Origin: Oscillospiraceae bacterium
GTDB lineage: Bacteria > Bacillota > Clostridia > Oscillospirales > Ruminococcaceae
Direction: 5' to 3'
Length of the DNA stretch: 64,000 nucleotides
Assembly (NCBI GenBank): GCA_021202155.1
Contig: JAJQDP010000019.1
Location: forward strand, 51,084 to 115,083
Of this stretch, positions 1 to 64,000 are shown piece after piece; the first letter of the stretch is position 1, and every line of letters starts with the position of its first letter. Under the pieces are notes generated by a model. That model had not been told where the DNA came from, did not search any database, and saw only the letters and a program-made list of their open reading frames with translations. The position numbers and the translations under genes are program-made.

Positions 1-2
1 TG

Positions 3-575
3 CTCATTACTTCAACGCTCTCTGCGTTTGCATTCTCAAGACTGAACTTCCCAGGAAAAAATCTCGTCTTCTCAATATTCATGGCGACGCTCATGATTCC
101 CGGCGAAATGCTCATAATCACCAACTACCAGACGGTAAGTAATTTGGGCTGGATAGACTCCTACGCTTCAATGATTGTTCCTTACATTTCGAGCGTATTC
201 TACATCTATCTTTTAAGCCAGTTCTTTGAACAGGTTCCCAATGAGCTTTACCTCGCGGCAAAGGTTGATAAGTGCAGTGATTTCAAGTTCATGACAAAGA
301 TTATGGTTCCGATGAACAAGAGCTGTCTTGCATCCATCGCGATACTGAACTTCATCAGTTCGTGGAATGCATTCCTCTGGCCCTTGCTCGTCACCAACGA
401 CCCGAATATGCGTGTCCTTTCAATCGGGCTCGTAAGATTCCAGACCGAATCCGGCGCGGATTATCAGCTTACAATGGCGGCATCCTGCATGCTCGTAATG
501 CCTGTTGTAATCCTGTTCCTGATTCTACGTAAGTACGTTCTCGAGGGTGTAGCTTTCAGCGGCGTTAAAGGCTGA
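3..575 (+). CDS. carbohydrate ABC transporter permease, C-terminal part (5' end lies outside the window)
   Basis: The reading frame is open from base 3. The translation (LITSTLSAFAFSRLNFPGKNLVFSIF...MIPGEMLIITNYQ...AAKVDKCSDFKFMTKIMVPM...) has the EAA-loop and multi-TM pattern of MalG/UgpE-type binding-protein-dependent permeases. Confidence 0.85.
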   Translation, partial: LITSTLSAFAFSRLNFPGKNLVFSIFMATLMIPGEMLIITNYQTVSNLGWIDSYASMIVPYISSVFYIYLLSQFFEQVPNELYLAAKVDKCSDFKFMTKIMVPMNKSCLASIAILNFISSWNAFLWPLLVTNDPNMRVLSIGLVRFQTESGADYQLTMAASCMLVMPVVILFLILRKYVLEGVAFSGVKG

Positions 576-605
576 CGGCAATTCCTCGTCTACGATATAA
601 ACCGA

Positions 606-632
606 TGCACACGGAATCCTATACCGTGTGCA
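606..632 (+). other. intercistronic 9-bp stem-loop between the permease and binding-protein genes
   Basis: tgcacacgg-N9-ccgtgtgca is a perfect inverted repeat with no U-tract. It is probably an mRNA stabiliser or processing hairpin. Confidence 0.4.
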
Positions 633-665
633 GGAAAAAATCTTTAAGTTAGGAGAAAAAATCAC

Positions 666-1961
666 ATGAAAATGAAAAGAATTCTTTGCGTGCTTCTCTC
701 TGCTATGATGCTTCTCAGCGTCTTCACCGCTTGCGGTAGCACATCATCTGACGATGATAGCAGCGGCACCACCACTCCGACAGCTGATCAGATCATTGAC
801 AGTGCTGACATCGAGTCTTGCGAAATCGTCTTCTGGCACGCAATGTCGAACAAGCAGGAAGAAGCTCTCACCGCAATCACTGATGAATTCAACGCTACCA
901 ATGAGTGGGGAATCACTGTTACCCTTGTAAACCAAGGTGCATACACTGATCTTTCCACCAAGCTTACTGCAAGTGCGGCTTCCGATACTCTTCCGGATCT
1001 CTCGCAGGCTTACAACAACTATGTCACATCATATCTTGACAAGCTTGTTCACCTTGATGCTTATGTTGAGAGAGACTACGACGAGATGGACTATGAGGAC
1101 ATCCTTGAGTCCTATCGTGATGAGAACAGCGAGTTCGGCTTTATCAGTGGCGTTGCATTCAACAAGTCTACTTATCTCTATTTCTACAACAAGACCCTCT
1201 TTGAGCAGCTCGGACTTTCCGCTCCTGAGACCTGGGATGACCTTATCACCATCGGTGAGACTTTCCAGAGCGAGCTTGGAATGGTTTCCCTCGGTTATGA
1301 TGACCTTGCTGGTCTTATTGAAGCAACCCTTCTCCAGAACGGTGCTGAGTACATCAGCGAAGATGGTGCAGAGTTCGACACTGAAGAAGGTCTCGAGGCT
1401 ATCACTTACCTCATGGATCTCTACAACAACGGCTATGCTCGTCTCGTAGGTGAGGATCTTTACTTCTCCGGACCTCTTGGCAACTGCCTCGTTGGTGCTT
1501 ATGTTGGTTCTTCCACCGGTGTTTCCTACATCACCATGAACGAAGGCTATGAGCTCGGCGTTTCCACTCTTCCTGGCAACACCACCAACGCTGCCAACAC
1601 CGCTGGTACCAACGTCATGATGTTTACCACCGACCTTAACAAGCAGGCTGCAGCTTGGGAATATCTCAAGTTCCTTACCAACACTGAGAACACTGTTTAC
1701 TGGGCAATGCAGACCGGTTACATGCCTGTACGTACTTCTGGCTTCGAGTCTGAGGAGTATCAGGAATACATGGCAACCAGTGAAGCAGCTCAGGCTTGCT
1801 ACGCACAGCAGGATGCTTACTTCTCGTCTCTTAACTTTGACGGAAGCTATGATGTACGTAATGACATCGGCTCTAAGTTCGAGGAATTGGTTCTTGCAGG
1901 TGCAGATGGACAGACTGCTCTTGATGAGCTTGTCGCTCTTGTAAACGGCATTTTGCAGTAG
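666..1961 (+). CDS. extracellular solute-binding lipoprotein of a carbohydrate ABC transporter
   Basis: AGGAGA lies 9 nt upstream of the ATG. There is a lipoprotein signal (LLSVFTAC-GS) and a Ser/Thr/Asp linker. Length and sequence pattern fit family-1 sugar binding proteins. Confidence 0.85.
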   Translation: MKMKRILCVLLSAMMLLSVFTACGSTSSDDDSSGTTTPTADQIIDSADIESCEIVFWHAMSNKQEEALTAITDEFNATNEWGITVTLVNQGAYTDLSTKLTASAASDTLPDLSQAYNNYVTSYLDKLVHLDAYVERDYDEMDYEDILESYRDENSEFGFISGVAFNKSTYLYFYNKTLFEQLGLSAPETWDDLITIGETFQSELGMVSLGYDDLAGLIEATLLQNGAEYISEDGAEFDTEEGLEAITYLMDLYNNGYARLVGEDLYFSGPLGNCLVGAYVGSSTGVSYITMNEGYELGVSTLPGNTTNAANTAGTNVMMFTTDLNKQAAAWEYLKFLTNTENTVYWAMQTGYMPVRTSGFESEEYQEYMATSEAAQACYAQQDAYFSSLNFDGSYDVRNDIGSKFEELVLAGADGQTALDELVALVNGILQ

Positions 1962-1991
1962 TTTCTGTAATCGTCTACAGTAGTTAAAGAC

Positions 1992-2026
1992 AAAGGGACT
2001 TGCCGCAAAAGGTGAGTCCCTTTTCT
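1992..2026 (+). terminator. rho-independent terminator
   Basis: aaagggact-N14-agtcccttt is followed by a T-run. Confidence 0.7.
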
Positions 2027-2060
2027 AAAAGCGAATTTCAAAAAGAAAGATAATATACCT

Positions 2061-3395
2061 ATGACTAAGATAACATTTTATAAAGGATTAAATGTAATTG
2101 GCGGCACATTTATAAAAATTGAGACTGAGAAAGCTGTACTCATGTTTGACTTCGGCTTTACGGTTATGCGCGATATTGATGATAATGTCAAGCTGAGGAG
2201 TGGTCATATCCCTGAGGACTATGTAAGAATCGGTCGCCTTCCTGCCGCTGATGGAATTTATGAACCGGAGGTAGCCGAAAAAATCGGTTGTGTTCCTTAT
2301 GGCAAGACAGAAAAGCCACACTTCTTTATAATTTCCCATATGCATATCGACCATATGGGCGGTCTCGACATGCTCGACCCGGAAATTCCGGTTTATATGA
2401 GCATGGATTCTCTGAGACTATATCGTAAGCTCTGCGCTCAGGGCGAGTTTACTTATCGCGCTCATAAAAATTGCATCGGTATTCCTTATGGAGAGAATTT
2501 CACAGTGGGGGATATAAGAGTAAATGTCCTCCCGATTGACCACGACTGCACCGGTGCGACCGGCTTTATAATCGAAACTCCCGATGGCAAAATCGCCTAT
2601 ACCGGCGACTATCGTTTCCACGGTCTCAATCCCGAATTCACAGAGGGCTATGGTGAGACCTGCCACGATGCTGGAATTGATATAATGATAACTGAGGGCA
2701 CAACCGCAAGCTGGGATGAGTTCGACATGCTCACTCTTGAGAAGCCGGATGAACTGCCGAGAACAGAGTATAATCTTATCGATGAGGTTGATGAAATTCT
2801 TGGCAAATCTAAGAGCCTTGTAATCTTCAACCCCTATGAGAGAAACGTCGGAAGAATCCATAATCTCTATAAACTCTGCACTGAGCACGGCAGGAAGCTC
2901 GTCTTGGATAACGCTCAGGCTGACTACTTGGGCGAATTCTTCCCGGAGGACAGGCTTTATGTTTATGCCGAGACAGTAGGGAAGAGACCCGTTCCTGCTG
3001 GTGCTACCCTCGTTTCAAGAGACGATATACTTGCGAATCCCGCTGGCTACATGCTTCAGATGCCGTATAAATATTCCTATGAGCTTCTTGATATTGGAAG
3101 TGCGGCGGAGGTGTATCTCCACATGGACGGCTATCCTCTTGGAGACTACGACCCGTCCTACCCGAAGATGCAATCGCTTCTTGAAAAGGTGGGAATCCAG
3201 TATATCAAGCTTGGCTTGGGCGGTCACGCAATACCGTTCTATCTTAAGCACATGATAGATACCGTTTCGCCCAAGTGCCTTATACCAATCCACAGCCAGC
3301 GACCGGAAAACGTCAATTCCGAGAATATCGGATGCCGTATACTCCCTACAGAGGGGCAAACTATCTTTCTTGACAAAAAGGAGATTCACATCTAA
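2061..3395 (+). CDS. MBL-fold metallo-hydrolase (RNase J / beta-CASP-like)
   Basis: It has the HxHxDH motif (SHMHIDHMGG). TGDYRFHG and ITEGTTAS resemble the RNase J GDFKFD and SDSTNA motifs. Confidence 0.75.
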   Translation: MTKITFYKGLNVIGGTFIKIETEKAVLMFDFGFTVMRDIDDNVKLRSGHIPEDYVRIGRLPAADGIYEPEVAEKIGCVPYGKTEKPHFFIISHMHIDHMGGLDMLDPEIPVYMSMDSLRLYRKLCAQGEFTYRAHKNCIGIPYGENFTVGDIRVNVLPIDHDCTGATGFIIETPDGKIAYTGDYRFHGLNPEFTEGYGETCHDAGIDIMITEGTTASWDEFDMLTLEKPDELPRTEYNLIDEVDEILGKSKSLVIFNPYERNVGRIHNLYKLCTEHGRKLVLDNAQADYLGEFFPEDRLYVYAETVGKRPVPAGATLVSRDDILANPAGYMLQMPYKYSYELLDIGSAAEVYLHMDGYPLGDYDPSYPKMQSLLEKVGIQYIKLGLGGHAIPFYLKHMIDTVSPKCLIPIHSQRPENVNSENIGCRILPTEGQTIFLDKKEIHI

Positions 3396-4129
3396 TGCGA
3401 ATTTTAGTTACAAACGATGACGGAATAAATTCAATCGGACTTATCGAGCTTGCAAAAGCCGCAAGGGAATTGGGTGAGGTCTATGTTGTTGCACCTGCAA
3501 CCCAGTGCTCTGCCATGTCTCAGAGAATCAGCGTTTTTGGGGAGATTATCCTCAAGCACGAGACCGAATTCCCGGTTGAGGGCGTCAGTGCTTATTCCAT
3601 TACAGGAACACCTGCCGACTGCGTGAAGGTAGCCATAATGAACGTAATGCCGGAAGCTCCCGATGTGGTGTTCTCGGGAATCAATAATGGCTACAACGTC
3701 GGAATCGACATCATGTATTCCGGCACCATCGGAGCCACAAAAGAGGCCTTGGTCAGGGGAATTCCCGCGATCGCTTTCTCGAACACCATGAACGGCGATT
3801 TTGAGCTCATCCGCGAAAAGCTCGTGCCCATAGCTCGCGACCTTCTCAGCCGCCCGATTGAAAAGTATGAAATCTGGAACGTCAACTTCCCGGGCTGTGT
3901 TCCTTCCGAGTGCAAGGGCATTCTGGAGGACAGACGCCCCGAGGGCAAGTCCTACTACACCACTGAGTATGTTCCTTCTGAGAATCCCGACGGCACAATC
4001 ACCCTTACCGTCACCGGTGAGCCCTGCCTTGAAGCGGGAGAGGGAAGCGACACCCTTGCAGTCGTCAACAACTACATCTCCATCGGCAAGGTTCGCTCCG
4101 GCGTTCTCAAGGACGGCGTTTTTGAATGA
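3395..4129 (+). CDS. surE: 5'/3'-nucleotidase SurE
   Basis: The N-terminus MRILVTNDDGINSIGL and the GINNGYN and YSGTIGA motifs are typical SurE signatures. The start overlaps the upstream stop by 1 nt. Confidence 0.92.
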   Translation: MRILVTNDDGINSIGLIELAKAARELGEVYVVAPATQCSAMSQRISVFGEIILKHETEFPVEGVSAYSITGTPADCVKVAIMNVMPEAPDVVFSGINNGYNVGIDIMYSGTIGATKEALVRGIPAIAFSNTMNGDFELIREKLVPIARDLLSRPIEKYEIWNVNFPGCVPSECKGILEDRRPEGKSYYTTEYVPSENPDGTITLTVTGEPCLEAGEGSDTLAVVNNYISIGKVRSGVLKDGVFE

Positions 4130-4662
4130 CAACACTTTTGCATATCTGCTGTGCGCCCTGCTCGCTCATGTGTATAGAAACTCTGCGCGAAGAGGGAATC
4201 GACGTTACCGGCTTCTGGTATAACCCGAACATTCACCCGTACACTGAGTACAAGGCTCGCCGCGATACGCTGATTCTCCACGCCCAGAACGTCAATATGC
4301 CTCTTGTGACGGTTGACGACTATGGTCTGAGAGAGTTCGTCCGCCTCGTCTATCCCGACTTGGAGGACAGGTGCGAGAAGTGCTATGACATCCGCCTTGA
4401 CCGTGCCGCTAAATATGCTTCCGAGAATGATTTCGACAGCTTTTCAACCTCCCTCCTCATCAGTCACTATCAGAAGCACGACCTCATCCGCGAGGTAGCC
4501 GAAAGGAAAGCCAAAAAATACAACGTCGCTTTCCTCTACCGCGACTTCCGCCCATATTTCCGCGAAGGTCAGAAACGCGCCCGCGAAGCCGGCTACTACA
4601 TGCAAAAGTACTGCGGCTGTATCTTCAGCGAAGAAGAACGCTACCTCAGCAAGAAGAAATAA
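4126..4662 (+). CDS. queH: epoxyqueuosine reductase QueH (DUF208)
   Basis: LLHICCAPCS at the N-terminus and CGCIFSEEER near the C-terminus are the conserved Cys motifs of DUF208/QueH. The start forms an ATGA overlap with surE. Confidence 0.85.
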   Translation: MTTLLHICCAPCSLMCIETLREEGIDVTGFWYNPNIHPYTEYKARRDTLILHAQNVNMPLVTVDDYGLREFVRLVYPDLEDRCEKCYDIRLDRAAKYASENDFDSFSTSLLISHYQKHDLIREVAERKAKKYNVAFLYRDFRPYFREGQKRAREAGYYMQKYCGCIFSEEERYLSKKK

Positions 4663-4666
4663 GAAG

Positions 4667-4691
4667 AGCCCGATTAATTTCGGGCTTTTTC
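4667..4691 (+). terminator. rho-independent terminator
   Basis: agcccga-ttaatt-tcgggct is followed by ttttt. Confidence 0.8.
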
Positions 4692-4705
4692 GATGCTAAA
4701 TTATA

Positions 4706-4746
4706 ACTTGCACGTTTGGAAAGTTTACTTGCACGATCGGAAAGTT
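4706..4746 (+). repeat. two tandem 20-nt direct repeats (ACTTGCACGnnnGGAAAGTT), 21-nt period, abutting a promoter
   Basis: acttgcacgtttggaaagtt (4706-4725) and acttgcacgatcggaaagtt (4727-4746) match at 17 of 20 positions. A third partial copy (acttgaca) overlaps the -35 box. Confidence 0.7.
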
Positions 4747-4752
4747 CTAAAC

Positions 4753-4781
4753 TTGACAAAAAGTGTGAAATGTGATATAAT
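4753..4781 (+). promoter_or_regulatory. sigma-A-type promoter of the XRE/TPR regulator gene
   Basis: TTGACA, a 17-nt spacer and TATAAT, with an extended -10 TG (tgTGaTATAAT). Confidence 0.65.
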
Positions 4782-4816
4782 AACTTTGTGCTTTAATCGA
4801 TTGGGGAGGTGGAGTT

Positions 4817-5728
4817 ATGGATAAAAAGACAATAGGAAAGATCATCAGCACACAGCGCGCCAAGAAAGGAATGTCGCTGACCGAACTGAGTAGTGGAATT
4901 TGCAACAAGTCCACACTTATGAGAATAGAAGCCGGAGAAGTGAATACCAGCACAGATACTCTATCCGGTCTTCTCGAAAGGCTCGGAATTCACGTGGATT
5001 TTGATGAAGCCAGCAATTTTGACGACATTCTCGTAAGGCAGATAATAAGGAGTGCAAATCAAGCTGACGTAACTGGCAACCGTACTGAGGCTCTTGAGCT
5101 TCTTAACACAATCGCTTCTGATTACGACAGCTTTTCATTGCAAAACAAACAGAGGTACGATGTCATAAACATCATGTTGCTTCATGAGGATAGAAAAATA
5201 ACCGATCAAACCAGACTCCATTACCTTGAGAAATCGATGAGATTGACACAGCCTAAATATAGTCTTGAAAATCTGCCACTTGTTATGACCGATATGGAAG
5301 CGCAGATACTTAGGTATATAGCGGCAACATATGGCATTATGGGAAATTATGATACTGCAATAGTAATCTACTATCATCTAAGAAACTACATTAAGCAAGA
5401 TGTAGACAAAATAGATTCTTCCAAAAAATTAGTGAATGTCTGCTATAATCTCTCTAAATGCCTTGGTCAGTCTGGCAGATACTCTGAAGGCGTAGAAATT
5501 GCAAAAGAAGGTATTGATGCGTGTCGGTTTACAAACAACGTATATATGCTTCCGCTATGTATGTACAATTATGCTTGGTCTCTTGCTTATAGGGATGAAG
5601 CCGGTGATTGGGACGAAGCAAGAAAATTAATGACTGAAATTTCAGCTTACTGTACCCCTATGACGAGAGATATTGATGCGCTAAAGAAGAACATTCGTGA
5701 GTTGAAAATAAAACTCGGCATTCAATAA
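4817..5728 (+). CDS. XRE-family HTH transcriptional regulator with a C-terminal TPR-like helical repeat domain (RNPP-like architecture)
   Basis: GGAGGTGGAG RBS. The N-terminal HTH is GKIISTQRAKKGMSLTELSSGICNKSTLMRIEAGE. About 230 aa of helical repeats follow (YNLSKCLGQSGRYSEGVEIAKEGI..., YNYAWSLAY). Codon usage is AT-rich. Confidence 0.8.
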   Translation: MDKKTIGKIISTQRAKKGMSLTELSSGICNKSTLMRIEAGEVNTSTDTLSGLLERLGIHVDFDEASNFDDILVRQIIRSANQADVTGNRTEALELLNTIASDYDSFSLQNKQRYDVINIMLLHEDRKITDQTRLHYLEKSMRLTQPKYSLENLPLVMTDMEAQILRYIAATYGIMGNYDTAIVIYYHLRNYIKQDVDKIDSSKKLVNVCYNLSKCLGQSGRYSEGVEIAKEGIDACRFTNNVYMLPLCMYNYAWSLAYRDEAGDWDEARKLMTEISAYCTPMTRDIDALKKNIRELKIKLGIQ

Positions 5729-5928
5729 TCTTCATCCATAATGTCTTCTATCGGAAGGTCACAATTCGGCGAACATTCCGGTTCTTTCTCCTCATCCTTG
5801 CGCTCGGTAATTTCCGTATTGTTTTCTGGTGGCAATTCCGGAGTGACGGTGATTTCGGTTGCGACCATTGATGCTGTCATAACGAGTGCCAATAGAATTG
5901 CTAAAATACTGTTTAATGCTTTTTTCAT
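5722..5928 (-). CDS. 68-aa secreted acidic pre-peptide, candidate signalling-peptide precursor
   Basis: AAAGAGG RBS 8 nt upstream. Sec-type signal MKKALNSILAILLALVMTASMVA. The mature part is acidic and Pro-rich, ending CSPNCDLPIEDIMDEDY. It has its own promoter. The 3' end overlaps the regulator's stop by 7 nt. Confidence 0.6.
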   Translation of the reverse strand: MKKALNSILAILLALVMTASMVATEITVTPELPPENNTEITERKDEEKEPECSPNCDLPIEDIMDEDY

Positions 5929-5981
5929 GAGAATAACCTCTTTCGATATAGTATTTCGTGCCTCTAAACACGATCATATTT

Positions 5982-6010
5982 ACTATATCATATTGGAGCA
6001 AATTTGTCCA
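5982..6010 (-). promoter_or_regulatory. promoter of the 68-aa pre-peptide gene
   Basis: On the minus strand: TGGACA, a 17-nt spacer and TATAGT, about 50 nt upstream of the RBS. Confidence 0.5.
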
Positions 6011-6020
6011 CCTTTTGACC

Positions 6021-6037
6021 GTTGCACGCCATGCAAC
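6021..6037. promoter_or_regulatory. perfect palindrome GTTGCA-N5-TGCAAC, candidate operator between divergent promoters
   Basis: Read directly from the sequence. It is nested inside an outer 7-bp inverted repeat, ccttttg (6011-6017) and caaaagg (6050-6056). Confidence 0.45.
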
Positions 6038-6168
6038 GCTCTCGGTTGACAAAAGGTAAAAAATTTGCTACCCTGTTCTTACAGCCACTTGTCGAGACAT
6101 TCTGCTATCGGCGCGCAATTAGCGGGATGGGTCGCGGGGCTGAAAAAATCTTATTAGGAGGTATTATC

Positions 6169-6486
6169 ATGAAAAAGGTAATATCAATAATGTTAGCAGT
6201 TGTTTTGGCTTTGAGCGTTATGTGTTCGTTCTCGTTTGCGGCTGAGGTGCCGGAAGAGGAAAGCGACGATTTGATGGTATCTGTGACCCTTTGCGAAAAT
6301 TGTTTCTCGTCTAATGTTACTATTATTGACTATCAGAGAGAAGTTTGGGATCGTACTGAAATCGTCGTTAATTCTGACCTCACAGCCACAGTATATCAGG
6401 TTTACAAGCTTTACAGAGACCTTTATTGTAATGATTGTGGAAAGTATTTTTCGCTGTATCTTGGTGAAAAGTATGTAGAGGATTGA
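6169..6486 (+). CDS. small secreted protein with CxxC...CxxC motifs (hypothetical)
   Basis: An internal ATG of the track ORF is preceded by TTAGGAGG. Signal peptide MKKVISIMLAVVLALSVMCSFSFA. The mature part has LCENCF and YCNDCGKYF. Confidence 0.65.
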   Translation: MKKVISIMLAVVLALSVMCSFSFAAEVPEEESDDLMVSVTLCENCFSSNVTIIDYQREVWDRTEIVVNSDLTATVYQVYKLYRDLYCNDCGKYFSLYLGEKYVED

Positions 6487-6497
6487 GCGAATAGTAG

Positions 6498-6590
6498 CCC
6501 TTGCAATGCGAGGGAAATTGAGTTTATAATGTCGTACTTAAGGAGAAATAAAATATGAATAAGAATATAATTTCCCTCGCGTTGCAAGGG
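6498..6590 (+). promoter_or_regulatory. 22-bp inverted repeat (one mismatch) bracketing the RBS and start codon of the first FtsX permease gene
   Basis: Arm 1 is cccttgcaatgcgagggaaatt (6498-6519). Arm 2 is aatttccctcgcgttgcaaggg (6569-6590, inside codons 5-12). The 49-nt loop holds AAGGAG and the ATG at 6555. Confidence 0.6.
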
Positions 6591-9092
6591 TTGCTTCGCA
6601 AGAAACATCAGACACTTCTCATAGTCGCTATACTAACCATCTCCTTCGCGTTTGCAGTAATGATGATTAGTTACACCAGCAGTATTGCCGCGACGAATGC
6701 TGAATATCGCTCTGAGGTCTATGGCACTTGGTACGGCGCGATTCCGATTGGATATGAGGGCGACGTAGATTTCTTGGAGAGTACAGACGGTGTTGATGAA
6801 GTGGGTCTCTCCACATCTTACGGAGCAGTCAGGACAAGCAGTTCGAGCTACAGTATAGGAACTATTGATGAGAACTTTGCATCGATGGGTCCGTATCTTC
6901 TTGAAGGTCGGCTTCCCGAGACGAGCGGGGAGATAGCCATGGAAGCAAATCTTTTGTCTGCACTCGGCTGTGACTATACATTGGGGCAGGAAATAACCAT
7001 GTATGTCTATTTTGATTATGAGATAGATGGGTTCACATACTATGCTCCGGTTCAGTGCACATTCACCCTTACCGGAGTAATCAACAGCTATACTAATATA
7101 TGGGGATTAACTAATATCGACTTAAACAGTGCTGTAATTGTTTCCGAAGATGCTGAGGCTCTCATGGCTGATGCAACGGAAAAGGCTGATGCAGAGATGA
7201 ACGGTTCGGTTGCTTCCTACTTCTTTACGACATCATCTGATGCAGACATTGATGCCGTCAAAACCGCAGTCAACGCCTATCTGAAATCAACTCGTGATGT
7301 GACAACAGAGCAAAGTATAACGGTGAACTCCTCAATATCCGCGACCGAAGCGGAAGCTGACTACAACACCGTTTATGTCATGCTGATATTTGTAGTAGCT
7401 ATCATTGCCGTCGTCGTAATCTACATACTACAGATGCAGTCGGAAGTAAGAAGAATCGTTCGCATTCGCAGTCTCGGCGGAACCAAGGGGCAAGTAAGGC
7501 TTCTCATTGCAACTGAAACTCTCATGCTGACTATCCCGTCACTGATAATAGGCACACTTTTCGGTGCGTTCGGAATCTGGCTTCTTCTGAAATTAAGTGT
7601 ATTCTCCGGCTCAGTCAGCGTTGTAGTAAGCATACCTGTGCAGGTGCTTCTTATAGCGGCTCTTGCCTGGATTTTTGGGATTTTCTTCGTAAGGTTCGTG
7701 ACGATTCAGGTTGCACTTTCAACTCCTTTGACAGGCACAATGGGAATGCAGGTCGGGAAGAGGCGGTTCTATGCCAGATTTCAGAAGGCACTCATACTTC
7801 TTATGTCAACAGTATTCTGTGGGACAGTGATATTTACAGCTTTTGTTTTGCAGACCCCAACCAAGGTTTATTCGTATTTCAAAGAATCACGTGACTATAC
7901 TATCGGGTATAGCACGCCTAAGTCATTAAACAAAAATAGCAAGGTGACAGACATTACAACCGACAATGTAATAGACATTGCATCTGTTCCGGGAATAGAT
8001 TATGTGAGGGCTTTTTCAGACCTGGAGGCAGATTTGGCTATAGACGGTGAAAGTCAGGGGTCTGTAGCTCTGCTCGTGATAGATTCGTCGCAGGACTGGG
8101 CAGAGATGTTTGATATGTCAGATGTAGACCTTGAAGCGTTTGAAAACGGCGAGCAAATTCTGATTGTAACAAATGAGAACTTTCAGGTTATAGTCGACGG
8201 GGAGAAGGTTACAACTGACTTTGACTTACAGCTTGAAGCCGGGGATATAGTTTCGCTCTCAGCTATGACAGACGTGGTCACCACGGATGATGAGGGAAAT
8301 AACATCACTCAAACAGTGACAGCGTCAACAGTTGACGTTGAAATCGCAAAAATAACTTCCGCTCTGTCAAGCAATATGTTTGAATTTGTAACCAGTGCGA
8401 TTTATGAACCCTATGTCATTGTTTGCTCTCGTGCAACCGTTCAAAGACTTGTAGACCTGCTTCCGGAAGATATGAGCTGGAATTACTCTCTGTCGTCTTT
8501 ATTAAGATATGAGGCGGGCGACACAGTCGGCTTCAGAAGGCTCTATGCCTATGCAAACGAGACCGCCGGGTACATATCCACCGATAAGACGTTGGCAACT
8601 CTTGTGAAGATAGCCGGACTTGAAATCTGGCAGAACGAAAGGGAATACAACTCCTCAATAATGCAAAGCTACCTCCAGCAGATTATCATGTACAGTGTGA
8701 GCGGAGTTTGTATAGCGTTCGTAGTGATTATTATACTTTCAAGTACCATACGACTTGAAACCCAGCGGGAGAAGAAGCGGTATGGAATCCTGCAAGCACT
8801 CGGCATGTCCCGCAGACAGAGAAATCTCAGACTGATGGGAACTGCATTTGCGCGGTCAGTCATATCTGTTGCCCTTGGCTGGGGAGCATACAGGCTCTAT
8901 GATTTTATCATTAACTTAGGAACTGAAACAGCGGAGGGCACTACCGTTCTTGTGACCAAATCATATATGTCCGGAGCAACTCCAGTTATTCTGACTGCAA
9001 TACTGTTCGCAGTAGTCTTCGGAATCAGTTATGTTTCAAAGCTTGGGCTGAATAAGTATACTCTGATGGAAATGCTCCGCGAGGACAGATAA
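6555..9092 (+). CDS. ABC-transporter-type permease with two FtsX domains and two large extracytoplasmic domains (MacB/YbbP-like)
   Basis: The N-terminus LALQGLLRKKHQTL plus a TM segment is followed by an extracytoplasmic domain with GRLPETSGEIAMEANLLSALG. There are two FtsX-type TM bundles (IRSLGGTKGQVRLLIATE and GILQALGMSRRQRNLRL). Confidence 0.85.
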   Translation: MNKNIISLALQGLLRKKHQTLLIVAILTISFAFAVMMISYTSSIAATNAEYRSEVYGTWYGAIPIGYEGDVDFLESTDGVDEVGLSTSYGAVRTSSSSYSIGTIDENFASMGPYLLEGRLPETSGEIAMEANLLSALGCDYTLGQEITMYVYFDYEIDGFTYYAPVQCTFTLTGVINSYTNIWGLTNIDLNSAVIVSEDAEALMADATEKADAEMNGSVASYFFTTSSDADIDAVKTAVNAYLKSTRDVTTEQSITVNSSISATEAEADYNTVYVMLIFVVAIIAVVVIYILQMQSEVRRIVRIRSLGGTKGQVRLLIATETLMLTIPSLIIGTLFGAFGIWLLLKLSVFSGSVSVVVSIPVQVLLIAALAWIFGIFFVRFVTIQVALSTPLTGTMGMQVGKRRFYARFQKALILLMSTVFCGTVIFTAFVLQTPTKVYSYFKESRDYTIGYSTPKSLNKNSKVTDITTDNVIDIASVPGIDYVRAFSDLEADLAIDGESQGSVALLVIDSSQDWAEMFDMSDVDLEAFENGEQILIVTNENFQVIVDGEKVTTDFDLQLEAGDIVSLSAMTDVVTTDDEGNNITQTVTASTVDVEIAKITSALSSNMFEFVTSAIYEPYVIVCSRATVQRLVDLLPEDMSWNYSLSSLLRYEAGDTVGFRRLYAYANETAGYISTDKTLATLVKIAGLEIWQNEREYNSSIMQSYLQQIIMYSVSGVCIAFVVIIILSSTIRLETQREKKRYGILQALGMSRRQRNLRLMGTAFARSVISVALGWGAYRLYDFIINLGTETAEGTTVLVTKSYMSGATPVILTAILFAVVFGISYVSKLGLNKYTLMEMLREDR

Positions 9093-9116
9093 GTTTTTGC
9101 AATTCGTGAAAATTCC

Positions 9117-9145
9117 TTGACAAGAAAGCAAAAATATGGTATAAT
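9117..9145 (+). promoter_or_regulatory. sigma-A-type promoter of the second FtsX permease gene
   Basis: TTGACA, a 17-nt spacer and TATAAT, a perfect consensus. Confidence 0.65.
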
Positions 9146-9189
9146 CTTATTATTCTTTAATCAATTGGAATGAAAGGTGAGATAGGACC

Positions 9190-11643
9190 ATGTTCAAAAC
9201 AATATTCGGTCTTGCATTTCAAGGTTTATGGAGAAGGCGGAAGCAGACGCTTGTTATAGTTTCTGTCCTGACAATATCGCTCCTTGTAGCTGTATTGGTT
9301 ATAAGCTATTCCGGCAGTATAACCGCCACGAATGAAGCCTATCGCTACACTATCTATGGCAGTTGGTACGGCTCTATTCCCTCCACTCAAGATGGCGATT
9401 ACGAATTTCTCTCTTCTCAGGACTGGCTCGATTCCCTCGGGACGAGTACAAACTACGGAACGGTTTCAGACTATGGAATCGGAACCGTTGACGAGAATCT
9501 TGCCGATATGGGCATAACTCTGCTTGATGGCAGACTTCCCGAATCGAGTGGCGAAATAGCTGTTGAGGAAGCACTTCTGAGTGCCTTGGGTTATGACCCT
9601 GTCGTCGGGCAGACAATTTCAATGAACGTGGTATTACATCGGGATGAAATCAAAGGGAACAATATAAGCATTGTCAAAACGTTCACGGTAACCGGCATCA
9701 TCTCCAACTATTCAAATCTCTGGCTAACTTCAACGCTATGCACACTGAACAGTGCAATTATAACGGAGGAGGATGCCCAGTCTCTATATGCTCAAGCCGA
9801 GCAATTCGCCTCCCGGAGAAATATTTCATTGTCGAACCCGTCGGTCTCTTACTATTTCACTGTCAAGGACGGCTGTGAGGACATAATGAAGGAAAGCGTG
9901 AACGCCTATCTTCGGGAAACAAGAAACAGTACCTTAGCCAGCGAAAATTCAGTTCTGACAAACACTCTGGCATATTCTCATAATGCCTCTGAAGCCAGCT
10001 ATAATTCTTTCTATATTGCACTCATATTTGCTGTTTCATTGCTTGCAGTCATCGTAATATATACACTCCAGTTTCAGCCGGAAGTTCAGAGGATTGTGAG
10101 GTTCAGAAGCTTAGGCGCAACAAAAGGACAAGTAAGGACACTTATCTTCACTGAAACAATGCTTTGTTGCGTCCCATCGCTGGTTCTCGGAACGGCTTTG
10201 GGAGCCATAGGAATAGTGATTCTTCTCAAACTCAGCGTATACACAGGTTCGGTTTCAATAGTCGTGAACATTCCGTGGTCAGCTCTATTGCCTGCAGTTT
10301 TCGTGTGGATATTGGGTATTTTAGCAATCAGAGCTGTAACAATTCAAATAGCCCTTGCAACTCCACTCACAGGCAAAATGGGCATGACCGCCAAGAGGAG
10401 ACGGCTTTCACAGAGGTTTCAAAAAATTCTTATCTTCGCAATGTCTGCGTCACTCTGCATTGCCGTTCTGTTCACATCTCTTAATTCCCTTTCAGCAATA
10501 TATTATTATAATACATGGAACAATAATTATGATTATTCGATTAAGGATATGTCGCTCAATAATGAAGGAATTTCGGACAGCGATATTGAAACTCTGAGCT
10601 CTGTTTTCGGCATTGACGATATTTTGGGCAAGACTATATTATACGCAAATGTATCCACCGAAACAGGCGACAACATTTCTGCAACGCTGTACGTAATAGA
10701 CGGCACTGCCGACTGGTCGCATGCATTTAACTTTTCCAAAGTAGATGTTGAGGACTTTGAAGATGGCAACAGCGTCATAGTCACGTTTGCTTCAAAGAGT
10801 GATGAAAACGTCGCCGGATTGAGTGATAAGGTAACTGTGAGCTATCAGAATATATCTGTGAGCGCGAATATTGCTTCCACTCAGATAACAGACATAATGG
10901 ACTATCTTGATTACGGAATGCCAGCCGTTTACTCCGGCGGATGTGGAATTGTCTGCTCAAGAGCATTTCTTCAGAAGATGGTGGATTCTCTTTCTGAAAA
11001 CGCCACCATCAGTACGTCGCAAAATTCCTATAAATCAGGCGATGAAGTGTTGAACTTTGAGAGTGCAGTCGGCTTCGCTAGTAGCAGTACCGCCGACGCT
11101 TCGACCGATAAGACGTTGATTTCAAAAGCTTCAAAGCTTGCATTGAGCGTTGTTGATAACAATCGTGCCGCCAATGATTCCCGCGCTCAAGACTATCTCC
11201 AGACGATAATTATGCTCTATGTCAGCGGAATCTGCATATCTGTCATAGTCCTCATCATCCTATTCAGCACCATCAAGCTCGAAACTCAGCGTGAAAAGAA
11301 GAGATACGGCATCCTTCAGGCGTTGGGTATGTCCCGCAGGCAGCGGAACCGTGAGCTCTTGCGGACGGCGTTTGTGAGGTCTGTCGTGGCGGTGGCGGTC
11401 GGTTGGGGAGCATACCTCGGGTCGGTTATAATCAGAAATCTTGACTCAATCAGAGAAGAAGGCGCAACGGTTCTGAGCGTCCTTTCAAGCTACATGAGCG
11501 ACCTCACCACCCGGTTCATACCATCATGGGCGATGATTCTTATGACAGCGGCGATGTTCGTGGCTGTGCTTCTGATATGCTACGTTTCAAAGTTAGGGCT
11601 CAACAAGTACAGCCTTATGGAAATGCTTCGCGAGGACAGATAA
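9190..11643 (+). CDS. paralogous double-FtsX ABC-type permease
   Basis: Same architecture as 6555..9092 with shared motifs (GRLPESSGEIAVEEALLSALG, FRSLGATKGQVRTLIFTE, KKRYGILQALGMSRRQRN). The C-termini are near-identical: KLGLNKYSLMEMLREDR here and KLGLNKYTLMEMLREDR in the first gene. Confidence 0.85.
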   Translation: MFKTIFGLAFQGLWRRRKQTLVIVSVLTISLLVAVLVISYSGSITATNEAYRYTIYGSWYGSIPSTQDGDYEFLSSQDWLDSLGTSTNYGTVSDYGIGTVDENLADMGITLLDGRLPESSGEIAVEEALLSALGYDPVVGQTISMNVVLHRDEIKGNNISIVKTFTVTGIISNYSNLWLTSTLCTLNSAIITEEDAQSLYAQAEQFASRRNISLSNPSVSYYFTVKDGCEDIMKESVNAYLRETRNSTLASENSVLTNTLAYSHNASEASYNSFYIALIFAVSLLAVIVIYTLQFQPEVQRIVRFRSLGATKGQVRTLIFTETMLCCVPSLVLGTALGAIGIVILLKLSVYTGSVSIVVNIPWSALLPAVFVWILGILAIRAVTIQIALATPLTGKMGMTAKRRRLSQRFQKILIFAMSASLCIAVLFTSLNSLSAIYYYNTWNNNYDYSIKDMSLNNEGISDSDIETLSSVFGIDDILGKTILYANVSTETGDNISATLYVIDGTADWSHAFNFSKVDVEDFEDGNSVIVTFASKSDENVAGLSDKVTVSYQNISVSANIASTQITDIMDYLDYGMPAVYSGGCGIVCSRAFLQKMVDSLSENATISTSQNSYKSGDEVLNFESAVGFASSSTADASTDKTLISKASKLALSVVDNNRAANDSRAQDYLQTIIMLYVSGICISVIVLIILFSTIKLETQREKKRYGILQALGMSRRQRNRELLRTAFVRSVVAVAVGWGAYLGSVIIRNLDSIREEGATVLSVLSSYMSDLTTRFIPSWAMILMTAAMFVAVLLICYVSKLGLNKYSLMEMLREDR

Positions 11644-11646
11644 TAT

Positions 11647-11680
11647 AAAAAATCCCGCCCACAACAGGACGGGATTAATT
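11647..11680. terminator. bidirectional terminator hairpin between convergent genes
   Basis: aatcccg-N12-cgggatt flanked by A/T runs. Confidence 0.55.
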
Positions 11681-11683
11681 ATA

Positions 11684-12943
11684 TCAGCTCAGTCTGACCA
11701 GCTTGACTCCATGCGGCTCTACAACTCCCGAAACGGCGGCGTCAATATCCTCCGTTGTCTTCTCCCAGATGTCATAAGCTCTCGTTGCGCTTATGCCGAC
11801 TTCTTCGAGGTTAACGTTGATTTCTACCGGTTTCTCGCCGGCGTTGAAGAGGGCGAGGTAACTGCCGTTTCCGTCAACTCTTGGCGCGAACCAGGTTATC
11901 GTCTCACAGCCGTCAACAGCCTTCCTTTCGAGCATGTGTGCGCAGAAGGTCGTCTTCTCGATTTCAAGGAGCTCGCGGTTAGTGACCAGCGAGAGGGTGA
12001 AGTCGTCGAAGCCGTTCATCTCGCCGCCAATCATCAGGGGAGAGCGCACCATGCACCAGAGCGACATCATTGTCTTTTGCTCATCGCGGGTGAAGTTTGT
12101 GCGGTTGTCCTTTGAATAGACCTGATTTATGGGACCGATCGGCAACATGTCGCAGTCGGGGAAGTGCCCGGGACCTGCGTGGTTGCACCAGGCTTCCGCA
12201 CGCTCAAACATCGCGTAGAGTAGCTCCCACTTGTCCCAGAAGTCGTCGGTGATGCGCCACATGTTGGCGTATTTTTTCAGAAACTCCGCCTGCGAGACCT
12301 TCGCAGGACCGGGCGAAAGGCTCAGAACCATCTCCCGACCGCTATTTTTGATAGCCTCCGCGATGAGCTTAATCTCGCCCTCGTTGTCGTTATTGCGGCA
12401 GATGTCGTCGACCTTGACGAAGTCGACACCCCACTCGGCATAGAGCATGAAAATGCTGTTGTAGTAGTCCTTGGCACCCTTGCAGTTATAATTCAGCCCG
12501 TACATGTCCGGATTCCACTCGCAGACGTCGTTGAATTCTGCGACCTGCCGTGCGGTGAACTCGCTCCCCATAACCGGGCAGTTCTCGTGAACCGCCTGCC
12601 GCGGGATTCCTCTCATAATATGGATTCCGAACTTAAGCCCAAGCCCATGGACATAATCCGCCAGCGGCTTGAAGCCCTTTCCGCCCTCTGCGGAAGGGAA
12701 CCGGTTCTCCGCCGGCATCAGTCTTCCGTACTCATCCATCGTAAGCTCCGCAAACGGCAGATATTCATGCGTCCTGACCGTCGGCTGATACCATTCAATA
12801 TCGACCACGACATACTCCCAGCCATATTCCTTCAGGTTCTTCGCCATATAGTCGGCGTTCGCCCGAACAGTCTTCTCATCCACCGCCGCGCCGTAACAGT
12901 CCCAACTGTTCCAGCCCATCGGCGGGTATTTCGCAGTAATCAT
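11684..12943 (-). CDS. glycoside hydrolase family 27-like alpha-galactosidase
   Basis: GGAGGA RBS. The N-terminus PPMGWNSWDCYGAAVDEKTV, then GWEYVVVDIEWY and VDFVKVDD, follow the GH27 (beta/alpha)8 catalytic pattern. Confidence 0.8.
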   Translation of the reverse strand: MITAKYPPMGWNSWDCYGAAVDEKTVRANADYMAKNLKEYGWEYVVVDIEWYQPTVRTHEYLPFAELTMDEYGRLMPAENRFPSAEGGKGFKPLADYVHGLGLKFGIHIMRGIPRQAVHENCPVMGSEFTARQVAEFNDVCEWNPDMYGLNYNCKGAKDYYNSIFMLYAEWGVDFVKVDDICRNNDNEGEIKLIAEAIKNSGREMVLSLSPGPAKVSQAEFLKKYANMWRITDDFWDKWELLYAMFERAEAWCNHAGPGHFPDCDMLPIGPINQVYSKDNRTNFTRDEQKTMMSLWCMVRSPLMIGGEMNGFDDFTLSLVTNRELLEIEKTTFCAHMLERKAVDGCETITWFAPRVDGNGSYLALFNAGEKPVEINVNLEEVGISATRAYDIWEKTTEDIDAAVSGVVEPHGVKLVRLS

Positions 12944-13061
12944 AACATTCCTCCAAGCAAAAAAATTTACTATCAGCCATTATAAACGATTTCCCCGTGC
13001 ATTGCAAGCCGTCCTCTTTAATCATGCCGAAAAATTTTTTGAAATATTTTTTAAAAACCTC

Positions 13062-13090
13062 TTGACAACTCCCCACAATGGGGATATAAT
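13062..13090 (+). promoter_or_regulatory. sigma-A-type promoter
   Basis: TTGACA, a 17-nt spacer and TATAAT, preceded by an A/T-rich UP-like tract. Confidence 0.65.
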
Positions 13091-13096
13091 ATAAGC

Positions 13097-13312
13097 GTGG
13101 TTGGAAGGGCTTATAAAGTCTATACCACAAATTTCATTGCGGGGGGGTACTACCTCCGGTGGGTGAATTTTTCAGGGAATTTCTTCCTGAAAGGTGAGCC
13201 CAAAGGTGCGATGTACCCATACCAAACCTCCGACACTATTATTAAAATGTGCATCGGAGGATTCCTTATATCTATATTTTCCTCCTTTGCAAAATCTAAG
13301 GAGGAATTTTTT
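13097..13312 (+). promoter_or_regulatory. ~215-nt structured 5' leader with an SD-sequestering hairpin (unclassified riboswitch or attenuator candidate)
   Basis: Three mutually exclusive helices are visible: cctccga/tcggagg (13227-33 with 13254-60), ggagga/tcctcc (13256-61 with 13280-85), and ttcctcctt/aaggaggaa (13279-87 with 13298-306). The last one buries the SD. Confidence 0.45.
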
Positions 13313-15427
13313 ATGGCAAAAAGGCTTTTGTGCGTTGTCCTGAGCCTGCTCATGATAATGGCAGTTTTGCCGACGGGGGTCATTGCCGAAGCCGATGTGG
13401 GTGAGGCAAACTCAGTAGATGAAGGTATCTCTCTTACTGCCGATGAAACAACTTATGTTGCAACGATTACGGATACAGGTGTATCTTATGAAACTCTTTC
13501 ATCTGCAATATCAGCCGCAGAATCTGGTCAGACTGTTAAATTGTTAACTGATGTAACCGGTACTATAACGATAGCAAGTGATGACGATATAATCCTCGAC
13601 CTTGCAGGTTGTACTTTGACTGTGTCAACTGCAGGAAAAGTAATTACGGTTAATGGAAAACTTACTTTGGAAGATAGTAGTTCCGATGGGTCTGGAAAAA
13701 TTACAAATGGAAGCACATATGGTGCTGTGTATGTCTATTCTGCCGCTACTTTTATTATGAATGGAGGAACAATAACTGATAGTTCTTCTGGCTATGGAGT
13801 TTACGTTGGTGGAACTAGCACATTTACTATGAATGGTGGCATAATTTCCGGGTGTAGAGTCGGTGTATATGTAAGGGGAACATCAGATACTAATAGAGCT
13901 ACTTTTATTATGTATGGTGGTTCTATAACAGATAACAAAAATTCAACTTCTACTAGTGGCTCGGCATCTGGTGTATACTTGACTAATGCCAATTTTACGA
14001 TGAATGCTGGAAGTATTTCAAATAATACTATCAGTAAAACTTCAGGAGGCGGAGTCAGTGTCACTACTAATGCCACATTTACTATGAATGGCGGCACTAT
14101 TTCAAATAATATTGCGCAAAATGGAGCTGGCGTCTTTCTTAGTGCATCCGGTAGTGTGTTTAATATGAATGGCGGCTCTATTACCGGAAATGAGGCTTCT
14201 AAAACAAGTTCATCCCGTTATGGCGGCGGTGTTTATCTTAAACTTGGAGAATTTACAATGACTGGTGGCGCAATCTATGGCAATGCCGCATCTGATGCTG
14301 GTGCAGATATTTATGTTGTTAATGGTAAGACTGCAACTTTAATAGTCGCAGATTCAATGGTTGCTGAAGGAAAGAGTTTCACAGGCTACAAATGGTACAC
14401 AGATGCATCTGGCAGCAGGTATAGCGAATCAAACGCCAATGTGTACTCAGTTACGTCTGGAACTGCAATAGACACATCATCTGTAGTTGCTCTGATTGCC
14501 GCGAAACCTACGGAAGAGGTTATTCCCACCCTTTACAGCCGCTCTTTGAGCCTCGGCACTAAGATTAGCATTAATTATAATTTCGACTTTACTGGAGTAG
14601 ATGATCAGTCAAGTTACACTGTCAAGTATTCAGTAGGTGATAGTACTACAACTTATGATGCTGAATGCTGGGGTACTAAGGAGAGTGGAGACACTACATA
14701 CTATGTTGCAACATGTAATGTGTACTTCTATCAGATGGCACAGAATATTACACTATATCTCTGTGATTCAAATGGTAATACTGTTGCCCAATATAGCGGT
14801 GGTTCAATCAGGTCGTACTATGATGCTGTAGCTAAAAATTCTGGCAGTTATTCTGCTACACTGATTAATCTTCTTAAAGCTATGCTGAATTATGGCGGCT
14901 ATGGTCAGGCTTACGTCGAAGCAGCAAGCCTTGTTGCAGACACAGGAGCATTAGCAAACAGCAGTATCGAGGATAGCTATATTTCTGGTACTGATTATAT
15001 TGATTCCAAGTATGCTCCTGATGTTGATAGTTCCAGTACAGCTAGTTTAAGTGGTCTACTTGTTATTAGTTCTACCGAGTCATGCAAGATCAAGTTCACC
15101 ATAAAATCATTTCCGACTGATGTTAGTGTCAGCGATATTGCCGTGACAATCGACGGAGTGGACGCTACAATAACGACTGCAGATGATGGCACTTCTTATG
15201 TAGTTAGTGATGAGATACTTGTCCAGAATTGGGATGAGCCGGTTACAATCAAAATTACAGCCAAGGATGATAGCAGTACTGTTTACTATTCTGCAGACTA
15301 TAGCGTATTGAGTTATGCATATTTGGTTCTACATGGCGATAACTCTTCAACCTATTCAGATGAACTTAAAAATCTTGTCTGGGCTATGTACAATTACAAT
15401 GCAGCCGCAGATGCTTATAATGGTTAA
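13313..15427 (+). CDS. secreted parallel beta-helix repeat protein (pectate-lyase-fold-like), function unknown
   Basis: AAGGAGGA RBS at an internal ATG. Signal peptide MAKRLLCVVLSLLMIMAVLPTGVIAEA. At least 7 repeats of the type ATFTMNGGTISNN..GGGV(Y/S)V. Confidence 0.8.
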   Translation: MAKRLLCVVLSLLMIMAVLPTGVIAEADVGEANSVDEGISLTADETTYVATITDTGVSYETLSSAISAAESGQTVKLLTDVTGTITIASDDDIILDLAGCTLTVSTAGKVITVNGKLTLEDSSSDGSGKITNGSTYGAVYVYSAATFIMNGGTITDSSSGYGVYVGGTSTFTMNGGIISGCRVGVYVRGTSDTNRATFIMYGGSITDNKNSTSTSGSASGVYLTNANFTMNAGSISNNTISKTSGGGVSVTTNATFTMNGGTISNNIAQNGAGVFLSASGSVFNMNGGSITGNEASKTSSSRYGGGVYLKLGEFTMTGGAIYGNAASDAGADIYVVNGKTATLIVADSMVAEGKSFTGYKWYTDASGSRYSESNANVYSVTSGTAIDTSSVVALIAAKPTEEVIPTLYSRSLSLGTKISINYNFDFTGVDDQSSYTVKYSVGDSTTTYDAECWGTKESGDTTYYVATCNVYFYQMAQNITLYLCDSNGNTVAQYSGGSIRSYYDAVAKNSGSYSATLINLLKAMLNYGGYGQAYVEAASLVADTGALANSSIEDSYISGTDYIDSKYAPDVDSSSTASLSGLLVISSTESCKIKFTIKSFPTDVSVSDIAVTIDGVDATITTADDGTSYVVSDEILVQNWDEPVTIKITAKDDSSTVYYSADYSVLSYAYLVLHGDNSSTYSDELKNLVWAMYNYNAAADAYNG

Positions 15428-15447
15428 TCATGAAAGGAGTTTTTGAA

Positions 15448-15582
15448 ATGAAAACTTATGAAGAACATGAAATGGCAGTAATCTCTTTTTCGACAGGCAG
15501 TGTTTTCAATGACGTCGTTGCATCTCAAATCGAATTACCAGATGTAGGTTTTGGAAGCAAAAAGGAGTATAGCGATTCATAA
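15448..15582 (+). CDS. 44-codon ORF (hypothetical small protein, below the ORF-track cutoff)
   Basis: AAAGGAG lies 7 nt upstream of the ATG. Translation is MKTYEEHEMAVISFSTGSVFNDVVASQIELPDVGFGSKKEYSDS. A terminator follows directly. Confidence 0.4.
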   Translation: MKTYEEHEMAVISFSTGSVFNDVVASQIELPDVGFGSKKEYSDS

Positions 15583-15589
15583 TCCCATC

Positions 15590-15619
15590 CCGGGCGGGCA
15601 GAGGCTCGCCCGGACTTTT
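15590..15619 (+). terminator. rho-independent terminator
   Basis: ccgggcg-loop-cgcccgg followed by acttttat. Confidence 0.65.
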
Positions 15620-15634
15620 ATAGGGGGGTATAGC

Positions 15635-16198
15635 ATGAAAATTAAAAATATATTGACAATATTAGCTTGCCTTGTCCTGCTCAGCGGCTGTTCCAACGTC
15701 GCTGACGCAGAAGTTACGGAGGCGAGTACAACAACCGCCGAGGTAACGACGGTCGCTGAGGTTACAACTGCTCCGGTTACCACAACCAAGGAGGTCACGA
15801 CCACCGCGGCGGCGACCACGGAGGCTACTACTGTGGAGACGACTACGGTCGCTACTACAACCACAGAGGCGACTACTACGACTCCGGCTACAACAAAGGC
15901 AACTACAGCAACTACCAAGGCAACCACAAAGGCTACCACTGCGGCGACAACTACTACCGCGGAAGAGGACGAAGTGGTTTTGGACGAGTCGGATGAGGAC
16001 GAGGTGGTGCTGGACGAGGAGGAAGCGGCGGTTACTACTGCGAGTGCGGCTTCTTCGAGCGTCACGACGACTACATACTATTACTACTATCCGACGGTCA
16101 CGACAACATCGACTACAAGTGGTTCAGGAAGCGGGAGCTCATCCACGTCTCAGAACTCGGACGGAAGCTACGAGTTGCCGGCAATTCCTATTACATAA
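15635..16198 (+). CDS. lipoprotein with a Thr-rich mucin-like low-complexity region and acidic DE(D/S)DEVVLDE repeats
   Basis: Internal ATG. Lipobox LLSGC. About 90 aa are T/A/E/V repeats (TTAEVTTVAEVTT...KATTATTKATTKATT). DEDEVVLDE occurs twice. Confidence 0.7.
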   Translation: MKIKNILTILACLVLLSGCSNVADAEVTEASTTTAEVTTVAEVTTAPVTTTKEVTTTAAATTEATTVETTTVATTTTEATTTTPATTKATTATTKATTKATTAATTTTAEEDEVVLDESDEDEVVLDEEEAAVTTASAASSSVTTTTYYYYYPTVTTTSTTSGSGSGSSSTSQNSDGSYELPAIPIT

Positions 16199-16206
16199 GG
16201 TGAACT

Positions 16207-16464
16207 ATGGGCAGAAGAAGATTAGAACCAGAAGTAAAAGCCGAGCATTATCGCCGGAGCAAGAAAATAGCGCGCAAAAAGTACTACGGAAAGACCGCGA
16301 ACCTCTATCCCCGCCACGCATGGACCGAGGAAGAGACAAAGCTGGTCATGGAGCACTCCATCCCGGACAGCGAGCTGTCAGCCAAGATAGGCAGGTCGCT
16401 AAAGGGAATCCAGGAAAAACGCCGACGCATGAAACAAGCGGAAGCGGAAAAGCTGGAAGCCTGA
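16207..16464 (+). CDS. small basic protein with weak SANT/Myb-like helix pattern (hypothetical)
   Basis: AAGGTGA RBS, 8 nt after the lipoprotein stop. AWTEEETKLVMEHSIPDSELSAKIGRSLKGIQEKRRRM sits between Lys/Arg-rich termini. Confidence 0.6.
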   Translation: MGRRRLEPEVKAEHYRRSKKIARKKYYGKTANLYPRHAWTEEETKLVMEHSIPDSELSAKIGRSLKGIQEKRRRMKQAEAEKLEA

Positions 16465-16483
16465 GAGAAATCTCGGGCTTTTT
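16460..16483 (+). terminator. rho-independent terminator (GAAA tetraloop)
   Basis: cctgaga-gaaa-tctcggg followed by cttttt. Confidence 0.7.
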
Positions 16484-16745
16484 CGCGCCTTACGGCGCGC
16501 CCCCTCAGTCTGCGTCAATGGCGCAGACAGCTCTCCCAGAGGGAGAGCCGAGAGTTGCGAGAGGCGAATCTTCTTGCCTCTCCCTTTGGGAGAGGTGGAC
16601 GCACCGTAGGTGCGGACGGAGAGGGTGCGCGACCAACGGGAGCGACGTCGCCCGCAGGGCGACTTTTGTAGGGGGCGGATATTATCCGCCCGCTACCGGG
16701 GCATCTGCGACACAACGGGCGGATAATATCCGCCCCTACACGAGC
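16484..16745. repeat. array of at least 8 consecutive short GC-rich hairpins (REP/BIME-like), including an inverted pair of the palindrome GGGCGGATAnTATCCGCCC
   Basis: The hairpins, in order: cgcgcc-ttac-ggcgcg, gtctgcgtc-aat-ggcgcagac, ctctccc-aga-gggagag, cctctccc-ttt-gggagagg, gcacc-gta-ggtgc, gtcgccc-gca-gggcgac, gtagggggcggatattatccgcccgctac (16668-16696), and its inverted copy cgggcggataatatccgcccctaca (~16716-16740). Confidence 0.7.
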
Positions 16746-16802
16746 GCAAAAAGAGTGTTTCCGTAAATTTCAACAAACCATCCGACACCTCGACAATTTT
16801 CG

Positions 16803-16831
16803 TTGACAAGACTCAAAAAATGTAGTATACT
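16803..16831 (+). promoter_or_regulatory. sigma-A-type promoter
   Basis: TTGACA, a 17-nt spacer and TATACT. Confidence 0.6.
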
Positions 16832-16891
16832 TTATACGTTGTGTGTCATTATTGTTGCACAGCAAATTAAAATAAGAAAGGGCTGTGCACA

Positions 16892-17782
16892 GTGGCAGAA
16901 GCTAAGAAAGAAAAAAAGCGTAGGGGAGACCGTAAGGATGCCTGGCTGGTAAGGGACATCGATTCGATTCATTTCATCATGCCTTATAATATCCCGGGCA
17001 GAACCGCAAACGAAGCCGTCCTGAACGAGACGATTGACATCACCCCAATTGAGGAATATCTCGCGAAGAAGAATTACGATGGAATTGAGTTCAAATATAC
17101 CTTCTTCCACGTCATTGCGGCGGCTATCGCGAAGACTATAGTTCTTCGCCCGAAGCTCAATTATTTCTTCTCGGGTCACAGACTCTGGGAGAAAAAAGAG
17201 GTTAGCATTTCGTTCACCGCAAAGAAGAAGTTCGCTGACGACGGCGGCGAGGCACTTGCAACCGTCAAGTTTGACAGAGAGGGGACTATCCCCGTCGAGC
17301 ACGTTCACGATGAAATCCAGAAGTTTGTCACCCACATAAGAACCGAGGGCAAGAATAACGACATCGGCGACATTATGGACACTCTTCAGAAGCTTCCGAA
17401 ATTCATCTTCAAGTTCATCATGTGGGCATTAAAGAAGATGGAGTACCACGGCGTCTACCCGACTGTCCTCATGAACGGCGACCCCTACTATTCAAGCTGT
17501 TTTATAACGAATTTAGGAAGCATCAAGCTTCACGCTTCCTACCATCACCTTGCTGAGTGGGGAACGAACTCGCTCTTCCTGGTCATCGGTGAGAAGAAGC
17601 CGACTGTTTTCGCGAACTCTGACGGCACAATTGAGGTTCACAACGGAATCGACCTCGGCGTAACCATCGACGAGAGAATCGCCGACGGCTACTACTATTC
17701 ACAGTCTATCAAGATTATAAGACATCTTTTGGCTCATCCCGAGCTTTTGGAGCTTCCCATCGAAACTCCGGTCGAACTTTAA
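16892..17782 (+). CDS. stand-alone 2-oxoacid dehydrogenase E2 / CAT-fold acyltransferase catalytic-domain protein
   Basis: GTG start. The C-terminal motif TIDERIADGYYYSQSIKIIRHLLAHPELL aligns with the E2 DHRxxDG motif. There is no lipoyl or subunit-binding domain. Confidence 0.7.
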   Translation: MAEAKKEKKRRGDRKDAWLVRDIDSIHFIMPYNIPGRTANEAVLNETIDITPIEEYLAKKNYDGIEFKYTFFHVIAAAIAKTIVLRPKLNYFFSGHRLWEKKEVSISFTAKKKFADDGGEALATVKFDREGTIPVEHVHDEIQKFVTHIRTEGKNNDIGDIMDTLQKLPKFIFKFIMWALKKMEYHGVYPTVLMNGDPYYSSCFITNLGSIKLHASYHHLAEWGTNSLFLVIGEKKPTVFANSDGTIEVHNGIDLGVTIDERIADGYYYSQSIKIIRHLLAHPELLELPIETPVEL

Positions 17783-17793
17783 GGAGGAAAAAT

Positions 17794-19536
17794 ATGGCAT
17801 CAGAAGTAAAAGCACCGTGGCTTAATAACTACGGAGACATCAATTTCCATCTCTCATATTACGAGGGCTCAATGTGGGAGATGGTCAGAGACGCGTCGCA
17901 CAGATACCCCGACCTCATCGCGTACCAGTTCATGGGTTCAAAGGTAAAGTACCGCGACTTTGAAAAACAGGTCTACATATGTGCAAAGGGCTTGAAGGCA
18001 ATCGGAATCAAGCCAGGGCAGAGAGTAACAATCTGTATGCCCAACTGTCCTCAGGCTGTCATCATGTTCTACGCCATCAACGTAGTCGGCGCAATCTCAA
18101 ACATGGTTCACCCGCTCTCAAGCGAGAACGAAATCGCGTTCTTCATCACTCATTCCAAGAGCGTCTGTACCCTGACCCTTGACATGTTCTACCCGAAGTT
18201 CGAGGAGATAATGAAGCACACTGAGGTCAAGAATCTCATCATCGCAAGCACCCGCGACGCTCTTTCGTTCCCGGTAACCCTTGGTTACGACCTCACCCAG
18301 GCTAAGAAGATAAAGAAGATTCCTTCCGATGCGCCGGTTATCCTCTGGAACGACTTCATGAAGAAGGGCAAGACCTATGTCGGAGATTATATCGCTCACG
18401 TCCAGAAGGAAGACCCCGCAGTAATCCTCTATAGCGGTGGAACCACCGGTACGACAAAGGGAATCCTTCTCTCAAACCTCAATTTCAACGCCCTCTCAAA
18501 GCAGTTGATGGAAACCAATCCAATGGCAGAGGTGGGCGACAAGATGCTCGCGGTCATGCCTATTTTCCACGGCTTTGGCTTGGGCGTCAGCATCCATGCA
18601 ATGCTCTCAAACGGCTGTAACTGCATACTGGTTCCCCGGTTTACCGCCGAGACCTATGCCAAGGATATAGTGAAGCACCGTTGCAACTTCATCGCCGGAG
18701 TTCCGACACTCTATGAAGCACTCCTGAGACAGCCCACCATGGACGGTGCAGACCTGAGCTGTCTTAAGGGCGTATACTCTGGTGGAGATTCTCTCTCGAT
18801 AGAGCTCAAGAAGCGTTTTGATAAATTCTTAGCCGACCACGGCGCAACAGTCTGCATCCGTGAAGGCTATGGCACTACCGAGTGCGTAACAGCAAGTTGC
18901 CTGACACCCGTTCACCTCCACAAGGAGGGTTCAATCGGTCAGCCGTTTCCCGACAACTACTACAAGATCGTCGACGTCGGAACGAATATTGAAGTCCCCT
19001 ATGGCACAGACGGTGAAATCTGCATTTCCGGTCCTACAGTTATGCTTGGCTACCTTGATCAGCCTGAGGAAACCGCAAACACTCTGAGACTTCATGGCGA
19101 CGGCAGAATCTGGCTTCACACTGGAGACCTCGGCTACATGGATGAGGACGGTTTCATCTATTTCAAGCAGAGAATCAAGCGCATGATAATCACCTCCGGC
19201 TACAACGTCTATCCGTCCCAGCTTGAAAATGTCCTTGACGGCTACGAAGCGGTTCAGATGAGCTGTATTATCGGAGTCCCTGACGATTACAAGATGCAGA
19301 AAATCAAGGCTTTCATTATGCTCAAGCCAGGCTATGAGCCGAGTGAAGAGATGAAGGAAAAGATAATGGCATACTGCAGAAAGAATATCGCGAAGTACGC
19401 TCTCCCATATGACATCGAGTTCAGGGAATCTCTTCCCAAGACACTCGTCGGTAAGGTTGCTTATCGTATTCTTGAGCAGGAGGAGTATGAAAAGTTAGGC
19501 ATTTCGACTCCGGAAAAAGAGCCTGTCAAGGTGTAA
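17794..19536 (+). CDS. AMP-dependent synthetase/ligase (long-chain acyl-CoA synthetase-like)
   Basis: AAGGAGG RBS. AMP-binding motif YSGGTTGTTKG, then GYGTTE, TGDLGYMDEDGFIYF and the C-terminal LPKTLVGKV. Confidence 0.9.
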   Translation: MASEVKAPWLNNYGDINFHLSYYEGSMWEMVRDASHRYPDLIAYQFMGSKVKYRDFEKQVYICAKGLKAIGIKPGQRVTICMPNCPQAVIMFYAINVVGAISNMVHPLSSENEIAFFITHSKSVCTLTLDMFYPKFEEIMKHTEVKNLIIASTRDALSFPVTLGYDLTQAKKIKKIPSDAPVILWNDFMKKGKTYVGDYIAHVQKEDPAVILYSGGTTGTTKGILLSNLNFNALSKQLMETNPMAEVGDKMLAVMPIFHGFGLGVSIHAMLSNGCNCILVPRFTAETYAKDIVKHRCNFIAGVPTLYEALLRQPTMDGADLSCLKGVYSGGDSLSIELKKRFDKFLADHGATVCIREGYGTTECVTASCLTPVHLHKEGSIGQPFPDNYYKIVDVGTNIEVPYGTDGEICISGPTVMLGYLDQPEETANTLRLHGDGRIWLHTGDLGYMDEDGFIYFKQRIKRMIITSGYNVYPSQLENVLDGYEAVQMSCIIGVPDDYKMQKIKAFIMLKPGYEPSEEMKEKIMAYCRKNIAKYALPYDIEFRESLPKTLVGKVAYRILEQEEYEKLGISTPEKEPVKV

Positions 19537-19548
19537 TAAAAAGCAAAG

Positions 19549-19580
19549 CGGCACAGGGTAATAAATCCTGTGCCGTTCTG
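19549..19580 (+). terminator. terminator hairpin (weak U-tract)
   Basis: cggcacagg-N9-cctgtgccg followed by ttctg. Confidence 0.55.
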
Positions 19581-19748
19581 CCTGCAAAAATATCTTGAGG
19601 TGACTTCATAATGTTGCAAATAATCTTCCAAGTAGGTGACTTTTTCTTTCAAATATATTATAATATACGTGAGACTGAAATGCAATGACGCTTTTTCATG
19701 ACTTTATTGATTTATTCTGAGATTTTGATAGAAACGGGAGAGAATGAT

Positions 19749-20681
19749 TTGAAAGAAGATAAGCTTTTTACGCCCGCCTACTTTGAAAGCTTCCACTGTC
19801 TTATGGGAGCTTGTCCCGATAGCTGTTGCAAAGCCGGCTGGGAGATACCGATTGACGATGAAACTATAGCAAAACTCCGCACCTATCCGAAGCTTGAAAT
19901 AGATAAAAATATCTGCCCTGGCTCAGATGGCGACACGGTGCTACGCGTCAACGACAATGAAATCTGCCCATACCTGACTCACGACGGCTTATGCGAAATG
20001 TACATACAGTCCGGAATGATGGGCGATGTCTGCTCGAAGCACCCGAGATTTTATGAGGAGTACTACACAGGAGATGAAATTGCCTTCACTGAAGCCGGAA
20101 TATCCGTCTCCTGCCCGGAAGCGGCAAGAATAGTTCTTTCGGCAAGCAGATCTGATTATGATTCGCTATCAAAAGTGCAGACTGACGACGATCTTCTGAA
20201 TTTCCTGCTTTCAGCAAGGGAAAAAGCCTTTGACATACCGTCCTCACAGCTTATAGCATACGGTGAACTTCTGCAGGAGGAGATAGATTTCTGCACATTT
20301 GAGCTTCCTGGGCATGAACTCACCGACAGCGAGCCAATAGACATGCCGAGTCTGTGCGATTTTATCCTCACCAAAACAGAAATCCTGACACCCGAGTGGC
20401 GCAAGCTTCTTGAAAGCTGTGGGCAGGGGAGTTTCGGGAATATACCCAAGCCGCAAAAGCAGGCACTTCTTTGGTATCTCATCTTTCGCTTCTTCCTGAA
20501 AGCTGTGAACACTGAGGACATTTTGACAGAGTGCAAGCTGATTGTAGCCTTATACGAGCTCTGCATAAGTTTATCTGAAATAAACGGAGATTTTACGGAG
20601 ACAGTAAGACTCGCTTCAAAGGAACTCGAACATGACGATTTTAACCTTGACTTGCTCAGAGACTACTTATCGCAATCTTGA
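19749..20681 (+). CDS. FliB-family Cys-rich protein (flagellin lysine-N-methylase-like)
   Basis: The N-terminal motif is FHCLMGACPDSCCKAGWEIPID. I chose the TTG start at 19749 because GGGAGAG lies 6 nt upstream. The ATG at 19698 has no RBS. Confidence 0.6.
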   Translation: MKEDKLFTPAYFESFHCLMGACPDSCCKAGWEIPIDDETIAKLRTYPKLEIDKNICPGSDGDTVLRVNDNEICPYLTHDGLCEMYIQSGMMGDVCSKHPRFYEEYYTGDEIAFTEAGISVSCPEAARIVLSASRSDYDSLSKVQTDDDLLNFLLSAREKAFDIPSSQLIAYGELLQEEIDFCTFELPGHELTDSEPIDMPSLCDFILTKTEILTPEWRKLLESCGQGSFGNIPKPQKQALLWYLIFRFFLKAVNTEDILTECKLIVALYELCISLSEINGDFTETVRLASKELEHDDFNLDLLRDYLSQS

Positions 20682-20744
20682 CTTTTTCTGAAAATGCTAT
20701 ATAATTGTAGGTAAGAAATGTTGTATATAAGGAGAGTGGACACA

Positions 20745-21863
20745 TTGAGTGAAAACAAGACTATCAAAAAATTAGGATTCGGACTTATGAGACTGCCGAT
20801 AATCGGTGACGATCATTCCAATATTGACATCGAACAGGTCAAGGTAATGGCAGACAAGTTCCTTGAGCGTGGCTTTACATACTTCGATACCGCCTATGTC
20901 TATCATGGCGGCAAGAGCGAGGTTGCATTCAGAGAGGCAGTCGTCAAGCGTCATCCAAGAGACAGCTTCACTATTACCACAAAGCTTCCTCTTTTCTCAA
21001 AGCCAAACGATGACGAGCGTGAGAACATCTTTAACGAGTCTATGACCCGCCTTGGAGTCGATTATCTTGACTACTACTGGCTTCACGCTGTCAATAAGGA
21101 CATCTACGAGTATATTGAGAAGACAGACGCGTTCGGTTATATCCAAAGAAAGCGCGACGAGGGCAAAATCAGGCACATCGGATTCTCGTTCCATGACAGT
21201 CCTGAGACCCTTGAGAAGATTCTGACAGACCACCCTGAGGTCGAATATGTCCAGCTTCAGATTAATTATCTTGACTGGGAGGACGCTTGGGTAAGAAGCC
21301 GTCGTTGCTATGAGGTCGCTACCACTTTCGGCAAGCCGGTTATAGTTATGGAGCCTGTAAAGGGCGGAGCATTGGCAAGACTTCCTAAGACAGCTTCCAA
21401 GATTTTTGACGAGTACGACCCCACTAAGTCCTATGCTTCATGGGCTATAAGATATTGCGCATCTCTCCCGAATGTGATGACTGTTTTGAGCGGAATGAGC
21501 GACATCCAGCAGGTTGAGGACAACACCTCATACATGCAGAACTTCGAGCCCCTAAGTGAGAAGGACTATGAAGTCATCGCTAAGGTCAGCGAAAACCTCA
21601 AGTTCGCAATCCCGTGCACAGCCTGCCGCTACTGCACCGACGGTTGCCCGATGAGTATCCCGATTCCTGACCTTTTCGCGCACTATAACGAATACAAGCG
21701 CGACATGCGCAAGCTCCACGAGATAAAGGATAAGTATGCCGAGACGGTCAGGAACACTGGCAAGGCGAGCGACTGCATCTCCTGCCGCCAGTGCACCGAA
21801 CACTGCCCCCAGAACCTTGACATCCCGACTCTTCTGAGCGAATGTGTAACCGAACTCGAATAA
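20745..21863 (+). CDS. aldo/keto reductase with a C-terminal 4Fe-4S ferredoxin-type domain
   Basis: LGFGLMRLP, FDTAYVYHGGKSE and the rest of the AKR fold. The C-terminal Cys clusters are CTACRYCTDGCP and CISCRQCTEHCP. I chose the TTG start because AAGGAGAG lies 8 nt upstream. The alternative ATG is at 20718. Confidence 0.85.
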   Translation: MSENKTIKKLGFGLMRLPIIGDDHSNIDIEQVKVMADKFLERGFTYFDTAYVYHGGKSEVAFREAVVKRHPRDSFTITTKLPLFSKPNDDERENIFNESMTRLGVDYLDYYWLHAVNKDIYEYIEKTDAFGYIQRKRDEGKIRHIGFSFHDSPETLEKILTDHPEVEYVQLQINYLDWEDAWVRSRRCYEVATTFGKPVIVMEPVKGGALARLPKTASKIFDEYDPTKSYASWAIRYCASLPNVMTVLSGMSDIQQVEDNTSYMQNFEPLSEKDYEVIAKVSENLKFAIPCTACRYCTDGCPMSIPIPDLFAHYNEYKRDMRKLHEIKDKYAETVRNTGKASDCISCRQCTEHCPQNLDIPTLLSECVTELE

Positions 21864-21872
21864 ACTATCGTG

Positions 21873-21908
21873 ACTCCCTTTCTTATCCGTGGGAAAGGGA
21901 GTTTTTTC
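21873..21908 (+). terminator. rho-independent terminator
   Basis: actccctttc-loop-gaaagggagt followed by tttttc. Confidence 0.8.
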
Positions 21909-22009
21909 TGCTTAATTTTGAAGCGAAAAATATTTTATTCTTTCGTAAGTTCCTATTGAAATGACTGCAGGAATACTGTAAAATAGTTCCCAAGAAGGGA
22001 GTGTTCTTT

Positions 22010-24298
22010 ATGACACATGAATATGAAAGGAAGCAGATATGGCTCGATCATCCTGCACCCACCAGGGACGAGAAGGACTATAACGGCGAAGGCTGGAACG
22101 AGGCATACCCCATCGGAAACAGCCGAATCGGCGGAATGATTTACGGCGACCCGGAGTTTGACATCATCCAGCTCAACGAGGAAACCATCTGGAACCGCAA
22201 GGGCGTAATTGAGCGTTATAATCCGAAGTCCAAGGACGCCTATAAGAAAATCCGCCAACTCCTTTTGGAGGGAAAAATAGGGGAGGCTACTGAGCTCGAA
22301 ATCTCCGACATGTACCCTCACCCTCAGGACGGAAGCCATTATGACACAGCAGGCTTCCTGATGATAGGCTTCAATCACAAGGGCTATTCCGACTATAAGC
22401 GTGTCTTGGATTTGGAGGATGCCGTCTGCACGGTCACCTATAAGTCGGAAGGTCACGCCTATGAGCGTGAATATTTCGTCAGTGCGCCCGACAACGTTCT
22501 ATGTATGCATGAATCCTCAATCGATTGCGGCAAAACCTCCATGAAGATTGATTTCTCATGTCTTACAGCCGGCGATTTTATTGGTAGCTCACTTGACGAA
22601 AATGGCGTTTATCTCCATTACAGAGAAAGAGACGAAGGCTGTGACTATATTATAGCTATCTCCTGTGATACTGTCGGCGGAATGTCAAAGCTCACTGAGA
22701 CTGAGCTGAGTGTCTACGACGCCGACGAGGTCACTATGTATCTGACCATAAGAACCGACTTCCACGGCGAGGATATTCACGCATGGTGCTGGGCTGTTCT
22801 TGAGAATGCAATGGCTCTTGGTTATCAGGCTGTTAAAGCACGCCACATTGCAGACTATAAGACCTATTTTGACAGAGTCAGCCTTAATATCGATGATGAA
22901 GCCAATCACGATGGCGTTCCGACCGACGTTCGCCTGAATGCCTGCTGGGGTGCACCGGACAATAACTTAGTCGGGCTCTACTTCGATTTCGGACGCTATC
23001 TGATGATTTCCTGCTCTCGTCAGGGAACAAAGCCGGCAAATCTTCAGGGCATCTGGAACAAGGATTTCTTCCCAGCATGGGGTTCGCGCTATACTATCAA
23101 CATCAACGCCGAAATGAACTACTGGTGTGCCGAAAACTGCAACCTTTCCGACTGCCATATGGCACTTTTGGAGCATCTGAAAGTCATGCTCCCGAATGGC
23201 GAGAAGATTGCTAAAGAGATGTACGGCATCGAGGGCTTTGTTGCTCACCACAACACCGACCTGTTCGGAGACTGTGCGCCGCAGGACAACTGGATTTCCG
23301 CTACAATCTGGGCTACAGGAGCCGCCTGGCTCTGCACCCACATCTGGACTCATTATGAGTTCACGCTTGATAAAGAATTCCTCCGCGAATATCTTCCGAT
23401 TATGAAGCGTGCCTGTGTATTCATGAAGAACTACCTCTTCGAGTACGAAGGAAAGCTGATGACCGGACCTTCGCTCTCACCCGAGAACACATACACTCAC
23501 TCTTCCGGCGAGCAGGGACAGATATGCGTCGGTCCTACAATGGACACGATGATTGTAAGAGATTTATTCACCGACTGTATAAAGGCTTCAGAGGTGCTTG
23601 ACAATGAGGACGACCTGACTGATGTACTTCGTGAAATGCTTCCCAAGCTTCCCGAAAACAAGATAGGCAAGCATGGGCAGATTATGGAGTGGACAGAGGA
23701 TTATGACGAAACCGAGATTGGTCACCGCCACATCTCCCAGCTCTACGGTCTTTATCCTTCTTCCCAGCTTACATACGAGAAGACTCCCGAGCTTATGAAA
23801 GCAGCACAGGCGACTATCGAGAGACGACTCAGCCACGGCGGAGGTCATACCGGTTGGAGCAGAGCATGGATTATAAACATGTGGGCGCGTCTCAGAAATG
23901 GCAACGAGGCGGGAAAGCACTTGGACCATCTCTTCTTCGGCTCAACATATCCGAACTGCTTCGACAAGCACTCACCCTTCCAGATTGACGGAAACTTCGG
24001 CGGAACGGCGGGAATCGCTGAGATGCTTCTGCAGTCTCACGACAACCTGATAAGACCTCTTCCCGCAATCCCCGACCACTGGAAGTCAGGAGAAGTCAGG
24101 GGCTTGAAGGCGAGGGGAGACGTGACAGTCAATATGAGCTGGCGAGATGGCAAGGTTTATGAAGCCGAGCTCATTGTAAATCAGGGCGGAAAGGTTAATC
24201 TTTTGGTGCCTGAGGGCTTCGGAGAAGGTACAGCTACCTTCGAGAAGGATTCTCCATACAAAATTGTTCTTCGGAATGGCAAAATGGAACTTATATAA
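22010..24298 (+). CDS. glycoside hydrolase family 95 (alpha-L-fucosidase-type)
   Basis: YTININAEMNYW (the GH95 N-x-N catalytic motif), GHRHISQLYGLYP and GNFGGTAGIAEML. GGGAG RBS before the ATG at 22010. Confidence 0.88.
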   Translation: MTHEYERKQIWLDHPAPTRDEKDYNGEGWNEAYPIGNSRIGGMIYGDPEFDIIQLNEETIWNRKGVIERYNPKSKDAYKKIRQLLLEGKIGEATELEISDMYPHPQDGSHYDTAGFLMIGFNHKGYSDYKRVLDLEDAVCTVTYKSEGHAYEREYFVSAPDNVLCMHESSIDCGKTSMKIDFSCLTAGDFIGSSLDENGVYLHYRERDEGCDYIIAISCDTVGGMSKLTETELSVYDADEVTMYLTIRTDFHGEDIHAWCWAVLENAMALGYQAVKARHIADYKTYFDRVSLNIDDEANHDGVPTDVRLNACWGAPDNNLVGLYFDFGRYLMISCSRQGTKPANLQGIWNKDFFPAWGSRYTININAEMNYWCAENCNLSDCHMALLEHLKVMLPNGEKIAKEMYGIEGFVAHHNTDLFGDCAPQDNWISATIWATGAAWLCTHIWTHYEFTLDKEFLREYLPIMKRACVFMKNYLFEYEGKLMTGPSLSPENTYTHSSGEQGQICVGPTMDTMIVRDLFTDCIKASEVLDNEDDLTDVLREMLPKLPENKIGKHGQIMEWTEDYDETEIGHRHISQLYGLYPSSQLTYEKTPELMKAAQATIERRLSHGGGHTGWSRAWIINMWARLRNGNEAGKHLDHLFFGSTYPNCFDKHSPFQIDGNFGGTAGIAEMLLQSHDNLIRPLPAIPDHWKSGEVRGLKARGDVTVNMSWRDGKVYEAELIVNQGGKVNLLVPEGFGEGTATFEKDSPYKIVLRNGKMELI

Positions 24299-24323
24299 TC
24301 TTTAAAGAAAAAGGTGCTTTATT

Positions 24324-25838
24324 ATGACGACAACTAAGGACTACTCAAAGCTTCGCAACGAAAGCGACATAAGAGGAATAGCTATTGCAGGCGTACCCGG
24401 TCAGGATGTAAACCTGACCGAGCAGGCTTGCCGGGACATAGCAAGAGGCTTCGCCATTTGGCTTGTAAGAAGAACCAAGAAGACCGTTCTACGTGTGGCG
24501 GTCGGAAGAGATTCCCGCCTCTCTGGAGAGACGCTACTCGGCTGGATGGCTGATGAGCTTGCGAAAGAGGGAATCTCGGTCACCGACATGGGACTCGCAA
24601 GTACTCCTGCGATGTTCATGACAACAAAAACCGAGGGCTACATGTTCGACGGTGCTGTAATGGTAACCGCAAGCCACTTGCCCTATAACCGCAACGGCTA
24701 CAAGTTCTTCACTCCCGATGGCGGCGTTGAGGCAGGCGATATAAAAGAGATGATTGAGCTTGCCGAGACCGACATGCACACCGGCTTCAAGCCTGCAGAA
24801 GTGAAGCAGGACGAGTTCATGGATGTCTATTCAAAGCGTCTTGCCGATATGATAAGAAGCAGTTGCGGGAGCAAAACCCCGCTTACTGGCTTAAAGATAG
24901 TCGTAGATGCCGGAAACGGCGCAGGCGGATTCTATGCTGAAAAGGTTCTGAAGCCCCTTGGAGCGGACACCACAGGCTCGCGCTTTTTAGACCCCGACGG
25001 TAGCTTCCCGAACCATATCCCGAACCCTGAGAACAAGGAAGCTATGGCTTCTATCACAGAGGCTGTCAGGGAATCCAAGGCAGATCTCGGCATCATTTTT
25101 GATACTGACGTCGACAGAGCAGGCGCAGTTCTTTCTGATGGCAGTGAACTCAACCGCAACCGCCTTATTGCAATGCTTTCTGCTATGCTTTTAAGAGACC
25201 ATCCGCATACTACAATCGTCACTGACAGCGTCACTTCTTCCGGGCTCGGTGAATTTATCCGCTCTAAGGGAGGCGTTCACCACAGATTCCGCAGGGGTTA
25301 CCGCAACGTCATCAATGAGTCAATTCGCCTCAATAAAGAGGGAATAGACAGCCAGCTCGCTATCGAGACCTCCGGTCACGGCGCATTCAAGGATAACTAT
25401 TTCCTTGACGACGGCGCGTATATCGTCACCCGGCTTATAATCGAGCTTTCCAAGGGCGTCAGGGAGTGCTACACCCTTCATTCTCTCATCGACGGTCTCA
25501 GAGAGCCTGTCGAGAGCATGGAATTCAGAATGAATATCGGTCTTGAGGATTTCAAGCCCTATGGCAACGACATCATATCCGCTCTCAAAGAGTACGCTAA
25601 GTCTCAGACCGGCTGGACACCTGCCGACAGCAACTATGAAGGCATCAGAATCAATCTTGACAAAGAACACGGCGACGGCTGGTTCTTGCTGAGAATGTCC
25701 CTCCACGAGCCGCTTATGCCGCTCAATATCGAGTCTGACAGCGAGGGTGGAGTTAAGGTAATAGCCTCGGAACTTTGCGGAATCTTAACCAAGTATGAGC
25801 ATCTTGATACTTCAAAGCTCGTGGAATACACAAAATAA
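24324..25838 (+). CDS. phosphomannomutase/phosphoglucomutase (alpha-D-phosphohexomutase family)
   Basis: Active-site loop TASHLPYNRNGYKF, metal loop FDTDVDR and sugar loop ETSGH. Confidence 0.9.
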   Translation: MTTTKDYSKLRNESDIRGIAIAGVPGQDVNLTEQACRDIARGFAIWLVRRTKKTVLRVAVGRDSRLSGETLLGWMADELAKEGISVTDMGLASTPAMFMTTKTEGYMFDGAVMVTASHLPYNRNGYKFFTPDGGVEAGDIKEMIELAETDMHTGFKPAEVKQDEFMDVYSKRLADMIRSSCGSKTPLTGLKIVVDAGNGAGGFYAEKVLKPLGADTTGSRFLDPDGSFPNHIPNPENKEAMASITEAVRESKADLGIIFDTDVDRAGAVLSDGSELNRNRLIAMLSAMLLRDHPHTTIVTDSVTSSGLGEFIRSKGGVHHRFRRGYRNVINESIRLNKEGIDSQLAIETSGHGAFKDNYFLDDGAYIVTRLIIELSKGVRECYTLHSLIDGLREPVESMEFRMNIGLEDFKPYGNDIISALKEYAKSQTGWTPADSNYEGIRINLDKEHGDGWFLLRMSLHEPLMPLNIESDSEGGVKVIASELCGILTKYEHLDTSKLVEYTK

Positions 25839-25854
25839 CAACCAGGAGACAATA

Positions 25855-26754
25855 ATGCAATCCTATTCACTTGTAAATAAGAACGCCACTGAGAAAACCA
25901 AGAAGCTTTTTCAATACCTGACAGAGTGCTACTCGAAACACCTCATGCTCTCCGGTCAGCAGGAATATCCGAAAAGAACAACGACCGAGTGGGAGATTAA
26001 GTACGTCTATGAAAAGACCGGAAAATATCCCGCGATCAGAGGGCTCGATTTCATGCATGCCGATTTCAGAGGCGTTATAAACCGTGCAATCGACTGGTAC
26101 ATGCGCGGCGGAATCGTCACTATCTGCTGGCACACGGGCGTCAATGGCGGAGCCTATGAAGACTGCCTCAGGGACAATCCCGATTTCGGCAAGCTTCTCA
26201 CAATGGGTACTCCCGAAAACGAGCTCATGCTCAAAAACTGGGATATGGGAGCGGAGGCTCTGAAGATACTCAAGTCGGAGCATGTCCCCGCAATCTGGCG
26301 ACCTTTCCACGAGTTCGACGGTCGATGGTTCTGGTGGGGAAAGGGTGGAGCAGAGCCGTTCATCAGGCTCTGGCGTATGATGTACGACCGCTACACCAAC
26401 TATCACGGACTCAATAACCTTATCTGGGTCTTGGGCTACTCGGGAGAGGTAAAGCCCGGTTGGTACGTTGGAGACGAGTACTGCGACATTGTCGGCTCTG
26501 ATACCTACGATGGAACAACCAACAAATTTGGCTGGGACAGGCTCGTTAATGTCTGCGACAAGCCACTCTGCTATCACGAAATCGGCAATCTGCCGCATTA
26601 TGATGATTTCCCGAGAGACAACACCAACTGGCTCTGGTTCATGAACTGGCACACAAGGTATTTATCCGACAATAATTCAGATATTCTTAGTGAAATTTAT
26701 AACAATTCTTCAGTTATAACCCTTGACAAGCTCCCAAAAGAGCTATATAATTAA
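25855..26754 (+). CDS. glycoside hydrolase family 26 (beta-mannanase-like)
   Basis: An internal ATG follows AGGAGA. WRPFHEFDGRWFWWG is the GH26 acid/base signature. Confidence 0.85.
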   Translation: MQSYSLVNKNATEKTKKLFQYLTECYSKHLMLSGQQEYPKRTTTEWEIKYVYEKTGKYPAIRGLDFMHADFRGVINRAIDWYMRGGIVTICWHTGVNGGAYEDCLRDNPDFGKLLTMGTPENELMLKNWDMGAEALKILKSEHVPAIWRPFHEFDGRWFWWGKGGAEPFIRLWRMMYDRYTNYHGLNNLIWVLGYSGEVKPGWYVGDEYCDIVGSDTYDGTTNKFGWDRLVNVCDKPLCYHEIGNLPHYDDFPRDNTNWLWFMNWHTRYLSDNNSDILSEIYNNSSVITLDKLPKELYN

Positions 26755-26821
26755 AGTAATCTCTGAAAAGCAGATTTGCAGAATTACGGGATTATATTTT
26801 AATTAGTAGGAGGTACCTATA

Positions 26822-27520
26822 ATGAAGAAGTATATTGCCGAATTTATCGGCACGTGCGTATTGGTGGTATTTGGATGCGGAACCGCTATGCTCGTCGGCT
26901 GTGACAGCGTTTCCGGCTGTGGCTACATTCTGACAGCTCTTGCATTCGGACTCGCAATCGTCGCGATGGCATACAGCATCGGAAATGTCTCCGGCTGTCA
27001 TGTAAACCCTGCTGTTTCGCTCTCGATGCTCGTGACTGGGAAGATGACCGCCAAGGACTTTGTCGGCTATGTTATAGCTCAGGTTCTTGGAGCAACCTGC
27101 GGTTCAGCTATCCTGGCACTTATCTGGAATCTGGGCGGAGTAGTTGACGCAACCGGCGGCTACGGCTCTAACGGTACATCAGGCGTTGGCGGAAGTGTTA
27201 TAGCTGCTCTCTTGGTCGAGATAGTTCTCACGTTCGTGTTCGTCCTCGCCATTCACGGCGTCACCAGCAAGACCGAGAACACCGCCGTTTCCGGAATCGT
27301 GATCGGTCTTACCCTCACATTTGTCCACATTCTTGGCATCGGCTTGACCGGTACCTCCGTAAACCCCGCAAGAAGCTTCGGACCTGCTCTCATCGCCGCA
27401 TTCTCCGGCAACACCACTCCTATCTCGGAGCTCTGGATATTCATCGTCGGTCCGTTGGTAGGCGGAGCATTGGCAGGACTCTGCTACAAGGCTTTGGCTT
27501 CTTCCAAGGAATCAAAGTAA
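26822..27520 (+). CDS. aqpZ: MIP-family channel (aquaporin Z-like)
   Basis: Two NPA boxes (HVNPAVS and SVNPARS) and six TM segments. Confidence 0.9.
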   Translation: MKKYIAEFIGTCVLVVFGCGTAMLVGCDSVSGCGYILTALAFGLAIVAMAYSIGNVSGCHVNPAVSLSMLVTGKMTAKDFVGYVIAQVLGATCGSAILALIWNLGGVVDATGGYGSNGTSGVGGSVIAALLVEIVLTFVFVLAIHGVTSKTENTAVSGIVIGLTLTFVHILGIGLTGTSVNPARSFGPALIAAFSGNTTPISELWIFIVGPLVGGALAGLCYKALASSKESK

Positions 27521-27540
27521 ATCTCATTCAGGCATAAAAG

Positions 27541-27570
27541 ATCCCCCGAAAAAGCTTCGGGGGATTTTCT
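27541..27570 (+). terminator. rho-independent terminator
   Basis: atcccccgaa-aaagc-ttcgggggat followed by tttct. Confidence 0.85.
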
Positions 27571-27666
27571 ATTATCCAGAATGTTTCACACTCTTTTTAG
27601 GTTCATTTAAACTTTATAGGTTATCATATTCACAGTAAGGTCTTATAAGAAAGGAAAGCTGTAATT

Positions 27667-29712
27667 ATGAACTTAAAATTCAAAAGTATACTTTCAGTAA
27701 TAATAGCCCTCAGCATGGTCTTTATGCTTTCGGGCTGTGCAGAATCTGTCAGCGACAGCGACAGTGATTCATCTGTCACCGACTCAGCGGTTGGTGCGGC
27801 ATTTCTCATTTCCTCCACTCTATCGGGAACTGTCATCGAGGTTTCAGGCTATGAGATAGTTCTATCTGTAGCACTTTCATCAGGCAATTCTGACATGATG
27901 GGCATGGGCGGAGATATGCAGATGGGCGACATGAACGGCATGGGCGGAGAAGGCGGAGACGTCCCCTCCGACGTTCCCTCTGACAATGGTCAGGGCGGCG
28001 GAGATGGCGAAGGCGGCGATAAGCCGGACGACATTCCTTCCGATGACGGACAAGGTGGAGGAGACGGTGGAGACGCACCCGACAAGCCTGATGGTGAAGG
28101 CGGAGAAGGCAGAGCAGAGCCTACATCTTCAACCGGCGACTACGAGATTGAACTTCTCGCCGACACAGAAAAAGCTACTGAGCCCGAAGAAAGCTCTGAC
28201 ATCACCTTCACGGTCTCACTCATAGTCATGGACGAATCGATAATAACAGATAGTGACGGCAACAGCCTCACTCTCTCTGATATAGAAGCAGGGGACACCC
28301 TGACATTTACCGTTGATGACTGCGGCGAAATCACTTCAATAATAGTCGGTAGTGAAGCCTCCGATATGGGAAATCTCTCCAATGGTGGCGGCATGGGTGG
28401 CGGCTCATCCTCTGGCGTTGACAGCTACGACGCAGTCGTAACCTACACCGAGGACGGAACATACTCAAATATGGATTACACCTCAACCGGGTCTGACGAA
28501 AATGCAGTTCTTGTCACCTCAGGCGACGTCACTATCTCTGACAGCACTATCTCAAGAATATCCTCAGACTCCACCGGTGGAGATAACTCAAGCTTCTACG
28601 GTGTCGGAGCAAGCGCACTTGTTACAAGCGGCACTTTGAGAATCACCAACACAACCATCGCCTCCGACTCAGCAGGCGGTGCAGGAGTTTTCGCCTATGG
28701 CGACGGCGTTGCATACGTCAGCGACACCGAAATCACCACCGAGCAGGACACCTCGGGCGGCATCCATGTCGCCGGCGGCGGAACGCTCTATGCCTGGAAT
28801 CTGACAGTAAGCACCTCCGGCGAGTCCTCGGCGGCAATCAGAAGTGACCGCGGAAGCGGAACTATGGTCGTCGACGGCGGAACTTACACCTCCAACGGCA
28901 CCGGTTCACCAGCAGTCTACAGCACCGCCGACATCACCGTTGCTAATGCGACTCTGACAGCTAACTCCTCCGAAGCCATCTGCATCGAAGGTCTCAACTC
29001 CATCAGACTCTTTGACTGCGACCTCTCCGGCAGTATGAAGGACAGCTCGCAGAACGACTGCACCTGGAACGTCATCGTTTATCAGAGCATGTCCGGCGAC
29101 TCTGAGGTTGGTAACGGTAACTTCTACATGATAGGTGGCACTCTGACAGCCAACAACGGCGGCATGTTCTATACCACCAACACCGAAAGCACCTTCCTTA
29201 TCAGCGGAGTTGACATCACCTATGCCGAAGACAGTGAATTCTTCCTCAAGTGCACCGGCAACTCCAACCAGCGCGGTTGGGGTTCAACGGGCTCGAACGG
29301 TGCCGACTGCTCCTTCACAGCTATCTTGCAGGAGATGGAGGGCGCGGTCATCTACGACAGCATCAGCAATCTTGACTTCTACATGCTCGAAGGCAGTGTC
29401 CTGACCGGGTATTTTGTTGACGACGAATCGAATGCCGGAAGCGGCGGCAACGGCGAGTGCAACGTCTACATCGACTCCACCTCGACCTGGGTTGTCACGA
29501 ACTACAGCACAGTGACAAACCTCTACTGCGAAGGAACTATCGTTGATGAAGACGGCAAAACCGTCACCATCCTCAGCTCCGACGGCACAGTCTACGTCAC
29601 CGGCGACAGCACCTACACCATCACCGTAGAGACCTATTCCGAGACCGCCGACACCACCGGCGCAAGCACCCTCATCAGCTTTGATGACTACTCCGTAGAC
29701 AATCCCTTCTAA
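27667..29712 (+). CDS. surface lipoprotein with a Gly/Asp-rich repeat linker and a C-terminal beta-helix-like repeat domain (hypothetical carbohydrate-binding/active protein)
   Basis: Lipobox MLSGC. Repeats of the type GQGGGDG(E/G)GGD(K/A)PD. The C-terminal ~430 aa are rich in T/S/G with periodic (V/I)T(V/I)xN motifs. Confidence 0.7.
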   Translation: MNLKFKSILSVIIALSMVFMLSGCAESVSDSDSDSSVTDSAVGAAFLISSTLSGTVIEVSGYEIVLSVALSSGNSDMMGMGGDMQMGDMNGMGGEGGDVPSDVPSDNGQGGGDGEGGDKPDDIPSDDGQGGGDGGDAPDKPDGEGGEGRAEPTSSTGDYEIELLADTEKATEPEESSDITFTVSLIVMDESIITDSDGNSLTLSDIEAGDTLTFTVDDCGEITSIIVGSEASDMGNLSNGGGMGGGSSSGVDSYDAVVTYTEDGTYSNMDYTSTGSDENAVLVTSGDVTISDSTISRISSDSTGGDNSSFYGVGASALVTSGTLRITNTTIASDSAGGAGVFAYGDGVAYVSDTEITTEQDTSGGIHVAGGGTLYAWNLTVSTSGESSAAIRSDRGSGTMVVDGGTYTSNGTGSPAVYSTADITVANATLTANSSEAICIEGLNSIRLFDCDLSGSMKDSSQNDCTWNVIVYQSMSGDSEVGNGNFYMIGGTLTANNGGMFYTTNTESTFLISGVDITYAEDSEFFLKCTGNSNQRGWGSTGSNGADCSFTAILQEMEGAVIYDSISNLDFYMLEGSVLTGYFVDDESNAGSGGNGECNVYIDSTSTWVVTNYSTVTNLYCEGTIVDEDGKTVTILSSDGTVYVTGDSTYTITVETYSETADTTGASTLISFDDYSVDNPF

Positions 29713-29737
29713 CATATAATACCTTCCTAAAAGCGAG

Positions 29738-29764
29738 AAGAGCGGCTCAACCCGCTCTTTTTGC
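29738..29764 (+). terminator. rho-independent terminator
   Basis: aagagcgg-ctcaac-ccgctctt followed by tttg. Confidence 0.75.
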
Positions 29765-29783
29765 ATTTTTCTAAAAAAACTAC

Positions 29784-29812
29784 TTTACAAATGCGACAAA
29801 GTGTGATACAAT
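29784..29812 (+). promoter_or_regulatory. sigma-A-type promoter with extended -10
   Basis: TTTACA, a 17-nt spacer and TGaTACAAT. Confidence 0.6.
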
Positions 29813-29817
29813 ACAAG

Positions 29818-29976
29818 TGCCACATAATCTAATATTTTGTCACATTGCGAGAGCCTTTTACTTTGGTAAAAGGTGTGTTCTTCTCGTACTCGGTTTCTCG
29901 TAATGTGAAATAGGGATTGTGTGGCAACAATGAGGGATCCACTTTTTCGTGCGTCTCTTATTGGGGCGCATTTTTT
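29818..29976 (+). ncRNA. candidate structured RNA (sRNA or cis-regulatory leader): nested P1/P2/P3 hairpin plus intrinsic terminator
   Basis: P1 is gccacataatc (29819-29) with gattgtgtggc (29915-25), 11 bp. P2 is tcacattgcgaga (29840-52) with tctcgtaatgtga (29896-908), 13 bp. P3 is ccttttac-tttg-gtaaaagg (29854-73). The terminator is tgcgtctc-ttatt-ggggcgca plus T6 (29950-76). Confidence 0.5.
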
Positions 29977-30009
29977 ATTGCGTAGAATATGATTGAGGAG
30001 GGCACCTAT

Positions 30010-30975
30010 ATGGAGCTAAATGATTTGAAAGAATACTTGAGATTGATTGTTGAGATGGAGAAGGATATTTTTCTTAAAGAAGAATTAATGGCTGATTTGA
30101 AAACTAAAATTAAAATAGAAGAACCATACATCAGTTATCAAATAAAGAAACCTCACGAACCTAAGTATCTTGAAGAACATTCATCGGGAATTATAACAGC
30201 TTCAGGGTGGATGGCTGCTATTCTTGGAATCTTTGGTATTTTACTCATAATAGCAGATAGCTTTTTTGGCGTGTTATTAACAATCGGTGCGGGAATTCTT
30301 GGATGCCTTTTTTTATCATGGAAAGATGTTAAATCTGCTAACGAAAAAAAGCGAAGCGATTATTTCAGACAACAAGAAGAATATAATAAAGAAGTAAAAG
30401 AAGATAGTATTAGAAGGAAGAAAGTACAAGATGAGAAAGAAGCATTATGTCATACCTTAAATATAGTTAATAAGAAAGTTAAAGAAAGCAAGGGAATTCT
30501 TGCAAAATTTTATTCGAAAGACATTGTATTTCCTAAATATCGAAATTTCGTAATGATGTGTTCAATATACGAGTACATATGCTCAGGTCGTTGTACCACT
30601 CTTGAAGGTCCGGATGGTGCATACAATATCCTTGAAATGGAAATCAGAATGGATCGAGTTATTGTACAGCTCGATAGGGTTCTGAGTAGTCTTAATCAGA
30701 TTCAGGCAAATCAGTACATGTTATGCGATGCGATTCAGGAAGGTAATCGAATTCGGGGACAGATAATGGATAATACTAATCAGATTATTTCAAGCATGAA
30801 TAGAAACGGTAAGAAACTTAGTGCCGTGTTGGAAAGCATCGATAAGAACTCCGCGTTGACAGCTTACGCCGCTGAAAGGTCGCAAAAGGAGTTAGAATAT
30901 ATGAACACCATGAACTACTTGGAAAGCAAATGGAGTGGTACTGGCTTCAATCAGCCGCCGTCTTGGCGATCATAA
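30010..30975 (+). CDS. AT-rich orphan membrane protein: N-terminal coiled coil, two TM helices, ~220-aa C-terminal helical domain (hypothetical)
   Basis: GAGGAGG lies 8 nt upstream of the ATG at 30010. TM hairpin ITASGWMAAILGIFGILLIIA / FFGVLLTIGAGILGCLFLSW. Lys/Glu-rich heptad-like segments. Codon usage (tta, aaa, gaa, ata) is unlike the neighbouring genes. Confidence 0.7.
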   Translation: MELNDLKEYLRLIVEMEKDIFLKEELMADLKTKIKIEEPYISYQIKKPHEPKYLEEHSSGIITASGWMAAILGIFGILLIIADSFFGVLLTIGAGILGCLFLSWKDVKSANEKKRSDYFRQQEEYNKEVKEDSIRRKKVQDEKEALCHTLNIVNKKVKESKGILAKFYSKDIVFPKYRNFVMMCSIYEYICSGRCTTLEGPDGAYNILEMEIRMDRVIVQLDRVLSSLNQIQANQYMLCDAIQEGNRIRGQIMDNTNQIISSMNRNGKKLSAVLESIDKNSALTAYAAERSQKELEYMNTMNYLESKWSGTGFNQPPSWRS

Positions 30976-30977
30976 TC

Positions 30978-31006
30978 AAAAAAGCGAGGCAACAACCTCG
31001 CTTTTT
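30978..31006. terminator. bidirectional rho-independent terminator
   Basis: aaaaaa-gcgagg-caacaa-cctcgc-ttttt between convergent genes. Confidence 0.85.
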
Positions 31007-31009
31007 AAT

Positions 31010-31774
31010 TTACGCTAACAACGTTTCAAGATATTCGGCAACCCCATCATCTTCATTCGTCCCAATGACAACATCCGCCGCTTCTTTGGTTTCGGGAATC
31101 GCATTTCCCATAGCAACCCCTGTCCCGCAGAGTTTGAGCATGCCGATGTCGGTGAATTCGTCGCCGAAGGCGGTGATGTCTTCGAGGTTGAAGAGACCCG
31201 TTTCGCAGAGCTTTTCTACGCCGTAGGCTTTGGTGACTTCTTTTTTGCCGATTTCGTGCCAGAAGCCGTCGGAGTATCTGCCGCAGTAGTATTCGGGGAT
31301 GGCGTTAATCATCCGCTGAGCAACTTCGGGGTCGGGGATTTCGGTGCAGATTTTAAGGGCTTCGACGTTGAAATCACTGAAGTCGTCGATGACTATTTCG
31401 CCCCAGTCCCAGCCGAGGCGGTCGCCGGTGTAGATGAAGTTCCGATATTCTCTGCCGTCAGTGTCGACCATGATACGGTTGTCGCCGCAGATTTCTTTGA
31501 TGAGACCTAAGATTCGCCTCGTCTCGGAAATAGGGAAGGATGCTGTGTGGACTATTTTTCCATAAGCTCTGACCTGTGCGCCGCTGTTGGAGATGATGAC
31601 CTGCGGCTTGAAGGCATCGATAAACCTACCGATGCTGTATTCGCCTCTGGCGGTGGCGATTCCCAATATGTAGCCCTGTTCACGGCAGCGTTCAAGAGTC
31701 ATTATAGTTCTTTCCGACAAGGTTTTGTCGTTGTGAAGTAATGTGCCGTCCAAATCAAATAACAGTAATTTCAT
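31010..31774 (-). CDS. Cof-type HAD-IIB phosphatase
   Basis: The internal start gives MKLLLFDLDGTLL (HAD motif I). The C-terminus has GDEFTDIGMLKLCGTGVAMGNA (motif IV). Confidence 0.85.
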   Translation of the reverse strand: MKLLLFDLDGTLLHNDKTLSERTIMTLERCREQGYILGIATARGEYSIGRFIDAFKPQVIISNSGAQVRAYGKIVHTASFPISETRRILGLIKEICGDNRIMVDTDGREYRNFIYTGDRLGWDWGEIVIDDFSDFNVEALKICTEIPDPEVAQRMINAIPEYYCGRYSDGFWHEIGKKEVTKAYGVEKLCETGLFNLEDITAFGDEFTDIGMLKLCGTGVAMGNAIPETKEAADVVIGTNEDDGVAEYLETLLA

Positions 31775-31943
31775 TTTCTTGTCCTTTCGTATAGAGTTAT
31801 CACGATAGTATAGCACAACACTTTTCAAAATGCAAATGAAATTTTCAGAAAATCTTGAAAAATCGCTTCCCATGCTGTATACTTGATAGTATTGAAATGG
31901 GCATAGTCCCGCATGAAACACTATGTGGAGGTATTATAAAGAG

Positions 31944-33119
31944 ATGTTTAAAAAAGTTATATCCGTTCTGACGGCTTTTGTCATGGTAATGACCGTGTTC
32001 GCCGGATGTTCGAGCAGTTCTGCCGGCTCAACATCTGAAGATATGAGCACGATGGATTTCGTCCTCAGCATGGGTCTCGGAATCAACTTAGGAAACACGA
32101 TGGAGTGCTCCGGTTTTACAAAAGAGACCGTCCGCGAGTATGAAACAGCCTGGGGAAGCCCGCAAATAACCGAGCGAATCATCCAGGGCTATGCCGACCT
32201 CGGCTTCGGAGTTATCCGTGTACCGGTCGCCTGGTCAAATATGATGGCTGAGGATTACACAATCAACGCCGACTACCTGGCAAGAGTCCAGGAGATAATC
32301 GACTGGATTTTGGACGCAGGCATGAAGTGCATCGTCAACATCCACTGGGATGGCGGCTGGTGGGAGGAATTCTCAACCGACAAGGAAACATGTATGGAAA
32401 AGTACGAAAGCATCTGGACTCAGCTCAGCGAGGCTTTCAAGGACTACTCATTGGATTTAATGTTCGAGTCCCTCAATGAAGAGGGCTGTTGGGACGACAT
32501 CTGGAACCGCTATGGTAATACAACAGAAGGAAAAGCAGAAGCCTTCGCACTCCTTGGCGAAATCAATCAGACTTTTGTCGATATAGTCAGAGCTTCCGGC
32601 GGCAACAATGAGCTGAGGCATCTTCTTATAGCTGGCTATGCCACCGACCCCGAGCTCACCTGTGACGAGCTGTTCGTTTTGCCTGACGACCCTTCAAACA
32701 GATATGCAATTTCGGTTCACTATTACGCGCCGTCAACATTCGCTGTAATTGAAGAAGACGCCTCCTGGGGCAAGGCAGAAACAACATGGGGAACTGAATC
32801 GGATTATGCCTATCTCGATTCTATAATGGATCTTCTGTACGACACTTACGTCGCAAACGGAATCCCTGTAATAATCGGTGAGTACGGCTGTACAACCTCA
32901 AACAAGATGCCAGACCAGATAAGGGAGTATATCACCGCGGTTTGCGAAGCGGCGTATGTAAGAGGAATGTGCCCGGTTCTCTGGGACACCACAGGCACTC
33001 ACTATAACCGTTCGTCCTGCGAATTCTATGACATGGAGATTATAGAGGAATTTGACGAGATAAAGACCCTCGACCGTTGGGTTGAGAGCTCGTACACTGA
33101 CACGGAGGAAGCGGCATGA
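31944..33119 (+). CDS. glycoside hydrolase family 5 lipoprotein (endo-glucanase/mannanase-type)
   Basis: Lipobox VFAGC. VNIHWDGGWW, FESLNEEG (acid/base NE) and VIIGEYG (nucleophile). Confidence 0.85.
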   Translation: MFKKVISVLTAFVMVMTVFAGCSSSSAGSTSEDMSTMDFVLSMGLGINLGNTMECSGFTKETVREYETAWGSPQITERIIQGYADLGFGVIRVPVAWSNMMAEDYTINADYLARVQEIIDWILDAGMKCIVNIHWDGGWWEEFSTDKETCMEKYESIWTQLSEAFKDYSLDLMFESLNEEGCWDDIWNRYGNTTEGKAEAFALLGEINQTFVDIVRASGGNNELRHLLIAGYATDPELTCDELFVLPDDPSNRYAISVHYYAPSTFAVIEEDASWGKAETTWGTESDYAYLDSIMDLLYDTYVANGIPVIIGEYGCTTSNKMPDQIREYITAVCEAAYVRGMCPVLWDTTGTHYNRSSCEFYDMEIIEEFDEIKTLDRWVESSYTDTEEAA

Positions 33120-34156
33120 AGCACGTTAGCCCAATAGGCGACAAATTCAATTATTCCGGCAGAATCGATTTTTCCGAGCCGGACAGCGCGGTATTCTGCT
33201 GGACAGGAAGCTATTTAAGCTTCTCGTTCAAGGGTTCTGAAATTTCGGCAGTAATCGAGAACATGAAGTACTGGTACGGCAGATTCATCGGCTTCGTAAT
33301 CGATGGGGAAGAGAAGTGCATCCCGATTCCCGACGGCGAAGCGGAGGTTTTGCTTGCATACGGGCTCGAAAATACCCGCCATGACTGCGTCCTTTATAAG
33401 CGTATGGAGGGGCACTACTTCAAGCTCAAAGGCTTCGTTCTCCCCGACGACGGTGAGATTTTAGAGCCTCTTCCCAAGCCGAAAAAGCGCATCGAATTCT
33501 ACGGCGATTCGGTAACTGCCGGTTCGGTTGTTGATGCTGTTGACTATGTAGGACAGCTTGACCCTGAGAACCACGACGGCGTCTATGATAATTCCTGGCA
33601 CAGCTATTCTCTGATGACAGCCCGTCTTCTCCCTGCAGAAGTCTATAACACCGCTCAGGGCGGCATCGCCATCTTTGATGGAACGGGATACTTTGAAGAA
33701 CCTGCATTGGGACTTGAGTCCTGCTACGACAAGACCCGCTACTGCTCGATGCCTCCGAGAACTCCTTGGGATTTCTCTAAATTCGTCCCGCATGTCATCG
33801 TCTATGCCGTCGGTCAGAACGACGATCACCCACATAACGGTTGTATTCATGACCCCGAGTACCGCGAAAAGTGGATGAAGCGTTACATAGAAATTATCGA
33901 AGACACCCGCTCCCACACCAACCACGCAACCGTGGTTTTAGCTCTTACCGTCCTCATGCATGACCCTGCCTGGGATGAAGCCTTGGAGGAGATAAAGAAC
34001 CGCCTCGGCGGCGAGGAGAACCGTGTTTATCACTTCACCTATACAAGGTGCGGCAAAGCCACCCCCGGACACCCGAGAATCCCAGAGCAGGAAGAAATGG
34101 CAAAGGAACTCACAGCGTTCCTGAATTCGCTTCCGGAAGATACATGGGAAGACTGA
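33116..34156 (+). CDS. SGNH/GDSL hydrolase, carbohydrate esterase family 2-like (acetyl esterase)
   Basis: ATGA overlap with the GH5 gene. An N-terminal beta-sandwich region is followed by EFYGDSVTAG (the GDS block). GQND lies near block III. Confidence 0.75.
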   Translation: MKHVSPIGDKFNYSGRIDFSEPDSAVFCWTGSYLSFSFKGSEISAVIENMKYWYGRFIGFVIDGEEKCIPIPDGEAEVLLAYGLENTRHDCVLYKRMEGHYFKLKGFVLPDDGEILEPLPKPKKRIEFYGDSVTAGSVVDAVDYVGQLDPENHDGVYDNSWHSYSLMTARLLPAEVYNTAQGGIAIFDGTGYFEEPALGLESCYDKTRYCSMPPRTPWDFSKFVPHVIVYAVGQNDDHPHNGCIHDPEYREKWMKRYIEIIEDTRSHTNHATVVLALTVLMHDPAWDEALEEIKNRLGGEENRVYHFTYTRCGKATPGHPRIPEQEEMAKELTAFLNSLPEDTWED

Positions 34157-34168
34157 TTCTGACATAGT

Positions 34169-34198
34169 AAAAGCACCGTCACGAAGGCGGTGCTTTCT
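34169..34198. terminator. bidirectional terminator
   Basis: aaagcaccg-N8-cggtgcttt between convergent genes. Confidence 0.75.
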
Positions 34199-34212
34199 AT
34201 ATTCGCAAATTT

Positions 34213-35424
34213 TCAGTCTTCCTTGATAAATCTATCCATAATCGTATGCCCAACAGGAATAAATCTTCCTGTTTCTTCTGCCGACTTTTCGCAGAGGCAG
34301 TCAACGCCCGCTTTCGGGGAGTTCTTGTGGTAGATAAGATAGGGGATCGGGTCGTTGGTGTGGGTCTTAAGAGCCAACGGAGTAGCGTGGTCGGGCATGA
34401 TTAGAATCTTGTAGTCATCATATTCCTCAAGAGCCTCAAGAACCGGACCTAAAATCTTTTGGTCGATAAGCTCGATAGCCTTGACTTTGTTCTCGATTTC
34501 GTGACGGTGTCCGCACTCATCGGGAGCTTCAACGTGGATATACACAAAGTCTTGCCCAGAAGCGAACTCATCTATGCAAGCCTGAGCCTTGCCCTCAAAG
34601 TTGGTGTCGATATATCCTGTCGCGCCCTCGACGTTTACAACGTTCATGCCGCTGAACTTGCCGATGCCCTTGAGAAGGTCGACGGCTGAGATCATGGAGG
34701 CTTTGAGCCCGTACCTGTCCTTGAACTGAGCCAAGGGCTTTCTCACGCCTTCACCCCAGAACCACATCGAATTAGCCGGGTTCTTGCCCTGTCTGACCCT
34801 TTCAAGGTTAAGAGGATGATTCTTAAGGAGCTCATAGCTCTTCTTCATCATGTTTATAAGTTTCTCTGCGTTCGGACTTGTTGAGAGATACTGTCCGATA
34901 ACTCTCCCGGAAATATCGTGCGGGGGAGTCAGAGTTCCGACGTCAAGTGTGCCGTTCTTTTGGATGAGGCAGTGGCGGTAGCTCACTCCTGCATAGAGTG
35001 TGAACTCCTCATCGTCAAAGTGCTCCTTGAGGAAGTCGACTAAGATTTTGGCATCTGAAGTGGAAATGTCTCCCGAACAGTAGTCGACCATCGTCTTATC
35101 CTCGTACTTCTCTTCATCCGAAAGAGTGACCAGGTTGCATCTGAAAGATACGTCGGTGGGAAGCATGTCGATTCCGATAGAGCCTGCTTCGAGAGGCGAA
35201 CGTCCCGAGTAGTAGATAGCCGGGTCATAGCCTAAAACCGAGAGATTCGCAACGTCACTTCCTGGCTTTAAGCCATCGGCAACAGTCTTTACAAGACCGA
35301 CTTCCGAGGTTTTCGCTAACTTGTCCATGTTCGGCTTGTACGCTTTTGCCATAGGCGTAACGCCGCCGAGCTCCTCGACGGGATAGTCCGCCATTCCGTC
35401 ACAAAGTAAAACAAGATATTTCAT
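34213..35424 (-). CDS. apgM: cofactor-independent phosphoglycerate mutase, archaeal-type (ApgM)
   Basis: MKYLVLLCDGMADYP, HVEAPDECGH and MPDHATP are alkaline-phosphatase-superfamily metal ligand motifs typical of ApgM. Confidence 0.85.
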   Translation of the reverse strand: MKYLVLLCDGMADYPVEELGGVTPMAKAYKPNMDKLAKTSEVGLVKTVADGLKPGSDVANLSVLGYDPAIYYSGRSPLEAGSIGIDMLPTDVSFRCNLVTLSDEEKYEDKTMVDYCSGDISTSDAKILVDFLKEHFDDEEFTLYAGVSYRHCLIQKNGTLDVGTLTPPHDISGRVIGQYLSTSPNAEKLINMMKKSYELLKNHPLNLERVRQGKNPANSMWFWGEGVRKPLAQFKDRYGLKASMISAVDLLKGIGKFSGMNVVNVEGATGYIDTNFEGKAQACIDEFASGQDFVYIHVEAPDECGHRHEIENKVKAIELIDQKILGPVLEALEEYDDYKILIMPDHATPLALKTHTNDPIPYLIYHKNSPKAGVDCLCEKSAEETGRFIPVGHTIMDRFIKED

Positions 35425-35566
35425 ATTATCGTCTCCTTAGAGTTATGATTCAATAAAGCGTACACAGTATACCACATTTCACGGAAAATTGCAATACCTT
35501 AGTTTGGGTATATTTTCCGAACGCCCGCAAATAATATCTCAAAATACTGTTTGAAAGGCGACAGGT

Positions 35567-38500
35567 ATGAAGGAACGTATACGAATAAGCAAGTATTTCA
35601 GTAAGATAAGAAGGATGCGCTCTGGCTTCCAGAGTCGGTATAAAACTCTATGCTTGGATGGATGTAAAACTGACGACGAGATTTTCTTTGCGGATAACTA
35701 TCGCATTATAAACGACTCCATCGGGTATCTCTTAAGCTGTAACCCGAAGGCGGAGTTAACTGCCGGTCTTGAGCTTGCAGAATATTTATTATCTCACTTT
35801 GATGGTAAAATTCCCTCAACAGATGAGATAATACTCCTCATCAGAGATTATGCTACAGACAGCATCATCAACCCCTGCGACATTGAGAATCTTAAATTCG
35901 AGCTCACATACCTGATTCTTGAACAGATTGATGAAGACCTCCATATGTCCATACTCATGCTTTCCGGTATCGACTCAATTGATGAATACCGAATCAACGA
36001 GACGGTCAATCCGGTTGCAATAGAGCTTTCACGTGACGAATACTACCCGAAGTGCGACCGCAAGACCAGGAAGCAGTATCGCGAGCAGGTCTATTCTTCA
36101 AAGCCGATTCTTTTCCTGAACAGATGCCCAAAGTCAAGAATTGCCACTGACCTGACCGTGGAGCTTCTTGAAGTGGCGATAGCATTTATGTTCACACTTG
36201 CTCTTACTTTCCAGATAGGTGAACCGTGGACGACACTTTTTCTAATCTGTCCAGCCTACGCCGCAATCAAGGCTGTTGTCAACGATATTCTTCTCAGGCA
36301 TGTTCCAAGAATCCGACTTCCACGTCTCGACATGAATTCTGAGGAAGTAAGAAACACTCCCTGCGCGGTTGTCCTGTCAGCAGTGGTAACAAACACCACC
36401 GACGCTGACAGCCTCTACTCAAAGCTTCTTAAGCTTCATGCTACAAATCCTCAGCCAAATATCTCGGTGTGCCTCTTAGCTGATTTCTCCGCCTCCCATG
36501 CTCCCGTTACCGGCGACGACAAGGCAATTGCCGACAGCCTTTGTGAGATGACAGACAGCCTTAATCGCGAGAACGGCAATATCTTCTCATGCATAATCAG
36601 AAAGCGCACCTACTCAGAAACCCAGGACGAATTCATGGGATATGAGCGAAAGCGCGGAGCAATTGTAGATTTGGCAAGGTTCATGAAGACCGGCGAGCAT
36701 GACTTTTACAGCATGTCCGGTAGTTACGAACGCTTAGTCGGAACAGAATACATTGTTTGCGTCGACAGCGACACCGAGCCATATATGAACTCGGTAGCTG
36801 AACTCCTTTCGATAGCACTTCACCCCGCAAACAGCGGCTATGGAATTATATCTCCGCGGATGGTGACCCGCCTCGGAGATTCGCTTGCAACCGGATTTTC
36901 AAGGGCGATGGGCGGTATTGGCTCAATTTCAGGTTATGACCTTGAGAGTATGGACTTCTGGCAGGATGTCTATGGCAGGGGAACTTTCTGCGGGAAAGGG
37001 CTTCTCAAGATAAGCTCACTCTTGGAGCGCACAGGGTTTCTTCCACATGAAAAAGTACTGTCACACGATATACTTGAGGGCGAGCTGGTGAACACCGCCT
37101 ACGCTCACGACGTCATCTTCACCGAGGGCTTTCCGAAAAATCCTGTAAGCTACTTCAAACGCCTTGACCGTTGGATAAGGGGAGACATTCAGAATCTCAG
37201 GTTCATCTTCTCCGGAAAGTTTGATCTCCTTTCAAAGCTGAAGCTCTGGGAGAACCTGAGACGCTCATTCCTGCCGATTGATGTCTTTGCAACACTACTT
37301 TTAGGGCTTTTCCTCTATCCCGAAGCCTCCGGCAAAATCGCTCTTGCGGCAGTAATTATGTATCTTATTCCGCAGTTTTTGGGATTAATCGGAACTCTCC
37401 TGAATCAGGGAATAGGATCGCGCAGATTCTACTCTGCGATGGTGAGCGGTGCGGCACTTAATATCTCATCACTCGTCTACGCACTCATACTCCTCCCAAC
37501 GCTCGCCTTGAAATCCGCCCGTGCAATGCTGACGGCAATTTTCCGGATGATGACCGGCAGAAATCTCCTTGAGTGGACGGTATCATCAACCTATGATGGA
37601 GCAAGCACAGATGGCTTTTCCTTCTTTTTCCCGTCGTGGATTTTAGGTACAGTTTTAGTCTTCTCATCGAGCTATATCGTGAGATTCTTTGGAATCCTTT
37701 TCGCACTTCTGCCGGTGCTTTTGTCATTTGGAACCCGCAAAACCGGAATATCCCAGAGGAACTTATCGGAGAGAAACAGGCGCGAGCTTTCCTCACAGGT
37801 AGCCGACATGTGGTGCTTTTTCGAGGAATATGTGAACGAGTCGGAAAACTGCCTGCCGCCCGACAACGTCCAGTTTTCGCCGGTCTACCGAATCGCCCAC
37901 AGAACTTCACCGACAAATATCGGCATGTATCTTGTGTCAGTTTTAGCGGCATGTGATCGCCGCCTTATCAGCCCTGAAAACATGTATAAGCGGATAAACG
38001 GAACTCTTGATTCTATTGAACGGATGGAGAAGTACAGCGGCAACCTTTACAACTGGTACGACACCAAAACCCTGAAGCTTTGTCCGAATCCCTATGTGTC
38101 GAGCGTTGACAGCGGAAACTTCATCTGCTCGCTTGTCGCTCTGAAGGAAGGTTTGAAGGAGTACACAGCCCGTTGTCCCGAGCTTTCTGAAACAGTTGCC
38201 CGAATAGAGAAGATTATCGCAGACTGCGATCTTTCAATATTCTTTGACGATGTCCGCGGGCTGATGGCGATAGGAATCAATCCGGAAACCGGCAAGCCTG
38301 ACAGCTCCCGATATGATTTTCTCATGAGTGAAGCCCGCCTCGGCTCATTCTACTCTATAGCCTCTCATCAAGTCCCGAAAAGCCACTGGTACAGCCTGTC
38401 AAGGCTATCCCTGAGCTGTGGTTTCTATGCCGGAACAGCCTCCTTTAGCGGCACAATGTTCGAGTACTTCATGCCGGAACTCTTCCTGGAGAGTCCTGAG

Positions 38501-41500
38501 GGCTCGTTACTGAACGAAAGCCTCCGCTACGCACTCTGGTGTCAGAAAAGATATGCAAAATCCTTCGGCAGACCCTATGGCATCTCAGAGAGCGGCTACT
38601 ACAGCTTTGACAGCAGTCTGTCATATCGTTACATGGCGCATGGAGTGCCGAAAACCGGTTTGAGAAGAGGCTTGGAGCAGGATTTTGTCCTCTCGCCCTA
38701 TTCGACCTACCTCTCACTTGGCTATTCCGGCGACAGCGGAATGGAGAACCTCAATCGCCTCAAAAAGTACGGCATGTATTCTCGCTACGGCTTTTATGAA
38801 GCACTCGATTTCACAGTCCCAGACCCGCCAGACGGCTATGCGGTTGTCAAGAGCTACATGTCCCACCACGTCGGCATGAGTATTATCTCCGCTGTGAACG
38901 TCCTTGAAGACGGCATCTTCCAGCGCAGATTCATGCGCGACAAGAACGTCATGGGTGCAATCGAGCTTCTTGACGAGCGTGTAAGGCTTGAGCGAAACAT
39001 CTATGAAGACACTGTCTTAAAGCCAAAATACCAAAAGACTGAGGAGGTTATATCACCGACCTCGGAGTATTTTGCAAGCTTTTCGCCATTTAATCCAAGA
39101 GTAAAGCTTCTCAGAAATAGCGACTACACCCTCGCTCTCACAGATGGTGGCACTTCAATCGCTATTTACAGGGGCAGAAACGTCTATTCGCGCACCCATG
39201 ACTTGGTAAACCGCCCAAAAGGCGCGTTCTTTGGAGTTATATCGGGCGATGAGAGAGCAAATTTCGCCGGCGACGCATGTGAGTTCGGAGACGGCTTTGC
39301 AGTCTATCGGAATACTATCGGCAAAATTAACGCAGAGATGAGAGTGAGCCTCCATAGAACCTTCCCGTGCGAGCTGAGAACCTTCTCTTTCAAGAATAAC
39401 TCGCAGACTGAGAAAGAGTTCTTCCTATGCGCATATATTGAGCCTTCGCTCATGATGGATGAATCCGAGCAGGCTCACCCAGCGTACTCTAAAATGTTTT
39501 TAAGGCTTGATGTCGACCCGAACCTCAATATTATCACCGCCACAAGAAGCGACTGCGACACCTCCGATAAGCCATATATGGCAGTCGGCTTTATTGACAA
39601 CACACTCGGGTTGGTTTCGTTCGACAGGGAAGATGTTCTTTCGCGCCCAGAAGGCGCAGTAGGCTTTCTTGAAAGAGCAGATAAAGTGACAAGCAGTCTC
39701 ATCTCCGAGCCTGACCCGTGTATATTCGTAAAAACACCCCTCAAGCTTCCGCCTTCGGGAGAAGCAAATCTGAATATGTTCATCCTGACAGCAGACAGCT
39801 ATGACGAGCTTATAAATATGACAGGTGAGCTGAAAGCGGGGAGAATTGAAGAGTGCCTAGGCTACAGCTCCGCTCCATCAAGGCTTCTTGAGATTTTGTC
39901 GGGAAACGTGCTTCTTGCTCCATGCAACTCTCCCGAGCGAAGAGATGCAGTTCTTGCAAATACCTTGCCTCTTAGTTCTCTTTGGGAGCTGTCAATATCA
40001 ACTGACCTCCCGCTGATTCTCTATAGCTTTGACAGTATCTCGGACACAGACAGGCTTTCAGTCTATATCCGAGCTTTCAGAGACCTCCGGCTTTCCGGAA
40101 TCAAAGCTCAGATGGCTGTTCTTTTTGATGATGCCGGCAGATACGAAAGAGAGCACTACACCGCGCTCGTGAGAGCTACAAGAGAGCTTTCCTGCGAAGG
40201 ACTACTCTACTCCGGTGGTGGAATCTACCCGGTTGATCGCTCGTCTGTCCGAGAGGAGCTTGTCACACTTCTCAAAGCCTACGCCTTTCACATCTCGCAC
40301 GGAGAGATAGAAGCGGGCATGCTGAGTACGCCTTTCTCAGAGATAGAGATAAAGCCTGTCATGCCGAGTAAGCAACATGTGGATGAAGAAATCGCATGTG
40401 GCGGCTTCTGTCGCGGAAAGTACGTTATAAACGAGAAGTCTCCGCTTCCATGGTGTCATGTGCTGTCCTCAAGGCAGTTCGGAACGCTTCTTTCGGAAGG
40501 CTCACTCGGTTTCACCTATGCCCATAATTCAAGAGAGCTCCGGCTTACACCGTGGGACAACGACACAAGCCGCGACAATATCGGCGAGCGTCTTATACTC
40601 CACATTGGTGATGAGTATTTCGACCTCATCCGGGGTTCAGCCGCCGTCTTTGCGCCATATCTTGCAGAGTATCATTTTGAAGAAAAGCATTTCAGAGGCT
40701 GTGTCATAGTAGGCGTTTCAGAAAAGGGTATGTGCAAGCGAATCAGAGTAAATATCTCTGTAGACCAGCCCGCGGAGCTTTCCTACTACACAGAGCCGTG
40801 CCTTGGACTTGACCGATCAAAATCGCATCTGTTGAAACCCGAAAGGAAAGGCAATACACTTCTCATCTCAAATTGTGCCTCACCAGTAACCGGCTTCATG
40901 GCAATAACTTCATCGATTGAGTGCAGATTTCAGACAGACGGGGAAGAGTTCTTAAGTGGAAACTGGCGCGAGAATATCACGGTAGGCGAGGACACCATTG
41001 CGGCAGGAACAGTCGAGCTTCAAGGCAAAACAGTCGTCGATTTCTATATGTCCTATGCCCATACCGAAAAAGCCGCAATTCTGATGCCTGAGTATTTCAG
41101 GACACAGACTGATACCCGTGAGCATAAGCTTACAATAAAAACACAAGAGATCGGGCTGAGGATTTTGTCGGATGACTGGCTCAGATACCAGGCACTTCAC
41201 GCAAGGATATGGGCTCGGACGGGGTTCTATCAGTCGTCGGGAGCATATGGCTTCAGAGATCAGCTCCAGGACGCAGTCGGGATAATCCTTGAAAATCCCC
41301 ATGAATGCCGTGTTCAAATTGTCCGTGCGGCAGGAGCGCAGTTTATCGAAGGCGACGTGATGCACTGGTGGCATGAGCTCCCGCTGAAAAAGACCACCGG
41401 AATACGCACACGAATTTCCGACGACCCTCTCTGGCTTGTTTATGCAGTTTGCGAGTATATCGAAAAGACAGGGGATAGCTCCATTTTAGATGTCCAAGTC

Positions 41501-42466
41501 GCATATTCTGCGGGAATTACTCTGACTGACGATGAAAGAGACAGTTGCGGCGAGGTATACAGAACATCACTCCGCGAAAGTATCTACAGCCATTGTGTGC
41601 GAGCAATCGAGTATGTCGGCTCAAGGACCGGCAAGCATGGACTTATGCTAATCGGAACTGGTGACTGGAATGACGGCTTCTCAAGCTTGGGAGAGAAGGG
41701 GACAGGCGAATCTGTCTGGCTGAGCGAATTTTATGTGCTTGTACTCAAGCGGTTCTCCGAAATATGCAAAACCGACTACAGAGAAACTCTCTTGGAAAGA
41801 GCAAAATCACTCGAATCAGCAATATCTGCAAGTGGAAAAAGCGACAAGTGGTACCTGCGGGCGTATTCAGATTCAGGTACAGTTTTAGGAGATGAAAGCT
41901 CCGCCTCCTGCAAGCTCGATTCTATTTCTCAGTCGTTCGCTCAGTTTGCGGAATTACCCGATACTGAATTCGCTAAGTCCGCACTTTTGGAGGCTTACTC
42001 AAGGCTTGCAGAAGTCGACAACGGCGTTATCAGGCTCTTTTATCCGCCCTTTCCGGATGAATCAAGAGGGGAGGTCGGCTATATCGCAAGCTATCCCGAC
42101 GGAATCCGTGAAAACGGTGGGCAATACACCCACGCCGCAATCTGGCTCGGGATGGCTTGCATAGAGGCAGGTCTGACTGATGAGGGTCTCAATATTCTCA
42201 AAGCTCTCAACCCGATTTTGCGTTCTCAGAACTGCGGCTATACCCGCTACAAGACCGAACCATACTATATCTGCGGAGACGTCTATTCAAACAAAAACTG
42301 CTACGCACGTGGCGGCTGGTCAATCTACACCGGCTCAGCAGCGTGGTACTATAGGGCAATTATAGAAGACATCTTGGGGCTCAGACTCAAATATGGCAAG
42401 CTGACAAGAGGAAAGTCTCTCGTAGACGCAAGATTATATCTTGACGGAAGGGAAGTAACGGAGTAA
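35567..42466 (+). CDS. cyclic beta-1,2-glucan synthase-like giant multidomain protein (GT84-type glycosyltransferase, TM region, (alpha/alpha)6 domain and GH94 phosphorylase-like domain)
   Basis: 2299 aa. DxD (VCVDSDT) and RLDRWIRGDIQN in the N-terminal GT domain. Multiple TM helices at about aa 560-740. PPDNVQFSPVYRIAHRTSPTNIGMYL in the middle domain. C-terminal GH94 motifs GFRDQLQD, GTGDWNDG and GGQYTHAAIW. Confidence 0.8.
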   Translation: MKERIRISKYFSKIRRMRSGFQSRYKTLCLDGCKTDDEIFFADNYRIINDSIGYLLSCNPKAELTAGLELAEYLLSHFDGKIPSTDEIILLIRDYATDSIINPCDIENLKFELTYLILEQIDEDLHMSILMLSGIDSIDEYRINETVNPVAIELSRDEYYPKCDRKTRKQYREQVYSSKPILFLNRCPKSRIATDLTVELLEVAIAFMFTLALTFQIGEPWTTLFLICPAYAAIKAVVNDILLRHVPRIRLPRLDMNSEEVRNTPCAVVLSAVVTNTTDADSLYSKLLKLHATNPQPNISVCLLADFSASHAPVTGDDKAIADSLCEMTDSLNRENGNIFSCIIRKRTYSETQDEFMGYERKRGAIVDLARFMKTGEHDFYSMSGSYERLVGTEYIVCVDSDTEPYMNSVAELLSIALHPANSGYGIISPRMVTRLGDSLATGFSRAMGGIGSISGYDLESMDFWQDVYGRGTFCGKGLLKISSLLERTGFLPHEKVLSHDILEGELVNTAYAHDVIFTEGFPKNPVSYFKRLDRWIRGDIQNLRFIFSGKFDLLSKLKLWENLRRSFLPIDVFATLLLGLFLYPEASGKIALAAVIMYLIPQFLGLIGTLLNQGIGSRRFYSAMVSGAALNISSLVYALILLPTLALKSARAMLTAIFRMMTGRNLLEWTVSSTYDGASTDGFSFFFPSWILGTVLVFSSSYIVRFFGILFALLPVLLSFGTRKTGISQRNLSERNRRELSSQVADMWCFFEEYVNESENCLPPDNVQFSPVYRIAHRTSPTNIGMYLVSVLAACDRRLISPENMYKRINGTLDSIERMEKYSGNLYNWYDTKTLKLCPNPYVSSVDSGNFICSLVALKEGLKEYTARCPELSETVARIEKIIADCDLSIFFDDVRGLMAIGINPETGKPDSSRYDFLMSEARLGSFYSIASHQVPKSHWYSLSRLSLSCGFYAGTASFSGTMFEYFMPELFLESPEGSLLNESLRYALWCQKRYAKSFGRPYGISESGYYSFDSSLSYRYMAHGVPKTGLRRGLEQDFVLSPYSTYLSLGYSGDSGMENLNRLKKYGMYSRYGFYEALDFTVPDPPDGYAVVKSYMSHHVGMSIISAVNVLEDGIFQRRFMRDKNVMGAIELLDERVRLERNIYEDTVLKPKYQKTEEVISPTSEYFASFSPFNPRVKLLRNSDYTLALTDGGTSIAIYRGRNVYSRTHDLVNRPKGAFFGVISGDERANFAGDACEFGDGFAVYRNTIGKINAEMRVSLHRTFPCELRTFSFKNNSQTEKEFFLCAYIEPSLMMDESEQAHPAYSKMFLRLDVDPNLNIITATRSDCDTSDKPYMAVGFIDNTLGLVSFDREDVLSRPEGAVGFLERADKVTSSLISEPDPCIFVKTPLKLPPSGEANLNMFILTADSYDELINMTGELKAGRIEECLGYSSAPSRLLEILSGNVLLAPCNSPERRDAVLANTLPLSSLWELSISTDLPLILYSFDSISDTDRLSVYIRAFRDLRLSGIKAQMAVLFDDAGRYEREHYTALVRATRELSCEGLLYSGGGIYPVDRSSVREELVTLLKAYAFHISHGEIEAGMLSTPFSEIEIKPVMPSKQHVDEEIACGGFCRGKYVINEKSPLPWCHVLSSRQFGTLLSEGSLGFTYAHNSRELRLTPWDNDTSRDNIGERLILHIGDEYFDLIRGSAAVFAPYLAEYHFEEKHFRGCVIVGVSEKGMCKRIRVNISVDQPAELSYYTEPCLGLDRSKSHLLKPERKGNTLLISNCASPVTGFMAITSSIECRFQTDGEEFLSGNWRENITVGEDTIAAGTVELQGKTVVDFYMSYAHTEKAAILMPEYFRTQTDTREHKLTIKTQEIGLRILSDDWLRYQALHARIWARTGFYQSSGAYGFRDQLQDAVGIILENPHECRVQIVRAAGAQFIEGDVMHWWHELPLKKTTGIRTRISDDPLWLVYAVCEYIEKTGDSSILDVQVAYSAGITLTDDERDSCGEVYRTSLRESIYSHCVRAIEYVGSRTGKHGLMLIGTGDWNDGFSSLGEKGTGESVWLSEFYVLVLKRFSEICKTDYRETLLERAKSLESAISASGKSDKWYLRAYSDSGTVLGDESSASCKLDSISQSFAQFAELPDTEFAKSALLEAYSRLAEVDNGVIRLFYPPFPDESRGEVGYIASYPDGIRENGGQYTHAAIWLGMACIEAGLTDEGLNILKALNPILRSQNCGYTRYKTEPYYICGDVYSNKNCYARGGWSIYTGSAAWYYRAIIEDILGLRLKYGKLTRGKSLVDARLYLDGREVTE

Positions 42467-42500
42467 AAAAACGGCTGGATACTCGATTGAATATCCAGCC
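42465..42500. terminator. terminator hairpin (U-tract on the minus-strand reading)
   Basis: ggctggata-N10-tatccagcc. On the minus strand it is followed by gttttttt. Confidence 0.75.
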
Positions 42501-42507
42501 AAAACTG

Positions 42508-43881
42508 TTACCATTTCTTTTTTGACGATGAACGCTTTGGTGTTGCGTAGACCTTGACGCGCTTCTTGTTGATTCTATGTACGATAATTTTCAGGATTAT
42601 TATCAGGACAGTATACGCAAGAAAAAATATCGCACTGTACATTGCGGCTTTGTAGAACTGATCAGACCCGATGAAGCTCTGCATTATCGCAAGAGTTTCA
42701 GCACTTTCTGAGCGAGCAAGGTCGGTTTCTGAAACAAGGTCAATCACCGCAAGCGTTTCTCCGCTGTACTGAAGTTCCAATGTTCCCAACACGTCCCCGG
42801 CACTTACCGGGGCGACGACATCGGAACTCAGCGTTATGACTTCATGGATGGAGCTTGTCGATATGTTTGTGTTCCACATCATCGAGAATTTCTCGGCAGG
42901 AACGACTATGACGTAATCCTGACCGTCGCCATATTCAACCGCAACCTCCGCTTTTTCCTCGGTTCCACTTACTATCTCAGTATAGGCAAGGTTATCGAAC
43001 GCCCATTCATAGATGTTCTTGTGGTCGATGAAGTTGTAGTAAACGGTATTTCCATTGTCATCGTACATCGGCGCATTCAATGTGACCAAAAGATAGCTGT
43101 AGCCATCCTTGTAGGCAAGAGATACCAGGCATCTTCCGGCTTCATCAAGGGTACCTGTCTTGATTCCTTTGACATACTCGTAGTAGTAATCGCCGCCGTT
43201 GGTCTTTGACATCATGTAGTTGGTGTGGATGATGGTGCGCTCCTCGTGATAGGATGTAGCCTCCATGGTGTAGCTTTCGGTACAAGCAATCTCAGTGAAC
43301 AGAGGCAGGCTCATTGCGTACTGAGTGATGATAGCCATGTCGTGAGCGGTAGTGTAATGGTTCTCGTAGAAAAGCCCGTGAGCGTTCGTAAAGTGGGTGT
43401 TCTCACAGCCAAGCTCCTTTGCCTTGTCGTTCATCATTTCTACGAAATCCTCAAGGCTTCCAGCAACGTTATAGGCAATGATGTTTGCCGCTTCACATGC
43501 GGAACGTAGCATCAGAGCATAGAGCAAATCCTTATAGGAAACCATTTCTCCGATCTGTATATCTGCCGTAGAAGCACCTGTCAGATAAAGCTCGTCAAAG
43601 CAAGCCGATGTTCCGCAGACATATGTAGTCGACAGAGCAGAGATGTCATCCTGATACAGCTCAAGGAGCAGAGCCGCTGTCATAATCTTCGTCAGTGATG
43701 CCGGTACAAGCTGTTCGTCGGCATTTTTTGTGTAGACGACATCGCCTGTGTCAAGGCTCACAAGATATGCCGCCTCCGAGTATACTTCAAAATCAGGCGT
43801 AAATGTCACAGCAGACACACTGCACGTCATCATTACAAACGTAAACACAACGCAGACGACTATTGAGAGCTTCTTTTTCAT
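42508..43881 (-). CDS. D-alanyl-D-alanine carboxypeptidase (serine-type, PBP5/DacB-like) with a C-terminal membrane anchor
   Basis: SxxK motif PASLTKIMTA, SxN-like region and KTGT (IKTGTLDEAG). Signal peptide and a C-terminal TM segment. I chose the ATG (MKKKLSIVV) because GAGGAG precedes it. Confidence 0.88.
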   Translation of the reverse strand: MKKKLSIVVCVVFTFVMMTCSVSAVTFTPDFEVYSEAAYLVSLDTGDVVYTKNADEQLVPASLTKIMTAALLLELYQDDISALSTTYVCGTSACFDELYLTGASTADIQIGEMVSYKDLLYALMLRSACEAANIIAYNVAGSLEDFVEMMNDKAKELGCENTHFTNAHGLFYENHYTTAHDMAIITQYAMSLPLFTEIACTESYTMEATSYHEERTIIHTNYMMSKTNGGDYYYEYVKGIKTGTLDEAGRCLVSLAYKDGYSYLLVTLNAPMYDDNGNTVYYNFIDHKNIYEWAFDNLAYTEIVSGTEEKAEVAVEYGDGQDYVIVVPAEKFSMMWNTNISTSSIHEVITLSSDVVAPVSAGDVLGTLELQYSGETLAVIDLVSETDLARSESAETLAIMQSFIGSDQFYKAAMYSAIFFLAYTVLIIILKIIVHRINKKRVKVYATPKRSSSKKKW

Positions 43882-43918
43882 TTCAGGAAACACTCCTCTC
43901 TAAGGTTTTTCAATCATA

Positions 43919-44896
43919 TCACTTATTCTTAGCATGGGCTTTTATCTCGCCCTTTTCGCACCTGTTGCCCCAAGAGTCGATCAGCACGCCGTCTCTTGAA
44001 ACGCAGATAATCTCGCAGTGGTTCGAGCACTTTCCGCATGTGACTTCTCTCGTGACGAAGTCCATCTCTCCGACATCGAAGTTAAATGGTGCTTCCTTCC
44101 TTGATTCCATCGCTAAAATTGCTGAACCGTACGCGCCCATCAGGTGACCGTTTTCGTCGACAGTAACCGGAACTCCAAGCTCGTCCATGAACGCCTTCAC
44201 AACTCCCTGGTTTTTGCTGACACCGCCCTGGAACACAATAGGTGAGATTATCTTTCTGCCCTTGGCAACATTGTTGAGATAGTTTGAAGCAACAGCATGG
44301 CATAGACCTGCGATTATGTCCTCGCGGGAATGTCCCATCTGAATCTTGTGCACGAGATCAGATTCCGCGAAAACCGTGCACCTTGCGGCAATTGGCGTCG
44401 GATGCTTTGACTTGAGAGCAATCTCGCCGAACTCTTCAACCTCTACTCCCAGTCTGTGTGCCTGGCTCGAAAGAAAAGCTCCCGTTCCCGCGGCACAAAG
44501 TGTGTTCATGGCGTAGTCGACTGCGATTCCGTTCTCAACCAAAATTATCTTTGAGTCCTGACCGCCTATCTCGAAAATGGTTCTGACGTCCGGGTGGATG
44601 GTGGTTGTCCCTACTGCGTGGGCGGTAATCTCGTTTTTTACGACTCCCGCGCCTATCATTGCTCCGATAAGCTTTCTCGCGCTTCCCGTCGTACCTGAGG
44701 AGACTATAGTATACTTCTCATCGTCGAACTGCTCCCTGAGAACTCCCAAAAGGTTTCTCACAGCTCCGACAGGATTGCCTTCGGTCCATAAGTATGACGA
44801 TGCAATGATGTTTTTCGACTCGTCGATTATTACGCCTTTTGTTGAGATTGAACCGATGTCGATTCCTATGTATGCTTTTGCTTTAGCTTTATTCAA
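43919..44896 (-). CDS. BadF/BadG/BcrA/BcrD-type ATPase (2-hydroxyacyl-CoA-dehydratase-activator-like) with a C-terminal Cys-rich extension
   Basis: YIGIDIGSISTKGVII (ASKHA phosphate-1), GGQDSK and FQGGVSKN. The C-terminal extension is CGKCSNHCEIIC...WGNRCEKG. The TTG start overlaps the upstream stop (TTGA). Confidence 0.8.
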   Translation of the reverse strand: MNKAKAKAYIGIDIGSISTKGVIIDESKNIIASSYLWTEGNPVGAVRNLLGVLREQFDDEKYTIVSSGTTGSARKLIGAMIGAGVVKNEITAHAVGTTTIHPDVRTIFEIGGQDSKIILVENGIAVDYAMNTLCAAGTGAFLSSQAHRLGVEVEEFGEIALKSKHPTPIAARCTVFAESDLVHKIQMGHSREDIIAGLCHAVASNYLNNVAKGRKIISPIVFQGGVSKNQGVVKAFMDELGVPVTVDENGHLMGAYGSAILAMESRKEAPFNFDVGEMDFVTREVTCGKCSNHCEIICVSRDGVLIDSWGNRCEKGEIKAHAKNK

Positions 44897-46005
44897 TTTT
44901 TAAGTACCTTCTTCTTAAGTGAAATCATGTCATAAAACGCCTCAAGACGAGTGTCAAGCCCGGTGTCCGAGGTCTGTGTGTCGTAGCTGAGATACAGAAC
45001 AGGGATATGATAATCCTGCGATAACTTCTGTAAAAGAGGCATAACGTCGACTTCCGGCGTACAGCCGAAGCACTTGACGTGTATGAGACCATCAAAGCCT
45101 TGTTTTGCGTACTTCTCTGCCGCGGCGACAGTCGTCGCGCTTGTAGGTCCCATCGGGAATTTCATATAGTTCTTAGCCGCAGGGAAAAGCTTCTGCTCAC
45201 TTCCGCCTAAGTTATAGTTCGTGACATTTATGAGCCTGTGAACCTCAATTCCCATCCGGCAGAGCTTGTTTTCAACGTCTAAGTTCGAGAATTTATCCAT
45301 GATGGTATAGTATTCTCCGACAACTCCGACCTTGAGCGGCATATCCGGCTTGTTGAGAGGCTCATCGTCCATAGCTACTTTAGCCTTGCGGTACGCATTC
45401 TTGATGTCGTTTCCGGAAGCCGCCATCTTCATATCGAAGAGAAAATCGCGGTATATCTTGTCATATGCTCCCACGTTTGCTTCAAAGCCCATGTTTGCAT
45501 GATAAAGCTCTTCGATTTCGTCAAGGTACTTGACCATCTTCATGGTGTTCGTAGCTTCAATGAGCATCTGCGGGTACTTTACATCGGGATTGACCGACTT
45601 GATAACCTTAAGCCACTCGCTCTTTTTCTTGTCTTTGAGGAAATCGAAGTTAATCATCGTGAACTCATAGCCCATATCCCGAAGAATCTTCTCCTGAAGC
45701 TCTCCGTAGAATCCAAGCCTGCATGGTCCGCCGATTTCAACCAGTGTATCAGCACCAAGTTCTAACATCTCAATCATGCTTCCAAGCGAATGCTTGAAGG
45801 GGGTGCAGACAAAGTCAGGACTGTTCAGCTCACCGAAATGAACCGTCTTTTTCGTATGAGCGGCGGGAAGAATGCATTCAGCATCAACGCCCTGTTCAAC
45901 AAAATACTTGAAGGCAAGGTTGTAGTTACTGAAGGTAGGAAGTGCTACCTTTCTTTGATCGCCGCGAATAGCTGAATTTTTGCTTTTATTTTTCTTATTT
46001 GCCAT
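44893..46005 (-). CDS. acyl-CoA dehydratase activase-related protein (DUF2229-like), second subunit
   Basis: The internal ATG at 46005 overlaps the upstream stop by 11 nt. Family assignment rests on recalled resemblance of length, context and sequence pattern (HVKCFGCTPEVD, YLSYDTQTSDTGLDTRLEAF). Confidence 0.65.
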   Translation of the reverse strand: MANKKNKSKNSAIRGDQRKVALPTFSNYNLAFKYFVEQGVDAECILPAAHTKKTVHFGELNSPDFVCTPFKHSLGSMIEMLELGADTLVEIGGPCRLGFYGELQEKILRDMGYEFTMINFDFLKDKKKSEWLKVIKSVNPDVKYPQMLIEATNTMKMVKYLDEIEELYHANMGFEANVGAYDKIYRDFLFDMKMAASGNDIKNAYRKAKVAMDDEPLNKPDMPLKVGVVGEYYTIMDKFSNLDVENKLCRMGIEVHRLINVTNYNLGGSEQKLFPAAKNYMKFPMGPTSATTVAAAEKYAKQGFDGLIHVKCFGCTPEVDVMPLLQKLSQDYHIPVLYLSYDTQTSDTGLDTRLEAFYDMISLKKKVLKN

Positions 46006-46963
46006 AGCCGCCGCTTTCTCTGAATCTGATGATGTCCACGAAGCTTTCAAGCCTTGTCTCAAGCCCTGCTGTGCCGTCCTGAACATCCATTGTTACCTGC
46101 AAGATTGGAATATCCTTGACCGTCCTGAGTATGTACTCATTAGTCATCGAGTCTGTACAGCAAGGGTACGCGCTCATCAGTATAATTCCGTCAAGCTTGT
46201 TCTTGTATAAGTCGATAGTGCCCAATATCTCGCGGCTCTCAATCCACGGCAGTGTGTGAGCAATAGCCTGGCTTCTCTTTGTAGCCGCTTTTGTATTCGC
46301 CCTGTCGACGTACAAAACCTTACAGCCCAAGCCACTGAGGAAGCTTTCAATCTGTCCGCCGATGTAGGGATCGTGCGCTATATAGGGATGTGCCGCTAAG
46401 AGTAGCTTGTGTCCATCCTGCGACAGAATCGCGCGCTGTTCCCTGGCTTCTGCCTGGGAAGCCTGCTGAGAAGCCCTCACAGCCTGTGAATAGGCTCTCT
46501 TAGCCTCTTTCTTTGATTTGCCAAGCTTAATTCCGAGCTCGATATAGTCGTCCTCGATGTCGTTTTCAGACTTCCAGTCATGAGAAAGTGTGATAACCCT
46601 GATGCCCTTGTCCGCAAAAACAGTCGACACGACATCATAGAGAGCTTCAAACCTTGTGCAGAATTTTTCTCTCAGCTTAAATCCCGCTATTCTTGGTACA
46701 AAAACAGCATCGCATTTACCGATAAGACTGTCGACGTGCCCAAGGTAAACCTTGAGAGAATAGCAAGCCTCGTCGATAGAGCGGTTGATGCCATTTGTAA
46801 GGATTTCTTTTGTGGTGGGCTCACTTACTACGCATTCAAGCCCCAAGCCCTTGAAGAATTCAAGCCACAGCCTGCCATACCTGTAGTAGTGCAGGGCTCT
46901 TGGAATTCCGATGGTCTTGACGCCGGCATATTCGTGAAATTCCTTCATAAAGTCAAGATTCAT
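45995..46963 (-). CDS. acyl-CoA dehydratase activase-related protein (DUF2229-like), first subunit
   Basis: IGIPRALHYYRYGRLWLEFFKGLG at the N-terminus and MSAYPCCTDSM, VTMDVQDGTAGLETRLESF at the C-terminus. This C-terminal pattern parallels the downstream paralog. Confidence 0.65.
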   Translation of the reverse strand: MNLDFMKEFHEYAGVKTIGIPRALHYYRYGRLWLEFFKGLGLECVVSEPTTKEILTNGINRSIDEACYSLKVYLGHVDSLIGKCDAVFVPRIAGFKLREKFCTRFEALYDVVSTVFADKGIRVITLSHDWKSENDIEDDYIELGIKLGKSKKEAKRAYSQAVRASQQASQAEAREQRAILSQDGHKLLLAAHPYIAHDPYIGGQIESFLSGLGCKVLYVDRANTKAATKRSQAIAHTLPWIESREILGTIDLYKNKLDGIILMSAYPCCTDSMTNEYILRTVKDIPILQVTMDVQDGTAGLETRLESFVDIIRFRESGGYGK

Positions 46964-47090
46964 GTACACTTACCTTCAATTCGTCGTTGTAAATCCATTG
47001 AGTAGGTAATATCTATTATAGTCGAAAGAGGGATTCATGTCAAGTGAAAGACTCGTGGCACGAATTATCTCGATTTATATAATTTGACTC

Positions 47091-47119
47091 TTGACAAATG
47101 CTTCGGAATGTGATAATAT
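47091..47119 (+). promoter_or_regulatory. sigma-A-type promoter
   Basis: TTGACA, a 17-nt spacer and TAATAT. Confidence 0.6.
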
Positions 47120-47126
47120 CTTAGCA

Positions 47127-47283
47127 ATAAAACAGGGGAGCTTGCAAGGGCAGGCTGAGAGGGAGCGCGTATCGCTCCGACCCGTAACCTGATTCGGATA
47201 ATGCCGACGTAGGGCGTATAGCACATGGGTGCTTTGCATTCAGAGTGCAATTTGCTTGCTCCGTCGCGACGGGGCTTTTTTGT
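47127..47283 (+). promoter_or_regulatory. TPP (THI-box) riboswitch with terminator expression platform
   Basis: aggggagc...ggCTGAGAgg...gACCCgtaACCTGATtcGGATAATGCCgaCGtAGGG matches the THI-element core. A ccgtcgcgacgg hairpin plus T-run follows at 47261-47283. Confidence 0.9.
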
Positions 47284-47337
47284 TGGAATTTTCTCTCGGG
47301 CGATGTTTTAAATAACACAAAGAAAGGGATTATTGTA

Positions 47338-47907
47338 ATGAAATCCTCACAGAAAACAAGAATTTTAGTCGAGGGAGCACTCATGATAGCTCTTGCTACC
47401 ATCCTCTCCTACCTCAAGCTCTTCAACCTTCCATATGGCGGTTCAATCACTTTCGAGATGATTCCGCTTATCCTTATGGGCTTAAGAAACGGTCCCAAGT
47501 GGGGCTGTTTTACCGGTCTTGTTCATGGGCTTCTGCAGATGATTCTCGGATTTGAGAACGTCCTCTACTGCACAACTCTATTGAGCCAGGTAGGCTGCAT
47601 CTTACTTGACTACCTCGTAGCATTCACTGTCCTCGGTCTTGCACTCGTATTCGCAAAGCCCTTCAAGAATCAGCTCGTAGGCGTAGGAGTCGGAACTGCA
47701 ATTGTCGGAGTGTTCAGATTCATCTGTAGCTTCCTTTCAGGCGTTCTCATCTGGGGCGGCTATGCTCCCGAGGGAATGGGCGCGGTAGTTTACAGCTTCC
47801 TTTATAACGGTGCTTACATGCTTCCCGACATCATCATCTGCGTTGTAGTTTTAGTTCTCTTGAGAAAGTTCGCGCCAAGACTCTTCAGAGTCGAAAAGGC
47901 ACAGTAA
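47338..47907 (+). CDS. thiT: thiamine ECF-transporter S component (ThiT-like)
   Basis: An internal ATG follows AGAAAGGGA. The protein has six TM segments. It lies directly downstream of the TPP riboswitch and upstream of the thiamine pyrophosphokinase gene. Confidence 0.8.
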   Translation: MKSSQKTRILVEGALMIALATILSYLKLFNLPYGGSITFEMIPLILMGLRNGPKWGCFTGLVHGLLQMILGFENVLYCTTLLSQVGCILLDYLVAFTVLGLALVFAKPFKNQLVGVGVGTAIVGVFRFICSFLSGVLIWGGYAPEGMGAVVYSFLYNGAYMLPDIIICVVVLVLLRKFAPRLFRVEKAQ

Positions 47908-47908
47908 T

Positions 47909-48541
47909 ATGTCTCGCGTCTTTATCTTTGGTGCAGGCGAAACCATTCCACTCAGAGCTGTTCCCGAAGCCGGCGACTTTGTAATCGCCGCTGACGGTGG
48001 GATGAAATTTCTTGATTCCCTTGGCATCAAGCCTGACCTGATAATAGGGGACTTTGATTCCTCAAAAGAGCCAACTGATGGTGAGATAATAAAGCTTCCT
48101 GTGGAGAAAGACGATACCGACTCTGTGTTCGCGGTCAGATATTCGCTTGAACACGGCTACAAGGAAGTACATATCTACGGCGGAACTGGTGGCAGACTCG
48201 ACCACACCATCGCCAATATACAGATTCTTTCCTATATCGCTGAGCACGGAGCGATAGGCTATCTCTATAGCCCTGAAATGGTGATGACCGTCATCAAGGG
48301 CGACCTGACGATAGAGCCAATCGGAATCTTTTCCGTATTCTCACTCGGTGGTACTTCTCACGGAGTTTCGATTAAAGGCGGGTTCTATGAGATGCAGGAT
48401 GGCGAAATCTCCTCAAGCTTTCCGATAGGAGTCAGCAACCATTCAGTAGGGAGACCTGTCACAATCAAAGCAGGTGACGGGATACTCCTTGTGATGTGGG
48501 CTGACCATGGTGAGTCGGCGGAAAGGTTCGCCGAGTATTAA
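47909..48541 (+). CDS. thiN: thiamine diphosphokinase
   Basis: IAADGG, GDFDS, KDDTD and GGTGGRLDH motifs of the TPK family. Confidence 0.88.
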   Translation: MSRVFIFGAGETIPLRAVPEAGDFVIAADGGMKFLDSLGIKPDLIIGDFDSSKEPTDGEIIKLPVEKDDTDSVFAVRYSLEHGYKEVHIYGGTGGRLDHTIANIQILSYIAEHGAIGYLYSPEMVMTVIKGDLTIEPIGIFSVFSLGGTSHGVSIKGGFYEMQDGEISSSFPIGVSNHSVGRPVTIKAGDGILLVMWADHGESAERFAEY

Positions 48542-48572
48542 CAAAGCGTACTGACAAATCGATATAATAAGC

Positions 48573-48616
48573 CAAAGGGATTGCCCCGTCTTAATAGGGG
48601 AATCCCTTTGTTGCTT
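48573..48616 (+). terminator. terminator hairpin
   Basis: caaagggatt(g)cccc-loop-ggggaatccctttg, about 14 bp, followed by ttgctt. Confidence 0.6.
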
Positions 48617-48855
48617 ATCTATATTTTGGATGGAGGAAAAAGAGAAACTGCGAATTTATAATATAGATCGGATCGTTTACGCTTCATCTGCAATTGCAGA
48701 CCCGTTTTGAACCGTAACGTCTCGGAAGTTGTCTTTATCTTTACTATGCTTCTATTTTAGCACATTTTTGTGCGGATTCAAGAACAGGAAGATTACAAAT
48801 GGTGACAACTCGGTTACAAACGCCGCCAATCAGTTACAAATCCGTATACTCTGAA

Positions 48856-49917
48856 TTAGTCGGGGATTGCATACAGATTCGTATCCCATGCAGGGTAGTA
48901 TGGATAGTGGCGGATGAATAGCTTGTAGCCTGGATTCATCTCGTGAACCATGAGCGGCAGTTCAAACAAATCTCCGACTCTGTGATAAATCGCGATGTTT
49001 AGCTTGGGAGAATACATCTCAATAGTGTTTCTTGCGCCGATCAGTGCGGCTCGCTCCTCGCCTTCAATATCCATCTTTATATATGAGCAGTTATTGCCGT
49101 CAAGAATGCTGTCAACGCTTCTGACAGGAATCTCTACTCCCTCATCGCTCCGCCTTATCATTCTTCCTCCGCCTTTGAGAACGCGGGTAACCCCATCCTC
49201 ACTTCCTATGGCGGCATTTATGAGTCTTATATTTGACATGAAAACAGTGTTCTCTGAAAGCTTCCTGAAATTCCTTTTGTCCGGCTCAACGGCGTAAATC
49301 CTCTGATATTTTCTGTCTGTGGCTTTCAGGAAAGCAACAATAGTGTCTCCTGTATATGCGCCTAAGTCCATATATATCTCGTTGCTTCCGAGATTAAGGA
49401 TGTTCTCACCGGGAATGCTCTCGCAGGCTCTTAGCGGCTCAAGACGCCCGGTGATTTTGTATTCAATCAGCTTTTCAAAGCAGAACTTCGACTGCTCATC
49501 ATGAAGGAGCTCATAGACCTCCGAAATCTTGTCGAAATTCTCCTGCAGATATTCTTTCGTGAAAAGTCCGTCGCCTATGACCGGCATGTCGGGTACAAAG
49601 AGCCGATGCCTCATTGCGATTTCGTCAATCTTTTCCCGAAGCTCCTCATAACCAGCACCAAATGCGAGAGCTATAGTGAATTTGTCGACATTAGCCTCAA
49701 TCTCTGACAACCTGCGTATTTTGTGCTCTTCAAAGACCTTGTCTCTCACGAATTCGTCGCTCGCAAATATCCCGGCACAGGGAATACCGTACTCTCTGAA
49801 TATCCTGAGAAGCTTGAGGCAACCGTCTCCCATGCCGTAAATAAATATAGGCTCATCTGTAATTTTGAGAACGTCCAGGTACGATTCAAGCGATAGAAAC
49901 TTATTTATATCTAACAT
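48856..49917 (-). CDS. FkbM-family SAM-dependent methyltransferase with an N-terminal Rossmann-like extension
   Basis: AAGGAG RBS. DLGAYTGDT (SAM motif I) and YIKMDIEGEE, typical of FkbM. Confidence 0.8.
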   Translation of the reverse strand: MLDINKFLSLESYLDVLKITDEPIFIYGMGDGCLKLLRIFREYGIPCAGIFASDEFVRDKVFEEHKIRRLSEIEANVDKFTIALAFGAGYEELREKIDEIAMRHRLFVPDMPVIGDGLFTKEYLQENFDKISEVYELLHDEQSKFCFEKLIEYKITGRLEPLRACESIPGENILNLGSNEIYMDLGAYTGDTIVAFLKATDRKYQRIYAVEPDKRNFRKLSENTVFMSNIRLINAAIGSEDGVTRVLKGGGRMIRRSDEGVEIPVRSVDSILDGNNCSYIKMDIEGEERAALIGARNTIEMYSPKLNIAIYHRVGDLFELPLMVHEMNPGYKLFIRHYPYYPAWDTNLYAIPD

Positions 49918-50109
49918 AATGTGCTCCTTGATGAGTTTTTATACGTCAATTATACGATTTTTAAAAGTATTCTGCAACAGAAATTTTCACAAGTTGGGTC
50001 TTGTCACTTAGAATAAATCTGTGACAGCGCACAAAAATCGGTCTCAGCTATTGCATTTTGAATCAAAAGCGAATAAAATATATCTATAAACTCACACGGG
50101 AGAATGGTT

Positions 50110-50883
50110 ATGGTTTTTACTGTTGATGCCGGAAATACAAATATAGTCCTCGGCGTGTTTGACGACGAAGGAAAGCTCATATTTACTTCAAGAGTGGCGA
50201 CTGAAGCCTCGAAGACTGAGGATCAGTACGCTGTGACTTTTGGTGACATCTTGAGCCTTTACGGAGTCGACAAGGCGGAAATAACTGGTGCGGCAATTTC
50301 GACTGTCGTCCCTCAGCTTACTACCACCCTCAAAAACGCCGTCTGGAAGCTTTTCAAGGTTGACGCAGTGGTAATCGGCGCAGGTATAAAAACCGGTCTG
50401 AATATCAAAATCGGAAATCCCGCAAGCCTCGGCGCAGATCTTGTCTGCGGTGCGGTCGGTGCACTCCTGAAATATGCTCCTCCGCTTATCATCTTCGACT
50501 TCGGAACAGCCACAACAATTTCTGGAATCGACCGTAGCGGTAGCTTCCTCGGAGGCTCTATCATCCCTGGCGTAAATGTCTCGCTTAAAGCACTTTCCTC
50601 ATCCGCGGCTCAGCTTCAGGACATAAATCCTGACTCCGGCACAATCGATGTCATAGGTGCAGACACTGTGGGATCGATGCGCTCAGGAGTAATTTTAGGC
50701 AACTCCTCGATGATGGACGGAATGATTGAAAGATACCGTTCGGAATTAGGGGAGGACGCCAAGGTTATCGCAACCGGAGGCTTGGCATCAAGCATCGTTC
50801 CATACTGCAAGACGGAGGGAATCGTCCTTGATGGCGGACTTCTACTTGATGGTCTTTACGCCATCTATCAGAAAAACTGCTGA
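50110..50883 (+). CDS. coaX: type III pantothenate kinase
   Basis: MVFTVDAGNTNIVLGVF (DxGNT), FGTATT and ATGGLA. I chose the ATG at 50110 because GGGAGA lies 6 nt upstream. The alternative start is 50104. Confidence 0.9.
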   Translation: MVFTVDAGNTNIVLGVFDDEGKLIFTSRVATEASKTEDQYAVTFGDILSLYGVDKAEITGAAISTVVPQLTTTLKNAVWKLFKVDAVVIGAGIKTGLNIKIGNPASLGADLVCGAVGALLKYAPPLIIFDFGTATTISGIDRSGSFLGGSIIPGVNVSLKALSSSAAQLQDINPDSGTIDVIGADTVGSMRSGVILGNSSMMDGMIERYRSELGEDAKVIATGGLASSIVPYCKTEGIVLDGGLLLDGLYAIYQKNC

Positions 50884-50966
50884 TTACAGCTTGATAACAT
50901 CTGCTTCGTGAGTTTAAATACGGCGATTTACCGGTTAGTTCCGGAAATCAGTCAGGAGTAGATAAT

Positions 50967-51563
50967 ATGCAAAAAACAAATTCCGCAAACATCAGACAGC
51001 TCACAATCCTTGGAATGCTGACCGCCATAGTTGTAGTTCTACAGCTACTTGGCTCGTTCATCCGGTTCGGCGTGTTCTCAATCTCGCTTGTGCTTATACC
51101 GATAGTAGTCGGTGCGGCACTCTGTGGACCTTGGGCGGGGGCATGGCTCGGCTTCGTGTTCAGTATTGTAGTTCTCATTTCCGGTGATGCTTCGGCTTTT
51201 CTCGCTGTAAATGTCCCCGGAACGATAATTATCGTTATCCTCAAGGGCACATGCGCAGGGCTCGTCGCAGGTCTGGTATTCAGCCTTGTGAACAAGCTCA
51301 AATTCAAGGGAAGCAGATATGTTGCAACAGTTGCGGCGGCAGTTGCCTGCCCGGTTGTCAACACCGGAATCTTCCTCATCGGTTGCTTCCTCTTTTTCTA
51401 TGATACTGTTGCAGGCTGGGCATCAGCTTTGGGCTATGAGAATGCAGTAGCGTACATGTTCTTAGGACTTGCCGGAGGAAACTTCCTCTTTGAGCTTCTC
51501 TTCAACGTCATTTTGAGCCCCGTCATAGTGCGGATAGTGAATATAGGCGAAAAGACAGCATAA
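50967..51563 (+). CDS. ECF-transporter S component (possibly pantothenate-specific)
   Basis: About 6 TM segments, small size, and the QLTILGMLTAIVVVLQ pattern of S components. The substrate is inferred only from adjacency to coaX. Confidence 0.65.
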   Translation: MQKTNSANIRQLTILGMLTAIVVVLQLLGSFIRFGVFSISLVLIPIVVGAALCGPWAGAWLGFVFSIVVLISGDASAFLAVNVPGTIIIVILKGTCAGLVAGLVFSLVNKLKFKGSRYVATVAAAVACPVVNTGIFLIGCFLFFYDTVAGWASALGYENAVAYMFLGLAGGNFLFELLFNVILSPVIVRIVNIGEKTA

Positions 51564-51575
51564 GCTTATCAGTGT

Positions 51576-51618
51576 TGTGTTGTGGGTTTCTTAAAGAAAC
51601 CTGCAACACAATTATTTT
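51576..51618 (+). terminator. rho-independent terminator
   Basis: 15-bp stem (tgtgttgtgggtttc / gaaacctgcaacaca, 2 G-U pairs) with loop ttaaa, then attatttt. Confidence 0.8.
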
Positions 51619-51623
51619 AACTC

Positions 51624-51652
51624 TTGACAAACTCTTTTGGCTGTGTTATCAT
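51624..51652 (+). promoter_or_regulatory. sigma-A-type promoter of the valS leader
   Basis: TTGACA, a 17-nt spacer and TATCAT. Confidence 0.6.
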
Positions 51653-51654
51653 AC

Positions 51655-51898
51655 AGTAAGAAATGGCTTTGACGAAGAGCGGCAGGGGCAATTTTCTTTA
51701 AAGAGAGGCGGCGGTTGGTGCGAGCTGTCAGGATAATCCCAAGTCGGTAGCTTCTGAGCCGACGGAAAGAAAGGTAAGTCCAAGTAGAATCCGTCCGTAT
51801 GGCGTACGTTATACGCATTAAGAGGCAGAAAGTATTTTCTGCAATTTGAGTGGTACCGCGGGTTATCTCGTCTCAGGAATATTCTGAGGCGATTTTTT
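51655..51898 (+). promoter_or_regulatory. T-box leader (Val specifier) with terminator/antiterminator
   Basis: AGAGAG and GGTTGGTGCGAG Stem-I elements. Candidate specifier GTA followed by A at 51774-77. T-box sequence aatttgaGTGGTACCGCGg at ~51843-61. Terminator tcgtctcag-gaatatt-ctgaggcga plus T6. Confidence 0.9.
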
Positions 51899-51933
51899 AT
51901 TTCGCGGAATAAATAAGGAAAGGTTCATCCAAA

Positions 51934-54552
51934 ATGAAAAAGGAAATGTCCAAGCTCTATGAGCCGAAGGCTGTTGAAGACAAAATCTATCAGTACTGGC
52001 TCGACAACGATTGCTTCAAGGCTCATCGTGACCCTGAAAAACAGCACTACACCATTGTAATCCCTCCGCCGAACATCACCGGTCAGCTCCATATGGGACA
52101 CGCACTCGACAACACTTTGCAGGATATTCTCGTAAGGTATAAGAGAATGTCCGGCTATGCCACGCTCTGGATCCCCGGAACCGACCATGCTTCAATAGCA
52201 ACAGAGGCAAAGATAGTCGAGTCTATGCGCAAAGAAGGCTTGACCAAAGAAGACCTCGGAAGAGAAGGCTTCCTTGAGCGTGCCTGGGCTTGGAAGGAAA
52301 AGTACGGTGGAAGAATCATCGAGCAGTTGAAGAAGCTCGGCTCTTCCTGTGACTGGTCTCGCGAGAGATTCACCCTCGACGAGGGCTGTTCCAAAGCTGT
52401 AAAAGAAGTATTCGTCAAGTACTATGAAAAAGGCTTGATTTATCGCGGCGAGAGAATCATCAACTGGTGTCCTCACTGCATGACCTCCATCTCCAACGCT
52501 GAGGTTGAGTATGAAGATCAGGCTGGTCACTTCTGGCACTTAAGATACCCGCTTACTGACGGTTCCGGCTGGCTTGAACTTGCCACAACAAGACCGGAAA
52601 CACTCCTCGGCGATACCGCAGTTGCTGTAAACCCGAAGGATGAAAGATATAAAGATTATGTCGGAAAGACGGTAACACTCCCGCTCGTCGGAAGAGTCAT
52701 CCCCGTAGTTGCCGATTCATACGTAGATATGGAATTCGGAACAGGCGTTGTAAAGATCACTCCCGCTCACGACCCGAACGACTTTGAAGTAGGACAGCGT
52801 CACAATCTGCCTGTAATCAACGTGATGACCGACGACGCTAAGATAGTCGATGACTATCCCAAGTACGCTGGAATGGACAGATTTGAAGCGAGAAAGGCGA
52901 TAGTTGAAGACCTTGAAGCCGGCGGCTATCTCGTATCAGTAGAAGAGCACGAGCACAATGTCGGAACCTGCTACCGTTGCGGAACAACTATCGAGCCGAG
53001 AGTATCACTCCAGTGGTTCGTAAAGATGGCAGACCTTGCAAAGCCTGCGATTGAGGTAGTCAAAAACGGTGACATCAAATTTGTTCCCGAAAGATTTGAG
53101 AAGAACTACTTCAACTGGATGGAGGACATCCGTGACTGGTGCATTTCCCGCCAGCTCTGGTGGGGTCACAGAATCCCTGCATTCTACTGCGATGACTGCG
53201 GCGAGATGGTGGTAACGAAAGAGGATTCCGCCACTTGCCCACACTGCGGCAAGCCTATGCGCCAGGATCCCGACACCCTTGACACCTGGTTCAGCTCCGC
53301 ACTATGGCCATTCTCAACTCTTGGCTGGCCCGACGATACAGAAGACCTCAATTACTTCTATCCGACATCGACGATGGTCACCGGCTACGACATCATCACA
53401 TTCTGGGTTTCAAGAATGATAGTTGCCGGAATGGAGCATATGCACGAGAAGCCGTTCGACACCGTTTTCATCCATGGTCTTGTAAGAGACTCACAGGGCA
53501 GAAAGATGTCGAAATCTCTCGGTAACGGTATCGACCCGCTCGAAATCATCGACCAGTACGGTGCTGACGCCCTCAGATTCATGCTTGCCTCCGGAAATTC
53601 TCCCGGAAATGACATGAGATATTCCGACGAGAAGGTAAAAGCCGCCAGAAACTTCGCGAATAAGCTCTGGAACGCTACAAGATATATCATGATGAACCTG
53701 CCTGACGAAATGGAGATTACGGGTGAGCTCCCTGAGACTCTCAGCCTTGAGGACAAGTGGGTAGTTTCAAAGCTCAACTCCCTTGCCAGGGAAGTAGGGG
53801 AGAACATCGACAAGTTCGAGCTCGGCGTCGCCGCTTCAAAGCTTTACGACTTCATCTGGGATGTTTTCTGCGATTGGTATATCGAGCTCACAAAGCCGAG
53901 AATCCTGGCTGGTGGCGAAACTGCCGGGTCTGCACAGAAGGTTCTTGTCTGGGCTATGATAAGAATCCTCAAGCTCCTTCACCCGTTCATGCCGTTCATC
54001 ACAGAGGAAATCTGGCAGAACTTAAAGGGCGGAAAACCTCTTATGCTCGAAAGCTATCCCACTTACGAGGAAGCTCTCAGCTATCCCGAAGAGGAGTACG
54101 ACTTTGAGAAGATCATCGGGGCTATCAAGGCTATAAGAAACCTCCGCAGTGGCATGAACGTCCCTCCATCGAAAAAAGCTGAGCTTTTCATCGAAACGTC
54201 ACACGCAGAAATATTTGAGAAGGGTATAATGTTCTTTGAACGCCTTGCATCGGCTTCCTCAGTTGAGATAATGGAGAAGGTCGAGAAGGAAGGCTGTGTA
54301 ACTGCCGTCACCGACCAGGCAAGACTCTTCATTCCTCTCAGTGAGATTATAGACAAGGACAAGGAGCTGGCAAGACTTAACCGCGAGAAGGCTTCCGCCG
54401 AAAAGGATATTTCTATTATCTCCGGAAAGCTCAATAACGAAGGCTTCCTGAAGAAAGCTCCCGCTCAGCTCGTCGAATCCGAGAAGGAGAAGCTTGAGCG
54501 CGCCAAGGACAAGCTCTCCAAGATAGAGCAGTCTATCAGGGACTTACCATAA
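51934..54552 (+). CDS. valS: valine--tRNA ligase
   Basis: HIGH-type motif PNITGQLHMGHAL, KMSKS, a CP1 editing domain and a C-terminal coiled coil. Confidence 0.97.
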   Translation: MKKEMSKLYEPKAVEDKIYQYWLDNDCFKAHRDPEKQHYTIVIPPPNITGQLHMGHALDNTLQDILVRYKRMSGYATLWIPGTDHASIATEAKIVESMRKEGLTKEDLGREGFLERAWAWKEKYGGRIIEQLKKLGSSCDWSRERFTLDEGCSKAVKEVFVKYYEKGLIYRGERIINWCPHCMTSISNAEVEYEDQAGHFWHLRYPLTDGSGWLELATTRPETLLGDTAVAVNPKDERYKDYVGKTVTLPLVGRVIPVVADSYVDMEFGTGVVKITPAHDPNDFEVGQRHNLPVINVMTDDAKIVDDYPKYAGMDRFEARKAIVEDLEAGGYLVSVEEHEHNVGTCYRCGTTIEPRVSLQWFVKMADLAKPAIEVVKNGDIKFVPERFEKNYFNWMEDIRDWCISRQLWWGHRIPAFYCDDCGEMVVTKEDSATCPHCGKPMRQDPDTLDTWFSSALWPFSTLGWPDDTEDLNYFYPTSTMVTGYDIITFWVSRMIVAGMEHMHEKPFDTVFIHGLVRDSQGRKMSKSLGNGIDPLEIIDQYGADALRFMLASGNSPGNDMRYSDEKVKAARNFANKLWNATRYIMMNLPDEMEITGELPETLSLEDKWVVSKLNSLAREVGENIDKFELGVAASKLYDFIWDVFCDWYIELTKPRILAGGETAGSAQKVLVWAMIRILKLLHPFMPFITEEIWQNLKGGKPLMLESYPTYEEALSYPEEEYDFEKIIGAIKAIRNLRSGMNVPPSKKAELFIETSHAEIFEKGIMFFERLASASSVEIMEKVEKEGCVTAVTDQARLFIPLSEIIDKDKELARLNREKASAEKDISIISGKLNNEGFLKKAPAQLVESEKEKLERAKDKLSKIEQSIRDLP

Positions 54553-54589
54553 GGCTGTATCTTAAAGCCAACGTAAAAGGAGAAATATA

Positions 54590-55903
54590 ATGAGAACAAC
54601 CGTAAGTAAGCACCCGATAGTGTTCAGCCTGGTAACTGTGGTAGTGTTCCTGATTGCGCTGTGGTTGCCTGCTATTCTGCTGGCGTACTTCGGACCCGAT
54701 TTCTTCATTGAGAACGGCGACTATGTCTATCAGGGAACAGTTGAGTGCTTCACTTCACTCATAGGAATTGGCTTTGTCGCCCTTATGGGCTATGGCTGGA
54801 TATGGAATGAGAATGGCAAAGGGCTCGGGAAAGGCTTCATTATCGCCGGGTACTTCATAGTCGTTTCACTCTATTCGCTGATAATCTACATTGCTCAGAT
54901 AGTCATGATGGACGATGTGGAGCTGAATCCCGCCTGGCAGATAGCTGTCTTTGTAGTAACTGTCCTGCTAATCGGTCTTGCGGAGGAGACCTTCTTCCGC
55001 GGCATTGTCGCAAATCTGTTCTTAGACAGGTATGGAAACGACCCTGCCGGAGTCTGGTGCGCGACAATCTGCTCGGGACTTGTTTTTGGGCTGATGCACC
55101 TCTCGAACCTGATGTCCTCCGACACGGTGGGAGTGCTGGTTCAGGTTGCCGCGGCGTGTGCAATGGGAATGGCACTGACAGCCATCTATTACCGCTGTCG
55201 TAACATCTGGGTTTTGATTTTGGTTCACGCATTCGTCGATTTTTGCGGAGCGTTCTATTCAGGATTCATAGCCGGAGGTTCGCTCTCGTCGACCATAAGT
55301 AGCTATGAGCCCTATCAGATCATATCCGCACTTCCGTATATCGCGGTTACCATCATCCTTCTGAGACCCAAAAAGATGCGAGAAGTTATCGTGCTTCATA
55401 AGCTCAGCGGGGTGGAGGATACCTCCGTTGGAGTTGTAATGCCACAGGAAAATCTCAAATCCTCTGGTAAATCCAAGAGAAGCTGTGCCATCGCAATTGT
55501 CATTGCTGTAGTGATTCTTGTTGGACTTTACGGCGCAAGCGTCTACGCTTCCGATTATTCCAATTCGGTATCGTACGAATACAGCGGCGAATGGGATGGA
55601 GAGGCATACTTCGGAACAGATGCGATGACCTTCACGACTCTTCACTCCGCCGATTACACCTTTACAATATCGAATCTCCCGTCGACAAACTCAGCCTCGA
55701 TGACAGTCATCGTCACCGATTCAAGCGGAGGGACAGTCTATAGCGAAACCTTTGAGGGCAGAATCAGTGTAGTAAGGAATGTTGCATTGACAGAAGGTGA
55801 GACCTACACTGTTTCCTTGAATTACGACTACTCCAATGTCGGCGAGCTTGCCGAGGGAGAACGCGACTACATCACAACCATAACAGTCGAATATCTCGAA
55901 TAG
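54590..55903 (+). CDS. CPBP-family intramembrane glutamic endopeptidase with a C-terminal extracytoplasmic domain
   Basis: EETFFRG, FGLMH and HAFVDF motifs. An extra TM segment and a ~110-aa Ser/Thr/Tyr-rich tail domain follow. Confidence 0.8.
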   Translation: MRTTVSKHPIVFSLVTVVVFLIALWLPAILLAYFGPDFFIENGDYVYQGTVECFTSLIGIGFVALMGYGWIWNENGKGLGKGFIIAGYFIVVSLYSLIIYIAQIVMMDDVELNPAWQIAVFVVTVLLIGLAEETFFRGIVANLFLDRYGNDPAGVWCATICSGLVFGLMHLSNLMSSDTVGVLVQVAAACAMGMALTAIYYRCRNIWVLILVHAFVDFCGAFYSGFIAGGSLSSTISSYEPYQIISALPYIAVTIILLRPKKMREVIVLHKLSGVEDTSVGVVMPQENLKSSGKSKRSCAIAIVIAVVILVGLYGASVYASDYSNSVSYEYSGEWDGEAYFGTDAMTFTTLHSADYTFTISNLPSTNSASMTVIVTDSSGGTVYSETFEGRISVVRNVALTEGETYTVSLNYDYSNVGELAEGERDYITTITVEYLE

Positions 55904-55910
55904 CATAGTA

Positions 55911-55942
55911 AAAGTCCCATCTTGATAGGTGGGACTTTTTAT
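55911..55942. terminator. bidirectional terminator
   Basis: aaagtccca-N10-tgggacttt flanked by A and T runs, between convergent genes. Confidence 0.8.
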
Positions 55943-55943
55943 T

Positions 55944-56636
55944 TCAGAACAGCTTTTCACGTAGGTATAGAAGTAGCTTCTTTTCTCGACGCGAGACCTG
56001 AACCTGCGTCATTCCTAATTTATCAGCCGTTGCCTGTTGTGTGAGGTCAAGCGAAAACCTGCAGTATATCAAAGCCTTGTCTCTGTCGCTAAGCTCACTT
56101 AAAGCCTGTCTCAAAGCGATCGAATCGGTGATTTTAGTCTCAGGAGATTCTATCGGCAAATCAAGCTGGGGTTCGCCGTCTTCCGGAGGAGTCAGACTCA
56201 CTGTCGGCTGGCTCACGCTCAGAGCTTCAACTACTTCCTCCTGCGAAAATCCGGTTATCCGGGAAAGCTCACTTATTGTAGGCTCTCTGCCGTTTTCCAA
56301 TTCAAACCTGCCGGAGGCTCTCGAAACAGCAAGCGAACGTTCCTTGACAGAGCGTGAGACTTTGAGACTTCCTCCGTCCCGGAATAGCCTCCTTATCTCT
56401 CCCAAAATAACCGGAACAGCGTATGTCGAGAACCGGACGCCTCTTGATTTGTCGAACGAGCGAACAGCCTTTACAAGTCCGACACAGCCTGCACTGTAAA
56501 GCTCCTCGTATTCAATTCCCTTGCCCTTGAATCTCCCGGCACAAAGCCGCACCAGCCCGAGATTTCCCTCAACGGTTATCTCCTCTTCGGCAGTGTCCGG
56601 AAAAGCTTCGTTTTTAGTGAAGGTCTGAATGCTCAT
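55944..56636 (-). CDS. sigF: sporulation sigma factor SigF
   Basis: Region 2 (RFSTYAVPVILGEIRRLFRD) and region 4.2 (TQQATADKLGMTQVQVSRREKK). The start is set at Met29 of the track ORF, 7 nt after the spoIIAB stop. The longer ORF would overlap spoIIAB by 77 nt. Confidence 0.9.
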   Translation of the reverse strand: MSIQTFTKNEAFPDTAEEEITVEGNLGLVRLCAGRFKGKGIEYEELYSAGCVGLVKAVRSFDKSRGVRFSTYAVPVILGEIRRLFRDGGSLKVSRSVKERSLAVSRASGRFELENGREPTISELSRITGFSQEEVVEALSVSQPTVSLTPPEDGEPQLDLPIESPETKITDSIALRQALSELSDRDKALIYCRFSLDLTQQATADKLGMTQVQVSRREKKLLLYLREKLF

Positions 56637-56643
56637 AATAATC

Positions 56644-57090
56644 CTATAGCTTGGTCTTAAGCTTTTTGCGTAAGGTGACAGTAGTTCCTGAACCGGGCTT
56701 GCTTGATACCTTGACATCATCGCAGAAGCTTTCCATGACAGAGAATCCGAGACCGGTTCGTTCCTCCTCAGGGTGGGAAGTATAGAGCGGCTCCATAGCC
56801 TGTCCTATGTCTTCGATTCCACAGCCCCGGTCTTTGATTTTTATGTACACTGTCCGATCGGGATATGCTTTCGCTGATAGCTCAATGTTTCCTGCAAAAT
56901 CTCTGTAAGCGTGAACTATGCAGTTGGTGACTGCTTCGCTGACGGCTGTTTTTATGTCGATAAGCTCGTCCATTTTCGGATCAAGAAGCCCTATGAAACT
57001 GCTGATAGCAGTCCTTGCAAAGCCTTCGTTGACGGACAGGGCAGGGAACGCGAGCTTCATTTCATTTATAGGCTTAGTTTTCTGTGCCAT
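56644..57090 (-). CDS. spoIIAB: anti-sigma F factor (serine protein kinase SpoIIAB)
   Basis: LSVNEGFARTAISSFIGLLDP...EAVTNCIVHAY (N-box) and GLGFSVM (G-box). AAAGGAGGA RBS. The start overlaps the end of spoIIAA. Confidence 0.93.
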   Translation of the reverse strand: MAQKTKPINEMKLAFPALSVNEGFARTAISSFIGLLDPKMDELIDIKTAVSEAVTNCIVHAYRDFAGNIELSAKAYPDRTVYIKIKDRGCGIEDIGQAMEPLYTSHPEEERTGLGFSVMESFCDDVKVSSKPGSGTTVTLRKKLKTKL

Positions 57091-57418
57091 TATTCAGTCC
57101 TCCTTTCGAGAAATCTGTTCCCGTGAGCTTGTCCATTCCGGCAATGCTCATTACTTTTTCAATATATGGCGGCATGTTAGATAGTTCGACTCTTCCGCCG
57201 ATTTCCTTCATGCCAAGGTTTCTTCCCATAACAAGACCAACTCCCGAGCTGTCCATGAATGTAACTCCCGAGAAATCAAGCTTAAGAAGCAGAGGCTTGT
57301 AATCGTTAATAGCTGTGTCTATGTCTGCTCTAAGCCATTTCGCACTGTGATGGTCAATTTCACCGGTTATTTTCGCAATGAGTGTATACTCACCGTCATA
57401 TTCCGTATATACAGGCAT
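57074..57418 (-). CDS. spoIIAA: anti-sigma F factor antagonist (STAS domain, SpoIIAA)
   Basis: The STAS fold pattern, with phosphorylatable Ser in FMDSSGVGLVMGR. It is the first gene of the spoIIA operon. Confidence 0.92.
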   Translation of the reverse strand: MPVYTEYDGEYTLIAKITGEIDHHSAKWLRADIDTAINDYKPLLLKLDFSGVTFMDSSGVGLVMGRNLGMKEIGGRVELSNMPPYIEKVMSIAGMDKLTGTDFSKGGLNNGTEN

Positions 57419-57516
57419 TTCGACTCTCCTTTTTGTTATTTTTGCATAATTTTAAGGCGGCAAATGCGCGAAATCTGTCACAGTCGGAAGATTTCAAAAA
57501 AATTTTTAAAAACCTC

Positions 57517-57544
57517 TTGACTTTCGCTGAAAAAGGGGTATACT
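57517..57544 (+). promoter_or_regulatory. sigma-A-type promoter of the hrcA operon
   Basis: TTGACT, a 16-nt spacer and TATACT, immediately upstream of CIRCE. Confidence 0.6.
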
Positions 57545-57548
57545 ATAA

Positions 57549-57575
57549 TTAGCACTCAGAAAGAAAGAGTGCTAA
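57549..57575 (+). promoter_or_regulatory. CIRCE operator (HrcA binding site)
   Basis: TTAGCACTC-agaaagaaa-GAGTGCTAA is a perfect match to the CIRCE consensus TTAGCACTC-N9-GAGTGCTAA. Confidence 0.95.
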
Positions 57576-57626
57576 CACTTAAAAATTCAAATTGCCAACA
57601 GTTTAGATTCAAAGGTGAGGAATGTT

Positions 57627-58712
57627 GTGGACGACCGAAAAATGAGAATACTTGCCGCCGTTGTTGACGAATATATAGTCACAGGCGAGCCGGTAGGGTC
57701 AAAATCAATAATGCGTTATGTCAATGCTTCAAGTGCAACCATCCGCAATGAAATGGCTGAGCTTGAGAAGCAGGGCTACCTTGAACAGCCTCACACTTCA
57801 TCCGGACGAGTTCCTACCTACAGCGGCTACCGGCTTTATGTAGACCGCCTGATGGAAACCAACCCGCTCTCAGAGGATGAGCAGGAAAGGCTTGAAGGTA
57901 TGCTCCCGAAGGATGAGTATTCCGAAGAAAATCTTGTCAAATCCGCTTCCAATGCCCTGGCAGAGCTCACAAGCTGTGCGACATTTGTCACGAATGAGAA
58001 TCCACAGTTCTCGGTGATCTCAAAGGTTGAAGTTATCCCGACCGGAAAGCGGATGTATGTACTACTGATGATTTCTTCAACCGGAAGAATCCAGAACCGC
58101 ACCTGCCGGCTACAGCTTGACCTGACTGACGACCAGCTAAAGTACTTCACCGATTTCGTCAAGGACAATCTTGAAGGTCTGCCGATAAACGTATTCAGCG
58201 ATGAGATGCTTGAAAAGCTTGAAACCGCGATGGGAACATACCTCCTGACGCTGTCTCCTCTCATGCAGGCTATATTTGATATGTCGAGGGACATGGCTCA
58301 GAGAGATATTAGCATCTCAGGAGCCAAGAACCTGATAACAAGAACTGATGTCGACCGCAACGAGCTCATGACCTTTATCGACACGAGCGACGAGCTGAGA
58401 GAGCTAATCGACGACAGCTTCAGCGGAATCCACGTTCTCTTCTCAGACGAAAGCGACAGTTTTGTAATCGGAAATTCGAGCCTGGTAAGTGGAGATTTCA
58501 CCAAGAACGGCGAGGTTGCAGGACATTTGGGCGTAATAGGTCCGATGAGAATCGACTATAAGAAAGTAATTCCTTACGTTGAATTTTTCACAAATAAGAT
58601 TTCCGAAATTCTTTCGACAGCAGAGGGTGCACAGAATGAATTAAGAGTCATTCAGAATGACGACGTTGTTGAAGAGCGGAAAGAGTCAGAAGATAATGAG
58701 GTGAATACATGA
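57627..58712 (+). CDS. hrcA: heat-inducible transcription repressor HrcA
   Basis: DDRKMRILAAVVDEYIVTGEPVGSK is the typical N-terminal winged HTH. I chose the GTG start at 57627 because GGTGAGG lies 6 nt upstream. Alternatives are 57615 and 57642. Confidence 0.9.
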   Translation: MDDRKMRILAAVVDEYIVTGEPVGSKSIMRYVNASSATIRNEMAELEKQGYLEQPHTSSGRVPTYSGYRLYVDRLMETNPLSEDEQERLEGMLPKDEYSEENLVKSASNALAELTSCATFVTNENPQFSVISKVEVIPTGKRMYVLLMISSTGRIQNRTCRLQLDLTDDQLKYFTDFVKDNLEGLPINVFSDEMLEKLETAMGTYLLTLSPLMQAIFDMSRDMAQRDISISGAKNLITRTDVDRNELMTFIDTSDELRELIDDSFSGIHVLFSDESDSFVIGNSSLVSGDFTKNGEVAGHLGVIGPMRIDYKKVIPYVEFFTNKISEILSTAEGAQNELRVIQNDDVVEERKESEDNEVNT

Positions 58713-59302
58713 GTAATGAAGATATAAAAGAGGAGAAGACGGAAGAGACTCCTGCCGAAGAGGAAAGCCCAGAAGTAGTTGAAGAAGCTACCGAGGATGT
58801 TTCCGAAGAAGCCGGGACGCCTGAAGAGCCTGAAGAGGATGAAGAGCTCACGCTTCTCAAAAAAGAGAATGACGAGATTATAAAAGAGCTTTCAGACCTC
58901 AAGGATAAGTATCAGAGGCTTGCCGCTGAGTACGATAATTTCAGAAAGCGCACTCAGAAGGAAAAAGCGGAGATTTATCCCGACGCAATGGTAGCCGCGA
59001 TTAAGGAGTTCCTGCCGATGGCGGATAACTTTGAAAGGGCGGCGTCAGCCGAGACAACCGATGAAAAATACAAGTCGGGTGTAATGATGATTCAGAATCA
59101 GCTTTCCGATGCTTTCAAGAAGCTTGGAGTTGAGATAATCGATCCGAAGGGCGAGGAATTCAATCCGGAGCTTGAGGATGCAGTAACTCAAATCATTGAT
59201 GAAAACCTTGGCGACAATGTCGTTGCCGAAGTTTATCAGAAGGGCTACAAGCGCGGCGATAAGGTTATTAGACCCGCGATGGTCGCTGTTGCAAACTGTT
59301 AG
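58709..59302 (+). CDS. grpE: nucleotide exchange factor GrpE
   Basis: An acidic N-terminus, then YQRLAAEYDNFRKRTQKE, and C-terminal GYKRGDKVIRPAMV. ATGA overlap with hrcA. Confidence 0.95.
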   Translation: MSNEDIKEEKTEETPAEEESPEVVEEATEDVSEEAGTPEEPEEDEELTLLKKENDEIIKELSDLKDKYQRLAAEYDNFRKRTQKEKAEIYPDAMVAAIKEFLPMADNFERAASAETTDEKYKSGVMMIQNQLSDAFKKLGVEIIDPKGEEFNPELEDAVTQIIDENLGDNVVAEVYQKGYKRGDKVIRPAMVAVANC

Positions 59303-59356
59303 TCCGAATAAAAAGAAAAATCCAAATTTATCATACTTAATAAGGAGAGATTTATA

Positions 59357-61186
59357 ATGTCAAAAATCATAGGTATAGACCTTGGTACAACCAATTCATG
59401 CGTAGCTGTTGTTGAAGGCGGCGAGGCAGTAGTAATCCCCAACAGTGAAGGTGCAAGAACAACCCCTTCCGTTGTCGGAGTTTCAAAGAACGGCGACAGA
59501 CTCGTTGGTCAGGTTGCAAAGAGACAGGCAGTTGTCAACTATGACAACACCGTAATTTCCATCAAGCGTCATATGGGCTCTGATTACAAGGCTCAGATGG
59601 GCGGCAAGAGCTACACTCCTCAGGAGATTTCCGCAATGATTCTCCAGAAGCTGAAAGCTGATGCCGAAGCTTATCTTGGTGAAAAGGTAACCGATGCTGT
59701 TATCACCGTTCCCGCTTACTTCACCGACTCACAGCGTCAGGCTACAAAGGACGCAGGTCAGATTGCAGGACTTAACGTAAGAAGAATCATCAACGAGCCG
59801 ACAGCCGCCGCACTTTCTTATGGAATCGATAAGGAAGAGAGCCAGAAGGTTATGGTCTATGACCTCGGTGGTGGCACATTCGATGTCTCCATCATCGAGA
59901 TGGGCGAGGGTGTAACCGAGGTTTTGGCTACAGCCGGCAACAACCATCTGGGCGGCGATGACTTCGACCAGAGAATCATAGACCTCCTCGTGAGCGAGTT
60001 CAAGAAGTCTGACGGCATTGACCTTTCCAATGACAAGATGGCAATGCAGAGACTCAAGGAAGCCGCTGAGAAGGCAAAGATTGAGCTCTCTAACGTCGCT
60101 TCCTCCAACATCAACCTTCCGTTCATCACTGCTGATGCCGCAGGACCGAAGCACCTTGACTACACTCTCACAAGAGCCAAGTTCAATGAAATCACCGCTG
60201 ACCTCGTTGAAGCTACAGTAGGACCGGTTAAGCAGGCACTTTCCGATAGCGGACTTTCGACCAACGACATCCACAAGGTTCTCATGGTCGGCGGCTCGTC
60301 AAGAATTCCTGCAGTTGTAGACACAGTAAGAAAGATCACCGGCAAGGAGCCGTTCAAGGGCATTAACCCTGATGAATGCGTAGCTCTCGGTGCCGCGCTT
60401 CAGGGTGGTATCCTTGGTGGCGATGTCAAGGAAGGACTTCTCCTTCTTGATGTTACCCCGCTTTCACTTGGTCTTGAGACAATGGGCGGTATCTGCACCA
60501 GAATTATCGAAAGAAACACTACTATCCCTGTCTCCAAGTCTCAGGTCTTCTCAACAGCCGCTGATAACCAGTCCGCAGTTGATATTAACATTCTCCAGGG
60601 CGAAAGAGAGTTCGCCAAGGACAACAAACAGCTCGGCATGTTCCGTCTTGACGGTATTGCTCCCGCTCCGAGAGGAATCCCTCAGATTGAGGTAACCTTC
60701 GACATCGATGCCAACGGTATCGTGAACGTTTCCGCCAAGGACTTGGGCACCGGCAAACAGCAGAAGATTACAATCACCTCCTCCACCAACATGTCCAAGG
60801 AGGACATCAACAAGGCTGTCAAGGAAGCAGAACAGTTCGCCGCTGAGGACAAGAAGAAGCGCGAGGATGTCGACGCAAGAAATCAGGCAGACCAGATGGT
60901 ATTCCAGTGCAAGAAGTCTCTGGAGGAATTCGGCGACAAGGTAGATGCTTCCGACAAGTCTGATTGCGAAGCAAAGATTGCGGCACTTGAAGAAGCTCTC
61001 AAAGGAACTGACATCGAACTCGTAAAGGCAAAGGAGAAGGAGCTTGAGAGCTCTATCCAGGCAATTGCCACAAAGGTTTACCAGGCAGCCGCCGCTCAGG
61101 CTCAGCAGGGCTCTGACGACAACAACGGTGGCAATAATGGCGGAGACGACAACGTAGTTGATGCCGACTTCACTGACGCTGACTGA
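59357..61186 (+). CDS. dnaK: molecular chaperone DnaK
   Basis: [24 protein letters not shown] and [10 protein letters not shown]. Full-length Hsp70. Confidence 0.98.
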
Positions 61187-61205
61187 TTAAAATAATTACA
61201 ATAAA

Positions 61206-61240
61206 GCCAATCCGCCGGGTTTTTGGCTCGGCGGATTGGC
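61206..61240 (+). other. 12-bp intercistronic hairpin between dnaK and dnaJ
   Basis: gccaatccgccg-N11-cggcggattggc with no U-tract. It is probably a partial attenuator or mRNA stabiliser. Confidence 0.5.
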
Positions 61241-61264
61241 AAACTTTCAATATGGGAGTAAATT

Positions 61265-62449
61265 ATGGCGGATAAAAGAGATTATTACGAGGTCTTAGGC
61301 GTACAGAAGACAGCCACAGATGATGAGCTCAAACATGCCTACAGAACACTCGCAAAGAAATATCATCCCGACCTTCACCCGAACGACAAGGAAGCCGAGG
61401 CTAAGTTCAAAGAGGTAAACGAAGCATACGAGGTTCTTTCCGACAAGGACAAGAGGCAGAAGTATGATCAGTTCGGCTTTGCAGGAGTAGACCCGAGCTA
61501 TGGTGCCGGTCAGACCGGCGGAGGAGCGTATAGCTCATACGGCGGTGCTGGCGGTTACGGAGGTGGCTTCGGCGGATTTGGTGCAGACATGGGCGACATC
61601 TTCGACGCTTTCTTCGGCGGAGGCTCAACCCGTTCGAGTGCATCCAATGCTAATGCTCCAAGACGAGGTCAGGATTTGCGTCAGGAAATGACAATAAGCT
61701 TCATGGAAGCCTGCAAGGGCACAAAGAAGAATGTCAAGGTTTCGCGCTATGACACATGTCCCGACTGTAAGGGCACAGGGTGCAAAGGCGGCGCACAGCC
61801 GGAGACCTGCCCCGATTGCCACGGCACGGGAACAGTGAGAATAAATCAGAGAACCGCTTTCGGCACATTCCAGTCTGCTCAGACATGCCAGAGATGCGGC
61901 GGCAGAGGCAAGATAATAAGAGAAGCTTGCACGACATGTCAGGGACAGGGTAGAGTCCGCTCCTCACTTTCACGTGATGTGGAGATTCCTGCAGGAATTG
62001 ACGATGGTCAGACACTTCGTGTTCCGGGAGCTGGTAATTGCGGCATAAACGGCGGTGGCTTCGGCGACCTCAACATCAAGGTAAATGTCACCGAGGATGA
62101 CCTCTTTGAGCGTGAAGGCAACGACATCTATACTGAGGTTCCGATTTCATACCTGCAAGCTGTTCTTGGAGATGAGATAACTGTTCCGACCATCGACGGC
62201 AATGTTAAATATACAGTTCCTGCCGGAACTCAGACCGGTACAGTATTCAGACTCAGAGGAAAAGGCGTCAAGAAGCTCTATAAGAATGACCGCGGCGACC
62301 AGTATGTGACTGTAAAGGTCGAGGTTCCCAAGAACCTGAACAAGAAGCAGGCAGACCTCCTTAAGGCGTTCGACGATTCACTTGAGGACAAAAATTCTGC
62401 CTCAAGAAAGGGCTTCTTCGACAAGCTGAAAGGTTATTGGAATTCCTGA
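61265..62449 (+). CDS. dnaJ: molecular chaperone DnaJ
   Basis: J-domain with KYHPDL, a Gly/Phe-rich region and four CxxCxGxG zinc-finger repeats. Confidence 0.97.
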
Positions 62450-62495
62450 CGGGCTTTTTGCGTGGATGCCAAGAGATTCGTGTCATATATTTATA

Positions 62496-62524
62496 TTTAC
62501 AATCACTGTGTTATGAGTTATAAT
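62496..62524 (+). promoter_or_regulatory. sigma-A-type promoter
   Basis: TTTACA, a 17-nt spacer and TATAAT. Confidence 0.55.
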
Positions 62525-62633
62525 TTCAATGTAAACAGGCTAAATTGCACGTTTTCAGCCGTTTCGCCGAAATCCGGCATAAAGCCTCGTTGGATAATAA
62601 ATTCATACTTGCATCTGAAAGGAAGAACATTAT

Positions 62634-63794
62634 ATGCCTAAGAATCTGGGACGCACTCCGCCTATGGGCTGGAACTCATGGAATACCTTCACATGGAACA
62701 TTAATGAAGAGCTTGTTATGCAAGCGGCAGATGAAATGGTCGCTACAGGGCTCAAAGACTGCGGCTATGAGTACATAGTCATTGACGACTGCTGGTCGAA
62801 AAAGGAAAGAGACGAAAACGGTAGACTGGTTGCCGACCCCGAAAAGTTCCCTCACGGAATGAAATACGTTGCCGACTATGTTCATTCCAAAGGGCTCAAG
62901 TTCGGTATGTACTCCTGCTCGGGAACACATACTTGCGCGGCTTATCCGGCATCGTTTGAGCACGAATTCGTCGATGCTGAGACTTTTGCCGAGTGGGGTG
63001 TCGACTTCTTAAAGTATGACTCCTGCTTCAAGCCAAAGGGAATCCCCGGCGAGCTTCTCTACAAGAGAATGGGAATGGCACTCCGCAATTGCGGTAGAGA
63101 AATTCTCTTCTCAGCATGCAACTGGGGTCAGGACGACGTCTACTCCTGGATAAAGGATACCGGTGCTCAGATGTTCCGCTCTACCGGCGACATTCAGGAT
63201 AGCTGGAAGTCAATTGTGAACCTTGCAAAATCCCAGTTTGGCAGACAGAGCCAGCAGGGAGTTTACTGCTGGAACGACGTCGACATGCTCGTTGTCGGAA
63301 TGCATGGTGGCTCTAATAACGACTTCATCGGCGACGGCGGATTTGGTTGCACTGATACAGAGTACAAGTCTCATTTCTCACTCTGGGCGATGATAAATTC
63401 TCCTCTGATGATTGGTTGTGACATCAGAAATATGACCGACGCCACCAAGGAAATCCTCATGAACAAGGATGTTATCGCCATCAACCAGGATCCCGAGGGC
63501 AGGGGAGCATATGTCCTTGATTTCTCCGGATGGGATGACGGTCAGGTCAAGATTTTAGTCAAGCCTCTTGAGAATGGCGACTATGCAATTGGACTCTTCA
63601 ATTTTGGCGATAGATTCGGCAGAGCCGCATCCTTCCCGTTCTGGGATATGGGTCTTCCGTCCTCAGCAGGATATGGCTTTGAGATGTACGACTGCTGGAA
63701 GCATGAAGTGATTGGAACATATTCCGAGAGATTCACCGCTGATGTAGAAGCTCACGACTGCCTCATCATGCGCGCCAGACTCGTTAAGCTCTGA
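62634..63794 (+). CDS. glycoside hydrolase family 27 alpha-galactosidase
   Basis: PPMGWNSWNTF, YEYIVIDDCW and VDFLKYDSC (nucleophile region), with a C-terminal beta-sandwich. Confidence 0.9.
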   Translation: MPKNLGRTPPMGWNSWNTFTWNINEELVMQAADEMVATGLKDCGYEYIVIDDCWSKKERDENGRLVADPEKFPHGMKYVADYVHSKGLKFGMYSCSGTHTCAAYPASFEHEFVDAETFAEWGVDFLKYDSCFKPKGIPGELLYKRMGMALRNCGREILFSACNWGQDDVYSWIKDTGAQMFRSTGDIQDSWKSIVNLAKSQFGRQSQQGVYCWNDVDMLVVGMHGGSNNDFIGDGGFGCTDTEYKSHFSLWAMINSPLMIGCDIRNMTDATKEILMNKDVIAINQDPEGRGAYVLDFSGWDDGQVKILVKPLENGDYAIGLFNFGDRFGRAASFPFWDMGLPSSAGYGFEMYDCWKHEVIGTYSERFTADVEAHDCLIMRARLVKL

Positions 63795-63997
63795 TGGCTA
63801 ACTATGAAACCTGTTTTCAGTGCGGAAAGCAACTTGAGGGCGACGATATTGCAATATATCGGAAGCTTGTTCTCAGGTGTGCCAATGAGTTTTTGTGCAT
63901 CGATTGCCTGGCAGAGTATCTGGGTGTAAGTCGTGCGGCAATTGAAGCCAAGATAAAGTATTACCGCGAAAGCGGCACATGCCTTTTGTTCAGATAA
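63794..63997 (+). CDS. small Cys-rich protein (CxxC...CxxC, zinc-ribbon-like), hypothetical
   Basis: The start overlaps the GH27 stop (TGATG). Translation is MANYETCFQCGKQLEGDD...FLCIDCLAEYLGVSRAAIEAKIKYYRESG. Confidence 0.55.
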   Translation: MANYETCFQCGKQLEGDDIAIYRKLVLRCANEFLCIDCLAEYLGVSRAAIEAKIKYYRESGTCLLFR

Positions 63998-64000
63998 GTT

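Follow-up and report, generated by a model that had tools for sequence, protein, structure and literature searches.

A pheromone-type regulatory circuit beside two duplicated FtsX permeases in an Oscillospiraceae bacterium: a type VII ABC module that probably draws on an ATPase in trans

Background

How is a compact gene block to be understood that joins a regulator of the peptide-signalling type to two large FtsX permeases, when no ATPase to drive them is encoded beside it? A stretch of 64,000 nt from an Oscillospiraceae bacterium, hereafter the window, poses this question, because its first-pass annotation described such a block as a self-contained module that works without an ATPase and whose layout differs from known systems.

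Results

The locus and its relatives

Gene calls recover all five annotated genes in their places: on the plus strand the regulator REG (4817-5728, 303 aa), the small secreted protein P105 (6169-6486, 105 aa) and the permeases PERM1 (6555-9092, 845 aa) and PERM2 (9190-11643, 817 aa), and on the minus strand the pre-peptide P68 (5722-5928, 68 aa), whose open reading frame is convergent with REG and overlaps its stop codon by 7 nt. The block (4704-11643) is compositionally distinct, as had been noted: its GC content is 43.6%, and no other 7-kb segment of the 64 kb is as poor in GC (mean 47.6%, sd 1.4). The queH terminator hairpin (4667-4686, plus strand) marks the left edge of this island; synteny with the related loci L045/L025 stops at 4703 and restarts within the last 30-70 nt of PERM2. 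The bidirectional terminator proposed for the right edge is borne out in part: a hairpin shared by either strand lies at 11651-11676, but it has a good T-tract only toward the minus-strand GH27 gene, the plus strand offering only TAATTAT. The order queH-REG-P68-P105-PERM1 recurs in a separate assembly (Logan SRR15221317). In sister genomes the slot between queH and the GH27 gene is occupied by one orphan permease. Break points and segment similarities indicate that cassette exchange put the module together in this variable slot. A MalK-type sugar-importer ATPase is encoded just beyond the start of the window.

The module belongs to a recombining family of a small Oscillospiraceae clade, and the order usual in this family is regulator, convergent 68-aa pre-peptide, palindrome with an activator-type promoter, CxxC...CxxC protein, permease or permeases, and ATPase. 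The arrangement of REG, peptide gene, palindrome and promoter ahead of a small Cys protein and permease(s) recurs at 11 further loci in at least nine genomes, which supports the earlier view that the five genes form one conserved and probably peptide-controlled module.

A regulator and pre-peptide of the RRNPP type

Profile searches and structure prediction agree with the annotation of REG as an XRE-HTH/TPR regulator. The N-terminal, XRE-type helix-turn-helix matches HTH_3 above the Pfam cut-off (E 6.6e-6), several TPR matches are sub-threshold, and so is RNPP_C (E 0.0017; 18.3 bits against a threshold of 26.5), a domain which Pfam has on record for 6 of the 13 listed REG-family proteins, the window's REG among them. 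PlcR is the best sequence match in the PDB (residues 4-71), and the AF2 model (pLDDT 89.8), which has a C-terminal TPR-like superhelix of the RRNPP fold, retrieves PlcR-PapR-DNA (E 2e-8), Rgg2 and ComR as top Foldseek matches over about 300 aligned columns. On the strength of this model REG is an RRNPP-type (PlcR/Rgg/ComR-like) HTH + TPR-like regulator; its family is tiny, with 13 relatives among 5.8 billion proteins.

The convergent pre-peptide gene is likewise substantiated. P68 has a Sec-type signal peptide and an acidic C-terminus that bears the motif NCDLPIEDIMDEDY; gene calling recovered it in two independent assemblies, and its dN/dS is 0.3-0.6. Signal-peptide ORFs of 68-79 aa, convergent with REG and overlapping it, are found at 11 of the 12 REG loci, and their C-terminal motif tracks REG similarity. 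These features make P68 a candidate pheromone precursor.

Three cis elements had been annotated, namely direct repeats, a palindrome and an inverted repeat, and each was found in its place. Two plus-strand direct repeats of 20 nt (ACTTGCACGnTnGGAAAGTT; 4706-4725 and 4727-4746, 21 nt apart) abut the -35 element of the REG promoter (4753-4781, plus strand; consensus TTGACA-17-TATAAT with TG); they are 90% identical, where 0.04 matches are expected by chance. The second copy is conserved in L013, L016, L019 and L056, and the first falls exactly on the insertion junction. The palindrome GTTGCAcgccaTGCAAC (GTTGCA-N5-TGCAAC, 6021-6037), with a single exact occurrence in the window, lies between divergent promoters: that of P68 (5982-6010, minus strand; TGGACA-17-TATAGT, TG-extended) and that of P105 and the permeases (6046-6074, plus strand), whose -35 element it precedes by 8 nt. 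In all REG loci a palindrome of the type TTGCA-N5-TGCAA precedes a perfect -35 by 7-9 nt. It is a candidate REG operator, with a conserved position and a sequence that varies with the REG paralogue. The promoter at 6046-6074 combines a perfect -35 (TTGACA), a 17-nt spacer and a poor -10 (TACCCT), the latter conserved across REG loci, and this design is, to judge from its elements, activator-dependent. A conserved leader of about 95 nt (6075-6168, plus strand) precedes P105; covariation support for the hairpin predicted in it is weak.

The likeness to RRNPP systems such as PlcR-PapR, Rgg-SHP and ComR-ComS thus extends from the XRE HTH and TPR-like superhelix to the small Sec-exported pro-peptide ORF that adjoins the regulator, and to the palindromic box that closely precedes the -35 of the neighbouring target operon. 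Fleuchot and colleagues reportedly described, in 2011, group III Rgg/SHP loci with a convergent, overlapping peptide gene, an arrangement like that of REG and P68. However, REG is only about 15-20% identical to solved RRNPP members, the pro-peptide of the window's family is, unlike the known cases, long (68-79 aa) and very acidic, and a type VII ABC module as the output of such a circuit is a combination that we did not find in the literature.

Single-chain permeases of the type VII fold

The annotation had given each permease two FtsX and two MacB-type domains. The FtsX part stands: Pfam detects two stretches each in PERM1 and PERM2 (E 1e-14 and 3e-17) and matches 20 of 20 family permeases. 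The MacB-type domains are recovered by fold but not by profile, Pfam MacB_PCD matching only 2 of 20 family members and none of the window proteins. In the AlphaFold model, PERM1 has 8 TM helices, arranged as two FtsX-type four-helix units, and extracytoplasmic domains at residues ~57-258 and 444-695, among them the large MacB-like domain between TM1 and TM2. It matches the extracytoplasmic domains of MacB, LolE and YknZ as well as LolC, BceB, YtrF and HrtB, and its top structural match is YbbP at full length (9ge6_A, E 4e-18; sequence identity ~11%). The two permeases are paralogues (46% identical; 37-47% within the family), and on this structural evidence each is a single-chain 8-TM type VII (MacB/LolCE/YbbP-like) ABC permease.

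Conservation within these chains is very uneven. The extracytoplasmic domains are hypervariable, and conservation is highest in the coupling loops (residues 292-326 and 729-765) and the C-terminal tail. The loops are intact in both permeases and contain the cytoplasmic coupling helix after TM2 on which an ATPase would dock; they are equally intact in permease arrays with and without an ATPase gene.

PERM2 has its own promoter (9117-9145, plus strand; consensus TTGACA-17-TATAAT, TG). At the start of PERM1, the annotated inverted repeat folds as a long plus-strand RNA hairpin of ~30 bp (6487-6602; arms 6493-6519 and 6569-6595; -57.6 kcal/mol, z = -9.9), which encloses the ribosome-binding site and start codon and is found in the window locus only. 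A helix of this length would be an RNase III-type substrate and may lower PERM1 expression.

Comparison with known transporters

The closest resemblance is to E. coli YbbAP-TesA, in which, likewise, both FtsX halves and both MacB-like extracytoplasmic domains are part of one chain. YbbP acts there in a 2:1:1 complex with a separate small ATPase as a dimer and a small secreted partner (PMC12646458), and a separate small ATPase and a small secreted protein also occur in the window's family. In contrast, YbbP has 10 TM helices including a linking pair, where the PERM1 model has 8; ybbA adjoins ybbP, whereas the window locus has no ATPase gene; and P105 is unrelated to TesA. With LolCDE and MacB the family shares the mechanotransmission design with its coupling helix after TM2; each half of a permease finds structural matches in LolE, LolC and MacB, and the family ATPase has its closest counterparts in LolD and the MacB nucleotide-binding domain. 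However, the host is monoderm, without outer membrane, adaptor or lipoprotein carrier, and its permeases have fused halves and many paralogues per genome.

BceAB-BceRS, too, comprises a type VII transporter of Firmicutes whose extracytoplasmic domain is variable; BceA is close to the family ATPase, and alternative family copies are under ECF sigma control of the envelope-stress type. BceB, however, is built of 10 TM helices with a single extracytoplasmic domain and signals via an adjacent histidine kinase and response regulator. We reject identity with this system, given 8 TM helices, two extracytoplasmic domains and, in agreement with the annotation, neither a kinase nor a response regulator in the locus or related loci. 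The only NCBIfam match of PERM1 is TIGR03434 ('Acidobacterial duplicated orphan permease', ADOP), which we take to comprise duplicated FtsX permeases of ~800 aa with many paralogues, commonly without an adjacent ATPase. The window's family shares these traits, but a score of 23.3 bits against a cut-off of 622.3 rejects membership, ADOP belongs to a different phylum, and we know of no pheromone circuit or conserved pooled ATPase described for it. The claim of a layout unlike known systems holds with respect to BceAB-BceRS; the layout is nonetheless that of an ordinary type VII ABC system from which one gene is missing.

Discussion

The missing ATPase gene

The annotation was right that no ABC ATPase, and hence no cognate LolD/MacB-type ATPase, accompanies the permeases: a motif scan of the 64-kb window found none, and with the family ATPase as query tblastn reached no better than E 0.32. 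In 29 related arrays, however, a 222-aa ATPase gene lies directly downstream, with LolD, the MacB nucleotide-binding domain and BceA as best PDB matches (E 1e-50 to 1e-53 for LolD/MacB). All other REG-linked modules end in this gene, including that of the closest PERM1 orthologue (L056, 73%), and such linkage in relatives is what the annotation itself had named as evidence against its reading; orthologues of PERM2 are likewise held in ATPase-terminated operons (L014, where it is the second gene, 87%; L005). The ATPase copies are 96-99% identical in protein, although they differ at ~53% of synonymous sites (pN 0.02 vs pS 0.53), and such extreme conservation fits one motor serving many permeases. 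An adjacent ATPase is absent from about half of all permease arrays (~25 besides the window's). Each genome of the clade has orphan and ATPase-linked arrays in equal measure, and the lack of an ATPase in cis is therefore a normal state of the family. One ATPase copy (MCD8006730.1) falls within the protein-accession block of the window's own metagenome-assembled genome, and by this numbering is very probably encoded on another contig of it; the locus is therefore best seen as a variant of known machinery and not as motor-less. We conclude that it is probably a pheromone-controlled (RRNPP-type) type VII ABC module whose own ATPase gene was lost and whose permeases are most likely driven by the pooled ATPase in trans.

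The secreted protein

The annotated 105-aa secreted protein behind the divergent promoter is present, with a Sec-type signal peptide and four cysteines (CENC...CNDC). Its signal peptide is conserved and its mature part hypervariable, with 34-35% identity where REG retains 65% and PERM1 73%. An exhaustive search of the mature part against 1.84 billion representatives returned P105 itself and one repeat protein, and no characterised relative of the mature domain came to light.

This variability would be consistent with a bacteriocin and its immunity system. P105 could be a Sec-dependent, disulfide- or Zn-stabilised toxin made at high density, which the permeases with the ATPase would expel from the producer's membrane by analogy to LanFEG or the lactococcin 972 transporter; the numerous orphan permease arrays would serve as a repertoire of immunity to the variants of neighbours. 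The hypervariable extracytoplasmic domains and the quorum-sensing type of control are consistent with this, as are copies of the same permease-ATPase pair as cargo of mobilisable elements (L013/L019/L056) and behind an ECF sigma factor (L010/L055). However, P105-type proteins are all acidic (net charge -3 to -11, the latter in P105), bacteriocin models (lactococcin 972, BLB8/JUQZ-1 and others) match P105 only at the level of the signal peptide and below threshold, and in the 1465-aa secreted repeat protein the Cys module occurs 13 times in tandem, which is more in keeping with a structural or binding domain than with a toxin. Moreover, the L013 permease is 98% identical to those of L010/L055, both of which lack P105. 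We therefore regard a toxin as a tenable but rather unlikely reading.

Alternatively, P105 might dock on the extracytoplasmic domains of the permease and be moved or activated by ATP hydrolysis, for which FtsEX-EnvC/PcsB and YbbAP-TesA are parallels. The P105 gene, where present, is always the ORF directly before a permease, and YbbP, the closest structural match, works with a secreted partner (PMC12646458). A partner of this kind appears unlikely, given that P105 is absent from most arrays, dispensable at L024, L036, L010 and L055 (and deleted in the first), and that P105 types and permease types do not pair one to one, as the near-identical permeases of L013 and L010/L055 demonstrate.

Remnant or working module

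As the only REG-linked module without an ATPase, the locus could be a recent, partly disabled derivative. Taken to its extreme, recombination into the queH-GH27 slot would have removed the ATPase and left a non-functional, decaying remnant, in keeping with the mosaic junction inside the 3' end of PERM2, the unusual hairpin over the PERM1 start and the split or frameshifted members elsewhere in the family (four loci, and the P105 gene of L013). Yet all five ORFs are full length, REG and PERM2 keep consensus promoters, the independent assembly has the same arrangement, and orphan arrays are equally common; complete decay is in our opinion quite improbable. Least credible is the original notion of an ATPase-free module with the permeases as, for instance, passive receptors or sensors for secreted proteins: the empty window, the other orphan arrays and intact ORFs under purifying selection (dN/dS ~0.1) would suit it, but it is contradicted by coupling loops and C-terminal tails indistinguishable from those of ATPase-linked paralogues, by the ATPase at every other REG-linked copy and beside the PERM1 and PERM2 orthologues, and by the near-invariant ATPase with a copy in the genome's own accession block.

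Proposed mechanism and role

Under the preferred reading, a pheromone-controlled module that borrows its motor, P68 would be exported by Sec and a peptide trimmed from its acidic C-terminal part; once re-imported, the peptide would bind the TPR-like domain of REG, which would then bind the palindrome at 6021-6037 and activate both divergent promoters, the P68 side providing auto-induction. The weak -10 promoter would under REG drive P105 and PERM1 with read-through into PERM2, which would additionally be served by its own promoter. Each permease, a fused pseudo-heterodimer like LolC plus LolE in one chain, would dock a dimer of the clade's 222-aa ATPase encoded elsewhere in the genome, and ATP hydrolysis would move the two variable extracytoplasmic domains by mechanotransmission, performing work at the membrane's outer face.

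Any statement on the biological role is a guess, because P105 is acidic, unlike typical cationic bacteriocins, dispensable and without characterised relative, and because the locus may be a disabled derivative with a 30-bp helix at the PERM1 start. We would guess at competition that depends on cell density, or at defence of the envelope, with the permeases as resistance or immunity determinants and P105 as a co-secreted polymorphic factor.

Gene content and setting of the block

The five genes proposed by the first-pass annotation are all present in the ORF list, and in the places it had assigned to them: REG, a regulator with HTH and TPR-like parts (4817-5728, plus strand, 303 aa); P68, a candidate pheromone precursor of 68 aa (5722-5928, minus strand), which is convergent with REG and overlaps the REG stop in a 7-nt stretch; P105, a small secreted CxxC...CxxC protein (6169-6486, plus strand, 105 aa); and the permeases PERM1 (6555-9092, plus strand, 845 aa) and PERM2 (9190-11643, plus strand, 817 aa). 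Their grouping is real and conserved, as the full module recurs in related loci, and the AT-rich, compositionally distinct character ascribed to the block is borne out by its GC content of 43.6%, the minimum among all 7-kb windows of the 64 kb (mean 47.6%, sd 1.4). The flanking genes are of the housekeeping kind: upstream those for a sugar ABC importer, a protein of the beta-lactamase superfamily (Lactamase_B_2), SurE and QueH, and downstream one for a GH27 alpha-galactosidase, convergent with the block. The block has no match in Rfam, and the PADLOC defence models gave no relevant match.

The permeases and the ATPase of the family

According to Pfam, PERM1 and PERM2 contain two FtsX stretches each. 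The AlphaFold model of PERM1 (pLDDT 74) has extracytoplasmic domains at approximately residues 57-258 and 444-695; its top fold match is E. coli YbbP (E 4e-18), followed in this order by LolE, BceB, MacB, LolC, a non-canonical ABC transporter of S. pneumoniae (PDB 5xu1), YtrF and HrtB, and it also matches the isolated extracytoplasmic domains of LolE, YknZ and MacB, in agreement with the earlier description of double-FtsX permeases with two MacB-type extracytoplasmic domains. By these matches the permeases belong to the type VII ABC class, each being a pseudo-heterodimer in a single chain. YbbP and BceB possess 10 helices (PMC12646458), whereas the PERM1 model has 8 TM helices. A permease-family profile search against PDB sequences gave no match. 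Relatives of PERM1 are rare, with only 72 in 5.8 billion proteins, and those with a named source all come from Oscillospiraceae, Ruminococcus or Acutalibacter MAGs; tblastn of PERM1 against plasmids returned nothing. Conservation in the permeases is highest in the C-terminal tail and in the two coupling loops on the cytoplasmic side (residues 292-326 and 729-765) and lowest in the second extracytoplasmic domain; the coupling loops are equally intact in ATPase-linked and in orphan permeases, PERM1 and PERM2 included.

It had been observed that no ABC ATPase lies near the block, and indeed none is encoded within the 64-kb window. Beyond the window start, about 6 kb upstream of REG, there is a gene for a MalK-type ATPase (L058:2884-3948). 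It goes with the sugar importer whose permease and binding protein are encoded at the very start of the window, and it bears no relation to the type VII ATPase. Species-representative genomes were scanned and yielded 55 loci, mainly from nine closely related MAGs, across which REG, P68, P105, permeases and ATPases were mapped. Permeases occur singly or in arrays, with up to four in a row before an ATPase (L005, L014) and at least five in a row without one (L002, L003). The ATPase of the family, a protein of 222 aa closest to LolD, the nucleotide-binding domain of MacB and BceA, directly follows 29 arrays and is lacking after approximately 25 untruncated ones. The full module, in the order REG, convergent P68, P105, permease and ATPase, is found in L013, L016, L019 and L056; variants exist in L024, L036 and L011/12/22/23, where P68 was missed by phmmer, yet a 79-aa convergent ORF with a signal peptide is present.

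The decisive locus is L056, in which an orthologue of PERM1 (73% identity) stands behind REG (65%), P68 and a P105-like gene, with the ATPase coming after it. The first-pass annotation had read the block as a self-contained ATPase-less system, a reading that is not supported, since the operons of relatives normally end with the ATPase, as that of the PERM1 orthologue does. Comparison of gene neighbourhoods, which the same annotation had suggested, links an ATPase to every other REG module and leaves the window as the sole exception; in this family of type VII ABC systems the ATPase is normally the last gene of the operon, and the window has this layout minus the ATPase. In two further loci (L010:8692-13075, L055:8695-13112) an ECF sigma factor and a membrane protein, a putative anti-sigma factor, precede a permease and an ATPase without any REG or pheromone circuit; the permease there is 98% identical to that of L013.

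The ATPase copies (16 loci from nine MAGs; e.g. L009:12513-13181 and L056:7765-8433) are 96-99% identical at the protein level, whereas the permeases beside them are only 37-47% identical. Over 153 pairs, with the L056 copy included (18 loci, ten genomes), the mean pS is 0.53 and the mean pN 0.02, and copies inside one genome display the same pattern of high synonymous and low non-synonymous difference. Gene conversion as the source of the protein identity is ruled out by this high synonymous divergence; the copies are old duplicates under extreme purifying selection. Per genome, roughly at least 6-11 permease genes and at least 1-3 ATPase genes were retrieved. The simplest reading is that one pooled motor protein serves many permeases, and that arrays without an ATPase in cis are therefore powered in trans. 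The proteins of the window are MCD8006234-MCD8006239 (locus tags near LUF29_04580), and the same MAG encodes other permeases (MCD8005768/9, MCD8005926/7). A full-length member of the ATPase cluster, MCD8006730.1, is encoded on a 184,881-bp contig and its number falls within the accession block of the window; judged by this adjacency of accession numbers, the ATPase is very probably present in the window's own genome. Most likely the window copy borrows the pooled ATPase.

Origin of the block by cassette exchange

Two related loci, L045 and L025, have the flanks of the window in common at 83-99% protein identity, and their slot between queH and GH27 holds just one orphan permease (883 or 876 aa), with no REG, P68 or P105. 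DNA homology to these loci ends at 4703 and restarts at 11575-11614 (window 4704-11613 versus L045:9900-12601), and the right-hand restart falls inside the conserved last codons of PERM2. Within the island, segment 4727-6277 is like L013, L019 and L056 (74-82% nt), segment 6539-9093 like L056 and L001 (73%), and segment 9190-11640 like the second permease of an ATPase-terminated array in L014 (84% nt, 87% aa). Because the flank homology breaks off and the segments resemble different loci, the block is a mosaic that arose by cassette exchange in a variable queH-GH27 slot. The conserved gene ends are plausible recombination handles. An assembly chimera at the junction is ruled out: an independent assembly has the same left part, with the order queH-REG-P68-P105-PERM1, and the stretch in common at the 3' end is short, with an identity of only about 80%.

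The region just past GH27 (13211-16198) looks like a second variable slot, for surface proteins. It contains a gene (13211-15427) whose 738-aa product is secreted, has FTMNGG-type repeats and gives no Pfam match; the counterpart in L025 is 50% identical, and L045 has none. A Thr-rich low-complexity ORF (15635-16198) comes next. Elsewhere the canonical module is found as cargo of a mobilisable element (L019:4402-16186, L013:205-483, L056:1964-9858), where its neighbours include a Mob_Pre relaxase, a D5-like primase-helicase, a CHC2 primase and one or two large serine recombinases.

Putative pheromone circuit and control region

REG has an HTH_3 match and sub-threshold TPR and RNPP_C matches in Pfam. 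Its best match among PDB sequences is PlcR, and its AlphaFold model (pLDDT 89.8) matches PlcR-PapR-DNA, PlcR, Rgg2 and ComR over the whole length, on which grounds REG has the RRNPP fold; the proposal of a peptide-signalling-type regulator is thereby corroborated.

P68 has a Sec-type signal peptide and a dN/dS of 0.3-0.6; among the six aligned loci its length is kept at 68 residues in five and is 72 in L036. Its C-terminal motif, NCD[LQM]P[IV] or YDESW depending on the locus, goes with the similarity of REG. The synonymous divergence of P68 is unusually low (dS 0.3-0.7, versus 1.5-2.8 for REG and PERM1, in comparisons of the window with L056, L013, L019 and L016), which hints at an additional constraint at the nucleotide level, e.g. 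an antisense or overlapping signal, or at a control region that was exchanged recently. Across 48 nt the 5' coding end of P68 (5888-5935) is 73% reverse-complementary to that of P105 (6162-6209), so that the two signal peptides are homologous and arranged as mirror images around the operator.

Direct repeats, a palindrome between the divergent promoters and an inverted repeat around the first permease start had been noted in the block, and all three proved to be real. The 20-nt direct repeat lies at 4706-4746, and the palindrome GTTGCAcgccaTGCAAC (6021-6037) occurs in exact form only once in the window. Promoters of the sigma-70 consensus stand upstream of REG (4753-4781) and of PERM2 (9117-9145). 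The REG loci share the layout of the divergent region: a P68 promoter, then one or two palindromes, then an activator-type promoter. The palindromes are of the type TTGCA-N5-TGCAA or variants of it (GTTGCG...CGCAAC in L013/L019, GTGAGT...ACTCAC in L016, TTTTCA...TGAAAA in L036), and 7-9 nt past them comes a perfect -35, separated by a 17-nt spacer from a poor -10. This poor -10, TACCCT, and the subsequent leader of about 95 nt are kept in five P105-type loci (window, L013, L016, L019, L056). The region has an activator-dependent promoter design with a paralogue-specific operator, as known from PlcR and Rgg systems. The operator is tandemly duplicated in L024 and in L011/L012/L023. The support for a structured RNA in the P105 leader is weak, the consensus fold (-21.8 kcal/mol) having only 3 covarying pairs among only 5 close sequences; the leader has no Rfam match.

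The inverted repeat at the PERM1 start (6487-6602) folds as RNA into a predicted helix (about 30 bp, -57.6 kcal/mol, z = -9.9) that encloses the RBS and the start codon of PERM1. This large hairpin is absent from all related paralogous and orthologous loci, which rules out the 22-bp inverted repeat as a conserved regulatory element, and we regard it as locus-specific. The conserved 5' coding end of the permeases is repeated in one arm as its reverse complement; the hairpin may therefore be a recombination scar, now damping the expression of PERM1.

The secreted protein P105

P105 possesses a Sec-type signal peptide and the pattern CENC...CNDC. Between loci the signal peptide is conserved and the CxxC...CxxC pattern is kept, and the mature part is only 34-35% identical where REG reaches 65% and PERM1 73%; all proteins of this type are acidic (net charges from -3 to -11). 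Protein searches of the word-indexed and of the exhaustive kind, the latter with the mature part against 1.84 billion representatives, found beyond P105 itself only one protein. This repeat protein (P0118), retrieved with window 6247-6483, i.e. the mature part of P105, is secreted, 1465 aa long and built with 13 tandem copies of the Cys-rich module that is present once in P105. Pfam and NCBIfam searches with the P105 homologues and P0118 gave only signal-peptide or zinc-finger-like noise and no family for the module.

P105 is missing or deleted in some loci; in L024 (7056-7375) the conserved leader and the last approximately 25 nt of the gene remain before the permease. In L012 (6302-6820) and L023 (1344-1856) the first ORF past the REG-controlled promoter encodes a 63-aa secreted CxxC...CxxC mini-protein (MKKGIKKIF...CENCG...CDYCGHDWYA), which resembles a pared-down form of the P105 type. 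P105 could be a polymorphic bacteriocin-like effector or, alternatively, a docking partner of the extracytoplasmic domains of the permease, and neither of these readings is well supported.

Implications

A wider reading, tentative and on balance rather unlikely, would combine these features into a polymorphic, cassette-shuffled surface system of the clade: 6-11 or more single-chain type VII permeases per genome with hypervariable extracytoplasmic domains, one pooled ATPase for all of them, kept at 96-99% protein identity in old duplicate copies, and subsets of permeases under private RRNPP pheromone circuits, co-expressed with polymorphic secreted Cys-knuckle proteins. The orphan permeases, both of the window included, would then serve inter-strain competition in the gut as a repertoire for immunity or recognition, with P105-type proteins as the matching effectors or ligands. 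To our knowledge, no toxin/immunity or recognition system on MacB-type machinery has been described. In the literature searched, on RRNPP with FtsX, orphan duplicated permeases and type VII paralogue families, the present arrangement was not found, and we found no account of three elements that we consider new: an RRNPP circuit paired with type VII permeases, the family of small secreted Cys-module proteins, and a frozen ATPase as opposed to hypervariable, cassette-shuffled permeases.

For annotation, an orphan FtsX permease is not necessarily motor-less. A near-invariant ATPase across old copies is the pattern expected if one protein must fit many divergent permeases, and the same logic of a pooled ATPase may account for other orphan duplicated permeases, such as ADOP and many FtsX proteins of about 800 aa in gut bacteria. 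The locus provides a defined operator, promoter and candidate peptide that are testable in a heterologous host, and it joins an RRNPP pheromone circuit, a type VII ABC machine and a new small secreted Cys-rich family in uncultured gut Oscillospiraceae, a clade in which these type VII transporters are abundant.

Follow-up and report, generated by a model that had tools for sequence, protein, structure and literature searches.

A PlcR-like receptor gene and its convergent, overlapping pre-peptide gene: a probable peptide quorum-sensing cassette from Oscillospiraceae

Organization of the locus

The window, i.e. the whole 64-kb stretch of DNA analysed here, derives from an uncultured Oscillospiraceae MAG. 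It harbours a regulator gene on the plus strand that meets, tail to tail, a small pre-peptide gene on the minus strand, and beyond the latter a palindromic operator candidate separates the pre-peptide promoter from a divergent promoter for a leader and its downstream genes. The features are given below in order of position.

4707..4746, plus strand: two tandem 19-nt boxes, CTTGCACG-N3-GGAAAGTT, ending 6 nt upstream of the regulator -35 box
4753..4781, plus strand: regulator promoter TTGACA-17-TATAAT with TG extension (12/12 matches, promoter scan)
4817..5728, plus strand: regulator (receptor) gene, 303 aa
5325..5725, plus strand: putative specificity-determining TPR region, receptor residues ~170-303, delimited by class-discriminating positions
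5722..5728: tail-to-tail gene overlap of 7 nt, without terminator-like hairpin on either strand
5722..5928, minus strand: pre-peptide gene, 68 aa, putative pheromone precursor, recognized by conservation and third-position excess
5725..5742, minus strand: acidic tail I63-M-D-E-D-Y68 with conserved terminal aromatic residue (alignment)
5743..5760, minus strand: variable core D57-L-P-I-E-D62, co-varying with the C-terminal part of the receptor
5761..5784, minus strand: EPxCxxNC motif, E49-P-E-C-S-P-N-C56, directly before the variable core
5857..5928, minus strand: predicted Sec-type signal peptide, residues 1-24 (MKKALNSILAILLALVMTASMVAT), predicted cleavage after VAT/VAS
5937..5943, minus strand: pre-peptide Shine-Dalgarno sequence AAAGAGG, 8 nt before the ATG at 5928, conserved in the loci
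5945..5989: two-tier inverted repeat, outer arms GATATAGTA/TACTATATC, inner arms TCGTG/CACGA
5982..6010, minus strand: pre-peptide promoter TGGACA-17-TATAGT with TG extension (10/12 matches, promoter scan)
6021..6037: palindromic operator candidate GTTGCA-CGCCA-TGCAAC (inverted-repeat search)
6046..6074, plus strand: target promoter TTGACA-17-TACCCT, read from the sequence, position and hexamers conserved in the loci
6079..6151, plus strand: conserved structured 5' leader of ~73 nt (TTACAG..CGAGAC..GGGTCG..GCTGA) of the target transcript
6169..6486, plus strand: first target gene, a secreted Cys-rich small protein of 105 aa without family assignment
6555-9092 and 9190-11643, plus strand: two large FtsX-type (MacB-like, duplicated) permease genes

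The 7-nt convergent overlap reported in the initial annotation is present, as are the ribosome-binding site and the promoter that it had assigned to the pre-peptide gene. In the overlap, the pre-peptide stop codon TGA (5722-5724) and the Tyr68 codon (5725-5727) cover the final sense codons of the regulator together with its TAA stop. The pre-peptide ORF is already annotated as a gene in public assemblies. No terminator was found between the two genes by a scan of the region, and folding of the junction yielded z values of -0.54 and +0.34; hence, each transcript must run antisense into the opposite gene, which renders antisense or transcriptional-interference coupling of the regulator and pre-peptide transcripts plausible from the geometry of the locus.

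The two-tier inverted repeat upstream of the pre-peptide gene folds at -13.8 kcal/mol (z -4.9). Its right arm spans the -10 box of the peptide promoter, and the inner hairpin lies at the beginning of the peptide mRNA. On the plus strand, the same repeat could terminate or stabilize regulator mRNA that reads through the junction. It is kept in most of the nine class-1 loci that were folded, seven of which gave z values of -2.2 to -5.2, and it is weak in L019 and L020.

The receptor and its pre-peptide partner

The receptor carries an XRE-type HTH domain (residues ~1-62) followed by a linker helix and, between residues 89 and 300, by five TPR-like helix pairs. Its AF2 model (pLDDT 89.8) contains 11 helices beyond the HTH domain, and Foldseek retrieved the PlcR-PapR-DNA complex 3u3w (E 2e-8) along with 2qfc as the best match, followed by Rgg2 and ComR, with a probability of 1.0 for PlcR, Rgg2 and ComR. 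The HTH plus TPR architecture of the RNPP type, which had been proposed from the sequence with the reservation that a C-terminal domain devoid of TPRs would speak against it, is thereby recovered in the predicted fold. Identity to PlcR amounts to 18-20% in the structural alignments, and the match between the family profile and PlcR (E 4.9e-11) mainly covers the HTH domain (residues 1-76) and one weak TPR stretch. Among Pfam families, HTH_3 is recognized (E 6.6e-6, 26.5 bits against a cut-off of 23), whereas TPR_12 and RNPP_C stay below their curated thresholds in the window receptor, the latter (PF18768) at 18.3 bits against a gathering cut-off of 26.5; precomputed PF18768 matches are present in many relatives.

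In all RRNPP receptors, conserved asparagines on the concave face contact the peptide backbone (PMC4794775). Conserved asparagines that may correspond to these occur here as well: the near-invariant N211 ('CYNLSK') aligns with PlcR N201 ('RYNHAK') and is a candidate counterpart of the peptide-contacting residue, and N251 and N110 are invariant in the family alignment. Membership of the superfamily was judged by the five-criterion signature of Bernard et al. 2023 (PMC10075063), and all five features were found at the locus. These include a receptor within 250-500 aa (303 aa) that has a TPR-type, putatively peptide-binding domain, the HTH_3 match given above, a small propeptide of 10-100 aa (68 aa; 61-80 aa in relatives) that carries a Sec (SPI) signal according to sequence heuristics, and direct adjacency of the two genes (7-nt overlap; adjacent in 25/25 loci). 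The receptor is an RRNPP protein with HTH and five TPRs, belonging to clan A and resembling PlcR. At E<=1e-30 its family numbers 84 representative clusters, a figure that rises to 1688 at E<=1e-10, and a single distant member is listed in 201 blocks of a public collection. A scan of JGI metagenome contigs with the regulator profile found no relative, and tblastn revealed no paralogue of the receptor within the 64-kb window.

Conservation of the small ORF in relatives, which the initial annotation had put forward as a check of the pairing, is pronounced. Each of the 25 related loci examined carries the ORF in the same convergent orientation, overlapping the regulator gene by 4-37 nt; regulator identities range over 27-100% and include distant relatives at 38, 32, 32 and 27%. 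The sole disrupted copy, in L006, is frameshifted by a 1-nt deletion in an A-run after the ATG. The convergent layout is therefore, as far as comparison of the loci can tell, more than a chance arrangement and is kept across a large group of Clostridia.

Since the overlap lacks a terminator, a minus-strand transcript must be antisense to the 3' end of the regulator gene, and it is conceivable that the main role of the minus-strand unit is that of a non-coding RNA, antisense to the regulator, in which the ORF is incidental. This explanation is highly improbable in view of the coding selection on the ORF, which remains open in 24/25 loci at 30-75% protein divergence with exclusively in-frame length changes, and which shows in the close group 848 differences at third, 462 at first and 410 at second codon positions, as well as 379 synonymous against 298 non-synonymous single-nucleotide changes. 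Moreover, both its RBS and its signal peptide are conserved. A coding and an antisense role of the minus-strand unit are mutually compatible. The comparative data thus support the small ORF as a conserved, translated and signal-peptide-bearing partner of the regulator.

The N-terminus of the pre-peptide consists of MKK followed by 21 uncharged residues that end in VAT, the first acidic residue being E25, and the best 15 residues of this stretch reach a mean Kyte-Doolittle hydropathy of 2.7. On the basis of hydrophobicity, charge and conservation heuristics, a Sec-type signal peptide is predicted, which agrees with the earlier assignment and is conserved in the alignment of all loci. A lipoprotein reading was rejected because the signal peptide in the window contains no lipobox Cys. 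The 44 residues that follow the signal comprise 16 D/E versus 3 K/R, in line with the acidic C-terminus described at the outset. Within this acidic part, E49 and P50 of the EPxCxxNC motif are nearly invariant across the loci, and a P-x-C-D signature is retained even in relatives at 27-38% regulator identity; the motif may be where the precursor is processed or recognized. The terminal Y/F persists in spite of the differing frame of the overlap (4, 7, 20, 29 and 37 nt).

For the pre-peptide, a conserved C-terminus with an otherwise variable sequence had been anticipated, a pattern that did not hold: the signal peptide, the EPxCxxNC motif and the acidic tail are conserved, and variation is concentrated in the internal core of ~6 residues, D57-D62, which occurs in the classes D/N-x-P-I/V-x-D/E, D/E-x-S/P-W-x-D and E-A/S-G-F/I-x-x. 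Because the variable part is internal, the active peptide is probably not simply a C-terminal 5-10-mer, and the core is the putative specificity element within the mature peptide. Stretches around the core within residues 49-68 include CDLPIED, DLPIEDI and CDLPIEDIMDEDY.

Putative specificity block, control regions and proposed circuit

A functional pairing is indicated by two loci, L003 and L004, which share 97-98% DNA identity over the 5' third of the receptor gene, the 5' half of the peptide gene and the promoters, and which differ in one contiguous block of ~0.6 kb that is only 42-78% identical. This block encodes receptor residues ~115-310 together with peptide residues ~48-68, i.e. the last ~20 codons, and across it the peptide core changes from DLPVRD to DESWLD. 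In addition, the 23 receptor positions with disjoint residue sets between peptide-core classes are confined to residues 170-301. Exchange of the TPR part jointly with the peptide core in L003/L004 argues for a cognate receptor-pheromone pair. The convergent layout places the putative specificity region of the receptor beside the peptide core, so that a block of ~0.6 kb can recombine as a unit, and inheritance of both specificity determinants on one block would provide a rationale for this arrangement.

The same mosaic bears on whether the small ORF encodes a ligand at all. Its conserved Cys pair (CxxxC) is unusual for RRNPP pheromones, and its N-terminus is weakly similar to JUQZ_fam_ocin (E 0.034), a similarity that is probably confined to the signal peptide; the product could accordingly be a secreted acidic peptide or protein with a function of its own, for instance a carrier or the precursor of a RiPP or bacteriocin; the receptor would then respond to something else, and the co-location of the two genes would reflect co-regulation only. 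Yet the core is exchanged jointly with the receptor TPR region, and the two genes stay together in relatives with as little as 27% receptor identity, with different targets downstream. A bacteriocin or RiPP in particular was rejected on account of the strongly acidic mature part, which is unlike typical bacteriocins, the lack of modification enzymes nearby and the dispensability of the cysteines in some copies, the second being replaced by Tyr in L004, L006 and L019 and the first by Ser in L009. An own function in place of a signalling role is hence very unlikely.

The operator candidate resides between two mirrored divergent promoters, one for the peptide gene and one for the leader and target genes, at a distance of 10 bp from the -35 box of the former and 8 bp from that of the latter. 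GTTGCA-N5-TGCAAC matches only once in the 64 kb and is nested centrally within a larger imperfect palindrome (6001-6066). Loci of different HTH class carry different palindromes between the two -35 boxes, with both half-sites altered symmetrically. The peptide promoter is conserved as TTGTCCA and ACTATA on the plus strand. The target promoter is missing from the promoter-scan listing because of its weak -10 box. The consensus or near-consensus -35 boxes that flank the operator fit derepression about as well as activation.

A further candidate control region precedes the regulator promoter. The 19-nt box found there in tandem has two matches in the 64 kb versus 0.06 expected, and in a paralogous receptor class (L008, L014, L015, L023) it constitutes the operator between divergent peptide and target promoters. 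The tandem boxes may convey input from another receptor.

The target transcript begins with the structured leader, for which the model R1 yielded one copy per locus in 21 loci (E<=1.6e-10). In the leader alignment, 90% of the cells are paired compared with 27-46% when slid, six pairs are changed on both sides, and the window copy folds with a z of -2.8. An Rfam search of 4600-6600 returned no credible family, including for the leader; MIR397 matches on both strands were discarded since they only reflect a long hairpin at 6493-6595. This hairpin, which lies over the start of the first FtsX gene, was itself dropped as a part of the system because it is not conserved in six other loci. Nothing convincing was detected with R1 in the distant loci L024-L028, so the leader is specific to an Oscillospiraceae subgroup.

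The 105-aa protein encoded directly downstream contains CxxC pairs reminiscent of a zinc ribbon, and homologues occupy the same position in L004, L007, L010, L019 and L022. Both FtsX-type permease genes are probably co-transcribed targets; no ATPase gene adjoins them in the window. An FtsX gene also follows in L003, L004, L007, L009-13, L016, L017, L019 and L022, accompanied by an ABC ATPase gene in L019. Across the loci, the targets are secreted proteins or permeases, namely C39/C70-like and M23 peptidases, Fn3 proteins and FtsX permeases.

Taken together, we hold with good confidence that the locus is a self-contained peptide quorum-sensing cassette of the RRNPP type with a PlcR-like receptor of HTH and five TPRs. 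The 303-aa receptor would be produced from its own strong promoter, and the 68-aa precursor would be exported via Sec with cleavage of the signal peptide after residue ~24. Outside the cell, the acidic 44-residue pro-peptide would be trimmed to a short peptide containing the core DLPIED, which, upon re-import, would bind to the concave face of the C-terminal TPR repeats. The receptor dimer would then act at GTTGCA-N5-TGCAAC (6021-6037) and switch both the peptide gene, as feedback, and the target operon of leader, Cys-rich protein and two FtsX-type permeases. Convergence without a terminator probably adds interference or antisense damping, as in prgX/prgQ.

By analogy to PlcR, the switch would consist in activation, as is also suggested by the closest structure, by the weak -10 boxes of the target promoters (TACCCT, TACGAT, TACCAT) and by an operator that ends 8-10 bp upstream of the -35 boxes without overlapping them, the latter two features being typical of activator sites. 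Conversely, the apo-receptor may act as a repressor on the palindrome from which the peptide releases it, in the manner of TprA/PhrA, PrgX or Rgg3. Such derepression would suit the good -35 hexamers on both sides (TGGACA, TTGACA), the extended -10 of the peptide promoter and the two operator copies 20-21 bp apart in several loci, which would favour cooperative or looping repression; we regard it as the less likely direction, albeit one of appreciable weight, and retain PlcR-like activation as the preferred reading.

More tentatively, and with more doubt than belief, the overlap can be read as an old, selected design of a large clostridial PlcR-like clade, rather than an accident of this locus, that unites cassette exchange, antisense control, hierarchy and a leader. 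Pherotypes may be swapped by a single recombination of the ~0.6-kb cassette, of which L003/L004 would be an example caught in the act, and the mutually antisense receptor and pheromone transcripts may provide a built-in threshold or toggle. Moreover, the operator of one paralogous class may front the receptor genes of other classes, twice in the case of the window receptor, and the output may be driven through a previously undescribed structured leader RNA. To our knowledge, peptide signalling has hardly been characterized in strictly anaerobic Clostridia such as Oscillospiraceae and their relatives. For these organisms, the comparative data predict a 6-residue core as the signal, the receptor residues that read it, the operator palindrome and the responding genes. 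If antisense coupling and the hierarchy between systems hold true, the family would represent a compact natural multi-layer quorum-sensing circuit.

Relation to known peptide-signalling systems

The closest counterpart is PlcR-PapR of the Bacillus cereus group, which shares with the window locus a receptor of ~290-300 aa with HTH and five TPRs, PlcR being the best structural and sequence match, an adjoining gene for a small precursor, here with predicted Sec export, a palindromic (here candidate) operator of ~17 bp and a regulon of secreted factors. The PapR sequence contains ADLPFEF, whose resemblance to the core DLPIED of the window is to be taken as a lead only. On the other hand, receptor identity is only 18-20%. 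In PlcR-PapR, the peptide gene is located downstream in the same direction and the active peptide corresponds to the C-terminal 5-7 residues, whereas here the peptide gene is convergent and overlapping, and the core is internal, preceded by a Cys motif and followed by a conserved acidic tail of six residues, so that processing would be needed on both sides. Likewise, the PlcR box reads TATGNAN4TNCATA, while the locus features no PlcR box and instead the candidate operator GTTGCA-N5-TGCAAC between mirrored divergent promoters.

The SHPs of the streptococcal Group III Rgg/SHP systems, which are short and hydrophobic and are not known to carry a Sec signal, leave the cell through PptAB, in contrast to the 68-aa precursor found here with its classical signal peptide and acidic pro-region; in addition, the window receptor is nearer to PlcR than to Rgg according to Foldseek. 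TprA of Streptococcus pneumoniae is a PlcR-type repressor. TprA/PhrA resembles the locus by description as a PlcR-branch receptor with a Sec-exported precursor, and cross-talk occurs between several paralogous systems (PMC13361665). Rgg receptors and TprA are placed in clan A (PMC12700828), the five-TPR clan that also accommodates the window receptor. With respect to gene order, it is Group III Rgg/SHP that matches the window, as there the peptide gene runs convergently into the 3' end of the receptor gene, with an overlap (PMC13361665). Hence, the initial annotation, which had considered convergence atypical of cognate peptide genes, was right about the layout and not about its novelty. A text search of the RRNPP_detector supplements turned up neither convergent systems nor these taxa.

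PrgX/prgQ (iCF10, Enterococcus faecalis pCF10) is another RRNPP locus in which the receptor and peptide transcription units face each other, and convergent transcription is described there as an established layer of control by interference and antisense RNA (Chatterjee 2011, as cited in PMC5552905). In pCF10, where the two promoters point towards one another, the overlap concerns the 5' ends, whereas here the 3' ends overlap, and the effect of convergence is demonstrated for pCF10 but presumed from the layout for the window locus. With Group III Rgg/SHP and prgX/prgQ as precedents in the superfamily, the convergent overlapping layout is not unprecedented, and the PlcR-like cassette described here, uncharacterized as it is, constitutes a variant of known RRNPP signalling.

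The receptor and its convergent putative precursor gene

The initial annotation had proposed an RNPP-like regulator facing an overlapping gene for a secreted pre-peptide in this uncultured Oscillospiraceae bacterium. Both open reading frames (ORFs) were recovered where it had placed them, overlapping tail to tail by 7 nt, and the expression signals ascribed to the smaller one hold as well:

4817-5728 (+), regulator, 303 aa
5722-5928 (-), putative pheromone precursor, 68 aa
5943-5937 (-), ribosome-binding site AAAGAGG, with ATG 8 nt further
6010-5982 (-), precursor promoter TGGACA-17-TATAGT with TG extension (consensus scan); -35 TGGACA at 6010-6005, -10 TATAGT

The precursor, which public gene callers also annotate in two assemblies of the same organism, begins with a predicted signal peptide (MKK, then 21 uncharged residues to VAT), and the remaining 44 residues include 16 D/E and 3 K/R.

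The RNPP-type HTH plus TPR architecture attributed to the regulator is supported by structural model, Foldseek and family profile. An XRE-type HTH lies above the Pfam threshold, and matches to TPR_12, TPR_2 and RNPP_C fall under it. The confident AlphaFold2 model (13 homologues, pLDDT 89.8) consists of the HTH, a long linker helix and ten more helices, and its top Foldseek match in the PDB is PlcR with PapR and DNA (3u3w, E 2e-8), followed by PlcR 2qfc, Rgg2 and ComR, all with probability 1.0. The profile of the regulator family also ranks PlcR first (E 4.9e-11), ahead of Rgg, ComR and PrgX. Moreover, N211 (in CYNLSK), which is nearly invariant in the family, aligns in the profile alignment with N201 of PlcR (in RYNHAK); RRNPP receptors are characterised by conserved asparagines on the concave face that hold the backbone of the peptide (PMC4794775). 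On the evidence of predicted fold, profile and asparagine, the regulator is a member of clan A of the RRNPPA receptors, which comprises the five-TPR receptors (PMC12700828), with PlcR as its nearest solved relative, yet at an identity of only 18-20%. Many other family members, among them P0037, P0038 and P0042, extend to ~600-650 aa and contain the whole HTH-TPR receptor twice in tandem; judged by sequence, these are fused double receptors on one polypeptide.

Conservation of the precursor and co-variation with the receptor

Among 5.8 billion proteins searched, only 13 close homologues of the regulator emerged, with identities of 46-100%. Their loci were gathered by a GTDB species genome scan (13 loci) and exact-protein-sequence look-ups, and the contigs behind all loci are metagenome-assembled or short. 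A convergent signal-peptide ORF of 68-79 aa overlaps the end of the regulator by 4, 7, 20, 29 or 37 nt at every close locus, the sole exception being locus L006, where A6 instead of the A7 found elsewhere directly after the ATG (6100-6111) shifts the frame and leaves the remainder intact. This is either a homopolymer assembly error or a decaying (or phase-variable) copy; L006 also has a receptor promoter devoid of the upstream box and several broken leader pairs. Within the close group, differences in the small ORF concentrate at third codon positions (848 versus 462 and 410), and among single-nucleotide codon changes synonymous ones outnumber non-synonymous ones (379 to 298). The wider family comprises 84 clusters at E<=1e-30 and 1688 at E<=1e-10 (HMMER, 1.84 billion representatives), and all four distant members examined, with 38, 32, 32 and 27% identity to the window's regulator, likewise feature a convergent signal-peptide ORF (65-80 aa, overlap 8-9 nt). 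The proposed check for the small ORF in relatives was thus answered by its presence at all loci examined, disrupted only in L006, and close and distant loci together identify the convergent overlap as characteristic of the clade rather than a peculiarity of this locus.

The aligned precursors run from a conserved signal peptide through a variable acidic spacer to the conserved motif EPxCxxNC, where E49 and P50 hardly vary, and on to a core of about six residues and an acidic tail whose last residue is Y, F, L or M. The core falls into discrete classes:

P-type, D/N-x-P-I/V-x-D/E, in the window DLPIED
W-type, D/E-x-S/P-W-x-D
Third class, E-A/S-G-F/I-x-x

Precursors of the distant relatives retain a P-x-C-D-x-x-P-like signature close to the C-terminus. 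The anticipated pattern of a conserved C-terminus and a variable remainder did not materialize, as the variable core is internal and followed by the acidic tail. The signal is likely an internal precursor segment that requires trimming on both sides, and its uptake and binding by the receptor are presumed likewise. Since the terminal aromatic residue is retained across loci despite differing overlap frames, it is selected in the peptide and not forced by the regulator stop. Several loci place a gene for a secreted papain-like protein (Peptidase_C39_2 / C70; L014 6499-7353, L015 6372-7562, L020 4870-5865, L027 4437-5087) first under receptor control; its product could be a plain target or an extracellular protease maturing the pheromone.

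Domain-wise matrices revealed mosaicism between the receptors of loci L003 and L004, which share 97% identity in the HTH, 88% in the middle and 57% in residues 151-300. In a sliding comparison, their DNA is mostly 97-98% identical from upstream of the regulator start to ~codon 80, 90-93% on to ~codon 110, and mostly 97-98% again from peptide ~codon 45 back through promoter and target leader. The divergent block is one contiguous stretch of ~0.6 kb with 42-78% DNA identity, spanning residues ~115-310 of the receptor and ~48-68 of the peptide, in which the core switches from DLPVRD to DESWLD. Moreover, among all close loci, 23 of the 23 positions separating P-type- from W-type-paired receptors lie within residues 170-301. 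Because the close subfamily comprises few, related members, covariation counts do not represent independent events. The block and these positions constitute the strongest experiment-free evidence for the small ORF as the source of the receptor's putative cognate ligand. By virtue of the convergent layout, the specificity determinants of receptor and peptide are adjacent on the DNA and hence exchangeable in one event.

Control region, targets and convergent transcription

In the interval that separates the peptide gene from the next gene on the plus strand, the promoters of precursor and predicted targets mirror each other:

6046-6051 and 6069-6074 (+), target promoter, -35 TTGACA and -10 TACCCT
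6021-6037, candidate operator GTTGCA-CGCCA-TGCAAC between the mirrored promoters, inside an imperfect palindrome (6001-6066)
6079-6151 (+), structured leader of ~73 nt, beginning at the target promoter's predicted transcription start

The candidate operator has a single match in the 64-kb window. At other loci the geometry is identical and the palindrome varies with HTH class, comprising GTTGCG-N5-CGCAAC (both half-sites changed symmetrically), TTGTGAGT-N-ACTCACAA, TTTGCAT-N-ATGCAAA (one or two copies) and CTTGCACG-N3-GGAAAG, as would be expected of the receptor's operator. PlcR activates when bound, and TprA, PrgX and Rgg3 repress until the peptide arrives. Repression of the latter kind, with which good -35 boxes at both promoters and doubled operators at some loci would agree, is a possible alternative; the weak target -10 and the operator position upstream of the -35 boxes speak against it and favour activation by the bound receptor.

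A further box, CTTGCAYR-N3-GGAAAGTT, is located 6 nt upstream of the receptor-gene -35 in several receptor classes. In a paralogous class it serves, with unchanged spacing, as the putative operator between peptide and target promoters, and the receptor promoters of that class lack it:

Before receptor genes: window 4707-4746 (twice), L003 1272-1290, L004 4894-4912, L007 1882-1900, L009 4892-4910, L010 4894-4912, L019 3386-3404
Between peptide and target promoters: L008 6231-6269, L014 6226-6244, L015 6217-6235, L023 4726-4744

This distribution suggests that the L008/L014/L015/L023-type system controls receptor expression in the other classes. Some metagenome-assembled genomes (MAGs), such as U.10_1 (L008 and L010), contain both kinds, and in others an L008-type receptor was not found.

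Upstream of the receptor promoter, a ~130-nt stretch is conserved at L003 (1150-1290), L004 (4770-4900), L007 and L010-L013, featuring two hairpins (CACACTAGACTTTCC..GGAAAGTCGTGTG and CCAAAAGGG..CCCTTTTGG). These relatives adjoin primase-like (Zn-ribbon DnaG) and extra HTH genes (L004 3575-4117, L010 3159-3701, L019 1964-2203), suggesting mobile elements as carriers of some cassettes. The window's cassette lies between queH and an alpha-galactosidase gene, a site that elsewhere harbours a different-class cassette (L008, L014, L023), a closer one (L021) or L006.

In the window, the target promoter is predicted to drive the leader, a secreted 105-aa Cys-rich protein, for which no family was found, and two FtsX-type duplicated permeases without an adjoining ATPase gene. 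Other loci possess a window-like set or secreted C39/C70-like cysteine peptidases, M23 peptidase or Fn3 proteins, the common theme being secreted or envelope functions, as in other RRNPP regulons. The leader matches no Rfam family; its covariance model detects exactly one copy per locus at 21 loci (e.g. L014 6284-6358, L010 9365-9439) and none at the distant loci L024-L028. In the alignment, pairing holds for 90% of cells, with changes on both sides at six pairs, and the apical loop is a 6-nt palindrome of variable sequence that remains palindromic (GCGCGC, GUGCAC, UGUACA, CGUACG, UGCGCA). At L010-L013, the leader is preceded by a second promoter with an operator, which lies downstream of the first FtsX gene. 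The leader may stabilise the 5' end, offer a site for a protein or ligand to bind, or dimerise through kissing loops. A separate 27-nt inverted repeat (6493-6595; arms 89% complementary, 49 nt apart), whose 3' arm forms the first codons of an FtsX permease gene (start 6555), is not conserved at six other loci and produced spurious Rfam microRNA matches on both strands.

At the regulator/peptide junction no terminator-like structure was found, as either strand folds no better than shuffled sequence. The first strong plus-strand structure is a two-tier hairpin/inverted repeat at 5945-5989 (z -4.9), which is retained in most of nine class-1 loci folded and has the -10 box of the peptide promoter as its right outer arm; it could represent the 3' end of a read-through regulator mRNA or a further protein-binding site. 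To get there, regulator transcripts would have to traverse the entire peptide gene in antisense. Peptide transcripts would meet no convincing minus-strand structure before the bidirectional QueH terminator (4667-4686) and would therefore run across the entire regulator gene. Given this geometry, firing of both promoters would inevitably bring about mutual interference or antisense pairing. Within the same superfamily, prgX/prgQ is a precedent for control by convergent transcription (Chatterjee 2011, as cited in PMC5552905).

Comparison with known systems

The locus displays all testable defining features of the RRNPP signature (PMC10075063). PlcR-PapR proper is ruled out, since the order of the genes, the operator and the anatomy of the peptide all differ. 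In Group III Rgg/SHP pairs, too, the two genes converge and overlap (PMC13361665), yet the locus is not an Rgg/SHP system because its precursor is Sec-type and its receptor nearer to PlcR. The RRNPP literature searched yielded no description of this PlcR-like clostridial clade, and the locus is rated as part of a PlcR-like Clostridia clade in which the Sec-type pheromone gene invariably converges on and overlaps the receptor gene. Peptide-receptor signalling as a principle is already known, and so is a convergent peptide gene as such. New elements are the indications of a recombining specificity cassette, the operator between mirrored promoters, the undescribed leader RNA and the possible inter-system hierarchy.

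Follow-up and report, generated by a model that had tools for sequence, protein, structure and literature searches.

What is the function of an RNA that begins at a strong promoter, folds into one long hairpin and runs into an intrinsic terminator just before the Shine-Dalgarno (SD) sequence of the next gene? The question is raised by a locus in a 64,000-nt stretch of an Oscillospiraceae bacterium genome (hereafter the window), in which a first-pass annotation made from the DNA alone had seen either an unclassified riboswitch or attenuator or a type III toxin-antitoxin system. All features listed in that annotation are present to within 1-2 nt, and the first of its two readings is the one favored here. 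We estimate at roughly 75% the probability that positions 29784-29976 constitute a promoter and a cis-acting leader of ~160 nt that controls the downstream gene by conditional intrinsic termination. Compensatory changes in its helices, a covarying terminator/antiterminator platform and the absence of the RNA from Rfam 15 bear out the idea of an unclassified riboswitch or attenuator, and the locus combines the hallmarks of an attenuator: a covarying leader, a terminator with a mutually exclusive antiterminator, and a position within the 5' UTR of a gene on the same strand.

The promoter is of the sigma-A type, and its reading as TTTACA-17-TGaTACAAT was confirmed. In a 6-kb scan it ties for the top score with 10 of 12 matches and is the only site at this score with the extended TG. 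From this promoter, the transcript is predicted to start at ~29816-29819, in the first bases of P1 (Table 1). An extended -10 of the form TRTGnTAnAAT is also located 6-8 nt 5' of P1 in the listed members of the RNA family described below. The nested hairpin of P1, P2 and P3 with its UUUG loop was recovered as a set of inverted repeats, with 29818-29829 matching 29915-29926 in P1 (12 nt, 92% complementary) and 29854-29861 matching 29866-29873 in P3 (8 nt, 100% complementary). The asymmetric bulge with a second copy of TTCTCGTA, previously given as 22 nt, was found and comprises 21 nt; the two copies of this direct repeat start at 29881 and 29895. The terminator with its U6 is likewise found just upstream of the SD and the open reading frame (ORF), with a stem of 9 pairs, five of them G-C. 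A 174-nt RNA from this region has a predicted folding energy of -71.6 kcal/mol compared to -38.5 +/- 3.5 kcal/mol for shuffled sequences (z = -9.35), and none of 200 shuffles folded as well.

Table 1. Coordinates of the promoter, the leader RNA elements and the downstream gene in the window, given 5' to 3'; pairings are those predicted from the sequence.
Feature	Position	Strand	Sequence and details
Sigma-A type promoter	29784-29812	+	-35 TTTACA 29784-29789; 17-nt spacer; extended -10 TGaTACAAT 29804-29812
P1, 5' strand	29818-29830	+	UGCCACAUAAUCU; pairs with 29914-29926
5'-sided internal loop between P1 and P2	29831-29839	+	AAUAUUUUG; AAUA-like motif, as in most members
P2, 5' strand	29840-29852	+	UCACAUUGCGAGA; pairs with 29896-29908; 13 nt, 92% complementary
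P3 hairpin	29853-29874	+	strand a 29853-29861; UUUG tetraloop 29862-29865; strand a' 29866-29874
J bulge, 3' side	29875-29895	+	21 nt; first TTCTCGTA copy at 29881-29888
P2, 3' strand	29896-29908	+	UCUCGUAAUGUGA; pairs with 29840-29852
P1, 3' strand	29914-29926	+	GGAUUGUGUGGCA; followed by the conserved RCAA linker (ACAA, 29927-29930)
Strand b	29928-29938	+	CAAUGAGGGAU; pairs with 29953-29963 (antiterminator) or with J (part of a'J:bX)
Strand X	29940-29947	+	CACUUUUU; complementary to a' AAAAGGUG (29868-29875)
Intrinsic terminator	29949-29976	+	stem 29949-29957 with 29963-29971; loop UUAUU; U6 29971-29976
Downstream gene, putatively regulated	29996-30975	+	SD GAGGAGG 29996-30002; ATG 30010; 321-aa product

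Two further helices had not been fully recognized in the first-pass annotation. In the minimum-energy fold, strand b, which is purine-rich (GAGGGAU in the window), pairs with the segment b' at 29953-29963. This segment overlaps the 5' strand and the loop of the terminator, and the previously unnoticed helix b:b' is thus an antiterminator that competes with the terminator. The second helix, a'J:bX, arises from the complementarity of a' and the 5' part of J (~29877-29883) to b and X.

The leader is one copy of a widespread RNA family, and its conservation was traced through four congeneric genomes, two distant loci and at least 120 metagenome loci. The congeneric copies (L001, L002, L003/L005, and L006) are located 5' of a gene homologous to that in the window; L002, L003/L005 and L006 are syntenic with the window, and the non-syntenic locus L001 has the closest ORF. 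Identity among these relatives is 95-98% for P1 and the last 62 nt and 41-65% for the ORF. The P2 sequence differs in each congeneric genome with its pairing retained, and the changes in L003 keep or strengthen pairs in both the antiterminator and the terminator. The distant homologue loci L028 and L037 carry diverged copies of the leader in which P1 is rewritten, too. Scanning metagenomes for two DNA motifs common to the window and L028 yielded the at least 120 loci, mostly on contigs from the human gut and the rumen, as well as 14 viral contigs; since this set was picked by two fixed motifs, the motifs are invariant by construction and the diversity of the family is underestimated. About 118 of the 120 listed metagenome loci look genuine, and L077 and L131 are chance matches. 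Twenty-five diverse members were used to build a covariance model (R1), which recovered 97 copies on the + strand, scoring 55-148 bits, among 100 of the listed metagenome loci. These copies include a second, tandem copy at L162 in which both search motifs differ. The same model found no second copy of the leader in the 64-kb window. The family occurs in gut and rumen Clostridia, including Oscillospiraceae, Lachnospiraceae, and Ruminococcus-like metagenome-assembled genomes. Family members are also found on rumen metatranscriptome contigs from runs for two relatives, and some of these contigs, which are short and assembled and may include DNA, reach past the terminator; no sequencing runs containing the window itself were found.

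Several parts of the leader are recognizable throughout the family by their sequence. The 5' strand of P1 retains the consensus UGC-N-ACAYAA, and the internal loop following it reads AAUAUUG, AAUAGUG, GAAUAAC, AAAUA, or UGAAUA, among others. The P3 loop is UUYG or UUCG-like family-wide, with the search pattern having selected for such loops. Two smaller proposals of the first-pass annotation turned out to be local. The alternative pairing in which a copy of TTCTCGTA replaces the 3' strand of P2 appears to be lineage-specific: most parsable members have no such repeat beyond chance, and a similar repeat of 6-7 nt occurs in two other members by a rough count, with the bulge parsed in about half of the members. 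A 20-codon upstream ORF (29930-29992) is confined to near-identical relatives. Leader-peptide (ribosome-mediated) attenuation was also considered and rejected, given that no reading frame is conserved through the hairpin and that most members lack the AUG of this upstream ORF.

The helices themselves are supported by covariation. Pairs were counted on a MAFFT alignment (A4) of the 25 diverse members that was fitted to no structure. In P1, 97% of the alignment cells are paired and 9 of 12 pairs show compensatory change; the corresponding values are 88% and 8 of 15 pairs for a'J:bX, and 94.8% and 3 of 10 pairs for the terminator. The J:b columns 84-88 with 153-157 contain one to six doubly changed sequences each. 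None of 500 shuffles reached the observed covariation values, and in controls with slid partners pairing fell from 93% to 37-59%. P2 and the antiterminator are not alignable by sequence, with MAFFT shifting the register of the antiterminator between lineages, and for this reason were judged by the duplex energies of cognate versus non-cognate strands in place of pair counts. For P2, the cognate duplex averaged -20.2 kcal/mol compared to -7.0 kcal/mol for non-cognate strands, and the cognate strand was the best partner in 24 of 25 members. Cognate duplexes were also more stable for P1 (-15.9 vs. -7.6 kcal/mol), a'J:bX (-16.6 vs. -12.5 kcal/mol), the antiterminator (-15.9 vs. -12.2 kcal/mol), and P3, i.e. 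a:a' (-8.9 vs. -6.4 kcal/mol), with a permutation p <= 1e-4 for each of the five helices. The compensatory changes looked for in P1-P3 are present, directly in P1 and as cognate preference in P2 and P3. The a'J:bX helix comprises 14-17 bp and is present in 29 of 29 representatives; in the window, its duplex energy is -14.6 kcal/mol and that of the antiterminator -18.2 kcal/mol. Furthermore, where a' differs between members, its P3 partner a and X both differ accordingly, a three-way tracking of the competing strands. Sequence comparison thereby establishes the six helices, their mutual exclusivity, and the spacing between promoter and P1.

Many of the conserved pairs are G-U, including U-G at terminator columns 175/196 in 17 of 25 members and at P1 columns 10/136 in 9 members, and the selected molecule is therefore the + strand RNA. 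This bears on a reading at the DNA level, according to which the inverted repeat would be an inversion or recombination site, acting as a cassette attachment site or as a phase switch similar to Clostridioides difficile cwpV, a phase-variation inversion switch. At the DNA level, too, P1, P2 and P3 have the form of inverted repeats. One human-gut locus has mosaic leader alleles, in which differing 5' and 3' halves meet at the conserved P3 core, and the cargo gene behind the leader has diverged much more than the DNA flanking it. However, G-U pairs are possible only in the + strand RNA, and model R1 is strongly strand-specific, with 17-34 bits on the opposite strand. The fixed distance to the promoter and a platform built around the terminator also argue against a DNA site, as do the viral contigs, among which the inverted-orientation pattern had 0 matches compared to the 14 in normal orientation, and no recombinase was found linked to the element. 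We regard this reading as very improbable; judged from its sequence features the leader is probably not a DNA inversion switch, and recombination at the conserved core may be a side effect.

The gene behind the leader had been described as an orphan. This does not hold, as it has 176 homologues at E <= 1e-3, although neither Pfam, NCBIfam, nor PADLOC contains a matching family. Its GC content of 33% differs from the ~51% in the flanks. An AlphaFold2 model of the product of the ORF at 30010-30975 (pLDDT 81) is helical throughout and comprises a coiled coil at the N-terminus, a transmembrane hairpin of two helices and a conserved region at the C-terminus; no significant fold match was found in the PDB, none having E < 0.07, and PHROGs yielded weak matches to generic membrane segments. 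The order of promoter, structured RNA, terminator and ORF, known from toxIN, is what had suggested a type III toxin-antitoxin system, in which an antitoxin RNA neutralizes the downstream protein and the terminator sets the RNA:protein ratio; an AT-rich, foreign-looking gene without an assigned function would also fit. The expected repeats and a ribonuclease-like toxin were not found. Tandem Repeats Finder returned 0 rows for 29700-30100, which contain a single pair of 8-nt direct repeats, in agreement with the earlier remark that the RNA lacks the tandem array of ToxI. The ORF matches neither ToxN, AbiQ, CptN, nor any PADLOC system, and the modeled product resembles a helical membrane protein.

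The distribution of the RNA also differs from that of an antitoxin. Only 7 of 69 sources (68 homologue loci and the window) carry the leader and 62 lack it, and hence RNA and gene are not co-inherited. Conversely, elsewhere the same RNA precedes genes unrelated to that in the window, encoding an M23 peptidase, CotH, a CHAP/ricin/dockerin protein, zinc-ribbon/ankyrin proteins, a DnaJ-domain protein, small HIRAN proteins and, in a very common human-gut lineage, an ECF sigma fusion. In addition, the covarying antiterminator indicates that read-through is regulated and not merely leaky. A toxin-antitoxin function is, in our view, extremely unlikely.

Alternatively, the RNA might be a stand-alone, trans-acting small RNA of ~160 nt, the downstream gene being expressed by incidental read-through. 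A strong promoter and a strong terminator do bracket a stable RNA, one of the copies at L162 is followed immediately by another promoter and leader without an intervening ORF, and in a few members a gap of 100-200 nt separates the leader from the next ORF. Nearly every copy, however, is followed by a same-strand ORF, in most members with an SD within ~10-150 nt and often 10-40 nt past the U-tract. The antiterminator and its rival a'J:bX covary within each locus, which makes sense only with cis selection on the terminator decision, and no conserved single-stranded seed is evident. We therefore consider a trans-acting role improbable and return to the cis-acting attenuator.

As an attenuator, the leader could operate through a chain of four pairings, each excluding the next: a:a' (P3), a'J:bX, b:b' (the antiterminator), and the terminator. 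P3 would be locked by P2 and the 5'-terminal P1, and strand b would be the pivot of the switch. With the long 5' hairpin closed, a'J would be held inside and b would be free; being transcribed before the 3' half of the terminator, free b could pair with b', and the polymerase would read into the gene. If b were captured by J, with the pairing extended via a':X, the resulting anti-antiterminator would allow the terminator to form and transcription to stop at the U-tract. When the 5' strand of the hairpin is removed from the window, L094, or L100, the predicted fold consists of a'J:bX and the terminator, and the same fold is predicted for the mosaic alleles of the human-gut locus with mismatched P1/P2. 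It is because loss or mismatch of the hairpin gives these folds that we read the closed hairpin as the read-through state. We infer this direction of the logic, in which opening of the hairpin and capture of b lead to termination, at about even odds, and actual termination and the default state are likewise inferred.

By predicted energy, the antiterminator and the terminator are closely balanced. With the hairpin intact, the terminator is favored over the antiterminator by a family mean of +3.5 kcal/mol; for the copy in the window the order is reversed, with an advantage of 2.4 kcal/mol for the antiterminator. The 5' hairpin has an energy of -34 to -57 kcal/mol, and a'J:bX is uncompetitive with it at equilibrium. 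Moreover, the linker of 4-6 nt seems too short for b to reach J alongside a straight P1-P2 stem. For this contact to form, the RNA would have to bend sharply at the asymmetric internal loop, or P1 would have to open.

Some of these properties would also fit a simpler element, a passive 5' stabilizer hairpin followed by a constitutive partial terminator, which would dampen and stabilize the expression of acquired genes without any switching. As in known 5' stabilizers, the predicted +1 coincides with the start of P1, and few of the unpaired bases in the hairpin are conserved. The genes behind the leader are unrelated in function, and neither a ligand nor a regulator is evident for such a leader. 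Yet a passive element has no need for covarying a'J:bX and b:b' helices that exclude one another and the terminator, nor for the near-balanced antiterminator and terminator energies observed family-wide. This renders a purely passive role rather improbable, but stabilization may accompany attenuation. In Bacillus subtilis, 5' stem-loops guard mRNA against 5' decay, and by analogy the 5'-terminal hairpin of the leader probably protects the read-through mRNA in the same manner.

What would set the attenuator is best guessed as a trans-acting factor that recognizes the conserved P1 and internal-loop region and thereby determines hairpin closure. A hint of such recognition is that P1 is conserved, that its A-U pairs at columns 7, 12 and 13 essentially never flip, and that its conserved sequence starts at the predicted +1. 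As to the nature of the trigger, a protein is our tentative suggestion, a small molecule is possible but doubtful, and an intrinsic kinetic or temperature effect is unlikely. The RNA has the shape of a rod and few of its unpaired bases are conserved, which is unusual for a metabolite aptamer, and nothing points to a ligand because the heterogeneous genes behind the leader have no obvious common function. It is conceivable, though we are skeptical, that the leader represents a new riboswitch class in which the 5' hairpin, the AAUA internal loop and a CUCY bulge bind a small signaling molecule, such as a nucleotide second messenger. Binding would then decide whether b is captured by the bulge or enters the antiterminator. 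If true, such a riboswitch would coordinate a dispersed regulon that comprises genes for the cell envelope, for secreted proteins and for sigma factors as well as prophage-borne genes in human-gut and rumen Clostridia.

No family in Rfam 15 accounts for the leader. At the gathering threshold, the 4227 models of Rfam 15 gave no match in the leader region when the whole window was scanned, including T-box, L20_leader, PyrR, c-di-GMP, and manA-II, while in other parts of the window the same scan picked up a T-box and a TPP riboswitch. At E <= 10, the best sub-threshold matches in the leader region had E-values of 3.8-7.8, and those to manA-II and L20_leader, at ~14 bits, are noise. Among 14 member loci searched at E <= 1, no Rfam family recurred. 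The first-pass annotation had been unable to place the RNA in any known family, and Rfam 15 agrees with it. We also found no description of the motif in the literature searched, which covered the first 200 of the 408 supplement files of a human-microbiome RNA catalogue; an unnamed listing in that catalogue is possible.

If the switch is real, gut Clostridia possess an abundant regulatory RNA that has so far gone unnamed and of which more than 100 copies were found even with a motif-biased scan. It precedes genes for surface enzymes and secreted proteins, prophage-borne genes, and an ECF sigma factor in a common human-gut lineage, and identifying its input would reveal a signal as well as a regulon in bacteria that are difficult to study genetically. 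The combination of a conserved leader and fast-changing, low-GC cargo suggests that promoter and attenuator form a cassette under which accessory genes are swapped. The design is of interest as well, since its helices compete in four successive steps under the clamp of a 5'-terminal hairpin of ~28-38 bp, which raises the mechanistic question of how the nascent RNA escapes from so stable a fold. Model R1 can be used to flag such leaders in gut and rumen genomes.

Compared to known systems, the leader is best regarded as a new class within a known kind, that of transcription attenuators and riboswitch-like leaders. With ToxIN it shares the order of promoter, structured RNA, intrinsic terminator and ORF, but it differs in having an antiterminator and in lacking a repeat array, an endoribonuclease toxin, and co-occurrence of RNA and gene. 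The leaders of aprE and ermC are 5'-terminal stabilizer stem-loops of Gram-positive mRNAs and, like the leader described here as predicted, have a stable hairpin within a few nucleotides of the transcript 5' end. In contrast to it, they are not known to have built-in competition between terminator and antiterminator or to form a conserved family with covarying alternative helices. There are also similarities to transcriptional riboswitches, which likewise consist of a covarying structured leader with a terminator/antiterminator platform and occasionally occur in tandem, as at L162. The c-di-GMP-I and c-di-GMP-II riboswitches control assorted surface and secreted proteins in Clostridia, resembling the mixture of cell-envelope, secreted and sigma-factor genes downstream of the present leader. 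The leader differs in matching none of the Rfam 15 models and in being rod-like, with no multi-helix junction or obvious pocket.

A similar architecture is found in the three-tier attenuators of B. subtilis, such as the PyrR-controlled pyr leaders and the L20-controlled infC leader (PMC1865079). These also have a terminator, an antiterminator that shares the 5' strand of the terminator, and an upstream anti-antiterminator that captures the 5' strand of the antiterminator, and the decision is taken during transcription. In the infC leader, a long-range pairing between 5' and 3' regions sets the state, as we propose for the leader in the window. There is no sequence or model similarity to the pyr and infC leaders, the L20_leader match being solely on the minus strand with 14 bits compared to a threshold of 58.7. 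Unlike those leaders, with PyrR and L20, the present one has no known binding protein, and its downstream genes are neither ribosomal nor pyrimidine genes. Relative to these three tiers, the leader would add a fourth, in which P3 is clamped by the ~28-38 bp of P1 and P2 at the 5' end.

The gene behind the leader looks exchangeable, judging by sequence comparison, whereas the leader is conserved. The 321-aa helical membrane protein encoded there in the window shares only 41–45% identity with its counterparts in three syntenic loci (L002, L003, and L006), the genes flanking it are 85–97% identical between the window and these relatives, and its GC content is 33% vs. approximately 51% in the surrounding DNA. 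Its nearest relative (65–68% identity) is found in a non-syntenic locus (L001).

In the window, the leader is preceded by a gene for a 681-aa protein with a terminator of its own. In the syntenic relatives, an additional 120-aa gene separates the leader from the large gene upstream of it, and is itself preceded by a second copy of the signals, comprising a similar promoter and an upstream terminator. The absence of this gene from the window suggests that it was lost or gained via recombination between the duplicated promoter/terminator signals.

Mosaic leader alleles occur at a single locus of a human-gut lineage, 5' of the gene for a 551-aa ECF-sigma fusion protein, among the metagenome loci of the two-motif leader scan (L071–L190). 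These alleles combine three 5'-half types with two 3'-half types, and the junction is the conserved core formed by the P3 hairpin. P1 and P2 are mismatched in the commonest allele of this locus among the L071–L190 matches listed, and the fold predicted for this allele is the terminating one (a'J:bX helix and terminator).

Small proteins are encoded behind several leaders on other contigs. The leader variant ACCACACUAAUUU... is present on contigs classed as viral in IMG/VR (L191, L194, L197, L198, and L202–L204), where it is followed by genes for proteins of 112–162 aa, with a HIRAN domain match in one protein of 162 aa. Small helical proteins behind leaders on two unrelated metagenome contigs (L074 and L162) have the motif LFNAITD in common. 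L162 carries two leaders in tandem, which precede a protein of ~50 aa; the second departs from both "invariant" motifs, with CCUCGG as the loop and UUUUUCAGUGCGC as the platform (the terminator/antiterminator region).

Positions of the leaders, neighbouring genes, and other RNA elements discussed in the text.
Feature	Locus	Position	Strand	Remarks
Gene for 681-aa protein	Window	27667–29712		5' of leader; signal-peptide-like N-terminus; long low-complexity Gly/Asp/Ser region
Terminator of this gene	Window	29733–29764		
Membrane protein ORF	Window	30010–30975	+	
TPP riboswitch	Window	47124–47232	+	Rfam match, 55 bits
T-box leader	Window	51660–51878	+	Rfam match, 105 bits
Region with 120-aa gene	L002	3290–3730		
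Region with 120-aa gene	L003	3290–3730		
Region with 120-aa gene	L006	~2300–2725		
Mosaic-locus alleles (examples)	L115	8307–8462		Also L080, L081, L088, L174
Tandem leader, first	L162	254–414		Separate −35 and −10
Tandem leader, second	L162	497–658		Separate −35 and −10
LFNAITD-motif protein	L162	726–880		
LFNAITD-motif protein	L074			ORF directly 3' of leader

The recovery of a T-box leader and a TPP riboswitch indicates that the Rfam scan functions on the DNA of the window, and both of these elements are ordinary.
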